A DNA stretch of 64,000 nt from Vitrella brassicaformis CCMP3155 (taxonomy: Eukaryota; Protista; Chromerida), in NCBI GenBank assembly GCA_001179505.1, contig CDMY01000086.1, forward strand, positions 62,001 through 126,000, read 5' to 3'. The notes under the pieces are model-generated. The model was not told where the DNA came from, searched no databases, and was given only the letters and a program-made list of their open reading frames with translations. Within the stretch, counting starts at the first letter, position 1. The number at the start of each line of letters is the position of its first letter. This document shows positions 1 to 64,000 of this stretch, piece after piece. Both the position numbers and the translations under genes were made by a program.

Positions 1-35
1 CGCACGCGTCATCAAAGTCCGTAGATTCCTCAGTT

Positions 36-46
36 TGCGAGCTTAG
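36..46 (+). promoter_or_regulatory. TGCGAGCTTAG motif, the same as the motif in the divergent promoters; the associated gene is not resolved
   Basis: Exact 11-mer match to 44537-44547; both copies are preceded by GCGTCATCA (6-14 and 44527-44535). Confidence 0.4.
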
Positions 47-199
47 AATAGCATTTTTCTGGTGAGATTTCGCTTATTCTTCAGGAGACAGCCAGGAGAC
101 GGACACCGCGCCAACTTTTGTTGCACCGTCCATTTCACTTCGTTTCGAAGCCTCTCGTCCAACAAGCCCTCGTCATCTCTCGTCCCACTGGCTCTCGTC

Positions 200-1030
200 G
201 TTCTGGTTTTTTATTTCTCCTGAGCCTTTTCGCATTCATCTCGTGAAGGCTCAAGCGCTGGCAGTGTCCTTTCAGCCTTCCAGATCCCCCGCGCGAGCGA
301 GGACAGGGTCCACCGGGAATGGCCCGACTGAGCGCTCTGTCCATCATCTCCACCACCAGCGCCGCAGAAGCCCAAGAGCCCTCTACCACATCGGGCATCA
401 ATCGCTGGCAATTGCAAAGGGTGAGCAACAACAGCGGTCGGGTTTTGTCGGGTTGCCGGTGTGTTGGCGGGTCTCTTTCTTTCATTGTGTGGTGCATTGC
501 AGCCGGCAGACAAGCTACAGCCCCGCCACGAGGCTCTCTAGGCTGCAGAACGGTAGGATATTCACTCTCTCGACGGGAGACGGCTCGTGCCTTCTTTGTC
601 TTTTTTGTCTCGCGCCGTCCTTTTCCGGGTCTCTGACACATCCTCGTCACTTATTTTCCTGAGCCTTTTCAGCCTCCTCTCGTCAAGGCTCAACGGCTGC
701 GCTGGTCAAGGTCGGCGGCATTGTGTTATCGGGAGATTCTGCGAGCTGGTGGGGAGGAGTATTGACAATAGGACAATGTACACACGACGGCGTGAGTGGA
801 AGAATGACCCGATGTCGCTGCCGCCATCTGTTAGAAGGCCTGTCAGGACGCCCAGCAACTTTCCCTTGCCATCCGCCAGCAAATCGCTCGCCAAGGGTGC
901 CATTGCCGGCAGCAAACCGCTCGCTAAGTGTGAGGGGAGCAACAACAGACGATGGATGCATCACCATGCATGCAATGTGTTGAGAATCTGATGATCTCTG
1001 GCCTCCATTTGTGTGGTGCATTGCAGTGAA
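200..1030. repeat. Degenerate tandem duplication (two diverged units, offset about 440-520 bp)
   Basis: tttctcctgagccttttcgcattcatctcgtgaaggctcaa (~215) vs ttttcctgagccttttcagcctcctctcgtcaaggctcaa (~654); ttgtgtggtgcattgcag at ~486 and ~1008. Minus-strand peptides LSLHEMNAKRLRR vs LSLDERRLKRLRK. Confidence 0.55.
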
Positions 1031-1739
1031 ATTGGAGGCCGAGAGGAGCAACAAGGAGACCAAATTGTGGACGGTTCCTTGATTCATTTGTTTTGCTGGG
1101 TGCAGATCTACGGTTGTGATATTGGAAGATGAAACAAGTTGTGATAGCCGCGGTAAAAGGTATTTCACACAAATGATGATGGTTTTTTGCATGCATCCAT
1201 TAATTGTGCGAATCGCCTGTGAATGGGTGTGCAGCGTGCTGAGGGGATATCGTGAGTGCCTGAGCAGCTCGTCGCACGAGGAGCGAGCAGAGGCGGACGA
1301 ACATGAAGACGAGTGCGGATGGGTCTTGATGGACACACATCCAGGTACGAAGGAATTCATTAATGAATGCATGAATGATGCATGGCTGTTTCATCCTTAC
1401 TGCCTTCACAGGCCGGCTGTGCGGGCGACATACCGATGACAGCGAAGACGAGCAAGGTCGGGAGTGTCCTTCTGACGGAGGGCGACGCGGCGTCGTCTGG
1501 GCGGGCATTCATGTCAGAGGGCCGCATGAGGGGCGAGGGCTCAGTGACCCATGGCCACTGCAGTGGGGAAAACACCGACGGAAGCACTCAGTCGGACAAG
1601 TGAGAAAGAGAGAGATGGAACACACATCACGCACGCACGTGTCCATATGTCATGCATGACATTTCCCTCCCCGCCTTTGTGGATTCGTGTGCGTCTTCAG
1701 TGTGTTTGTTGGCGCCAAGCCTGCCGTGTCTGACGTTGC

Positions 1740-4700
1740 CCAGGGCCCTACAGATGCCACGCCGTCACCGCCCGCACTGCCCACAGCCACACCCGCACCC
1801 CCCCGCACAGACAAACAGACCACAGAAACCGCCAAGACGTAAGACGCGGATCAGCTTCCATGACACAAAAAAGCCACAAGTTAGGGATGTGTGTTTTGTG
1901 TTGTCTGTGCTGCAGCGGTGTTGTGTCTGGCAAGGATAGCGCCAAGAAGAAGACTCGACGCAAGGCCACCGCAACCACCAACGCTCGCCCCCCGCCTGTC
2001 CCACCCACCGGCAAGATCACTATACTACACCCCGATTATCGCCCTCCCCAGGTGCGAGCGACATACCGACCCACCGTGGGTCGATGTCGATGGAAGCGGT
2101 GCCCAAAGGGGGTAGGAGAGCAGCAGCCTGTCAGCCTGACTGATGGATGTTCATTGTTTATTCTGTGTCCCCGACGTTCTCTCAGCCGTCCGAATAGACT
2201 GAACGCAGAGGTGGCGTGCGGTGAAACCGATGGCTGTCTGCATTTTATATCTGTTGGCCCATGATACTCAACTCTCGGGCGCTGCTCATCTACCGCAATG
2301 ACGCCCCAGCGGCCCCACAGGTACGTAAGTGAGATAGACACAAAGGAGGTAATCATGAACATTCGCTCATGTCTCTTCTCTTTCGTCTGTCTGTCTCCGC
2401 ATATTTTGCCGCTTCGGCGGCCAACGAGAGATCTACCAAGCAGCATGACGGAGGTGCGCGAATCACTGGCTCGCTGGGCGTCTCGTTGTTGCAGTTTGTG
2501 TCTGTGATTGCGGTGATCTACAGGCACGAGTCAAGTTGCTGGAGCTGCAGTTGCGTGACATCGTGTCACACGGGCAGAGAAGGTATTTCATGTTGATCTC
2601 TGTTTGTGCCCTGTGTGTTGCAGCTAGTCGAGTTGCTCAAGTCGAAGCTGCGAAATGCGGAGAAGGACGACAACAACCTCGTCGACCCTGGGCGAACAAG
2701 AGGGTAATCGAACACGTGTTCACTCACGGCCAACGTCATCTTCTGTGTGTGTGACCGCAGACCGCCGGAATCCAGTACACGGCGCCTGCCAAAAGGAGAC
2801 CTTCACGCGCCACGCTCAGACCACAAGCGTACGTCCAAAACTCGAACAGACAGCACAGGACACCACGCGTGGTCCTCTGTTTATCGCTGCATCCATGCAG
2901 ACAATGGTTGATGCGGCCGTGCAGGACGGCCAACGTGAACCACACACATTCACCCACTCACAACATGGCGACATCCAAGTGCACCTGCCTGCGTCTGTGC
3001 GTGGGTTGTGTGTGTGCAGGTCGGTTCGGCCCCTGCTGGTGCTGGTGGCGTTGGGAAGACGTCCTATCCTGGGGCAGATACAGGACGTGCCGCACTCTCT
3101 CACAGGGTCACCCAGCGACCTGCGAAGAGCACGTCGGCTGCCAAGATGCAGATCTATCGCCTTCTACATCTTGTACCTGTGGGCCTCTTCGACTTTATCC
3201 AAGCTTGGCTGCCGTGCATGGGTCGCATTTATATTCCCGGCGGCCCCACAGGTACGTAAGTGAGAGAGGAACGAAGAGGGTCACGGACATATTCGCTCAT
3301 GTCTCCTGTCTTCTCTCTTTCTGTCTCCGCATATTTGGCGCTTCGGCGGCCACCGAGAGATCCACACCAACGACACTGACACTGCAAGACTTCATCACAC
3401 AAAAGGTCGCAACAAAACATGACTGACACGAGAAGGCCGTGAATGCATTAATTAGCACTCTTGACTTCTCATCCGGTGTCTTGCTGTCTGCCTGTCTTTG
3501 TGTGTGCATCCATCCATCCATTAGAAACCAGAATCCAAGGCCAACAAGCCACGCCCCCACCGCCCCTCCCAGGCCCCAGCGGCGGGCACACCCACAGCCA
3601 CCATCGCCGTCCGTGTCGAGGAAGCCAAAAAAGGTGTGTATATGTCTATCGCATTTGCACGTCCGGCCGTGTGTGTGTGTGGCCTTTTTGGTGTTGTCAG
3701 GACAAGCCCAAGCAGGAGGCACAGCAGGCGGCGCAGCTCACCACGCTGCTGGCGGCGGTAGAGCGCGTCAACAAGAACAAGAAGAAGAAGGCGTCAGCAG
3801 GGGCCAGCGGTGTCGGTGCTGGTGGTGCAGGGGTTGTTGGTGGTGTTGGGGCCCCCAGCCGGTGACCCCCTCCCTCCCCATGCCCCGGTGTCTCCCTGCC
3901 CACTTCTCCTTGTCCAGTAACAGGGAGACATGGGTGGGAAGGGCATACAGAAGACTTGTCTTGTCCTCTCTCTGTGGCTGGGTGGTGTGCAGATCGCTGG
4001 CTACATTTTATATTCGATCGCCTCATGACGACTCCTTCAACGAGCTAGATTGCCTAGTGTTGGTGTCACGAGTGGCGGCGGTGCTACTGGGGGGGCGGGT
4101 GTTGGTGAGGGCCTGCCGCCGCCGACGGAGTGTGTCAAGCGTAGCCGACACCGGTATTACGGCCGTCTCCGTGTCGGTATTCCCAATCGGGAAACCGACC
4201 CCGACGCCGACACGGCCATCTGGAGACCCCGTAAGCAAATACACCTCCTCCCACAGACAAATGTATTCATCTCGCCCTCTACTCCTGATGTTCTGGTCTT
4301 TCAGGTGCCGATGTTGTGCGGCTCTCAGCTCAAGGCGGGGCAGTCCAATATAGAGGTGGGCTACGGCTACGGCAATTACGGTGTCAACGGCATGGGGGCG
4401 GGCGGCGATGGTCAGAGAGGCCAAGGTACGTATGTGCATGTGTCAGGGGACAGGCAACACGACGACAGCGACGACGCTGTGGATGCCGCCTGCGTAAGTT
4501 CAACACAAGCAAGCACCATGAACGATGGATATGTGTCATTAATTGATGTGCCTCTGTCGTTTTGTATGTGCAGTGCAAGCCCTTCATCGCCTCATTCCGG
4601 CCTTGTTACACTCCCTACACGCCCAGTGCACCGTCCGGCAGAAAGCCCTCACCTTGAGAATGATGGTGACGATTCATTCTTGAAACACGCGAGCACGATG

Positions 4701-5800
4701 GTGTGGGGCTGCATATGTATGAGGGCACATGTGATGGTGTCGACACAGAGAGGCACTTGGGCGGGGCAGTGAGACAGTTGGCCGTGAGCGAGGCGACGAG
4801 TCCATGAAGCGAGTGTCACGCTCCATGCCCAGACCGTCAGGCACACGAATGTCAGGCAGGCATACCGGTCTGGGCATGGAGTCAGTCAGGTGGTCCCATA
4901 TTCGCCCTCACGTGTTTGTGCGTTTGGTGTCTGCCTCTGTCTCTCAGGTCGATGCCAGCCCCACCCCGCCAGCCCCACCCACCCTACCCACGCCCACACC
5001 TGCCACCCCCACCACACACAGCTCCCCCCTACACGGACCAACTGGCGGGACCGGCGTTATCCCCCTCTGCCAAGGTAGGAATACAACGTAGACATCTTCC
5101 CCACAGATAAACGCACCCACGCACCTGCGAAAGCACAGCAAGATGGATGACGCATATATCTTTCGTTGTCTCACACTTGCAGGTTTTCGAGAATCCTTTC
5201 GTCCAGAACGACAGCCAGCCCAGCACCGCCTTCCTCCTTTCGTGCTTGCTCATCCATGCAGGTGAAGGCGGCGACTTTGGCCTCCATGTTGACGACCTGC
5301 AAATCACAAGAGCCGCTGGCTGACTCCTGTGTGTCTTTGCCGCTGTCTGAGAATCTGCTTCACCAAGGCAGAGTGGAAGAAGGAGATCGCCAAGAAAGAG
5401 CGGGACAAAGAGGTCGGCTTACAGGCAAGAAACCGCGTCGACTACCACTGCTTTGCCTCTCCCATTTTTCTCATGTCTCTCCTGCTTGTGCAGATGGCTG
5501 CCTACATTTTATATTTGTGGAGCCTGTATCTCCTGCACCGATGCACCACACCCACCACGAGCAGCGGAACCAACACAGCGGAACACCTGTGAAATCCACT
5601 TGGTTGGATTGCCTGCGCCGTGAGGGTCCTTCCGCTGCGGCAGGCCAACGGCGCGTCCATCGTGGGACGGCGGCAGCGCCCGGGCGGGTCGGCGACGGAT
5701 GGCCTGACGAGATGTTCCGCACTCCCGACGACGCCGCGGTGCGTCGGACGCCCGTCAAGGTGCCAACACATAAGTGGAGTCAGCAAAAGGGAGCGGGATG
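1740..5800 (+). pseudogene. Array of diverged paralogous exon modules: hypothetical gene(s) or relics, no product assignable
   Basis: Spliced-looking Lys/Pro-rich exons (DSAKKKTRRK, DKPKQEAQQ, RICFTKAEWKKEIAKKERDKE); near-duplicate blocks 2310-2440 and 3241-3366; the recurring [IM]AxYILY exon start is usually followed by an early stop. Confidence 0.35.
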
Positions 5801-6109
5801 GGAGGTCTGCATCTCCACCAATGGAGAGAGGCGCATGCATGACCTTTGTGTGGATTTCTGTGTCTGCAGTCAGCCCACCCATGGGAGAGGGCGGAGAGGG
5901 GATGGGCTCAGAGGGCATCGGCGGGGCGGGCGGAAGGGAAGAGAGAGCGGGCAGTCCTCAGCCGGACTTTGGTCCGCCCAGGTACCCACCACACTCCGGC
6001 TGAGGACGGCGTATTTCAGCCATCAGCCTCGCAGCCAGGGGCGGCCATCCCATGGTAAAAGGTGGACTGTGGCAAACACGCCACAAACACGCCATGGGGT
6101 TTGACGGCG

Positions 6110-6680
6110 ATGGCTTCGAGAAGGGAAAGGGCCAACATCACGAAGGCCACTGAGGACTACGAGTGGCTCGAGGTGGCCGACATCGCGCAGCACTCAGAGA
6201 GGCTCGAAAACCCGTGCGTTGAGTTGGGAGGGGTAAGCAAGCAGACAGAGGAGAAGGGGCGAGACAAGTGACGTTATCTTTTTGTCTGTTTCTCTGTGTA
6301 TGTGCGTGTAGATTAAGGGGGAGTCGGTGGCCGAGAGGGTCGACCTTCTTACGACCCACTTGGAGCGGGAGCGGGGGGCGGTGGTGGCCATGTTGCTGCG
6401 TGAGAGGGCGGTGTTCGAGGCCGGACAACAGCCGATGGATCACTTTGTGGCCATCAAACCCCAGCCTGACCCAAGCGGAGTCCCACTGACGTCACGGGCC
6501 ACGCTTCATCCGTGCGGCAGAGACACGGGAAGAGAGGGACATCGCTACCTACATTTTATATCCGGATGGAGAGATAAGACAGAGACACACGCCAAATGGG
6601 CACACACACAGAGAGATCGAAGTGGATGCATGCTGTTGATGGACTTACTTATAGTATATGGCACCGACATGCATGGATGA
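6110..6680 (+). CDS. Hypothetical protein, at least 2 exons; 3' end uncertain
   Basis: Exon 6110-6232 (MASRRERANITKATEDYEWLEVADIAQ), phase-0 GT-AG intron 6233-6311, continuing in frame as IKGESVAERVDLLTTHLERERGAVVAMLLRERAVF. Confidence 0.45.
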
Positions 6681-7007
6681 GTGGTGTCGGCTGAATAAGG
6701 AACGTGATTTGAAGCGGAACCAACACAAATACAGCACCAGCACGCCGCGAGGAGGGGAAGCGAGCAGCTTTGACACCATAGCAACGGTATGTGGCACATG
6801 TTGCACAATCGCTTATAGTCATTTGTGCTGTGTGTTGCTGTGTGTATGCTGTGGACAGGCAAGCCTGAATACGGTTTATGTATGTACGTTGCATTCATTT
6901 GCCATGGATGTATGTGTGTCTGTGCCGGCTGGACGTCGCGCAGCTCCGTCAATGCAAACATGAGACAGTTCGTGTGTGTCTGTGGATTTTCAACAAGTCT
7001 ATGTAGG

Positions 7008-8932
7008 TCACGACACGCGTATGAGTGGCGAGGCGCCGTCGTCTTGGAAGCCCGTTACCAGCGCGGTAGTGTCCTTCTCCTTCAGCTGCACATGTCGACA
7101 GGGAAAGGGCAAGCGGTGGAGGGGTCAGCACACAATACACAGATCATGGAATACATGTGTCTGTGTGTTGCTGTGTTGGTCGGCCCCGATGTCCACATAC
7201 CTTGAGGTACCATATGTAGTTGAGCAGCTCCTCCTGCGTGAAGTTGAGTCCGCCCTGAAACGACTGGTAACCCAATCCCTACCAGCATAACAGACAAATG
7301 GAAACGAGAGACACGTATCTGCATTTGCCGCGCTTGGGGTCTCATCAACCATTGTCCTTCCTCACCTCAGCGTTGAGTATGTCCTGTCTGCCCGCCGCCT
7401 CTCTCTCGGCAATAATGGAATTCGCTGGACACATCCATCCATCCATCCATCCGACACGCGCTGGCATGTGTCTCATATGGCGGGGAATGCGTACCATCCC
7501 TCTCTGCCGTGTCCATGATCAAGCGCTTGTTCACGCGCTCAAGCTCGACATCCGCGGTCGTGTCTGCAACAAACAGGAAAACAAGGGGACCTAAGGGGTA
7601 CTTCTGCTCCCTCGCTGCCTTTGTGGCTGACTGACTTGCTTCGATTTCTTTGACGAGTCCCTCCACTTTGCGCATGGCGGCGTTTCTCTCCGACACCTTC
7701 TGATCGAGGAACTTCTTCTCCTGCGTCTCGCGGAGAATGATGCGGCCCAGATACAAGGCCGCAACGTAACTTCATTCCGTCCAGACACAGACAGAGGCAG
7801 ACAGGCAAGGCGCAGGTGTTGGTTGTCGTGGGGGATCCAGTGTGTCGCTTGCTCACGCGTAGAATGGCTGCAGTTGACGCGTGACCTCCTGGCCAAACGC
7901 CTAACAACATTCATCGAGGGAGGGTGCAGCCTCTGTCTTGCTTCTTCTGTGCAGTCTATCCACCTGCTGCACGAGCGGTCTTCTCTTGATCATGTCATCG
8001 ACGGTGAATCGCTCAGCGGTATTGGCCAACGCTGCCTGGATTAGGAAAAATAGAGGCACAGCCCTGTCGATCGATTCCATTCCATCCATCCATCCATGCG
8101 CCTGTTGCCTACCCTTGCTTTGTCGACATACATCGAGTGGTAGTTCTCCTTGAGTGCCTCGTACAGGTCCGGCAGCTGCTCTATCCTCAACCTGCAGACG
8201 CACGACACACAGGCACACATCCACCGGCACCCACCCGTCCTCTGTGTATCTATCGGCCCACCTGTAGTAGATGAAGACTTCCACATCCACCGACACTGCA
8301 CTTGAGCCGCTCTCGCTTCGTGTCTTGGTGGCGATGGGACGGCCGTCCACACAGTCAGAGCAAAACTGACACACGTACATGGCAGACACACGTACAGATA
8401 CGTGAGGCCAGCCATCATGGCTGGGTGGTGTGGCTGGTGGCTGACTGCTGACCTCCATGGGCAGCCATGTGGTCGGGTATGCGATGAAGCGGTTCCCAAT
8501 ACCCATGAAGTACCTGCGAAAGAAACGACAAAACAGGCAAGACACACCAAGAGGCATCCCCCTTCTTGAATTGTGCTGGCTGACCGGCCCTCTCTGAAGA
8601 CTTTGTCTTTGTACAGCGTCACGTAGATGTCATTGAATCTGCGGCAACACGGGAAGTGACGATCTGTGCGTCGGCCGTCCCATGCTCATCCCTCACCTCA
8701 GCCCAACGCGATTGGTCTCCAGCACCGCAAACGAAGACGCAAACAGAGATATGGCCTGCACACATGCGTGGACGCACGTCAACACAGACAGAAAAGAGAG
8801 AGAGATGAGGTGTGCAAGCACCGCCACTGCGCCTGGCCACTGCGTTCCACTTTCGTGGCTGTTCATATATACCACGATGATGATGGTCAGGATGCAGCAG
8901 GCAAAGCAGCCGTGCCTGAACTTGTTCTCCAT
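7008..8932 (-). CDS. SPFH/band-7 (prohibitin/stomatin-like) membrane protein, multi-exon
   Basis: Spliced peptide: N-terminal TM (CFACCILTIIIVVY), AVLETNRVGL, FREGRYFMGIGNRFIAYPTT, VSVDVEVFIYYRLRIEQLPDLYEALKENY, AERFTVDDMIKRRPLVQQ, then a coiled-coil and the tail LNFTQEELLNYIWYLK. Start codon uncertain. Confidence 0.72.
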
Positions 8933-9093
8933 CGCAGACACACAGCTGCTCAGCAGAAAATGGCAGATCTAGGAGCGCCGCTGTGCACCATGTCGACCAG
9001 GCCGCTGCTGTCGGTGTCGCCAAAGAGGACGCGTACGATAGAGTTCCCGGTTCAGCTGGGATCCCAGCCAACTTCCTCGCCGGCCTTCGACAA

Positions 9094-9101
9094 AGCTCGC
9101 A
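9094..9101 (-). promoter_or_regulatory. TGCGAGCT motif in the SPFH/DnaJ divergent interval
   Basis: AGCTCGCA on the + strand, between ATGs 8932(-) and 9268(+). Confidence 0.5.
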
Positions 9102-9267
9102 TTCCCAAAACGGCGTTTCGTGTTCTCGCAAGCTTCGCATGACGTTCTTTGGATCACGGCTCCAATCGTTCCTGTTTCGTCGCTTCTATGATACCCATGA
9201 TAATGAGGTTCAAGGCAGCATAACGGCGCAGAAGTGTTGAATCTGGGCATTGCCCAAGCATTGCCTG

Positions 9268-10666
9268 ATGCGTCGGAGCTTTGTGGACTTCTACAAGGTG
9301 CTGGGGGTGTCGCCACAGGCCAGCAGCGCCCTCATCAAGACGGCTTTCTATGACCTCGCCAAGCGATTCCATCCCGACGCTGGCGGGAGGGAGAGCAGTG
9401 CCGCCAAGACCGCAGCCACAGGTGCCAAGAGCCCTCAGGAGCACTTCAAGCTCGTCAACGAGGCATACCAGACCTTGTCCAAGAACCGGGCGGCTTACGA
9501 CGATGAGTATCGGCAAAACCTGCCTTCGTTCGCGGCTCAGCAGGCTCGTTATCGAGCCCAGTACCCGCAGAGCAGCCGACCTTCAGAGTCAGCCAGGCCC
9601 TCGGCGGCCCATGGCGGTGAGCAGAGGAGGGGTGGCCAGCAGGGGAGGCGACAGGAAGCTACTCGGCCATCGTATGCGCCTCCCGAGGCGGACTATTTCC
9701 ACGAGTATTATGGGGGCGGTGTGGTCGACAGTGACGAGGAAGAGAGGCACTGGTTCGCATCGGCCAAACCGCGACGGTGAGCGAAGGCAAGAGGGAAATG
9801 AGAGGGTACACACAGAATATATGGAGCACACGTGTGTGTGTGTGTGTGTGTGTGTTTGACTACAGCAGTGGTCGCGGTCGGGCCCAGCCGCACTCGTTTG
9901 CGTACTGGGAGGACGACGTGAGTGACGGCGAAAACGACTGGACCGACGAGAGAGAGTATCAGGAGTTCTGCAGGTGTGTATCAATGGATCAATCGCCATC
10001 AATCGCCGAACACCTACACGGCATCACACCTTCCTCCCTCCCTCTGTGTGTTCGTGTGTGTGTCAGACGTTTGTGGCAGCAGGAGAGCAGGCGGAAGAAG
10101 ACCAAGCGGAAACCGCAGCGGCCCGACTGGACACACGGCGACTTTGAGGAGTCATGGAAGTCATTCGTCAACAACAGCGGAGAGGCCAACAGCAGCACCA
10201 CCGGCAGCCAGCAGCCACCACCACACGAACGGCACAAGACGCGGAAGGACAAGGAGAGGGGAGAGAAGGCCGCGTCATCCGACAGCAAGGCTTCCCCAGA
10301 GGAAAACCAGACCGGTTCGCCCGACACAGATGACGACCGTTGGGGCCACGGCTATGACTCGGACAGTGACGATTCGTCCGACGACGATGAGTGGGTGGGG
10401 CGGACGCACCACAGGTCTCGGTCTCGTCCGCGGTACAAGTCGTGGAGCCCGCCGTCAAAGCGGCAGGGCGCGCGCATCTTCACAGTAGCAAGCAGGATGA
10501 AGACGGATGGGTCGTGCACCAGCCCGCCGCGGCTCGACCCGCAGTACCAGAAGTGGGGCAACAGGGTCGAACCCGTACTCTTCTTCAGGGAGAAACACAT
10601 CATGGGATGGTAACCACACACCCACGGCAGCCAGCCAAGGGCCCAGAACACACGATGGCACGCAGA

Positions 10667-10697
<31 letters not shown>

Positions 10698-10846
10698 TCA
10701 GGTTGTCGATGCACGGGGAGCATGACCGTCTGTACGGTGTGTTTCGCGACGGGCGGTTCAGCTACTCGCTCGTGTGGAAGAAGGACAACAGGTCGTGGGA
10801 CCAGCCAATGTACGAGATCAGGAGGCAGAAGAAAGGCGGCAGATGA
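9268..10846 (+). CDS. DnaJ (J-domain) protein, type III, 4 exons
   Basis: DFYKVLGVSPQASSALIKTAFYDLAKRFHPD...FKLVNEAYQTLS with an intact HPD; GT-AG introns near 9777-9864, 9974-10066 and 10611-10700. Confidence 0.88.
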
Positions 10847-11366
10847 TCGAGATCATCTCTGTCTCTCTCTCATGGAAGATGGATCGATGGGTGCAATCAA
10901 TTGTGTATGTGCGGTTTTTGTACATACATACATATGCATGCATGTGTTTGTGTGTACACACATGACATGCCTCGGCAAGGCAAGGCAAGGGATGCGTTTT
11001 GGTGAGTGAGTGGGTGGGTGGGCCGGTGCGACAGATGTGCTGGCGCGGCCGCACGAGTGGCAGGGAGAGAGGGAGGGATTGATGGGTGGACGGGGTGCAG
11101 TGTAGGTAGTAGCGTCACGTAGAGCGAGCCACTCGACGTCCGTCAGTAGACAGACAGACAGACAGACCAACAGACAGTTATTATCGCCTTTTTAATACAT
11201 CAACGAATTATCGCTCTGCAGCAGCTGTAGGCCATACTATCTATACACACAAGCACGCAAATGTCCTCATTGACCCCCATGTACACACCAGCTCCAACCC
11301 TCAATCGACCCGACAGACACACCGCACACAGAAGGCCACCTCACCGTCCATCCATCCATCCACCTG

Positions 11367-14104
11367 TCAGCCTTGTTCTCTCCTTCGCCTCCTCATTGTG
11401 ACCAGCACACGACCCAGACCTACATTAACAAAGATGCACACCAACCGACATTGACGTGACAACATGAATGAGGGAGGAATGCTGACCTCCGGCGAGGAAC
11501 TGCAGACTCGTCGCCAGCAGCTCCAATTCTGACAAAGACAAAACAGACACAAACAAAGAAGGGCGATGGATAGATACTTACGGTGGCTTCCCTCTCCGGC
11601 CTGCGTGTAAACCTGGGTGGTGCCTGACGACCTCCAGCTGCTCATCCAAATCGGCCCTGCATTAGGCGGGGTGCATCGTGTGTGAACATGTGTGTGTGTG
11701 TGTGTGTGTGTGAGAGCCATTCCCCCACTCAGTGACTCACTCTCTGAGTTCCACTGGCAGGAGAAAGACCAGTCGGCCGCCGTCGACCAGTGCCACAGAC
11801 GCGAAATACATCAGATCCCTGCACACCCAGCCACAGACAGAGAGAGAGAGAGAAGGAGCGGTCACACAGTGAGTGAGTGACACGGTTGCATGTTTGTATT
11901 CACTTGACGATGGTGTAGCTCTCCACCAGCTCGTCGAACAAGCCCGCTGTGCTGTCCCCACCACCACTGACACACAACACACACAGTACAGTACTGCGGA
12001 TGTGTGACCGATTTGTGGCTAGGCTGCAGGTAGGGGCGAGTGGCTCACTTGAGGCATTCTTCCCTGCCCCTCTCCTTGAGGGGCTTCTTGTTCTTCTTCA
12101 GATGGCCCGCCTGACGCGCACCGGCACGAATCCCTACACGCACCACACATCCATCCATGCATCCATCCATCCATGGTTCCGCGGATGCAGATCTGCACTC
12201 CTCGCTCCACCTCTGTCTCACCATAAGGCGGGTCACACACAATGGCGTCCATCCATGGCAGTGTCCGGCGCGCTATCGACCGGCGATGCGGGCTCGACCA
12301 GCTGTCACTGGTTGAAGTGCTCTCTGCTGCTGCTGCCGCTGGGGTGTGCTTGTGCTTCCGTTGGGCCGGGAGGGAAGGGGGGCCGTCCTCAATGGACGGC
12401 AGCCGCCACACCTGACGAATAGGCGGATGGATGGATGGATGGATGGATGGATGCCAATGCATGTGTGTGTGTGGGTGAGCCGGTGAGTGTTCTGTCTGGT
12501 ACCCATGCGGCGTTGTCGGAGCAGATGACCTCAGGGGCCGGAAGGCCATACTCGCGGAAATTGCGGAAGATGGTCGTGTGGGCTGCATCAGTCATGACGT
12601 CAGGCACACACAAACAGCACAGCACAGCACAGCACAGTGCGTCGACCGTGGTGTGCACTGTGTCTGCGTTTGGATGTGGGTGTGTGAGGACCGTCGTTTG
12701 GTTGTTGGACTTCCTTGTTGAGCCGCGCCACCCCCCAGCCCTTGAGCACACGGATGTCAATGTCGGACCCCATGCACACACCCCTGGGTGCACACAGACA
12801 GGGAGGAAAGACCTGCATCATCCTCTCTGTCTGTCTGTGTTGGCGCAACAAGTGTGTGTCGGTCACCCGAAGTGTGAAGCGGCAATGAGCAGCCCCCCGG
12901 TGCCCACAAAAGGATCGAACACCACATTCCCTGCACGCACCTGCGCCTGAGAAACACACACACACACACACACACACATACACCGAGCAAGCACCAAATC
13001 CATGTGTCGCGAGGCGGTCCTCTTTTCACCTCTCTCTCTGCTCACCTGGTTGGCCATGAGGAATGCGAGTTCGTTATCCATAGTGGTGGGGCCCAGCACC
13101 GGCCGGCAAGTCAGATCATACCTGAGCCACCACGGACCCTTACGCGGACGGGCTACCTATACACATACACACACACACACATGCACACATGCACACACAC
13201 ACCATGGATAGGGAAACCTGACGCCTTACGGCTCTGCCGAGGTATATTTTTCTGGGCTCCTTTGCCCGCTGGCTCGCTGACATGAACTCGATGCTGTGCG
13301 CCCAGTCCTACGCACACACACACACACACACGCACAAGTATACTCTTATTCATATTCCATCTGCCCGGCAGGCACCATTTGTCTGTCTGTGTGTGTTTCT
13401 GTTGTGTGAACACCCACGTCCCTCCCCACTGACCTCTAGTATGTAGAGGAGAGTGGTGGGGTTGTTGATGTCCGTCGGCTCCTTCTCGGTGAACAGAGAC
13501 CGAAAGTGATTCATCCTACACACCTTCTCACCATGACTACATCCATCCACACACCAAAGGCACCATCCATCCATCCATCCATCCATCCATCCACGAATAA
13601 GTGGTCTCACGTGAAGGTCTTCCCAAAGCCCGCTATCTGGAATGCCCATGTTGTGGTCTCGTTGAGGTGTGTGCGTCGCTTGTCGGGCGGGAACCGCCGC
13701 TGGGCATCGCTCAGCACCTCGTCATAAGTCGAGCCCTCACCCCACACCTAATACACACAGGGCAGTGGGTGGATGAATGGGTGCCTGCCTGCCTGCCTGC
13801 CGACCTCTACGAAAGCCTTGACTGTGATGGCCCTGTCAACGATGCGGCTGGCCGTCGACTCGTCGGGCAGGTGGACGTAGGCGAACGCCAGCTCCTCTTG
13901 GCGAGATGGCCTGGGGCAGCCGCCCTCTTCACTCCACAGCCGCGATGGATCCCACCCACACATCGAGGCCAGGGACTCCAGCTCTTCCACTCTGTATAGA
14001 AACAAACAGACAGACAACATTGCTCTGGCCCTTGTTTATGTGTGTGACCTGAAGTTGAAGTAGTCGTTGTGGTAGGCCCACCAACACAGCACCCGCAGCA
14101 CCAT
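11367..14104 (-). CDS. TRM11: tRNA (guanine(10)-N2)-methyltransferase, multi-exon
   Basis: N-terminus YFNFRVEELESLA, GPTTMDNELAFLMANQ, SAM motif VFDPFVGTGGLL, GSDID, DAIVCDPPYGIRAG, LVDGGRLVFLLP. Confidence 0.92.
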
Positions 14105-14265
14105 TACAATGAGTGATCAGCCTGATATCGACAACACACACCCGCCGAACGACACATCAAAGGGAGAAAACAACGCAGGAATGAATAGATCTTGACAGCG
14201 CCGTCGCAGTGAGGCCAACCTGAGCTATCCTTCCTGTTCGTTCCTTCTGCCTTTCCTTTTCCCTT

Positions 14266-14288
14266 TGCGAGCTCGACATCTGCGAGCT
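14266..14288 (+). promoter_or_regulatory. Two TGCGAGCT motifs in the TRM11/decarboxylase divergent interval
   Basis: Copies at 14266-14273 and 14281-14288. Confidence 0.55.
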
Positions 14289-14391
14289 AGCAAGGGAAGA
14301 TCTCCCCCGTTTTTTTCAAGAGGCTGAGCACCGCGACGAGAGCATCCTCCCAGGAGTGCTTTGACCCTTTGATTGATACATCTGTCATAAA

Positions 14392-17300
14392 ATGCTGCCC
14401 ACCATGCCGATGCAGTCCCTCCTCAGCCGCCAGTGGACGGACCTCAAGCAGAGGCCCTTCCGACGAAAGTAACGGGCCGGGCCCCGCGTGTCAATCCGAC
14501 TATTTCCATCTCTGTTTGTCTGCTTCTGGGCGTGTGCTTTAAGGTTGTCGCGTCAGGAGACGAGTCAGCAGTTGGTGAGCAGTGTGGAGCAGCTGGAGTC
14601 GATGAAGGACTGCTTCTTCTGCCACACACTCAGATACGAACTGTGGTACGGGCCGGGGGCCGCCCGGCCTTACTCATACACACGCACAAACACAGGCGCT
14701 TCGATGGGCAGACAGACCAAAAGTGTGTGTGTGTGTGTGTGTGCAGGGAGGTGTTGGTGAATGATTACCTGCCCAACCACAACCTCAACAAGTACACGGC
14801 ATGCACTGCACCTGCTGGCTCTCAGTGACCACCTGACTCTCTTGTCGTCTGTGTGTGTCACCAAGGACCGACGCGACCTTGTCGATACTGGACAGGCTGG
14901 AGGGCTTCTGGGGCGACGAGATGACGCTCTCGCTCGAGACACTGCGGATGCTTGTCCGCGACGACAAGTGGACAGAGGCGCAGAAGGTACCTACCTGGGT
15001 TGTGATGGATGCCATCAGAGTGCAGGTCGACCGACCGTCGGTGTGTGTGTGTGTGACTGTGTGAGATCAGAATGCGAACAAGAATTTGAAGCAGTTCACG
15101 TACCGTCATTTGGACGACGAGGAGGCGCGCCCCACCAAGTACTGCGTCATGGTCATCGTCGCCCCACTCGACAAGGGCGACATCACTCGAGATGTCGGAC
15201 AAGAGCTCAGGTGCCTACCTAAGGACGTTGTGTTGCATCCATCCCACAACTGTACAACACAACCGTATGTATGGGACAGGTCGATGATGCACTCCAAGGG
15301 CGGTCCGCCGCCGTATAATGTGGTGACGTGCACATCGGTTGAGGAGGCGCTGCTGTGCGTGCTGATCAACAGCGACATCCAGGCGATAGTGGTGCAGGAC
15401 CTGCAGCACTCCATCAACTGCGAAAACGCCAACGCCTTCGTCGAGGACTTCAGACACCTCGTGGAGGGATACGACCGATTCGTCGCTAAGCCAATCAAGG
15501 AAATTCACAACGGGTGGGCGCACACACACACACACACAAAATATCCCGCACACACAAGCCCTCTCCCTATTCTCTGTGTGCGTGTTGTGTCAGTGCGAGC
15601 ATCCATGGCACGTTGCTGAAGGCGATCAAGATGATGCGGCCAGAGATCCACCTCTACACCGTGACCCACAGCCAGACGCCCCTGCTGGCGTCGGGCAAGG
15701 GCCAGGGCACTCTTGCACCGGCCCCCTTCGAAGAGGACGAGAGGTATGTCGACTCGAGCGGCGACTTCGACCCCTCCATCTTCATCAACCGGGAGTTTTG
15801 TCAGCTGGACGGCCACCTGGAGCTCCATGACACCATCGTCCAGGGCGTCAAGGAGAAACAGGCATGCCCCTTCTTTGACGCACTCAAACGATACGCAGAA
15901 AAGTAAGCGCATGCATAGATTTCTGTGTCTGGAAGAACGCATTATGTGTGTGTGTGTGTGTGTGCAGGCCGATAGGCGTGTTTCACGCGTTGGCCATTTC
16001 TCGCGGCAACAGCATCCACAAGAGCCGGTGGATCGGACACTTCATGGACTTCTACGGCATGAACCTCTTCAAGGCTGAGTCATCCAGCACTTGCGGCGGG
16101 CTCGACTCGCTCCTGGAGCCACATGGCGCCATCAAGGACGCACAGGAGCTGGCGGCCAAGACGTTCGGCGCACACAAGACGTTCTTCGTCACAAATGGCA
16201 CCAGCACGGCCAAGTACGGGAGCGCAGAAGTGGAGAGTGATCCGTGTTGCAAGGTTTCTGTGCGTATGGGTGTGTTGCAATTGTGCAGCAAGATCGTGCT
16301 GCAGGCCGTGTTGAAGCCGAACGATGTGGTTCTGGTTGACCGCGACTGCCACAAATCGCACCACTACGGCATGGTCCTCACAGGTGCACACACCAACACC
16401 ACAAAGACCTCACACCATCTGTGTGTCTGAGAGGCTGATGGATGGATGGATGGATGGATGGATGGATGTGCGCAAAACAGGTGCCCGCCCGTGTTACCTG
16501 GACGCCTATCCGCTGCACGATTTCTCGATGTATGGCGGCGTGCCGCTCGAGACCATCAAACGCACGCTACTCGCATACAAAGCGCAGGGCAGACTAATGC
16601 AGGTCAGCAGACATATAGCAGATATAGACAGACAGGGGAGGGAGGGAGATGGTGTATGTGTGTGAGTGCGTGTTGTGGTGGTTGCCGGTTGTTTGCGTGT
16701 GTAGGTGAAGTTGTTGGTGCTGACCAACTGCACGTTTGACGGCATCGTCATCAACGTGCAGCGGGTCATGGAGGAGTGCCTCGCCATCAAACCAGACCTC
16801 ATCTTCCTATTCGACGAGGCCTGGTAGACAGGGAGGGAGGAAGGGACGCACTCAGAGAGAGAGAGAGAAAGATGGCACCCACCCATTGTACACCACACCC
16901 ACATACATACATACGCTGTGCTGTGCTGTGTGTCATGCATATGTCCTTTGCAGGTATGCCTACGCATACTTCCACCCAAGTCAGTGAAAAGCACCAACAA
17001 GACAGCCTCTCCGCCCCCCACACACGACATTCATCTGTTCCCTCTCTCCCTCACTGGGTGCGTCGGGTGTGTGTGGATGCAGTATATCGTCTGCGCACTG
17101 GTATGGGTGCGGCCAACATCCTGCGGCACAACCTGCGGTCGTCAGACGGCCCCCGGCGCCACACCCTTTGCCTGCAGCAGATGGGCGTCGACAGCATCGA
17201 TGAGGCATCCAACGACGTTCTCATGAACACCCGCCTCTTCCCCGACCCAGCACATGCAGTGGTGCGCGTGTACGCCACCCAAAGCACCCACAAGAGCCTC

Positions 17301-19591
17301 ACGGCGCTGCGGCAGGGCAGCATGATACACGTCAACGACGACTTGTTCAGCCAGTGTGTGAACGCGGCCTTCACTGAGGCGTACTTCACGCACACGTCGA
17401 CGTCGCCCAACTACCAGATACTGGCCTCACTGGACGTGGGCAGGTCGCAGATGGCACTCGAAGGCAACTTGGTCAGTCAGTCAGCCCGACACACACATGA
17501 AGCAAGGATGGCAGAAAGGTCTGCTGCACTCATTCACTCGCTCCACGTGTGTGTGGATTATGTGTGGGTTTGTGTGTGTGTCAGTTGGTGAAGGGTCAGA
17601 TTGAGGCGGCTCTGACGCTCCGCCGCCACGCCGCCCAGAACGCACTCATTGCCAAATACTTCCGCATACTCACTGTCAGGTAAGTTCGAAGGAGGGAGGG
17701 AAACGGAGAAAGAAAACACGGCGATCCGACGCTCCTTCTGTTTGCTTGTGCTGTGCGTGTCCCCAGGGATATGATCCCGAGCCAGCACCGGTTGACGTCG
17801 ACAGTGGACCATTTCTACCAGGAGGAGGTGCTCAAGAAGGCGGTGCAGCTGAAGCCCTCGTCTGACTGGAAGAGCGCTGACGTTCGGGTGCTCGAGCGCC
17901 TGTGGCTCAGCGACGATGAGTTCGTGCTCGACCCCACAAGAATCACACTCTACACTGGCAACTCAGGTAGGTACCTGTGTACTCACACACACTCACACAC
18001 ATGTCACGGATGGATGTGTGTATGGGTGTGTGTGTGTGTGAGTGAAGGCATTGACGGCGACACGTTTAAGGTCAAGTGGCTGATGGAGAAGTACGGCATA
18101 CAAGTCAACAAGGCAAGCGACCGACCGAACATTCCCCTCCACCCGCTCCGCTCCTTGCCATTGCCACACATATACGTGTGTGTGTGTGCGTGTGCATGCA
18201 GACGTCGCGCAACAGTGTGTTGTTCCAGACCAACATCGGCACGACCTCCTCGGCCATCATGTACCTCCTCCAGTGCCTCGAAAAGGCCGCACTCGAAATT
18301 GACGGGGTGAGTGAAGGACACACAACCGTGTGTGTGTGTGACGGTCTGTGGATGTGTGTGTCCTTTCTTCCTTAAATGCACATGCAGACGCTCAAGTTCA
18401 GTAGTGACCGTGAGCGGGAGCTGCATCAGCGGCGCATCGACGACATGACCATCAGGGCGCCCCCACTGCCCAACTTCTCGGAGTTCCACAAGAGCCTGGG
18501 GCCGCCACAACCAGCAGCCAGGGGCAAGAACAACACACACGAGGTAAGTAAGACCAGGCATCACCGGGTGCTGGCCATGCATCCCTGCGTGTGTGTGTGT
18601 GTGTGGTGGGGGGGGGGGGGNNNNNNNNNNNNNNNNNNNNNNNNNNNNNNNNNNNNNNNNNNNNNNNNNNNNNNNNNNNNNNNNNNNNNNNNNNNNNNNN
18701 NNNNNNNNNNNNNNNNNNNNNNNNNNNNNNNNNNNNNNNNNNNNNNNNNNNNNNNNNNNNNNNNNNNNNNNNNNNNNNNNNNNNNNNNNNNNNNNNNNNN
18801 NNNNNNNNNNNNNNNNNNNNNNNNNNNNNNNNNNNNNNNNNNNNNNNNNNNNNNNNNNNNNNNNNNNNNNNNNNNNNNNNNNNNNNNNNNNNNNNNNNNN
18901 NNNNNNNNNNNNNNNNNNNNGGGGGGGGGGGGGGGGGGCCTGGATAGGATGAGGGTGGTGAGGTGTTGGTGCGTGACGGCGATTTGCGCACGCCCTATTT
19001 CCTGGCGTTTGACGAGTCCCACTGCGCATACTATGACATCAAGGAGGCCCTAGAGGTCAGTTAGTGCCCTACACCTGCGTGTGTGCTGATATGGTGTCTT
19101 GTGTGACCTGCATCCCTCCCTCCCTCAGTGCATCAACAACGGTCAGGAGCTGGTGGCCACCAGCTTCATCATACCCTACCCGCCAGGTATGGTACCTATC
19201 CATAGCTGGATGCGTGCGTCGATGCAGCGAGGGGTGCGCCTGTCTGTGTGTGTGTGCATCTGTGTTGTAGGGTTCCCTGTGGCCGTGCCGGGCCAGGTGC
19301 TGTCGGCGGCCATCCTCGAGTTCCTCATACGACTTGACGTCAAGGAGGTCCACGGTACACACAGCACAGCAGCCACACACGTATGGGTGTGTGTTGTTCT
19401 GTGTATGTGTGATGAGATGTGCGCATGTGTGTGCAGGTCTGAACGCGGAGTTGGGACTGCGCTGTTTCCGCCCGGAGGTGCTGGCGTCCGTGACACCGAC
19501 GGCAGGCCCCCCAGCTGCGGTCCAGCTGCCGGCTGCGAACAACATGAACGAATCAACTGCACACTCGACCGCACCCTCTGTCACACCCTGA
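14392..19591 (+). CDS. PLP-dependent Orn/Lys/Arg decarboxylase (apicomplexan lysine-decarboxylase-like), many exons; spans an assembly gap
   Basis: GVFHALAISRGNS, KAESSSTCGGLDSLLEPHG, FFVTNGTSTANKIV, VDRDCHKSHHYG, TNCTFDG, FDEAW, PLP-lysine motif ATQSTHKSLTALRQGSMIH, HTSTSPNYQILASLDVGR, C-terminal IIPYPPGFPVAVPG. Confidence 0.93.
18621..18920. other. Assembly gap (300 N)
   Basis: N run flanked by G13 and G18 homopolymers. Confidence 0.99.
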
Positions 19592-20116
19592 CTGATTGGT
19601 GTGTTGCGACCACACACACACGCGAAACCCACATGGATGCACGTGGGGGGTATGTGGGCATTTCTCGGTTCATATTTTTCCGCCGTGTACGTGTCTTGGG
19701 GCGAGGTAAGATTCATTCATTGAGGCGTACATGTGTGTATGAAGTTTGTTTGCAAGGGGCTTTAGGGGCTTTGGGTAGGCTGTCAGCCATCCAGCCAATG
19801 AGTCGGTGACGGTGGGCGGTGGGCGGTGTGCGGTGTTGGTGTTTATTGACCTGTTTGGTTGTGGTCGGACGAATGAAGTGAGTAATGTAATAGATGGCCA
19901 GACGATTGATAATTAAGGTATTCAGAGATGGGATGGCCACCACATGAAAGCGTCCATGAAGGATGCGATGCATTCAACGCGTCGCATCTCACCACTACAA
20001 ACACAGCAACAAATCGGGGATTACTACATACAAACACGCAGGCCGTCACCTCAGCACACAGGCAGGAAAACCCCTCCCATATATCCATCTCTCTATCTGC
20101 GCGTCTATCCAGCTGT

Positions 20117-21212
20117 CTATGAGAAGAGTGATCGCCTGTAGTAGAGGAGGGCAGCGAGTATGGCGGCCACGGCCATCGCACACAGCGATATCGGATGGAA
20201 TGCCGCCGCGATGACGACCCTTGCGCCGCCCTGCCAGTCGAAGGGCACTCGGCCCACTATCGTGTCGTTGAGGAGGAAGCCCAAACGCTTCTCCTCGCAC
20301 AGGTCGGCCAGCAGCTCAGGGGAGTAGTTCGCTGCCAGTTCGTCGATGCGCGCCTTGAGGGTGACCTTGAGGGCATCGGGGTCGCTGGGGAAGGTGAAAA
20401 TCGACGTGCCCTCGCCCGTGGGCGGCAAGCCCATCGTCTTGACCAGCATCCTCTTCAACACTGAGCCCCTGAACGAGTCAGTGAATGACACATACAGATA
20501 CAGGCGGTGAGAGGCAAGTGTTCCGCCACGAGCATACCCAGCCATGAGCGCCAGATACATGCTGTGAGCTGAGAAACACACACACAGACAACAGGCCAGC
20601 AAGCGATTGATTAAGGCGTCCAGTGCTGGCATGTGTATGAGCGCACGGTGACTCACCGTATGGAATGAGGAATGCGGGGTTCTCGGCTGTCTTGTCCTTG
20701 ATCCTCTCGACGTAGTACTTGACGGCGCGCCGCTCAGCCCCCTCCTTGACCACTTTCTCCACCCGTCCTTTGTCGCCATTGTAGAAGTAGGCTATGTCAT
20801 CCAGAAAGGCCTGCACACGAGCACACAACGTCAGTCAACTGCGTGCCGGGCCAGTCAGTCGTGGAGTCTTCGCCCACCTGCTTGCGGAAGAGGTCTGGGA
20901 TGTTGAGTGCCTCTCCCTCCTTGACGTTCTTCGCCGCCAGCTTGGCGATGAGGTCCTCTATCGTCGCGTACACGTGATAGAAGTCAGCAACCAGCGACGC
21001 CCATATCGTGCGGCTTCCGAATGCCGTCGCCGCTCTGACCGAAATGAACCTGTTGCGCACACAGATATACGTCGTTTGCAGTTCTTCGAGCTGTTCACGT
21101 GCGGAGGAGAGGTCACGCTCTTTGTGAGTGTTTTTCCGTACTTGTCACTTCGATCGTGTGATCCCTTGCTCTCCTCGCTGAGACGCTGGCAGAAAGACGG
21201 CGGCTTTTCCAT
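20117..21212 (-). CDS. HMOX: Heme oxygenase with C-terminal membrane anchor, 4 exons
   Basis: Spliced: FCQRLSEESKGSHDRSDKFISV (proximal His), WASLVADFYHVYATIE, LIPYAHSMYLALMAGGSVLKRML (distal helix), GTSIFTF, LCEEKRLGFLLN, hydrophobic tail LCAMAVAAILAALLYY. Confidence 0.85.
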
Positions 21213-21239
21213 GCTTCTCTGAACGAAACACCAGATTTA

Positions 21240-21247
21240 AGCTCGCA
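21240..21247 (-). promoter_or_regulatory. TGCGAGCT(TAA) motif 28 bp upstream of the heme oxygenase ATG
   Basis: TTAAGCTCGCAG on the + strand. Confidence 0.55.
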
Positions 21248-21777
21248 GATCGCGCCGGGGCAAAGAGGGAAACCGCTGCGCCGGGGCAAAGACACTCCAC
21301 TGGAGGGCAAGGTGGCAGCGAAAGAGGCAGATGAAGCGTTGAAATGTTTCAGCCAGCTTCTGCTTCGGTACATATTTTGTGTTTCCGCAGATCTCTCACG
21401 TGCGCCAGGCCTCCTTGACTCGCTGACGACGGCCGCCTGGCCAGGCCATCGCTTCATTTGGGCCGCTGGTGCCATTGCTGACGGTCAGTGGCTCGTCTGA
21501 TTCCCTCGCTGTCGCATTGACTGACACTGATGGATCATGTCTACAGTACACTGGCCATGCCACCGTGCTATTGATGCTGCGTGTGTGCCTGCAGAGTCAA
21601 TCATTGCGCATCCGGCATATGGTGTTGACAGAGATTGCAGAGAACGAATCATTGGGCTGCTGACAGAGATTCGTTCATAGCCAAGTTTAAGGTCAGCATA
21701 CAGACGCACACTCAGCTCGGGAGCACTGATTGCCACCTTGTGTGTGTCCTTGATGATTCAGATCAGTTGACTGACTG

Positions 21778-22747
21778 ATGGCGTCCTCTTCCCAGCCTCC
21801 CTCTTTCCATGCCAATGGCCACACCGCACCGCCGGCAGTCCCGCCCCTGCGCAGCATCGCCATCAGCAAGATGGCCGCCATAGCCATGTCCACTGACTTC
21901 AACAGACGGGCCGCTCTCCGCTCGCAGCTCGCCACCCGCACTCGGCAAGAGGAGCTGCTGGGCCACACTACGGAGACCGTCAACAGCACCCTGCTCAACG
22001 CCATCCAGCAGCACATTGCCAAGGCCATCACTCGTCTCGGCCTGGCGGACGTGTTGGCCTTCGACATTGGCGGTGATGTGGAGGGCGGCTTGAAGGTGGT
22101 CTATCTACTGGAGCGGGGCAGTGGCGAGGAGTGGCGGGCGATGGGGCGGTTCATTCGGATGGCCTTCATCTACCGGCTGACTCCCAATGCGACTCGGCCT
22201 CTCCGTCTGTCGGCTGGCTCGCTGCCCACAGCAACGGCCTTCCACCAGCTGCCACTCGCCTTGGCCATCTACAAGATCTTCAGCCACCTTCTTACATACA
22301 CAGGGACCAGCCTGGAGCTGCCGCAAGCCGACGGCAACGGACACTATCGGATCGGCGATGAGTCGTTTCGTGTGGTGCCATTGGGTGAGCTGCCGGGCGG
22401 CCATCGCTACACTGACGGCTACAAGCGGACCGACCCCGTCATCAGACTGGCCCATCTTCTCTACCCCTCATTCTCGGCATTCCTGCTGGACAGGGCGCTC
22501 CGCCGGTGGTCGGATGAAGAGGGGGTGGATCACAAGGAGGTGCTGTGGGCCAACATCGCCCATGACGACCCTCGGCGTCGCCGTCTGCTGACCGACGACA
22601 ACATCACAGAGGACGACCGGGGCACCTGCTGCTGGTCGGTCTCATCCGCTCGCCGACCGCTACCCTGTGTCGGTTGGTGCCGTCCGCCGTCTGCTGCGGC
22701 GATTCGGTCTCGAGCGTGACGTCATCGACAGGGGTGTGGCGGACTGA
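21778..22747 (+). CDS. Hypothetical protein, probably from a lineage-expanded chromerid family; likely frameshifted near 22620
   Basis: 313-aa intronless ORF (FDIGGDVEGGLKVVYLLERGSGEEWRAMGRFIR; RYTDGYKRTDPVI). The family-like tail VRRLLRRFGLERDVIDRG lies in the +1 frame and ends at 22747. Family assignment is from memory. Confidence 0.6.
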
Positions 22748-23492
22748 GGGGGGTGGCTGGCTGGCGATCGGTGTGTGTGTGTCACAGAGGAGAATGACTG
22801 ACTGACGCATGTGTGGATGGCTTAGTGAGTTTCCGTGTCAATCGACGAGTTGGCCTGCGTGGGTGTATATATATATAACTATTTGCACTCAGCATTTCTC
22901 GGTCATTCAACAATGATTGGTGAGTTTGCAACATGAACTGAGGTGAGGGAGGCCCACCACTCACTGACTCACTGATGCGCTCACTGATCCATTGGCCTCA
23001 ATGCGTTCGCCGTCCATTTCTGTTGGCGTCTCTCTCCCTCTGTGTGTGTGTATGTCGGCTCTGTCGCTCTGTGCAGGCTGTCGTCGAGCACATCATAGCC
23101 CAGATGCAGCCACCGCAACATAAGCAGCAGCAGCACCCCTTCTCGTATATCTTCGTCGGCCGCCGCACCTTCTATCTCTTCAGCAGCATCAAGGGGACTC
23201 GTCACTTCTACCTCTTGCCCGTGCGTCTCTCTTCTCTGTGTGCAGCACTCTCTCCCTCTCTCCCTCCCTCTGTGTCTGTTTGTCTGAGGAGATATCTGTG
23301 TGTGTGGGTGTGGGTGCTCCGGCCGATGTGCGACTATATGTGTGGCTGCCTGGCTGACTCACTCTCTGAACGATGACATGGCAACGACTGCAATGACATG
23401 GCAACCGATCGCGAATTCACAACATGTGGGACATTCATGTGGGACGGTTCACAACATGGAACCATGTATCCGGTGCTGTTGTGTCTGAGTCT

Positions 23493-25532
23493 TCATGCAC
23501 TCATGTTCACCCACGCGCACCGTCCCGCCGCTTGCTGCTCTTGGCCCTCTGGACGGACAGAGACCTGCTGCACCTGAAGACACACATGCGAAGCGCACAG
23601 ACACTGATGACATCTCCTTTCATCTCGTGTGTTAGGCTTGGCCTGACCTGCATCCGATTGGGCCTGTGGCAGCCAGAGCGTGCCCTCACTCTCCTTCTTG
23701 TCCTTCTTGGTGGTCGGCTGTCGGGTGCGGGCGGCGGGTGTGTGCTTGTTGTTGTTGCTCGACTTGGATGACTCCATCTCACGAACACGGGCACTCCTGT
23801 GCATGAGGAATTCACATACATCAATGCATGGATGCGTCTGTGTGCCATCTGTGTATGGTTGTGCACCTGCGGAGAGTTCTTGATGCGAGCGACTTGACGG
23901 CCGCCTTGCCCTCCGTCTCCAACAAATGCCATACTGACACACACACAGACACACACACCATCGACAATGCCAGACTGAGGGAGCATTGTGCGTGTGTTTC
24001 CTTACTGTTTCGTTTGTTTGCGAATCTTGATGTGAAGAGATCGAAGCATGACGTCACTTGAGACACCGGCACCTGGACAAAGACACACTCATGCACACAC
24101 AGAATCAGGCGGTTGGGATGGGACCTCTGCTGTCTGTCTGTCTGTCTGTCTGTGTGTGTGTACTTTCATCTTCTTGACGATTTGCATGATGTTGGACATC
24201 GCGTCGAGCTGCGAGTTGCCGCGCTGCGACAACTGGTGCACGAAGGCAAACACTGTGCTCAGCCACACGTCGACAGAGAACCGCTGCACACACATCGCCT
24301 CGCGTCGCGATAGATGGTCTGCTTGGTGCCTTTCCTCCCTCCCTCCTTCCCTCACTCGTATGGTGTCGTCGTTTGTGTGTTGGAACAGAATGTACGCGAG
24401 CACGAGGTGGCCCCGCTCAATCTCAACGCACTTGCACAACACACCAAACTGCACACACACACACAGACGGACGGTGGAGGTGTAAGTGTGCCTTTGACTG
24501 CTTGGCTGACCGATGCGAGTATGGATTGTGGCGTTTGCTCTGGGAACCGCTCACTCAGATACGACGCAACAGCAGACATCACTGACACACACACACACAG
24601 GACAAGAGAGACCATCATGCAGATCATGTCTCGCTGTGTGTCGGCATGGCGCATACATTGTTCCTCGTTCATGTTGATCTCGAGCCTCGGCGCCCGCCGC
24701 TTGTACGACACCATCTCCAACCCACCACCGCCCTCTCCCTGCCCCTCCGTTGGTCGCTCGGTGTGGTCGGCGGCCCCTCGCTGTGACACTGAATCGTCAG
24801 GCCCGATGGCAGACGAAGATGCATCATCACCTCCACCTGAGTAGAGGCATAAACAACAAACAGACAGACAGACAAGTGACGGAGTGAGACATGGTACTGT
24901 CTGTTTGTGTGTGTTACGTTGGATCATCATCGAGTTGTCTGTTGTCAGTGGTCGTATGGCGGCGTGTGCGTGTGGGTGTGGGTGTGGGTGTGCGTGGTGG
25001 CCATGGACGGGCAGCATGAGGGCGGCGAAGGGCGGAGGGTGTGGGTGAGCGAGAGACATGGCCTGGTGGTGATGGTGACTCAGCTGAAACGCGGCACTGC
25101 ATCCACCAACAAACAGCACACAAGCAGCCAATCAACAAGCTTCATGGGTGAGTGAGTGAATCATGTGCCTGACCTGATGATCTGCGACTGCGATGTTGTG
25201 TGGTTCCTGCGGTGTCTGTCGGCCTCTCTCTCCTCAGCCGCCATTCCGTCATCCATCCCGTTCGCACCCATGCTGTCATCATCATGGTCATCGGTGTGTG
25301 GCTGCCGTCCCTTTTGGCTGAGTGACTTGAGGCGCTTGCGGGGCGGCGCGGCAGCACACTGGGAGGGCGGCAGAGGCCTCTTGTGACTGCTGTTGCTGTT
25401 GCTGTTGTTGCGTTGCCCGCACTGAGCCCGGATGGTGCGAGCGGCGAGTGCACCGATGAGGCATGCGGATCCAGTGACGGCGAGAGCCGCGATGGACGTG
25501 GCCATGGCTGAGAGGGAGGCCTCCATCGCCAC
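23493..25532 (-). CDS. Hypothetical multi-exon protein; ends approximate
   Basis: N-terminal hydrophobic segment (IAALAVTGSACLIGALAA), His/Pro-rich tract, coding-like exons bounded by GT-AG (ERGHLVLAYILFQHTNDD; FSVDVWLSTVFAFVHQLSQRGNSQLDAMSNIMQIVKKMK). Confidence 0.6.
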
Positions 25533-26377
25533 TCACATCGTTCACATCGATCACTCACATCGGTCGGTCACGCCGAGCGATCCGAAGCAATCGATATCGA
25601 AACTGAAGGATACGTACACGCGTACACAAGACGAATACGAATCGGTGTGTGCGATCGATTGTGTGTCATATACCTTGGAAAGAACTGACTGGCCGACAGG
25701 CCATGGCTGTAAAAGGACTGCCATGCTGGAACCGCACTGAACACATTAAGGTCACACACAAGGACAGAAATGGTCAATGAGTCAGCTGTCAGTGTGTGAA
25801 TGTCTCTGTGTTGTCTTTGCTTGTATGACTCAGTCGGCCAAAGGTGCGCGTGTGTCCTCGTATGACTCGTTTGCTCATGGCCCCTGTGTGTCTCCGTGCT
25901 CTCGTTTGACAGGAGGGTTTCATGCAAAGTGCTGTGGTTCTGCGCTGCACCGCATCTGACCGTACTGTGGCTCTGGTGTCGTGGATAAACGAGTTAGGTA
26001 AATAACGCATCTTGGAGGGCAATGACTTAGGTATCCGATGTCTGACGTGAACCTGTCTGGGAGACAACACAGAGAAGAACAAAAAACGGTCGTGAAACCC
26101 TTAACAGACGACGTGAGCTGTCTGTGCGTTGCAAGACACGTCATAAGACTCAACAGACACCACAAATTGAATGCATGAAGGGAAGCAGCCTTTCTCGAGC
26201 AAGGGACACGGCCAACAGGAAAAGGATTTGTAGGTGTACTTCACTCCCCCCGCGCTCATGGACTCATGAACTCAGAAACAGCACCTTCCCAGCAGCCTGA
26301 CATTGGGGGAAAAAGAGCCCGACATCGACCAAGCACGGACACGCTTGACATGCACCGATCCCCCCACCCCCACCCCG

Positions 26378-27560
26378 TCATGCACCAATGGTAATGGGGG
26401 CGCAGCATGGGCAGCAAAAGCCGCGCAGAATGTCACCAATGTATGTTCTCCACACACTTCGACTCCGCACCTTTGCCGGTGCCACACCAAGTGCGGCAGC
26501 TCGCAGGTCCCTCTCAAAGTGCTGACAGCTGCACACACGCCACGCCATATACACGCAAATGCGGCAAAGTATGTCAAGCAAGCCTTGTTGCTTTCTTCCT
26601 TACTTGTTATACACGCTGTGGAATGGAATGCTGCCCTGACGCACAAGAGCATCCCGCAAGTACCCCGCCGCTCCCCTCGGGCACTTCCAACGGAAAAAGG
26701 TGTGCTTGTCTCCTGTGGGGATCCCCCCAAGAGGGCGGGGGCCCCACGAGTACACTCGGAATCCGTCAGGAAGGGCCTGAGAACAAAACAGCGTGGACAG
26801 GTCAACGCGCCGAGGTGGTCTATCTTACGAATCGCGTCTTGTCGACGAAGTAGTATTCACCGCCTGCATACAGAAGAGAATCACCAATGTGTACGCCAGA
26901 TGCATCCATCCCCCACCGGCTGTGTCTGTAGTCATCTTACCTTTCGACACATTCGCGAAATAGCAACCCAGGTGCTCCCCGAGACACCCGTTCTCCCCCA
27001 AGACCTCAGTGGCGAACACAATGTCGTCGCCGTCCTCCCACAGATACAAGATGTGATCGATGAAGGACACCATGTCTGAACACACACACACACACACACA
27101 CCTCACCGCTGTCGCCTTCTCCCCTTCTGCCCCTTTCTCTCTCTCAATTACCAATCCGTTCCCCTCCTTCTTCGCATGAGTCCGGGTCGTGAATTTTCTT
27201 GAGGGGCGGCGCCAGCTCTCGGCGAGGTCTATGGGCATGCTGAGTCGGCAGGTTGCCCGGCTGCTGGCCGCCGGGGGGAGCCACGAACCCCCTTTGCTGG
27301 GGAGGCGCCGTGGGGGAGACGACGGGCTGCCGGTGGGGGAGAGGCTGGTAGTTGCTGCGTAGTGGGGCGGGTGGGCCGACGGGAGGGGAGGGGGGTGGCC
27401 GATGAGGGGCACCTGACGGGCGCAAAGGTGCGGTAGGGACCTGAAACCAAGACACCCACGGTGCTGAAGGGGCAATGAATGCTGACTTACCAGACTTACC
27501 GGTGAGAGGAGCGAAGGTCCGCTGGGGGGGGACAACAACAGAAGCTGGAGGGTGGTACAT
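26378..27560 (-). CDS. Permuted papain-fold (LRAT/PPPDE-like) protein with Pro-rich N-terminus, 5 exons
   Basis: Exons 27560-27152, 27075-26941, 26863-26829, 26776-26604 and 26528-26378 splice in phase. GEHLGCYF (His at 26972-26974), YNNCQHF (Cys at 26525-26527), C-terminal FCCPCC. Confidence 0.68.
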
Positions 27561-28519
27561 CGTTGCTGTTGATCAGCTTGAGCAATGGCTGCGGGAATTC
27601 TCAGAGGGGGAGACGGCTCTCGACTGCCAGTGGCGAGTGGCTCTCCAGGGACGTCAAGTGCAGCGTATCGACGCAAGGCTGCGATGATGCGAGGAGCAAG
27701 GAACCAAGGAACGGGAGGGAAGGGAAGGACACTCCTCAAGCGGGCCCCAAACGATCGAGTTGGGGACTTGTGCGCGTGTCAGCGTACGACGAATGCACGT
27801 TGGGACAACCGGATCAGTCGCTTCAACAAACACCAACTCACAAATACGGCCACCGCCGAATTCAACCACAGCGTCAGCACACAGCCGGTCACACATGCCA
27901 GTGGACCCACGAAAACCCTACGAGTGCCAACTCAGATCCATCGTCATATCTGCCTGGCCAGCAAGTAGCGTACTCAGTGAAAGATGTACCCGAGTGTTCG
28001 AGATACTTCGTCTCGATGAAGGGTCATGCCCCTCCCCTCCTCGCTCAGAGTCTGCTCCTACAGATGATGCCTCTCTGCCATGCGTATCAACTTGCAGATC
28101 CCCACCAAGTGACTGATGCCAACACGCATGTGTGCGTGCCTGCACGAGTCTCCCGCCGATGGTGATGCACAGAGCTGACCACGCCGACAGAATGGACACT
28201 CACTATACACAACATCGAGTGCGACAGCTGATAAAAAGACGACCGAGGCAGGCAAGCAGGCAGGCCTTACAGTCAGTTAGTTCACTTAACAAATACCACA
28301 TTACGCAACCGCACACACCCCCCTTGTTCCTCACGCAAAAAGCGAGATGAAGCTTCAGAGAATGCGCTGCAACCCCATCCGACAATGCACCCACCCAGCC
28401 ACTCAATGTCTCACGCAGCGACACAGGCACCGCACAAATGAAGCAATCGGGTACTAACTTAGACTGTACAACCACCCGCCTTTGCCTCACGTGTGTGTCA
28501 ATCAATCGCCATCAGCCAT

Positions 28520-29037
28520 CTATGGCCTCCGTTCCCGCAAGGACGATGGGTCGTTGAGGAGGTCCTCTCGTGTTGGCGTGCAGAAACCCGCGGTTGAGCC
28601 GGCTCCAGACGTGCAGGCGAAAGAGCAGCACTCGGTGTCTGACGAGACCAATCGTGACTGCCCCGACTGTCCATCGTGTGTGTTCATCGCTCATGCGTAC
28701 CGTCAAAGCATTCTGCCCCTGCCGGGCCGCAGCCCCCGAATGCTGCTGCAGGCCCAACTCCGTCTCTGTCGCCGCCAATGTAGCCGCCGCCCTGCAGCGA
28801 CCGCAGGCTCGGGTGCTTGCCTAAACACATATATACAGTACAGTGAGCACAACACGCTGCGGTGCGTGCAGCCGGTTGGCTCATTTCTGCCCTCTCTCTC
28901 CATCCTGTTCTGTCCTTCCGTATACCCTTGGCGAGTTCCTGGTGCACCACGCCCACTTGGGAGTCTTCACATCTGGCGCCGAGAAGGATGATGGCCAGGA
29001 GAAAGAGGCAGATCCGCATCACGACGGGCATCCTCAT
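28520..29037 (-). CDS. Small secreted cystine-knot (knottin-like) prepropeptide, 3 exons, about 110-116 aa
   Basis: Exons 29037 (or 29019)-28926, 28820-28701 and 28638-28520, both GT-AG and phase-consistent. Signal peptide MRICLFLLAIILLGARC; core GCGPAGAECFDDTECCSFACTSGAGSTAGFC. Confidence 0.75.
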
Positions 29038-29175
29038 CACGCGGGAGCAGACAGTGATGGCCGAAATATCGGGGAAAACCAACAGTTGACGATTGCCAGG
29101 ACAATTGAATCCGTATACAGCTCTGGAAACCACGTCCCGTCTTCTTCCTGCTTTCCTTCTTTCTCGAAAGACTCA

Positions 29176-29182
29176 AGCTCGC
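29176..29182 (-). promoter_or_regulatory. GCGAGCT motif in the knottin/FAM135 divergent interval
   Basis: AGCTCGC on the + strand; 7-mer core only. Confidence 0.45.
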
Positions 29183-29313
29183 TCTCGCGATCAAGCGCGC
29201 AAAAGTGTCCCCCTGTTTAACGCCCTGTTGGACGTCTGCAATGGCTTGTAGGCAGCCCGCATAGAGTGCTGACTGCGTTTGAGGCTCATCTGGTTGAGTT
29301 TGCGGTGGTTGTG

Positions 29314-34376
<5,063 letters not shown>

Positions 34377-34940
34377 TAGACACACAGAGAGATGGACACA
34401 CAGATGGACAGACAGACAGAGAGGCGGTGGGCACATTGATGTTATGATCTATGCGCAGGCTTTTGTACACCCTCCCTGGGGTGTGTAAGAGTGCTTGTGT
34501 TGGTTGGCGTGATTGGATAACCATGATGGTTGTGACAACAAATAATTAGCGTGTCTGTCTGTTGTGTGTGTGAATGAATGCGGTGTGTAAGTGAAGTGAG
34601 AGAGATGGCCTTTTGTTTCCACTGGATGCCTGGAGGGAGGATGACCGACTTCCCAGATAGACGGATGGATGGACGGATGGATGGATGTACAAGAGAGAGG
34701 CCGTGTGCTCTCTCTGGGAGTGCTCTATGTATGTCTGAGTGAACTGTTGTCGAATGCCATTTAGTTGCGATCACCGGACGGATGCATACACACAGGCATC
34801 CGCACCACGCACGCACCCAAGAAGCCCCTGGCCGGGCCCGGGCCAGCAACACACACACACGCACACTTTGTTCTTCCAAACACACACGCGCGCAGACACA
34901 CTGCAGTCACCACAGTCCATGCATCCATCCATCCATCCCT

Positions 34941-37900
34941 TCAGGCCACATCAGGCAGCAGGCTGGCGGGCAGGATGCCCTCGCCCCCCACCCCCCTCTC
35001 CCTCAGCCCCTTCATGCACCCGACATACAAGCCCACATGTCCGTGGTGCAATGCCAGCCTCTGCAGCAGCTGCACCTGCTCCACACTCGCATACCCCTCG
35101 CCCCCCGCACCCAGCCGCCCCATGCACACGTGCCTCGCCAGAGACGCGAAGCACGAAGGCGTCATGAGCACCTGCTTACGATGACTTGGGGTGGTGGTGG
35201 TGGGCTGCTGGTGGAACAGGGGAGGCGGCACGTGGGTGTTGCTGCTGCCAAACGACCGTGCTCGGCGGGCATGTGCGTGTGTGTGGGGGGCGCCTCTCAG
35301 GCGGCTGCCGCGGCCGAGCGCACCACCACCACCACTGCTGCTGCCGTCTGATGTGTGGGGTCTTCGGTAGTGGCTGGAGGGGCGAGTGTGAGGACCGGGG
35401 TGAGGGTGAGGGTGAGGGTGAGGATGGGCCTGGGGGGGCGTGATGTCTGGTGGAGGTGGGGAGGGGGAGAGGGAGACCAGCCGCTGGAAGTACGACAGGA
35501 TCAAGTCCTGAAGCTTGTAGGAACCCACCTGCATGCATGTCGTATGTGTGTGTGGAAGAGACACAACGCACATCCGGACTCTTTATTGGTGGGCGGTGGG
35601 CTGCTTACATTGATGTCTGGGTCACTGAGGACCATTGCCAGGGGCTCTGGGGGCACGCTCAGCAGATCATCCCTCCCATGATTGCCGAAACTCTGGGCCA
35701 ACACCTGTAAGAAGGTAAGCAGTGGCATTCCCTTCCTCCCCATTGTGTCTCCTTCCTTCTCCTGTGTGACCTTGCAGCATTTGTCCATGAGGCCCCTATG
35801 GTTCATGGCGACTGCGTGTCTCAGCAGCTCCAGGCAGTCGTCCTCATTCACAGCCGCATCCCCACACACGTCTCCAGCACACCGCCGCAGCAGCTCCGCT
35901 CGCCCCTTGGACAGCAGAGACCGGTACTCCCTCTCCGCATCGTCGACCTCATTATCAGATGATAACGCCTCCTCCTCATCCTGCTCATGCTCATGCTCAC
36001 AGGGTGGGGAGGCGGGAGGGGACATGCGCCACGGCTCCTCTTCTCTCACACGTGGCTGGTGCGATCGGGATGTGGCTGCTGCTCCTGGCGGCATGCCCTT
36101 CTCCGCATTCTCGGCGGTACTCGCTGTCGCAGCAGAAGGGGAGTGCTGTTGCTGCTTTGGGATGCGAATGGATGTGGGGCTCTTGGGCGGCTTCCCGGAG
36201 GGCGAGAGGGGTGCCCCTCGAGCAGACGCCGGACACGGCGGCCGGGGCGAGGTCAGGGGCTCTTCCTTGACCCCGGTCGGTCTCTCCTCCTGTGTGTGTG
36301 TCTGTCTCGGCGTTCTTGGCGTTCTCGGCACGGCCCTTTCATCACTATAATGTTGGAAGAAGGTCGTCACCCTGGGCGAAGGCGCCTGAGAGCTACAGGG
36401 CGACCCCTCGTTGCTGCACTCCCCCCTGGCCTGGGCCTGAGCAGCCCGGAGAGGGCTCCTGCATGCGAGGGGTGTGAGGGGGCGGCCGATGCTGACGCTC
36501 TTGGTGATGAAGAAGGAGGACACCTCAAACCCTGCCTCTGTGCGGCCGGTGGGCAGGGGGGAGTCGATGCAGTCGTCACCGCTGCTGCAGTCGGGCAGCC
36601 GAAAGCCTGTGGGTGGGGCGGGGAACTCATCCAAAGGGCTGGTCGGCCGGCCCATGCCGCGGGATGTGCGGTTGCCCTCGCCTTCCTCCATGCATGGCGG
36701 CTCGATGTCCATCGAATTGTCCTCTTGCTCGTCGATCGAGGGCGGATTTTTCTCGTTACTATTCGCCGTCGTGTGTGTGTCTCCTCCCCAGTTGTTGTTC
36801 CACCTGTGTCTCCGGCCACTGCCGGCTGGAGCTGTCGGCGGCCTGCCCTCACAGCTGCCCTCTGACGGCTGCTTCCCCTGCTGCTCGCCGCGAGGAGAGG
36901 CCCTCAGTATGCGGCCTCCTCTGGTGGGCGGTCTTGATGGCGGTCTTCTGGAAGGGGGAGTGCCCCCTAAAGCGACAGAGGGGCACCTCGGGGGCAGTCC
37001 GCATGTCTCTCTGTCCCTGCCCACCAGCCGCCCCGTTCTCATCCCGCCGGGCGTCGACAGCAGCCGGGCGTTCTGAATCTCCTGCACCAGACGCACCGGC
37101 ACCGACGGCAGGGATGCACGGAGGAGGCGAGAGAACAGCCCGCCTTTCTCTCGGTCGCCACCTCCGTGGGCAGATGACGGCCTCGATGGCCCTTTCTCCT
37201 GACTCCTCAGGCAGGGATGCGCCATGACCCGCTGCAGGAGCTCATCCGGCACCCCGGAAAGAATGACTTGTGATGGGGGAGACAGTGTCGAAGCGACGCC
37301 TCGCGCAGTCCACAGCAGCAGGTCGTTGAGAGAGCGTTCCAGGGAGGTTTTGAAGAGCAGTGTGGCCGCCTTTGCTGACCAGGGAAATGGGGTGATGCTG
37401 TTGACGAGGGAGAGGGCGAGTGTCTCGCTGACAGCAGGCTGGTGTGCGATGTAGTGTGCGAGTGCCTCAGAAAGAGTGAAGGGCGGGAAGGGGTGGCGGC
37501 ACTTGTCGCTGTGCAGGATGGCGTTCAGGTGCAGCGGCTCCATGGCAAGGATATGCCGATACGCGTCGTCGGCAGCCTCGTCTGACAGAGATGACACCGG
37601 CGACGGGCTGCCGTCTCGAGAGCTCTTGTCCGTCGTCTTGGGTGTGCTCTCGGCAGAAGCTTTCCTATCCTCCCTTGGCAGGATCTCAGGCAGGTTCGCC
37701 GCCAGGTGCTCGAGAGTAGCCCGCTCCACATGCCCCAGTCCGCCTTGCACGCCGATCTCCCTCAGAGTGCCGAGTAGCTCCAGAGCCCCGGGCGCCCCGT
37801 GTTTGGTGATGTGTGCGTGTAGGAAGCCAATAACGACATGGAAGAACCGCCAGAGCCCGAGGACATCGGCCACCTGGAAGAGCGTGACGAGCTCCTCCAG

Positions 37901-38353
37901 TTCGCTGTCAGCCATGGTCCTCCGCCATCGGTCGTCCTTGTAGTAGAAGAAATCCAACACGGCCTCGAACAGCCGCGGGGTGCATCTGGGGGGCAGCAGG
38001 CAGCTGAGGTCGGTGGCCCTCTTGCCGCAGCGCTGGTCAAACTCAGAGTCGAAGACGCCCTTGAAGAACAGAGACGCCCGCTCCCCTCCCGCCAGGAACA
38101 CACGATGCACCGCATAGCTGCGGCCGCCGAAGCATATCTGCAGGAAGACACATAGCCATGCTTGCAATGGTGTGTGAGATGCATGCGAGAAGAGGCAGCT
38201 TGCCTGATGGTCTGCAAAGGGGCACTCGCCTTCCCACGAGGGCCCTCCGTCGCGCAGTTCCTTGGCCCCTTCGAAGCCCAGTTTTCCGACTTCGGACAAA
38301 GTGAACGCGAAGGTGTCGGATGCGATGGAGGGGCTGTAGGCCACTGCCGCCAT
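34941..38353 (-). CDS. BTB/POZ-domain protein with a long low-complexity middle region; 3' end approximate
   Basis: ICFGGRSYAVHRVFLAGG..SLFFKGVF...FEAVLDFFY...VTLFQVADVLGL, within a 1006-codon open frame. Confidence 0.78.
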
Positions 38354-38382
38354 TATCTTTTTCCAGCTCCCTTTTTCGAGGC

Positions 38383-38411
38383 GCGAGCTTAGGTGTGAAT
38401 TTGAGCTCGCA
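38383..38411. promoter_or_regulatory. Two oppositely oriented GCGAGCT motifs in the BTB/ETFDH divergent interval
   Basis: GCGAGCTTAG at 38383 (+) and AGCTCGCA at 38404-38411 (-). Confidence 0.55.
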
Positions 38412-38523
38412 TTGGTGCGCCGATTTCCTTTTGAACGTTGTGCGTATCTGAGTGTCGATTGCCATTGCCAGTGCCTGTTGGTGTGATAAATCATCAGCGA
38501 CGCTGATTTTTCACACGCCATTC

Positions 38524-40980
38524 ATGCGGCGAATTGCGAGTCTGACGAGGCCAGCGAGGCTGTTCAGCAGACCTTACGTGTGTCCACGGAGGGGATGTCG
38601 ATGGTTCAGTGCACTGCCTGAGGGCATGGAGCGAGATTCAATGGAGTAAGTGATGGGCACACACACACGTGCGCATCCATCCATCCATGGATGATCCCCG
38701 TGCGCTTCTCTCTGCAGGTACGATGTGTTGATAGTCGGCGGCGGGCCGGCAGGTCTGGCGGCGGCCATTCGCGCCAAGCAGGTGGCCCAGGACCGGGGGA
38801 GTGACATCAGCGTGTGTGTGATCGAGAAGGGTGCCGAGATCGGCTCACACATCCTCTCCGGCAACGTCTTCGAGCCGCGAGCTCTCAACGAGCTGCTGCC
38901 CGACTGGAGGGAGAGGGGCGCGCCGCTGGACACAGCCGTGACCGACGACCGCTTCTATCTGCTGACCAAGAACAGTGCAGTGGAGGTGCCGCCGATGCTG
39001 CTGCCGCCCACGATAGACAACCACGGCAACCACGTGATATCTCTGGGCAACCTCTGCAAGTGGATGGGCAGCCAGGCAGAGGACATGGGCGTGGAGGTGT
39101 TCGCCGGATTCTCGGCCGCCGAGGGCGTCTTCAACGATGGTGGGGCACTCGTGGGGGTGCAGACAGCCGATGTCGGCATCGACAAGGCCGGCAAACCCAA
39201 GGACACCTTCCAGCCTGGAATGATCCTCAAAGGTAGCTAGATGTCAGGCACACGAAGGAAGCCCCGGCGGCTCTGATTCCATCCCTCTCTCTTTGTTCGT
39301 GCGTCGTTGGTTCAGGCAAGCAGACGATCTTGGCTGAGGGCTGCCGCGGGTCGCTAAGCGAGGCCCTGATGGCGAGGTATGCGTTGCGTGAGGGGCGGAG
39401 CCCGCAGCAGTACGGCCTAGGCGTCAAGGAGGTGTGGGAGCTGGCAGAGGACAAGGCCAAGCCCGGCCTGGTGGTGCACACGGTTGGGTGGCCTCTCGAC
39501 GCGTTCACCTATGGCGGGTCCTTCATGTACCACATGAAGCCCAACCTCCTGCTGCTGGGCCTGGTCGTCGGACTCGACTACAGAAACCCATACCTCAGGT
39601 GCGTAGCCTGGGGGGGGACATCAGATCAATCCATCGGAGGCAACACAGCCACCCAGCACACTGCGTGTGTCGTGTCGTGTTGCGTTGTGTTGTGTTGTGT
39701 GCAGTCCATATCAGGAGTTGCAGCGGTTCAAGCACCACCCGGCCATCAGGCCCCTGCTGGAGGGCGGCCGCTGCATCTCCTACGGCGCCAGATGCCTCAA
39801 TGAAGGAGGCGTGCAGGCTCTCCCCAAACTCACCTTCCCGGGAGGTACGCAAACACATAAACACACACACACACAGAGGCCGACGAGTGTCCATGTGCAC
39901 ACACCGACACTTCTCTGTCTCTCTGGCCCCCATTTCTGTCTGTCTGTCTGTCAGGTGTGCTGACAGGTTGCGGCGCCGGCTTTTTGAACGTGCCCAAGAT
40001 CAAGGGATCCCACACGGCGATCAAGTCGGGCATGCTGGCGGGGGAGACGGTGGCCAAGGCTATCATCGACAGGGGAGAGGCCATGGACGAGGGCGCCGAG
40101 CTGGCCGAGTACCAGACCAATATGGAGGGCTCCTGGGTCTGGCAAGAGCTGCAGCAGGTATGTCGAGAGGGAGGGAAGGGGAGAGGGCATCCTTATCGAG
40201 AAGATAACGTGTGTTTGCCGTGTGTCTGGCTGTGTGTGTGTCAGGTTCGCAACGCAAAGCCTGCGTTCAAGTGGGGTGGGTTGTACGGCGGGCTGGCCTA
40301 CTCTGGGTTCACTCTCAACGTGACTGGTGGGCGGGAGCCGTGGACATTCACCTGGAACAAGAAGGACTGCGACACCACCGACCCCAAGGACAGACACACG
40401 CCCATCGAGTACCCCAAACCAGACGGCAAAATCAGGTAGGTGCAGCGGCGCCTCTTGCCTCGATTGCATTCCATGTGTGATGTGGTCAGCTTTGACCTGC
40501 TTGAGAATCTGGTCCGCTCGGGCACCAATCACGAGCACGACCAACCGGCACACCTTAAGGTGGGGCACTTACAAGACCCATTTACACGCACAGACCAGAC
40601 AGACAATCTCATTCATGGAGTGCTGGTGGTCAGGTGAAGCCCCCACTGGCAGACGTGCCCGTAAATGTGTCGTGGAAGCAATACGCCGGACCTGAGTCGA
40701 GATTCTGCCCAGCAAAGTAAGTAGAGACCTGACGGACAGCAATGCTTGCTGGTGGTGCTGGTGTGATGACTGATCAATTTGTGTGTCGGTGCGGTGTGGG
40801 CATTTCCTGATCAGGGTGTATGAGTTCCTCCCGGACGAGTCATCGAGTGGTGAGATGCGCCTGCAGATCAACGCACAGAATTGCGTCCACTGCAAGTGCT
40901 GCTCTATCAAGACGCCCCAAGAGTACATCAACTGGACTGTGCCGGAGGGCGGCGGGGGCCCCGCATACAGCGGCATGTGA
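38524..40980 (+). CDS. ETFDH: Electron transfer flavoprotein-ubiquinone oxidoreductase, mitochondrial
   Basis: Arg/Ser-rich presequence, [50 protein letters not shown], and the 4Fe-4S motif [17 protein letters not shown]. Confidence 0.97.
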
Positions 40981-41493
40981 TCCCAGCCACTCCTCCCTCC
41001 CCACCCTCCCCACCCTCCCTCTCTCGGCTCCTTTTGTCGATTCCTGTGCATAGACAGCCGGTCGTTGGTTGGTTGCCGCGAGCGAGACGCCAAGTGGGAA
41101 CGAGCGAGCGATAGTGGCAGTGCAGTGCAGTGTGTGCATCTGCATCATGTAGTATGTATGTCGGCTTGTTTGTTGCGGACGGATGGCGGGGATTTGTAGT
41201 CACTCATTGATTGCACTCGTGGTTCATTCATTGCTTGTGTTCCGTGCATGGCAGGAAGGCCCCAATGAATGAATGGTATGTATCCGTCATGCCATGCCGT
41301 GAACCACATCTGAAGGAAGGAAGGCTGTCTATCAGACATACAGCAAAATGGGGCATTCATTCTATTACATACACATACACATACATACGTGTAAAACCCC
41401 TACCACTCACTGCACGGACCCTCCCTCCCCCTCCCCCCCTCCCTCCCTCCCCATACATCTCGCTGGCCTGCCTGCGGTCCAGCCGTCAGTCAG

Positions 41494-44421
41494 TCAGTCC
41501 TGTTTGTGTGTGTGTGAGTGCTCGCCCTTTGTCGTGAATGTGAACTCGTGTGGCATGGCACACACCAGACAGTGATAGCGATACGAACGGTCCACCTCGC
41601 CCTTCTCCCGGCCCCAACCAGTAGCTTGAGGGTCACGACGAAGCGACCTGCACACCAACACATACCAACACACACAGAACACACACACACACACACACGC
41701 CCATCCGGTGACTAAGGGAGTGAGTAATGGGCTGTGTGTCGTCTGTGTGTGTGTACCTGAAAAGTGTGTTGTATTTGTGGTTCATGGATGCAGTCTCGAA
41801 GGTCGGCAGAGAAGCCGCCTCCTACACACACCAGTCCACACACACACACGTGTTGATCATGGATGAGACATGAGACACACTCACGCAGATACATGGACAT
41901 TCAGCTGCTTGTGGGCCGGGCCACCGACAGACCTGTATTGAGTATTTGCTGCTGATTCGCGGCTTGCGCTTCTTCTCTGCCACACACACACACAGACACG
42001 CAGACATACGTACATCCATCTAAGTGCGTGTCGTCCGTGGTGCCTGCTGACTTACCAGTTTGTGCTGCCGTGGCAGACGGCTGCGCCCCTCCATCAGCCG
42101 CCTCACCATGAGCACCATCTGACCGATCACACACACCGACCGACCTTTGCTTTTCAGAGGTGATGGTTGGCAGGCAAGCCCACCTGCAGCAGGAGCAGCT
42201 GCCGCAGATGCTGGTGACGTGACAGTGTCCTTCTGGTCACCATCCGCCGTATCAGTGGCTATCGCAGGAGGCGCCTGCACACAGAGAGGGAGATCACCAG
42301 CCGTCTTCCCTCCATGCCCATTCACGCCACCTTGGCTTTGCTCAGGATAATGGCCTGTGGCGCCGTCTTGGATAGAGCCAGGGCCTTCGGTGCTGTTGAT
42401 CCTGCTGCGGACTGCTGGCCGCTCCGCACATTCAGCGTCGCAGCCAGCCGGCTGACCGCCGACGGCTTCTGAGAACTCTTGACAGTATCCTCGCCAGCTC
42501 CTGCTGCTGCTGTTGGGGCAGCCTGTTTGCCTTTGGTAGGTGATGCGGCGGGCGGCAAAGCCAGGGTGAGACTCTCAGTTGGGGAGGCGGGGCTTTCGGG
42601 CTGGCCTGCGGCCGGTGTGTGCGGCTGTTCTCTTGTGGGGCTTCTGACGCCGTCATCGTCTCTGTGTGTGCCGGAGCTGGGCCGCTGGCTCTTGGGCGAA
42701 GTGATGAACGCCGACGACTCTGACGCCCGGCCGGGGAGGCCCTCCATTATCACGGCAGCATCGTAGTACTCTGTTGACCAACAGCAAGGGGTGGCGGCTA
42801 TTTATTTGTGGCTGTGGCTGAGTGTCTGCCTGCCGCCTACCCCTGGCAGCGTCCTTGATGGCCATGGGTGCTGTGTCTCGTGGACTGGGCTGTGTGGGCT
42901 GCAGGTGCGCCGCCATGATTCGCGTGCCGCGACCCTGCTCATCGTCGAGCTGCAATGGCTCCTGATGGGGCACATGGGACAAGCACACAGAGAGTGTGTG
43001 AATGTGTGTCTCCGTCGGTCGCTCACATACGCACGTACATTTCCCCGTCTGAGTGCGGTTTTGAATCTGTGTCTCGTGTCGTCACGGAGAGCACGGCCGA
43101 CGGGGGCCACCTGCAAATATACACCATGAATGCCAACGGCATTTGCTCCCTTTGCCTGGGTGTGGTGGGTTCTCACCTCCTCGCCCGTCGGCCGATACTC
43201 GTTGAGCACCCACTGGAGAGAACATCTGCGCACGTGGGGATCCGATCCACACCTCAATCAGCCCTGCCCCTCCCCTGTCTGTCTGTCTGTCTCTGTGTGT
43301 GTGTGTCAGCTTATTTACCGTCCTGGCAGGAGTCTGTGTATGAGGTAGGGCAGCCTTTCGAAGACCTTGGCGAACTCATCGAATATCACAAACTCGGTAA
43401 TGCTGCCTGCTGCCTGAGTAAGTGACTCCATCGTGACTTCGAACAGCCGCCGGGCCTGCTGCAGGGACAGCTCGTCAGCGAAGAGGATGTCTGCGAGCAG
43501 TGCGGTGCGGTCTTTGGTGAGGTCGTTGCGCTGTGTTGCGAAGTACAGCTCGAAGATCTCGTCAGGAGACAGACACGCGTCGTCATCCGCGTCAAACACT
43601 CTGGGATGGTTGAGTGATGCATTCATTCACACGTGTATGTGTGTGGACTGCTGAGCGGCCAGTGTGTATTCATTTACCTGAATAGGGACCGCAGGCGTGT
43701 CAGCTGGTCAGCTTTGCTGATCTGCAGGCAACACTCAGACATGCTGCACGGCCGTCTTCTGTGCCTGTGTGTTCGTGTCTCATGAGACTCACGAGTATGA
43801 GTGCCGTGACGAGATCGATGGCCTTGAGGAACCCCTGCTTCCGCCGGTCCACTCGATCAAACAGCAGCTCTCAACATAACACACAAACCCCACACAGACA
43901 GCACAAGACGGCAATCCATATCGGCTGACACAGACGGCACAGATCCGCGTCTCCCCTACCCAGGAGCATCTCTTCTTGCGTCACAGCCGGCCCCGACATG
44001 CTGTCCCGCCTCTCCCCCTTCCTCAGAGCAATCCCCCCGCCCGGCGCGTATGTGGCAGAGAGGGGCCCCGGCCCGGTGGATGACAAGGGAGACATGAGCT
44101 GTCCCCCGCTGCTGGGTTCCGCCGCACTCACGTGTCGGGGCGGGTGGGAGTCCCTCTGTGGGCTGGGGGGGGGGGCCCGCAGCAGGAAGCGGCGGGCCTT
44201 GCGGAGAAACGTCATGGCGCTGATCTGCACTCATACACAAACACAGACAGACAGACGCGGATTGGTGTGGCGTCTGCACACAACTTGTGTGGTGTTGTTG
44301 TGGTGCGTACTTTTCCATCGGCTTCTGGCTGTGTGAGCAGGTCTCGCTTGATGGAGTACCACAGCCGCTCCAGCCGAGGCAGCGCCAGACACTCGGTGTG
44401 CACATGTTCCACCATATCCAT
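41494..44421 (-). CDS. EF-hand calcium-binding protein with low-complexity C-terminal half, multi-exon
   Basis: Canonical loop DADDDACLSPDE (43593-43558) and a degenerate loop DRRKQGFLKAID; exons chained to a stop at 41494. Confidence 0.68.
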
Positions 44422-44536
44422 CTGACAAACACACCAGAGGGGGACGAAAAGAGAAGAGGACGAACATCATATTGACCATTTAAACGCTTACATCAAACTG
44501 GGGAGCGAACATCGTCGCGCTCGACTGCGTCATCAC

Positions 44537-44547
44537 TGCGAGCTTAG
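44537..44547 (+). promoter_or_regulatory. TGCGAGCTTAG motif in the EF-hand/rhomboid divergent interval
   Basis: Between ATGs 44421(-) and 44640(+). Confidence 0.55.
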
Positions 44548-44639
44548 CCCGAAACCCTGATCGTTTCCGGGGATTGCAGCCGAGAAGCACAGGGGCAGCA
44601 CAGGGGCAGCACAGAGGCTGATTGCCTCATCATCAAACC

Positions 44640-45773
44640 ATGGATGGTAATGTGTTCCTAGATAACATCAGCGATGGAATGGAGCGTGCATTCGCCTACC
44701 ACTCGTCCTTCCGCAACCCCGCCCTGACCGGCTCGCTGCTCGCCAACACGGCCGTCTTCGTGGCGTGGCGGCTGGGCGCCAGGCGGCGCATGCCGCACAT
44801 CATCAACTCCCTCTCTCGCCACTTTATCTGCTCGCCAGAGGCACTCAAGAATGGCCGGTACCACACGCTGGTGACCTGCGGCTTCAGCCACATCACCCTC
44901 CCACACTTCCTCGTCAATGCATGGGCCCTGGATCTGTTCGGTACCGTGAATGAGAAACACGCATACATGCAGAAAAATGTGTGTGCATCTGTGTCTGTCC
45001 GCAGGTCGTTCGGTGGCTTCTGATTTGTCCACGCGCGACTTTCTGGCGCTGTACGGCCTGTCGAGTGCGGCAGCGGCACTGGTGCAGGTGAGAACGTCCG
45101 GGATGCCCGTGGCAGGCGCCTCGGGCATGGTCATGGCCCTGTCGATGGTCGTGGCGTGTCTGCGGCCGCGTGAGTCCTACATCGTGATATTCCCCCTACC
45201 AGCACTCTCCCTGACGGCCCTGCAGCTGTCAGACCTGTCAGTGGGCATCAATCTGCTGATGCACTACTACACGAGGTGGCGCCTGGGGGGTGGCGGATAT
45301 CGCGTGGGTGGGCGGGGTGGCATGCAGGCCTTCGTGACGATAGCGTGGGCGGGTCACCTGGCTGGCTGCATGAGTGGGTTGGGCTTCGTCTACTGGAAGC
45401 GCCTGGTCGAGGGAAGCAACAAATACTTCGACTGGATCAACCTCCACCAACAATTCTTCTGGTACGTGGATATATACACCGACATATCAACGGCAAGCCG
45501 GGAGAGTCGTCCATACGTGGGTGTGTGCACGTCTGCGTGTGTGTGTGTGTGTTTAGGTATGACTGGCGTGTGTCGTTTCTCAACTTCGGGTCCTCGTGTC
45601 GCCAGTTCCTTTTGAGGTGTCAGCTGCGGCAGGAGACGCTCAGCAAGGCCGAGAGGCGGCTGCTGGAGGGGGAACTGGACAGACTCAAGACGGAACAAGC
45701 ACTCCGGAGAAGACTGCAGGGGGCGGATGGTGGCGTACCGAGGACGATGGGCGGCGGGGGGTGGTTCGGATAG
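44640..45773 (+). CDS. Rhomboid-family intramembrane serine protease (PARL-like), 3 exons
   Basis: GRYHTLVTCGFSHITLPHFLVN, catalytic GASG, AWAGHLAG. Confidence 0.88.
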
Positions 45774-48614
45774 AGAAGGGAGGGAGGGGTGTGTACAGAT
45801 GGGTGGGTGGATTGATTAATGTCGGTCTGTCTCGCGTGTTGTTTATCGTGACTGACGGAATGAGGAGTGAAGGCATTCATTCATGTACAACGGCACGTGC
45901 AACCATCAGATCAAGTCCTTGTGAGTGCGCATGCAATGGAATGGAACGCACCATCCATCCATCCATCCGTCAGTCGCCATCCGCTATCATCATCAGTACA
46001 TGCACACGGATGCCAGGCACACGTGAGTCAGTCCATAGATGCTCATCACTTGCTCACCGCCGCGCACACCCAACTCAAAACGAATGACATCATTCGCTCG
46101 ACGGGACCCCCAGGCAGCATCCCCTCCACCCGATCACACCCTCCAGTCTCTCCAAGTGTATATATGGAGGACCACTAATTGCCACTACATACGCACTCAC
46201 ACGTATAGATATCACACCCATCACGTGACCCACCCCTCACTGCACAGGCCGTGCACCCGTCCGTGTGTCTTATGTGGCGTTAGTCTGCCCCACGGAAAAA
46301 TTACACACTCACTCCCTAACATAGCTCAGCCATCCATCCATCCATCGCCAGCGACCACACGATGGAGCGTCCGCCATCAAAACGCAGGTATCTCTTGACG
46401 TGTCTCGGGCGGTACGAGCGAGCGAGGTGACTAAGCATACGTTTCAATTCATGTATATCTCTCTCAACACAAAAACCACAAACAGGAGAAGCTCATTGGT
46501 CAATAGGTGGTAGATCGATGGGCATTCACGCACTTTTACCGCATCACGTCACATCGGGTGTGATGTGCACATGTACAAAAAAAGACAAAACGTTGATGGG
46601 ATAAGGGATAGACTGACGCCTATGTGCATGCATGCACACGTACACACACACACATACACACGGGCACCCACCCGTACACAGTCCATGCACCACTGTCGAT
46701 GAATTAGAGAAAACTGTCGCCGGCCCACCCATACACAGGCAGACAGACATCTCGTAGACATACAGTAATACAGACAAGTCAGATAGGTGAGCGAATGAGT
46801 AAGTGAGTGGGCCGGCTGGCGTGCCCACTCCTGGGTCTGTGCACGCATCTTTGGGCGCCTCGCCGGCCGGCCACCCATATAGCTCATCCACAGTCATTCA
46901 TTCCCATACTGCCTGCCCTGCCTGCCTACGCGAAAAATGTGGGGGGCCAGTTCAGACAGACAGACAGGCAGACAGACCGACAGGGCAGATAGACAGACCC
47001 GTGTACACCACTTGCTGAGACTTGACCCGAGACAGAAAATTGCCCGTTACATGTGTTTGTACATGTATAAAATGTGCGCTCTGTGGGGCACACGCAGAGG
47101 CAGGCCAGCCACACAACGATGGACACATATATGCGCTTCCGCCCCCCTTTTGTCTGATAGCCTGGCCTGTCTGACATTGTCGAATTATGCACCCCAATAG
47201 GTGTATCGATTCATTGAATTAGACAGTATGCATGTAAGTATGTATGTATGTATGTGTGTATGTATACACAAAATGCGTGTACATGTCGTGTGTATACAAA
47301 AACGCGTTCGTTTCATTCATGCACAGCACAGCACAGCACAGCACAGCACGGCACGGCACGGCACGCACAATACGGGCTGGCGTAGGCAGCTCAAAAAGGC
47401 ACGGCTAAGCTAAGCCGCCCGAGCAAGCCCACACCACCCACCCAGCCAGCCAGCCGTGTGTACCTGTACTCATACACATCGCCCGACCAATACATATATA
47501 CATACGCATACAGATGCGCATACACATATACATCATAGACAGACCGCCAGCTCGCTCCCTCATCCTTCACGTCCGTCCTGCAGTCGTTCCTTCATTCCTT
47601 CACACGCAATCATTTGCTGCGATGCTCGCACTCGGCCAAGCAAACTTATTGCCATCCGGATGGGAGCAATTGCGATCCATACACACACGTACATAGAGCA
47701 AGAACGAATACGTGCAGATAGAACAGAAGAGGGACACACAAGAGATACACACGGAGACTGGCTGGGCGCACCCGTCAGTCACTCGGCCGGTGTCTCTTTC
47801 GGCCGGCCGTCGACGAATGATGGATGGATGTATCGCCTCTCGCATGCGTGTCGGCCGTGTGCAGTGAGTCAGCAAGTGAGTGGATGAGTGAGTATGATCG
47901 TAGGTATGGTAGGATTATGTTGGTGGGTGTACGCCAAAACCACAAGAAATGAGTAAGACAATCAGTGAATGAATCAACCAATGCGGTGAGCCGAACCAGC
48001 AGCAGCAAAGCAGGCCGAACACGCACACACACGCACAGACACACACAAACAGACAGACAGACAGAGAACAGCACACGCACCCTCCGTCTCTTTCCCTCGC
48101 TCGAACCCATCAATCAATCAATCAATCAGTGAAGATACAGCCGCACGCACAGCCAGACACATCCAGATACCGTTCCTCCCTGCTCACGTCTTTTTTCCTT
48201 CATCAGCCGCTGCCTTTCTCGTCAGCCAGTCGCCTTATCAAAACCCTCAATGGGCACCAGTCAGTCGTTCATCACACACGTCTCACGTCTATACACGATG
48301 TCTATGTATGTACGTATGTATGTGTGTACGTATGCATGGGTACGCAATATAGGCGAATACGCAGCTGATGTCAACCGGTCGATTGATGTAGGGGCCGGCC
48401 ACTGAGGCAGCCCAGCGACAGAAAATAGACTAGAGAGCAAAGCAAACAGGGGGGGAAGGATCCAACACACCAACATACCAAAACCTAAGTCCTAGCATAC
48501 ATGAGTCCCACTGACTGGCCACTCCCTCCCTCCCCCCCTCCCTCCCTCTCTCTCCTCTCTGACTGTCTGTGTGTGCACCCCTGTGTCCGCCATGACGCCT
48601 GGCAGGTAAGCTGG

Positions 48615-49844
48615 CTATGAGCGGTCGTTTTGGATGAGCCGGATGCCCTCGTCAGCGGGGTCCGACACCGGCGAGATGGAATCGACGGATGAGGCGGCGT
48701 CGCCGCAGCCGTTGGAAGCAGCGCATGGGTGGTCAGGGTCATCAGACTCGTCCCACGACTCACCCACGTCGTCCGACGGACCGCCCCCCTCACCCTTCCT
48801 TTCTTGCCCCTTGGCTCTCTTGCGCCGCGCGTTGACCCCCTTCTGCTGCTGGCTCCCCTTGTCCTCGTCGTGTGTCGGGTCCCCTCCATTGTCAAGGATG
48901 GATTTGACACCCGCCCCCCGGTCTCCCCGATCGCTGGTCTTGTGCCGCCAGTGGTAGTGGCACTGCCGCAGCGGCGAGCGGTCCCCCTCCTCTGTATCCT
49001 CCGTGTGGTCACTGCACCCTGACGGCCACTCACAGGACATGTCGTGAATCGCTGACGTGGCGGGCGTGCTCGCCGTTGTGGGCGTGATGATGCCCCGCTT
49101 GTCGCCCAGGGACCAGCCGTACTGGCGCCGCTGAGAGGGTGAGAATCCCACGATGTGGAAGGGGTCGCGTGCGGACCGGCTGGATGGGCGTGGGAGGGCC
49201 TTGCGGGAGGGATGGTGGGGCACGCCGGGGAGGTGGGGGGAGGAGTGTAGCTTGTCGTGGCAGGGCTCGGACGGGGCAGTGGACGTGCCGTCCACGGAGT
49301 CACTGTCGCCCTCTGCTGACAATCCTGAATGGCACACAGCAGCAATCAGAACGGATATGGCAGAGGGAATGGAGTGGCACAACCTCCACCCCCGTGCACC
49401 CGCCCTGCGCCAGCAGTGAGCCCACCTTGAGTTTTGTTGATGCAGGGCAGCCTGAACGAGCGCTGCGACAGACAAAACTTGAACGGGCCCGTGCCTGACG
49501 ATGTCATCTTGTCGGCGGCTTCTGGCACACTCACTGAATGGGCTCTCTACCCGCAGGGCAATGCCACACACACACTGTTGCGTTCCTGCCCGCTACTCTC
49601 TCCTTTGTTGTTTGCTTCGCGCACTCGTACGCTCCTCTGTACAGGGTTTGTTTCGTAAATTTGCATCGCCAGTACACAGACAGACAGACACACACACAGA
49701 GAGAGAGGGGGACACACCACGCAGAGCAATGAATGCATCTCGCTCAACTTGAAGGGCCCAGCTTTTACAGCTGTCCCACTGCTGTTTCAAGCTTGACAGG
49801 AGGATTGAGACATTGTTGGTCTTGAGATCACCAAGCTCTGCCAC
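48615..49844 (-). CDS. Hypothetical low-complexity protein; 5' end unresolved
   Basis: Exon-like segments LKTNNVSILLSSLKQQWDSCKSWALQVERDAF and GPFKFCLSQRSFRLPCINKTQ join a long Ser/Asp/Gly-rich terminal exon. Confidence 0.5.
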
Positions 49845-50069
49845 ATGCTCATGCTCATGTCAATGTCTCACGCACCAGAGCCACGCAAAAACCAAGACGA
49901 TTGGTCATAAAAGCACATACCCAAAGCCACACCCACACGCCGACACACAGAGAGCCAACAGTGACCGTCAATAAATAACACCAACACAACAAACACTGCC
50001 TCATGCACATGTAGTGTACCTACTATAGTACTGAGTGCACAGGCGTCAATAACAGAACGCTACGACTCT

Positions 50070-51580
50070 CTATCGAGCAAAGTCGTCAATAACAGTTACC
50101 CGGCTGGGACAGTAGATCACATACTCCACACCATGCCTTGAAGTGATGATGACCGAATCGTACCCCTGTGCCTTGAGCTTGTCACCGGTCAGGCAAGGGT
50201 CGCGCTGAGTGAGCTCTTTGACGCGTCCCAGGTCGAGACGCAGCTTCAGGATCCAGCCCCGGTTGCCAGAATTCGCCTTCCAATCCGTGACATTGATTTC
50301 ATTGCAGGCATAGAAGCCATCCCCCGCATAGTTGCCAGATCGGCTGCGCGTGATGTCGACGCCGTTCCTCTTAATGGACTCTGCTGCTGCTCTGCTTGTT
50401 TGGTGGAATGCGATGATGCCACCATCCCCACCACTGTCGGGGCCGCTGGAGGAGCGCTCGTGCTGCTGACGGTCTTCTTTGCAGCCTCTGATTTGCGGCC
50501 TCCAAGCTTGTCTGACTTTTGAAAAGCAGCGGGCTGCAAAGCCAATCCACCTTATCGCGCCGCATTGCTGCTGTGCATGAGTGCACCGATGCTGCTCTTC
50601 CTTGTCCTTCAAGACATTGGCGAAAGCCTCGTTGACAGGGTGCTCCATGAACTTAACCAAAGACTTCTTCCTGTGGGCTGGAGTCAAGAACCACCGCGGA
50701 AGGCCATCGAGAACCTTCATGACGAAGACGCGAAGCTTGCAGTTCCCCGGTTGTTCAGGGTTGAGGGGCTCTTCATCTCCCCAGAGAAGCCTCAATGACT
50801 CGAGCACATCGGTGCGTATCTGAATGAGCGAAGATAAGCAACGGGCAATGGGCAACATGCAGGCGTGTCATGAAGGTGGTGCCACTTTCTCTCCTCCTCG
50901 CTTCTTCTCACTTGCGAATCACGAGTGCTCGTTAGCACATAGCTTCGAATCCGACATTCGAGGCCTTCGAACAATTGCACCGATGCGAGGCCGCTGCAAG
51001 CTTCGCCAATGCGAGCGCGAAATCGAGGAGACCCCAGCAGCGCGCAAATCCGCCGAATTACTAAGTTGGTCCGCCCGCATTTCAGCGCAGCACACACCTG
51101 TGACGCAATCCGACCACCCTGTGAGGTGATAGATTGGGCAACCTGTCTGCCGTGCTCGTTGTGATTTTCCCTCACCGCGAAGGCGGGGCCGATGATGAGG
51201 GCTAGCAGAGAAGATACACTGCCGTCCGGCAGGAGAGCGTCATCATGCAGGAGGAACGACGCCACTTCCGGCAGAAGAAGTATGTCCAAGACCGTGTCAA
51301 GCTCATCAAAAGCCGCACACACTGCGGAATCTGCACCACACCCACACCAGGACACACAGGGAAACAGGATCTCGTCTGTGAGCGCTGTTTGTCCCGGGCA
51401 CACTGCACCTTGGTCAGCGGAAGAGGGCAGTGTGCTGAGCCTTTCCCGCAAGGCATCACCGAGAGCTATGCGCGGTTGGCGGCTGTAGGTGCTGGAAGAT
51501 CTGGCGTGGCTGACGAAACGTCTTACGACAGCACTCAGGTGGTCACTAGGGCACGATGGGACATCTTTAACGAGATCCAT
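50070..51580 (-). CDS. Protein with a helical N-terminal region and a C-terminal GIG2/PARP-like ADP-ribosyltransferase domain
   Basis: AFHQTSRAAAESIKRNG...AGDGFYA...WILKLRLDLGRVK...GYDSV...GVEYVIYCPSRV; triad H (50403-50405), Y (50310-50312), E (50124-50126). A phase-0 intron joins DSQ to IRTDVLE. Confidence 0.8.
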
Positions 51581-51679
51581 CCGGGAAGGGATTCAAGAGA
51601 AGATAGCACACAAGCGGGGGGCGAAAGAAACGCGCAAAGCAACGACAGGGACGACAGGAAGGAGTGAGGCGAGATCAAC

Positions 51680-51688
51680 TGCGAGCTA
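51680..51688 (+). promoter_or_regulatory. TGCGAGCTA motif in the ART/CDGSH divergent interval
   Basis: Between ATGs 51580(-) and 51724(+). Confidence 0.55.
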
Positions 51689-51723
51689 ACCTTTTTTGCG
51701 GGCACAAAGAAGGGCTGCGGAGG

Positions 51724-52206
51724 ATGCCTTGGCACGAGTGGTGGCCGTATGACCCTGTGCCGGTCATTCCGCGGACAGATCCTTACCTCGTCTGGTGTGA
51801 ATCCAAAAAGGTCAGTCACGCACCCCGCCCTTCCTTCACATCACACAAACAAGTGAAAAGTGCAAGAGGACAGACACAGCCGGCTGCCTCCTTTCTGCTT
51901 GTGTGTGTGCTGCGACTCTGTGCTCCGGTCCGTCAGGTGTACTGGTGGTGTGCGTGTGGTCGGAGCCAGAACCAGCCGTGGTGCGATGGTTCGCACAAGG
52001 GCACTGCGTTCAAGCCGGTGGCGGTGATCCCCAAGTTCAACGGGCCGCTGATCCTGTGTGGGTGCAAGCACGGCGAGAACCGGCCCCGCTGCAACGGGAC
52101 GCACCTCTGGGTCAAGGCACAGCGATACACGCCACAGGCATGCGCGTGGCTCTTCACCGTCATGTTCTGCATGGGCATGACCACCACGTGGCTGTGGCAC
52201 CCATAG
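51724..52206 (+). CDS. Double CDGSH iron-sulfur protein with C-terminal TM (CISD3/ApiCox13-like), 2 exons
   Basis: YWWCACGRSQNQPWCDGSH and LCGCKHGENRPRCNGTH; hydrophobic tail; intron 51811-51936. Confidence 0.88.
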   Translation: MPWHEWWPYDPVPVIPRTDPYLVWCESKKVSHAPRPSFTSHKQVKSARGQTQPAASFLLVCVLRLCAPVRQVYWWCACGRSQNQPWCDGSHKGTAFKPVAVIPKFNGPLILCGCKHGENRPRCNGTHLWVKAQRYTPQACAWLFTVMFCMGMTTTWLWHP

Positions 52207-53516
52207 ACAGACACGCACAGTCACACTGACAGACACCCACACTGACAGACACACAGACGGAGGGTGGAGGGAGGGAGGGTCTGCTGGCTGGGTGCGTGTG
52301 TGAGGTTGTGTTTGGTGAGGGAGCTGTTTTGCCCCTCGTGAGTGAGCCAGAGATCCGTGCAGTGAGAGGCCTTTCAAGCGTCCCTGTGTTGTGGGTGGGT
52401 TGGGAGGTGTACTCTAGCAGTGGCTGAGCGACCAGGGGCGAGCCAGAGGGAGAATGACTTGTCCCTCCACGGCTCCATGTATGTGTGTACGGATGTACGC
52501 CTGGCTGGTCTGTGCCGGCCCATCCGTCTGTCCATCCGTCTGTCTGTTTGTCTGTCTGTCTGTCTGTGGAATGGCTGGCTTGCACTGCTTGTTGTGTTTG
52601 CCCACGGTCATCATTCGGCACATAATCTTTCTACCACGCACACACGCGCCATCGATTTCGTTTGGCTGTGCCTTGTGCTGTGGATTTGTGGGAGTCGACC
52701 CCCAACAAATCGCAGGCACTGTGCACAGCGGGATGCAATCAGTCGCGGTGTGTCTGCATCTAGAAAGAATCGAAGCCGGGGCAGGCAAGGAGGTTTGGTT
52801 CATCCGCGCAAACTCACTGCTGCAATTTTTTTCCATGGATGGATGGATGGACGGATGGATGGATGTGGCCATTCATACTCAAACAGATGAATGATGGAGA
52901 GAAGGACTGGCTGCGTGCCGTGCGGCGGTGGGTTTGTTGTGAGTCTGTATGCACACTCACTGACTGATTGGCCGGGCCGATCTGCTTGTACATGAATGGA
53001 TCTCTATGCGACTTCACAACTCTTTTCTTCAAGAGCCAGCCCTAGAGATGGACAAGACTTGTTCGATCATCATTCCCGGCGTTGACCGGACTGGCCAAAA
53101 ATTCTGGACGGCGAGAATTGAAGAGAGACGGACAACGGAGAATGCCATCAAGGCCTGAGACATCCCATTCTCATTTCATTCATTCATTCATTCATTCATT
53201 CATTCTAGGGGGGGCGAGTCTTTGTCGGCGCGACCAACCACACATACGTACGTACGTGGATGAATGAAGACACGTACACATCCGGGTGCACACGAGTGTG
53301 AACGTCTCGTGCTTGTTTGTTCGGTGCATAGCATAGGCACACAGGGGTCCGTCCGTCCATACAGAGCAGTGCAGGCATCTCCATCCATCCATCCACTCAG
53401 AAAGAAAACTCACTACAGTAGGTACTGCTGGGCAGGACGGCGGTCGATCGCGGTCGGGTCGGGTGGATATGTCGTCAGTCGATTCCGATATCCCGCTGCA
53501 TTCATCCTTAGTAGCC

Positions 53517-56500
53517 TCAGTAGCCGAACTGGGTGATCTGCAGACCGATGTGGCCGTCCTCAGGGCCCCTGAGGCACACACACATATGGCACACAAACAG
53601 GCGTGTGGCAGGCAGTGAGACACATATGGCATGTGATGTGCAGTGCGTACTTTTGTCCGTATCGCCCCCTGGCGGTCCATGCGGGGCCCTCGTTGGTGCT
53701 GGGCAGGTTGTAAGTGCCCGGCCCCGGCGTAGATGATCTCTCCGTCCAGCCACGAGCACCGCTACCCATGCTGCACAATGATGAATGGCACACGCACACA
53801 CACACACACACATGATGCATATGAGGAACAGCAGGGCGGGACATCCATTGGCCCACCCCCATTTGGGCCCCGGAACACCGTCATGCAAACTGTATGTGCC
53901 TGCACAATGCACACAAGGCGGATTGGACTCGTTTGGGCAGCGAGGCTTTGCGTGTCTCACTCACTCACCAGGGCCCGGTGTCTGGGGAGCGGAGAGGCCG
54001 CCACGCTGAGCACCAGAACCAAACCTGTACGGAGGCCAGCCACAAGGCAGAGGGAGACACAAACAAGGAGGCGGTGTCTCTTGTGTCTGTATGGGTTCAC
54101 TGGTGCCGTGAGTGGCTGTGTGTGTGTGGTGGCTTACCCGAATTGCGGCGGCGCGTGTCCGAGGTATCCAGGCTGATACGTCCCGGGGCTATAGACATAC
54201 ATACATACGGCAACATAGACACCAATAGAGAGTTCCTTCTCTTGGTTGACCACAGCGGCCGGTGCGTGCGTGCCTGCCGTGCTTCCCTCACCCCGGTGTG
54301 AAGTTGCGGTCTCCCAGCGCATGTCGGCCACGGATTGAGTAGTGCGGCCCGGGGGTCGAATCGTACAAGTTGTAGGTGCCTGTCAATAAGACATCAGCAT
54401 TCATTCGTCGTAATATATTAGCCAGTGTGTATGGCCGGCCAGTGAGACTCACCCGGCCCAGGGTAGCCCGAAGCCTTCATGGCGTCACGGTTACCTGAAG
54501 ACAGTAGTGGGGGTGAAAAGAGCAATACACACACACACAGTAGGGCCCGACCCCTTCCGTCATGTCCCTCATGCATCCCTTGGTTCACCCACCTGTCCCG
54601 AAGCCCCAGTTGGGACTGGAAGGACGCGATTGCCCAACTGGGTGGCACATACACAACACACGTGGATCGGGAAGGATATGTGTCTCTCTGTCTCTGCGCG
54701 TGTGTGTGTGTGTGTGTGTGTACCGGCGGGGTTATAGGCACCGGGCCCTGGGCCTTGAGCACCGGCCAAATAGGCACCTTTGCCGGCGAAGCTGAGCCAC
54801 CCACCCATGACAACACACACAGGTCAACGCATGGTGCCTCTGCCTCTCCTTGGGAGCTGTTGGCTGCCCACCCACCNNNNNNNNNNNNNNNNNNNNNNNN
54901 NNNNNNNNNNNNNNNNNNNNNNNNNNNNNNNNNNNNNNNNNNNNNNNNNNNNNNNNNNNNNNNNNNNNNNNNNNNNNNNNNNNNNNNNNNNNNNNNNNNN
55001 NNNNNNNNNNNNNNNNNNNNNNNNNNNNNNNNNNNNNNNNNNNNNNNNNNNNNNNNNNNNNNNNNNNNNNNNNNNNNNNNNNNNNNNNNNNNNNNNNNNN
55101 NNNNNNNNNNNNNNNNNNNNNNNNNNNNNNNNNNNNNNNNNNNNNNNNNNNNNNNNNNNNNNNNNNNNNNNNNNNNCCACCCACCCGTATTTGGGGCCGT
55201 CCCCGACGGTCGACGGACGATTGTATGTGCCTGCACGATGGATGGATGATACAGCATACAGGCAGAGCAGGGCACCCGTGCATGCATTCCTTGGTGACTT
55301 GTCTGTCTGTCGAGTCAGTGACCTTACCTGGGCCGGGTACGAAGTTGTCCGTCCGGGGATCATATCTGCCTTTCACAGACCACTTGGGGCCCTCGTTGGT
55401 GCCCCCGAGGTTGTAAGTGCCCGGCCCCGGCGTTGTGGATCGGTTTATCCAGCCACGAGCACCGCTACCCATGCTGCACAAACAATGAACGTACGCACAT
55501 GTGCGAGCGAGCGACGGACAGCAGCCGAGCATCCTGAGCAATATTGGCTCACCCCCATTTCGGAGCGCCGTCCTGAGGATTGACCGAGTATGTACCTGTT
55601 TGCCCAACACACATGGAATGGACGGATGGACGCATGCATCCATCTACTCGTGAGCTGTGTGTCAAGGCGGCAGCGGCTTGCCTTCCCTCACCTGGGCCAG
55701 GTGTCTGTGGAGCCGAAAGACCGCCACGCTGAGCACCAGAACCAAACCTGCACGCCACGCCACGCCACGCCACACCAAAGCATCAGAGACACGCACATGT
55801 TTAACATAAATCACACAACGTTGCGGTGCTGAGCGGCTCTCTCTGTTCTGTGTCTCGCTTGTCGGTGTGGCTGCATACCCGAATTGAGGTGGCGCGTGTC
55901 CCATGTACCCGGGCTGATAAGTCCCGGGGCTATAGCATAACCGCATTCACATACACAGACAGACAGGTATGGTAGGTGAGCCCTCCTCCTTTCCTCCGTC
56001 ACAGCGACTGTGCGTCTGCTGGCTGGCTGTCTCTCCCACCCCCACCCACCCCGGTGTGAAGTTGCGGTCGCCGAACTGATGTCGGCCGCGAAGCGAGTAG
56101 TGCGGCCCGGGTGCGGCATCCTGCAGGTTGTAAGTCCCTACACACACCACACGCAGAGCCACACCCACCAGCATTCATGAGGGATTTTGTCGACAGGGAG
56201 TGAGGCGCACCTGGCCCAGGGTAGCCCGAGGACTTCATGGCGTCACGCTGGCTACTGCCGAATCTGCAGTCAGTGCACAGCGCAAGCGCATCAACCAACC
56301 AACCAACCAGTCAGTCAGGTGTGGGCAGATTGCTACGCTGCGTATGTGCATACCCATATTTTGGTGGCGATGAGCAGCGGCCGTCGAGCCCGGGCTGACA
56401 CAAAGGATCACATCAGAGGGGGCATGCACTGCACTCATCAATGCATCCATCCATCGGATGGTGAGTGGAGACGAGTCCTACCTGGTAGGCTCCGGGGCCC

Positions 56501-56763
56501 TGTACAGTGCGTGAGAGACGGACAGACAAAAAAAGACAGCAAGTCATCTCTCAAGTCCCTCCCCCATTCGTCCTGCTTACTACTTACCGGAGCCCCAGCA
56601 GAAACACGGCCCTCGCTCCGACCTGGCCACAAAAGACCGGCAATGCAAAGCCCCATACACACCTGCCTCGTGTGGGAAGTTCTCCTGTACCTTTGAAGGA
56701 CCATTTGGGTGAGGTGCGAACATTGGAGAGGACGGTGAGGAGCTGCTCACCCGACCTGGGCAT
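53517..56763 (-). CDS. ODF3/SHIPPO-like sperm-tail PG-rich repeat axonemal protein, many small exons; spans a gap
   Basis: Repeated PGPGxY motifs (TPGPGTYN, PGPGAYNP, GYPGPG) alternating with P[KA]W[ST] and HYSL.GR motifs; start MPRSGEQLLTVLSNVRTSPKWSF. Confidence 0.82.
53690..56240. repeat. Internal duplication of a multi-exon module, offset about 1.70-1.76 kb
   Basis: Anchor pairs 53706/55409, 53749/55452, 54001/55724, 54293/56051 and 54461/56220. Confidence 0.85.
54877..55176. other. Assembly gap (300 N)
   Basis: N run flanked on both sides by ccacccacc. Confidence 0.99.
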
Positions 56764-56951
56764 TGTGGTGTGGGAGGGGGGAGGGCAAGGAGCCAGTCAA
56801 GCACTGCCTGCCTGCTTCGTTTTCAAAGCGATGACAACACTGACGACCGACGTTCCTGACGCCAGGAAGGAGCGGAAGGAGAACTGCCCCCCGGGATAGG
56901 AATCGAACTGTGAAACCTTCCGGGGGCGACCCGGGCTGGCCGGAATCGACT

Positions 56952-57946
56952 TCAGCGCATCGTCTCCGTAATGTTTTGAAAGTATGTACAGGCTGAGAGG
57001 AGCGAGAGCAGCGCAGCGACCCACAGACAACCCACCCCTACTCGCCACGTCAGACACACGGCCAAGCTCCCGCCCTGCATCATGGACCCTACTACCCCCT
57101 CAGTGGTGCCATCCCTCCAGGAGGCCAGCAGCAGGAGGCCGGCCACCATCTGGGCTGCCGTCTTGAGTTTGCCCGTCCAGTTGACCTGCACCGACTCGGC
57201 CTGCCCCCGCAAGGCCATCCACTCCCTCAACGCCGACACACCTATCTCGCGACACACTATGGCTATCGACGGAATGGCCAGCGATGCCCCGTGGTAGGGC
57301 AGGGCACACCCCACTCGGCTCACCAGGCCGATCAGCACCGTCGCCACCAGCAACTTGTCGGCCACAGGGTCAAGAAAGGCACCAAATGCAGACGACACGC
57401 CTGGGGCATACCACGCATACGTGCCGCGTCAGACACAGACAGACAGACAGGGACAGACAGACAGACAGACAGACACGAGCGTCACCATTCCATTCAGGCC
57501 ATTCACTTCTCTCTCTCTGTGTGTGTGCGTGTACCCAGTGCGCGAGCGAGCCATCCGTCGAACCAGTCGGTAAGGCATGCGAAGCCGAAACACACACACG
57601 TCCACAGCCGGATCTTGTTGGCAGCCATATTGGATAACAGCAGGATGCCCACCACGGGCACCACCAGCACCCTCAACACCGTCAGAGTGTTGGGCAGCCG
57701 CACCAGCATCGCCCGAATGCAGGACGGGAGGGAAACGTCACGCCGCACGCCCGGGGCAGCCGCATTTTCGGCCACATCAGGGATGCGGCTCGTTGCCGCG
57801 TCAGGATCATCAGGCAAAAGATGCAGATGTGTCCGTCTCCTTTGTGGCATCCGGGTGCGCGTGAGCATCGGCGGCGCGTCCAGAGGTCTCCGCGGCACCG
57901 CTGTCCATGCCGTCCGAACGAAATGGGCGGCTGCACACGGGCTCAT
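56952..57946 (-). CDS. pgsA: CDP-diacylglycerol--glycerol-3-phosphate 3-phosphatidyltransferase (CDP-alcohol phosphotransferase) with N-terminal extension; a further upstream exon is possible
   Basis: LPNTLTVLRV, TDWFDGWLAR, SAFGAFLDPVADK, REIGVSALREWMA, GKLKTAAQMVA. Confidence 0.9.
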
Positions 57947-58191
57947 CTGAAAACACATAGACACACAACGGGGAAGCGTCGTGATGTGGGTATGCCCTCG
58001 CCAGGGCTCTCATTCATTCATTATCGTGGATCTCTCTCTGGTCTGTGTGCGCACACTCCGGCGTACCAGCAACAGGCTGACGGATGGCACCAACATAGAG
58101 AGAGATGAAGCAATGAATGAATGCTGTGACAAACACCGTGGCTCACTCTGAAAGCAAAACCAATGGGAAGCACCTCCGGTCTGCGGGAAGC

Positions 58192-58198
58192 GCGAGCT
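58192..58198 (+). promoter_or_regulatory. GCGAGCT(CAA) motif 36 bp upstream of the RPN12 ATG
   Basis: Lies in the PgsA/RPN12 divergent interval. Confidence 0.5.
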
Positions 58199-58233
58199 CA
58201 AAAAAGAGGAAGGAAGAAGCCGCTCTTGCTCTG

Positions 58234-59940
58234 ATGGCGACAGCCGACGCAGTGCAGGTGAATAGCAAAGAGCGTTTCGTATGCGGTTTATGTTTGTGCC
58301 GTGTCGCTGTCTGCCTGTCCTGTGTGCAGAAGTTCAATATGTTGCGCGAGGAGTACAACGGCGCGTGTGACATCAACAAGTGCAAGGCGCTCCTCAACGA
58401 GATGAAGGTCCTGATCGCCCAATTCCCCTCCGTCGCACTCCCACCCCCGTCAGAGGTACACACAGTGATTGATTGATAGATGGGCAGGGCAGGGCAGATG
58501 AGATGCAGAGATGAGATGCGGCAATGCAATGCACACACCACGCAGGGAGGCAGGGAGGGAGGGGAGTCCATTGCCCGGCCTCCTGTGTATGTGTCATGCA
58601 TCAATCTGTCAGGTATCTCAGAAGGAGCTGCTAATAGCTCGTGAGACGCTCGAGTATGGTGCCTTCCTCAGCGTTCGCAACGAGGACGTGCAGTCATTCG
58701 AACGGTGGGTGCAAACACACCACAGACAGACAGACAGACAGACAGACAGACGAGGGAGCCACAGATCCCATTCATTACCATACCATGGTGAGAATGTATG
58801 TGTGTTTAGGTACGTGGTGCAGCTGAAGATGTATTACTACGACTACAGCAAGGAGCTACCGCCCAGCCAGAGGCAACTCATCATCCTCGGCATGTACCTC
58901 CTGCACCTACTCTCAAGCAACAGGATTGGTACACACACACACAACTAAGCATACATTTGTGCAGCTGCAAACGGACCGGCACGTCATGTGGTTTGTGCCA
59001 CCTGTCTGTGTGTGTGGGTGTCAACATGCAGGTGAGTTCCACACTGAGTTGGAGTTGATCCCGTCTGAGTTGCGTTCGAACGTCAATCTCAAGTTCCCCG
59101 TGGCGCTCGAGCAGCACCTCATGGACGGCAACTACAACAAAGTCATCAATGCCAAAACTAACGTCCCACTACCACAATACAGGTAAACAGGTAGCCAGAC
59201 AGCCGGCCACGCGCTGCAGCACCCACCAACCACACACACGGACAATGTACGTGTGTGCGTCTGTGTGTGTGTATGTCAGTTTCTTCATGGACCGTTTGGT
59301 GTCGACAGTGCGTCATAAGGTGGCGGCGTGTCTGGAGAAGTCGTATCCGTCCGTGGACATCGCCTTTGCCCTCCGAGCGCTCATGCTTGACACCGAAGAG
59401 GTCACACACCCAGCCAGCCACCTTGTCTGCCTGCCTGCCTGCCTGCCTGCCTGCCAGGGAGGGAGGGAGGGAGGGAACCACTGACTGACACTGATCACAT
59501 GCCCGTGCGTGTATGTGTGTGTGTTTAGGATCTAAAGCGCTTCGCTGAGTCTGAGAATCAGAGGAAGCAGGAACAAGGTGCGTTCGAGATTCGGTGGGAG
59601 GTCAAGGAGCGGCTGGAGTTCCAGCAGGTGCGATGGATGTATGTCTGCACGTTTGGGGAACTAGAGGGCGGCAGGGAGTGCGGAATCGCAACACAGCCAG
59701 CCGATCGATCTCCCTGGCCGTTTTCATAGGGATGCCGGGTGCGTGTCTGTGTGTGTGTGTGTGTGTGTGTGGTCAGGTGATGACTCAGAAGCCCGAGATC
59801 AGTTCCACAGAGCTGCTCCACCACACCATAGGTAGATGCCCACACATAACACAACACCCTATCAACGATTCATCATGGCTGGTGGTGTGGACGTATGGAT
59901 GGCTGCAGCATACGCGACGGAGCTGGAGCGAATTGTCTGA
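58234..59940 (+). CDS. RPN12: 26S proteasome non-ATPase regulatory subunit RPN12 (PSMD8), multi-exon
   Basis: ELLIARETLEYGAFLSV, LKMYYYDY, GMYLLHLLSSNRIGEFHTELE, VALEQHLMDGNYNKV, FMDRLVSTVRHKVAACLEKSY, C-terminal YATELERIV*. Confidence 0.95.
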
Positions 59941-61057
59941 CCTCATCTGATGCTCTGTTGCGTGCGTTTCATCCTCTGCTTTGGCTATTACCATATCATT
60001 GGACTGTCTGGACACACATGATATGATGCACTTTTGGTGTCAATACCTTCATGAGGGTTTTGGCGCTCAACGATAGTTGACGTGTAAGAGGGTTGCAAGT
60101 ATTCCATCAAATGTGTCGCTCGATGTCTCGCAAGAAAGCAAGCAAAATCATAGCCAGACAGACAGACGTCGGTCGTCAACACTCGCCCGCCATACGAGCG
60201 AACAAAATAGAGAGGCCGACAGGCAAACTACGCTAGCAGTACCCACCTACTAGCTGAATTGATGACCTACGTCAACCACCGCACCCACCCACTCACTCAG
60301 CACCCATCTAGTGCACGTCACGTACCAACGTATCGCCACGAGGCAACAAACTTACACATGCCCGCAGTTGCACTGGTCTCCTTTTTGAGAGAGCCAGAGA
60401 CAGACACAGCAAGGCATTCACTCAATGGTACGCAACACCACACCACACCCACATGGCCATGGGTGACGGTTACATGCACCCCCTCATAGGATGAATTCAA
60501 AACCCAGACAGCACATGAGGCGGGGAAAACCATGTGACGTGACGGGGGGTGGGTGGGGGGGGGTGCCCCAGCCAGCTAGCTAGCACATCCATCCACGCAT
60601 ACCATCATCCACTGACTAGCCATACTCTGTTCCTCCCACTTCACTCATTAATTGATCCGACAGACCAACACCACCTGGCCGCCAGCGCGTGTGGGTGCGG
60701 TAGACGCGCAATCAGCATACGAGACAGACATCCAAACGCCCGAGAAAAACAAAACAAACACAACCCATAATTGATGACCTATCTGTCTCCGTGCCGTGCC
60801 GTATGTCTGCATCATACGACGAAAAATAAAGCGGGGGAAGTCTCCAGGGGTGGAACACCAAGCGGACCTAGCTGACTGACTGACTGACTGACATGCATTG
60901 CAACCAACGGAAAAGAACCTTCTTCGAGTATGTACAAGTCAGGTAGCAGTAAGTAGGTGTGACATTACAAAAGGCCAGCCAACCAGCGCCCCCCTTCCCT
61001 CCTCAAAGACCAGCGCACGTGTGTATGCATGTATGTATGTATGTATCACTGGATGGG

Positions 61058-63022
61058 CTACTTGCGCTGTGCGAGGAACGTCTCGCCCAGTTCCTCGAGC
61101 AGCTGTCTCACCTCGGCCGCGTCATCGGTCTTTTCGTCACCCCAACCAAGGGCAGCAGCCTTCATGTCTGGGGGTGAAGGCCCTTTGAAGCCCTTCGGAG
61201 AGCCATTGACGGGGGGCTTGCCATTGTCGGGCTTGTCGGGGTCGTCGGGCTTGTCGGGCTTGTCGGGGTCGTCGGGCTCCTTGCCGTCGTCGACAGGGGG
61301 CTTGCCGTCGACAGGTGGCCCTTTGCCGCCAGGGGGAGATCCTACAGGTGGCCCTTTGCCGCCAGGGGGAGATCCTACAGGTGGCGGCTTGTCGTCGGGC
61401 TTATCGGGCGTGCCGTTGTCGGGCTCATCGGGCATACCGGGCTCACCAGGCACCTCCCCAGGAGGAAGGCCGGTGGTGCTGGTCACTTCGACTGAGGGAC
61501 AGACAGAAAACAGCCAATGCACAGATTCAGGCAGATGCGCAGACGTTGAATGGGGGCAACTGGCTGGCTGCCCTGCCCTCTGTCAGCCGCCTCCCTGCCT
61601 TCCCCCCTCCCCTGTCTCTCATGTACGTGATGCGAGACTCGCTGCTCACCTTCAATGGTGATCTCCTTCCCGATTTCAGCCCCGTTGAAGGGGATGACCA
61701 CGAAAGTGTACACGCCAATCTTCTTGATCGCCCGTCGAGCAGCGCCGAAAAAGATGTCCTCAGCAGACCCCACGGCCCTGTTGCCGAAGGCCGAGAAGAT
61801 ACTGTGGAAGTCAAAGTAGTCCTGATACACATGATGGACGGATGCAAAGAGACGGGTGAGTGTGCGTGTGCATGTGTTGGTAGGTCAGGTGCTGTCTGTG
61901 TCGCATCACTCACGGGGTCACGGAAGGTGTCGTAGACAATCAACCGGTCTGCAGGCAGGCAGGTAGGGAAGGAGAGACACGCCGCCAGTGGATGCGTTGT
62001 GGTGTGATGAACTCGCTACACTTACGGTCGGGGTCGAAGACGAGGAAGGCAACCCCCTCCACACACACCTGCAGGCAGGCAGGCAGGATCACACACATCG
62101 TCGTGTATCACGGCAAGAATGCCTTTGTGCCCCCCCGCATGAGGTGACTTGCCAGCGGGCAGGCAGCAACAGTAAAGAGGACACCGGTCTTCTCGTCAAT
62201 CTTGACCTTGTCGCCGTCCTTGAGGCCCTTGTGCTCGCTGATATATCGATCCATCGGCCGACGGAAGGACGGCACACCCACAATCAAACAGCCGTCTGTC
62301 TGTCTGCCTGTCTGCCTATGCCACCCACCCATCCATACCTGAAGTCAACACAGATTTTGTCGAAGGTAGGTTTGCTGGCGGTGATGCCATCCGTGAGGCG
62401 CCGACGCGACCCGCCAAGGGGGAAGCCCTTTCCAGGCTTGTCATCGTCGCCGTCGTCAGTCTTATCACCGGGGGGCTTGCCGTCGTCGCCATTAGGGGGC
62501 TTGTCGCCGTTGTCGTCGCCATTAGGGGGCTTGTCGCCGTTGTCGTCGCCATTAGGGGGCTTGTCGCCGTTGTCGTCGCCATTAGGGGGCTTGTCGCCGT
62601 TGTCGTCGCCATTAGGGGGCTTGCCGTCGTCGCCATTAGGGGGCTTGCCATTGTCGGGGGGCTTGCCATTGTCGGGAGGTCCGTTGGGGGAGGTACCAGG
62701 GGGAGGAGGCCCTTTTGCGCCAGGGGGAGACCCATTTGGCGGCATCGGCTCAGGCATACCCAGCAGCTTCACAATCTGCAGCACGTCAAGCTTGGGCGTC
62801 ACACCTGAGAAACGACACACACACGCACCGTGAGGGAAGCAGTATCACCATGTTGAGACACGTCTCTCTCAGCGCTGGCTGACCCTTGCACAAGGGGTCG
62901 CGGTCATCTGTGGGGTTCACTGGTGGGGGATCTTTCTCGCCGCCCGTGCCAGTGGTGTCTTGCGCCCAGGTCAGGCTGGCGAAGCCCAGCAAGAGGGCGG
63001 CGAGGGGTCGGAGGGGGTGCAT
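61058..63022 (-). CDS. Secreted protein: signal peptide, two Pro/Gly/Asp/Lys repeat tracts flanking an unassigned globular domain
   Basis: MHPLRPLAALLLGFASLTWAQ; (PPNGDDNGDK)n; SRRRLTD; spliced core CVDFSEHKG...CPLVCVEGVAFLVFDPDHRLIVYDTFRDPDYFDF...IGVYTFVVIPFNGAEIGKEITIE; (PPVGSPPGGKG)2. Confidence 0.78.
61311..61376. repeat. 33-bp coding tandem repeat x2
   Basis: acaggtggccctttgccgccagggggagatcct occurs twice. Confidence 0.9.
62491..62610. repeat. Perfect 30-bp coding tandem repeat x4, with degenerate flanking copies
   Basis: attagggggcttgtcgccgttgtcgtcgcc starting at 62491, 62521, 62551 and 62581. Confidence 0.95.
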
Positions 63023-63281
63023 CGTGGCACGCCACACGAGCGGCTGAGAGAGGGATTGAGGACCAACGCCTTCGAAGAGAACTTTGTTCACAGGGCGGAA
63101 GAAGAAAGGAGGAGAACGCAAGTCCACGAAGGCGCCACCTTATGTGTACGCACTGTGCCGGCTACAGCGTACAAAGGCGTTTCACATGCGGCGTTGCATC
63201 GCGTTGAACAACCGAGATTGACACTTAGTGGCGATGGAACCTGGCCAGGCGTTTCCCTCCCGGGCCGCACAGCCAGGCTTG

Positions 63282-63289
63282 TGCGAGCT
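63282..63289 (+). promoter_or_regulatory. TGCGAGCT motif 26 bp upstream of the KMO ATG
   Basis: Lies in the secreted-protein/KMO divergent interval. Confidence 0.55.
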
Positions 63290-63314
63290 CGTGACTCAGG
63301 TCGATTCGACGAAA

Positions 63315-64000
63315 ATGACGAGTGGGAGAGACGAGGCTGCAGGTCGCGTGCTGGTGATAGGTGCCGGTCCGGTAGGATGTCTGCAAAGCGTCTTCCTTGC
63401 CCGCCGCGGCGTCCAGGTGGATGTCTTCGAGGCGAGGCCTGATCTCAGGCAAGACGCCAATCGATCAGCCGGGTAAGCAAACAAGGTGCCACCAACGCCC
63501 CATGCACGAACGGCTGGCAACCATGGTCTGTCGGCCTGCCTGTATGTATGTATGTGTCTTCTCTCTGCTGTGCAGTCGGAGCATCAACTTCGCCTTATCG
63601 GAGAGGGGCAGGAGTGCCCTGAGGGCGGTGCAGCTGGAAGACGCTGTTCTCCAAGATGCCATACCGGTCGGTCAGCAGTGAGATATATCTCTCGACTCGC
63701 TCTCTGCTGCTGGCCATTTCTGTCTGTGTGTGCGTGTGTGTGTCAGATGTACTCTCGCATGGTTCACCCTGTGCGAGGGTCGAGCTATGAGGTGCCCTAT
63801 GGCGAAAGGGGCGAGTGCATCTACTCAGTGGGACGCAGGTAAGTCCCCATGTAGGCATGGCATGTACCGCATTCACGGCCATGGCACGGCAAGACACTGG
63901 CGGCCCTGTTTGGTCATATATGGATGCATCTATGTACCTATGTATATTTGTGTGGTCCGTCCGTTGGCTCATTCATTCAGGCGTATCAATGAGTTGTTGC
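63315..64000 (+). CDS. KMO: Kynurenine 3-monooxygenase, 5' part; truncated by the window end
   Basis: VLVIGAGPVGCLQSVFLARRG.QVDVFEARPD, GRSINFALSERGRSALRAV, AIPMYSRMVH, PYGERGECIYSVGRR. Confidence 0.9.

Follow-up and report, generated by a model that had tools for sequence, protein, structure and literature searches.

A transcribed three-exon gene of Vitrella brassicaformis predicted to encode a secretory precursor with a knottin-like six-cysteine core

Gene structure and precursor anatomy

The window analyzed here, a 64,000-nucleotide stretch of the Vitrella brassicaformis CCMP3155 genome, carries on its minus strand a three-exon gene with coding parts at 29037–28926, 28820–28701, and 28638–28520. 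Introns of 105 nt (28821–28925) and 62 nt (28639–28700), read from the window sequence, separate them, each with GT–AG ends and each in phase 1. Coding exon 1 comprises 112 nt from the ATG at 29037 to the boundary GCC AAG G/GTATAC and encodes residues 1–37 plus the first base of the Gly38 codon, spanning a predicted signal peptide and the start of a spacer; it is 81% identical to exon 1 of a paralogous locus, C1028 (see below). Exon 2 (120 nt) covers residues 38–78 with the conserved stretch KHPSLRSLQGG, the Gly-rich disordered spacer, and Cys I and Cys II. Exon 3, which encodes residues 78–116 with Cys III–VI and a conserved tail and ends in the stop codon TAG at 28522–28520, matched the two paralogous loci C587 and C1028 with E-values of 1e-8 and 3.4e-5, respectively. 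Intron 2 falls inside the six-Cys domain, after Cys II and before Cys III.

Comparison with transcript assemblies revealed that the translation of the spliced exons is identical, letter for letter, to a 116-aa ORF flagged complete in an MMETSP transcript (P0001). The 90% cluster of this ORF also contains a JGI ORF (P0003) and the annotated protein CEL92529.1/A0A0G4EB87 (P0002, 110 aa), an unnamed product in the public annotation that corresponds to the same protein read from the second ATG (29019). The 1205-nt JGI transcript contig behind P0003 (L013) is identical (100%) to the window over three blocks, 29159–28926, 28820–28701, and 28638–27800, and thus confirms both splice junctions at base resolution, with the qualification that the MMETSP and JGI assemblies possibly derive from the same MMETSP reads and are not necessarily independent. 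The ATG at 29037 (MRMPVVMRICLF...) is the first AUG of the known transcript; the 5′ UTR, at least 122 nt long (29038–29159), contains no upstream ATG, and the 3′ UTR extends for at least 720 nt (27800–28519; L013 positions 365–1204 match 28639–27800 at 100%). The window gene is an intact, transcribed three-exon gene of V. brassicaformis, and its precursor has 116 residues, or 110 if translation starts at the second ATG. The exon number and the intron lengths and phases given in a preliminary description of this DNA, like the acceptor and exon 3 frame on which that description depended, are borne out by the GT–AG ends, the identity with P0001, and the L013 blocks, which also supply the transcript check of the junctions that it had proposed. 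Its peptide sequence was likewise reproduced by the exon translations; it had, however, been written from the second ATG (29019), while its coordinates began at the first (29037).

Three further observations concern the transcripts and reading frames. Intron 1 is in frame and free of stop codons, being bridged by a 149-aa read-through ORF, and its retention would add 35 residues, including four extra Cys, with the frame kept; in the observed transcripts it has been removed. At its start, L013 departs from the 5′ UTR: its nucleotides 1–11, with the next 4 nt, match 28979–28965 inside exon 1, most probably through misassembly and not as a spliced leader. An antisense ORF of 169 aa on the plus strand (28482–28991) was rejected, since the GT–AG introns and the conservation in paralogs fix the gene on the minus strand.

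The precursor begins with a predicted signal peptide at residues 1–23 (MRMPVVMRICLFLLAIILLGARC; 28969–29037, minus strand). Its n-region, MRMPVVMR, precedes an 11-residue hydrophobic core (residues 9–19, ICLFLLAIILL; mean Kyte–Doolittle value (KD) 3.6), an AF2 helix spans residues 5–21, and LLGARCE is conserved in the C1028 paralog. Cleavage would probably follow Cys23, with small residues at −3 and −1 of ARC/ED by a rule-of-thumb assessment of the predicted site, or Ala21; the latter cut would leave Cys23 as an odd cysteine. The signal-peptide-like N-terminus of the preliminary description thus finds support in these heuristics (Arg in the n-region, the core, and A-x-C at −3/−1). A post-signal spacer of about 44 residues follows, which is Gly-rich, with a Gly/Ala/Ser/Pro fraction of 0.45, and disordered, with pLDDT below 50 at residues 24–66. 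The paralog alignment showed that its start, SQVGVVHQ..KHP.LR.LQGG, is conserved.

The six-Cys core occupies residues 68–97 (28580–28731, minus strand, interrupted by intron 2). It is 30 residues long and acidic, and its Cys spacing is C-x6-C-x5-CC-x3-C-x10-C. Recounting of the loops (6/5/0/3/10) and calculation of the net charge (−4; pI 4.1) agreed with the spacing and the acidity claimed earlier. The C-terminal tail (residues 98–116; 28523–28579, minus strand) contains TPTR-x-[DE]-LL, conserved in the paralog alignment, and the terminal L-R-E-R-R-P; two short helices were predicted by AF2 at residues 101–106 and 109–112.

Two candidate processing sites were found in the precursor. The motif L-R-x-L-Q-G-G, at the end of the conserved spacer part, is kept in the window gene and in C1028; as a short motif, it would be frequent by chance, and the end of the propeptide that the preliminary description placed near RSLQ is likewise putative. 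The second, [SD]-L-R-x-[KR]-R, is followed by just one or two residues and then the stop codon. It occurs in the window gene (28523–28540, minus strand; RERRP before the stop) and in C587 (L012:2273–2290, plus strand; RQKRIY before the stop), the pair of copies that diverge most, and is absent from C1028, in which the frame ends right after LLNPP. Judged by its sequence, this terminal basic motif could be a convertase-type site, or else a C-terminal sorting or binding motif.

Paralogous loci and selective constraint

The genome contains only three loci of this family by six-frame exon searches, a family profile, and a degenerate DNA pattern (E-C-C-x3-C...F-C-x-P). These are the window gene, C1028, and C587; the genome-wide pattern search suggested in the preliminary description thus yielded two further loci, and the six Cys are kept in both. 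The leader exon matched only two places in the genome and the Cys exon only three. Weak matches at C367, C317, C221, and C446 (E 0.2–0.8) were attributed to chance, and C392, which fits the DNA pattern, was rejected owing to an in-frame TGA.

The locus on C1028 (L003:1510–1894, minus strand) is annotated as CEM39175.1 (P0004, 86 aa) and has the same three-exon structure, with phase-1 GT–AG introns of 56 and 68 nt at the same two positions. Its leader is highly similar to that of the window gene, its spacer is shorter, its Cys spacing is C-x6-C-x5-CC-x3-C-x7-C, and its tail ends in ...TRDELLNPP. In an MMETSP transcript from this locus (P0005), intron 2 is kept and Cys III–VI would be lost, whereas P0004 represents the spliced form; compared with the annotated start of P0004, the P0005 ORF begins 27 codons farther upstream, at another ATG.

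C587 carries an apparently unannotated copy of the six-Cys domain in two segments on the plus strand (L012:1990–2085 and L012:2171–2293). It keeps the spacer end (IG..GVGP), all six Cys (6/5/0/3/10 if spliced as inferred), and the tail FCTPTRTDLL...RQKRIY. The leader exon of the family is missing from this copy, and the intron in the domain is in phase 0 and lies 4 nt upstream of the position occupied in the window gene and C1028. A possible upstream exon at L012:1504–1893 would join in phase 1, recreating the Tyr of "YIG". A HMMER protein search, a word search with the putative upstream exon, and a metagenome and transcript DNA scan with exon 3 yielded no annotated protein or transcript for C587. 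All three loci retain, besides the six Cys, the motifs G-C-x-P, D-[ST]-E-C-C-S, and G-F-C-x-P-T-R-x-[DE]-L-L. Since two paralogous loci keep the six Cys and the exon structure, apart from the differences at C587 described above, the Cys pattern is more than a chance arrangement.

Analysis of substitutions between the window gene and C1028 over 83 aligned codons gave a pS of 0.50, a pN of 0.16, a dS of 0.83, and a dN/dS of 0.21; by exon, dN/dS was roughly 0.2, 0.35, and 0.1 for exons 1, 2, and 3, respectively. In comparisons with C587, synonymous sites were saturated (pS 0.82–0.86), with pN of 0.36–0.39 (window gene versus C587: pS 0.86, pN 0.36), which shows constraint on the C587 frame. Nucleotide alignments scored against shuffled controls reached z values of 7–14 for exons and, weakly, 1.6–3.6 for introns, and were about zero for the 300-nt flanks. 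By these measures the family is an old duplication under purifying selection, and neither a chance ORF nor a fast-diversifying toxin family. Such selection speaks for a partner that is itself conserved, possibly a molecule of the alga, and not for a rapidly changing antagonist.

Predicted fold and database relatives

The loops of the six-Cys core fall inside the inhibitor cystine knot (ICK) consensus, C-x(3-7)-C-x(3-6)-C-x(0-5)-C-x(1-4)-C-x(4-13)-C, both in P0001 (6/5/0/3/10) and in P0004 (6/5/0/3/7). A C-C-CC-C-C framework with loops of these sizes is, as far as is known, nearly always an ICK. AF2 models of the two proteins were made without an alignment, and whole-protein pLDDT was about 59. 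The P0001 model has, besides the N- and C-terminal helices, a core with pLDDT of 72–77 and a β-hairpin (85–88/95–98) between Cys V and Cys VI; the P0004 model likewise has a hairpin (66–68/73–76), and core pLDDT across the two paralog models was about 70–77.

Structural searches with these models returned mostly knottins, at scores that were all below significance. A Foldseek search of the PDB with the P0001 model gave nothing significant (E at least 0.26, the best value), and its list was dominated by knottins, the non-protease part including maurocalcin, imperatoxin, robustoxin, SOTI-III, tachystatin A, asteropsin, PAFP-S, ALO3, and the double-knot toxin. The VIA wide search, covering 48,161 representative chains, found 27 chains with Z of 2 or higher, nearly all of them ICK peptides aligned over almost their full length; the top hit was Tbo-IT2 (Z 3.6, the maximum; rmsd 2.2; 38 of 39 residues), and others were δ-atracotoxin-Hv1, Hc3a, AgRP, μ-agatoxin, conotoxin GXIA, and tachystatin B. 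The neighbors of the P0004 Cys domain were δ-atracotoxin, purotoxin-2, δ-conotoxin EVIA, bidentatide, AgRP, and the amaranth α-amylase inhibitor. Feature neighbors in the ESM Atlas were clusters of spider ICK toxins with scores of 0.79–0.84, all below 0.9, and serve as a lead only. We consider it probable, from spacing and models, that the core folds as a knottin (ICK-type) mini-domain with three disulfides. The ICK pattern asserted in the preliminary description was therefore upheld in part: the spacing fits the consensus and almost all predicted-structure neighbors are knottins, but every fold score is weak.

The same Cys pattern could belong to a disulfide-rich mini-domain with non-knotted connectivity or a new fold, the knottin likeness being a modeling artefact. 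This reading, which we regard as unlikely, draws on the weakness of all fold and sequence scores, on the chance that AF2, run free of alignments, defaults to the commonest fold for C-C-CC-C-C, and on the Dickkopf_N/colipase-like and other small disulfide domains that the Atlas structure search also listed. Against it, the spacing lies within every ICK loop range, and paralogs differing in the last loop (x10 versus x7) both model onto knottins, with rmsd of 1.1–2.3 Å over 28–38 residues and 21–42% identity, values that imply aligned cysteines. A different assignment comes from the automatic name of UniRef100_A0A0G4EB87, "WAP domain-containing protein", by which the gene would encode a protein with a whey acidic protein (four-disulfide core) domain and likely a serine-protease inhibitor of that family. 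The central C-x5-CC-x3-C does resemble the middle of the WAP signature. The domain, however, has six Cys and not eight, the other two Cys lying in the signal peptide at least 44 residues upstream; Pfam WAP (PF00095) matched neither the whole protein nor the exons even at E ≤ 10, and no WAP structure appeared among the fold neighbors or the PDB sequence matches. The automatic WAP name for A0A0G4EB87 is not supported, and we judge membership in that family to be extremely improbable.

Sequence searches placed the relatives of the gene in Vitrella alone. HMMER comparison of P0001 with 1.84 billion representative proteins, a set of annotated or ORF-called sequences in which an unannotated small gene of Chromera or another alveolate would be missed, found relatives only in Vitrella, and a scan of JGI metagenomes with P0001 found none. 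The sole two matches outside Vitrella, long proteins from ENA metagenomes (P0006 and P0007, E about 3e-5), proved to be tandem-repeat/PKD-like repeat proteins that scored through 5 and 11 repeated stretches and have no matching Cys pattern, and were set aside as artefacts; short Gly/Ala/Cys-rich queries can gather such repeat artefacts at seemingly significant E-values. In Pfam, no match above threshold was found for any exon, the intron-1 read-through ORF, or P0001–P0003, and hence no sequence-level membership in a curated knottin family; the best knottin-type matches, both below threshold, were Conotoxin (PF02950, E 0.89, 11 bits against a cutoff of 25.1) and Conotoxin_I2 (E 1.1). A weak Neurokinin_B match was confined to the signal peptide and was dismissed. 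The best matches in a PDB sequence search, bleogen pB1 (5xbd) and the sea-anemone toxin AcaTx1 (6nk9), are both knottins and align Cys to Cys, at E of about 1. Pfam was equally uninformative for the long ORFs up to about 10 kb away, and genomic context adds nothing; an uninterrupted 1006-aa ORF (35501–38521, minus strand) gave only sub-threshold matches to BTB/POZ (E 0.0026) and Hamartin.

Comparison with named systems showed a general likeness to ICK peptides such as spider and cone-snail toxins, AgRP, and tachystatins, which share the six Cys with these loops, a precursor of signal and spacer with the Cys module near the C-terminus, and the hairpin predicted here between Cys V and Cys VI. 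Unlike them, the Vitrella core is acidic, a conserved tail of 11–19 residues follows Cys VI, a phase-1 intron lies inside the domain, and the family evolves slowly without diversification; the knot itself is putative. The plant group of PAFP-S, Mj-AMP, and bleogen pB1 has nearly the same spacing (C-x6-C-x7/8-CC-x3-C-x10-C). Bleogen pB1 shares C-x-P-x-G-A-x-C, CCS, and AG..G-x-C with the Vitrella core, in a match that is not significant (E 1.1), and PAFP-S (1dkc) stands in the Foldseek list at 33% identity. The x5 second loop and the charge of −4, set against cationic plant peptides, place the Vitrella core outside this group, and no sign of common descent with it was seen. Modular ICK toxins with a C-terminal helix (purotoxin-2, δ-atracotoxins) also combine a knottin-type core with a short helical C-terminal extension, which in our case is predicted; the alignment of purotoxin-2 (2mzg) spans 46 residues in one model and 41 in the other, and δ-atracotoxin-Hv1 ranked first or second. 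In contrast to these toxins, the Vitrella tail is not a cationic amphipathic membrane-active helix, and we know of no counterpart to its TPTR-x-[DE]-LL motif.

Proposed function and its alternatives

The anatomy and predicted fold suggest a route by which the product may act. The signal peptide would direct co-translational entry into the ER, where the acidic core would fold oxidatively into a compact three-disulfide module; this module would be exported and would then act by stoichiometric binding, either outside the cell or in the secretory lumen. The gene product is probably a prepropeptide of the secretory pathway whose knottin-like module would bind a protein or a wall component, as inhibitor or ligand, and would be neither an enzyme nor a membrane-lytic peptide. 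We infer this function from the scaffold class alone.

The preliminary description had presented the gene as a candidate antimicrobial or toxin peptide. In such a role, a knottin freed from its precursor would act on the coral reef against microbes, grazers, or competitors. The prepropeptide layout and the ICK-like core do resemble venom knottins and the defence knottins of plants and arthropods; the structural neighbors include tachystatins, PAFP-S, ALO3, and many toxins; and between the window gene and C1028 the leader has changed less than the mature part (pN 0.10 in exon 1 versus 0.15–0.24 in exons 2 and 3). The strongly acidic core is, however, unlike that of cationic antimicrobial knottins, and with three loci only and the low dN/dS, down to about 0.10 in exon 3, the family lacks the diversifying selection that typically marks toxins and defence peptides. 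Because the core is acidic, the family small, and dN/dS low, a lytic antimicrobial or arms-race toxin is less likely than a conserved inhibitor or ligand; purifying selection and acidity thus weigh against the earlier label, and we hold an antimicrobial or toxin role to be distinctly unlikely. Still less probable, and in our estimate very unlikely, is a reading of the N-terminus as a bipartite plastid leader (signal plus transit peptide), the usual type in algae that have complex plastids, with the Cys domain working in the plastid or thylakoid lumen. In its favor, Gly, Ala, Ser, and Pro abound in the disordered 44-residue stretch after the signal, and Vitrella has a complex plastid (PMC4501334). 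Yet this region begins with Glu-Asp and holds five acidic residues (net charge −1), and, unlike most transit peptides, it shows strong conservation between paralogs over its first 25 residues. Nor does it have an aromatic residue at the predicted +1 position, as such transit peptides in chromerid and heterokont leaders typically do.

A wider interpretation, beyond the secreted inhibitor or ligand favored above, is that this is the first alveolate knottin family, which may have arisen independently in the Vitrella lineage. Its maturation might be venom- or neuropeptide-like, with removal of the signal and cuts at L-R-x-L-Q-G-G and R-x-[KR]-R, and its product a ligand or inhibitor that is conserved and works outside the cell, with possible roles such as cell–cell signaling, sporangium or zoospore development, or control of wall or hydrolytic enzymes. 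We put this forward tentatively, as possible and still doubtful. Alveolates are not among the knottin sources listed in PMC5753296, and Vitrella is an alveolate alga; our literature search turned up nothing on chromerid knottins or on the accessions given here. The gene itself is already in the public annotation; the present analysis adds its interpretation as knottin-type, the family of paralogs with the constraint acting on it, and a correction to the WAP name.

If the knottin-type reading is true, an expressed, conserved family in a chromerid would extend this scaffold to the alveolates, in a free-living relative of the apicomplexan parasites. With a peptide of only 30–50 residues and conserved motifs outside the Cys, this small, slow-evolving family would offer a tractable entry point.
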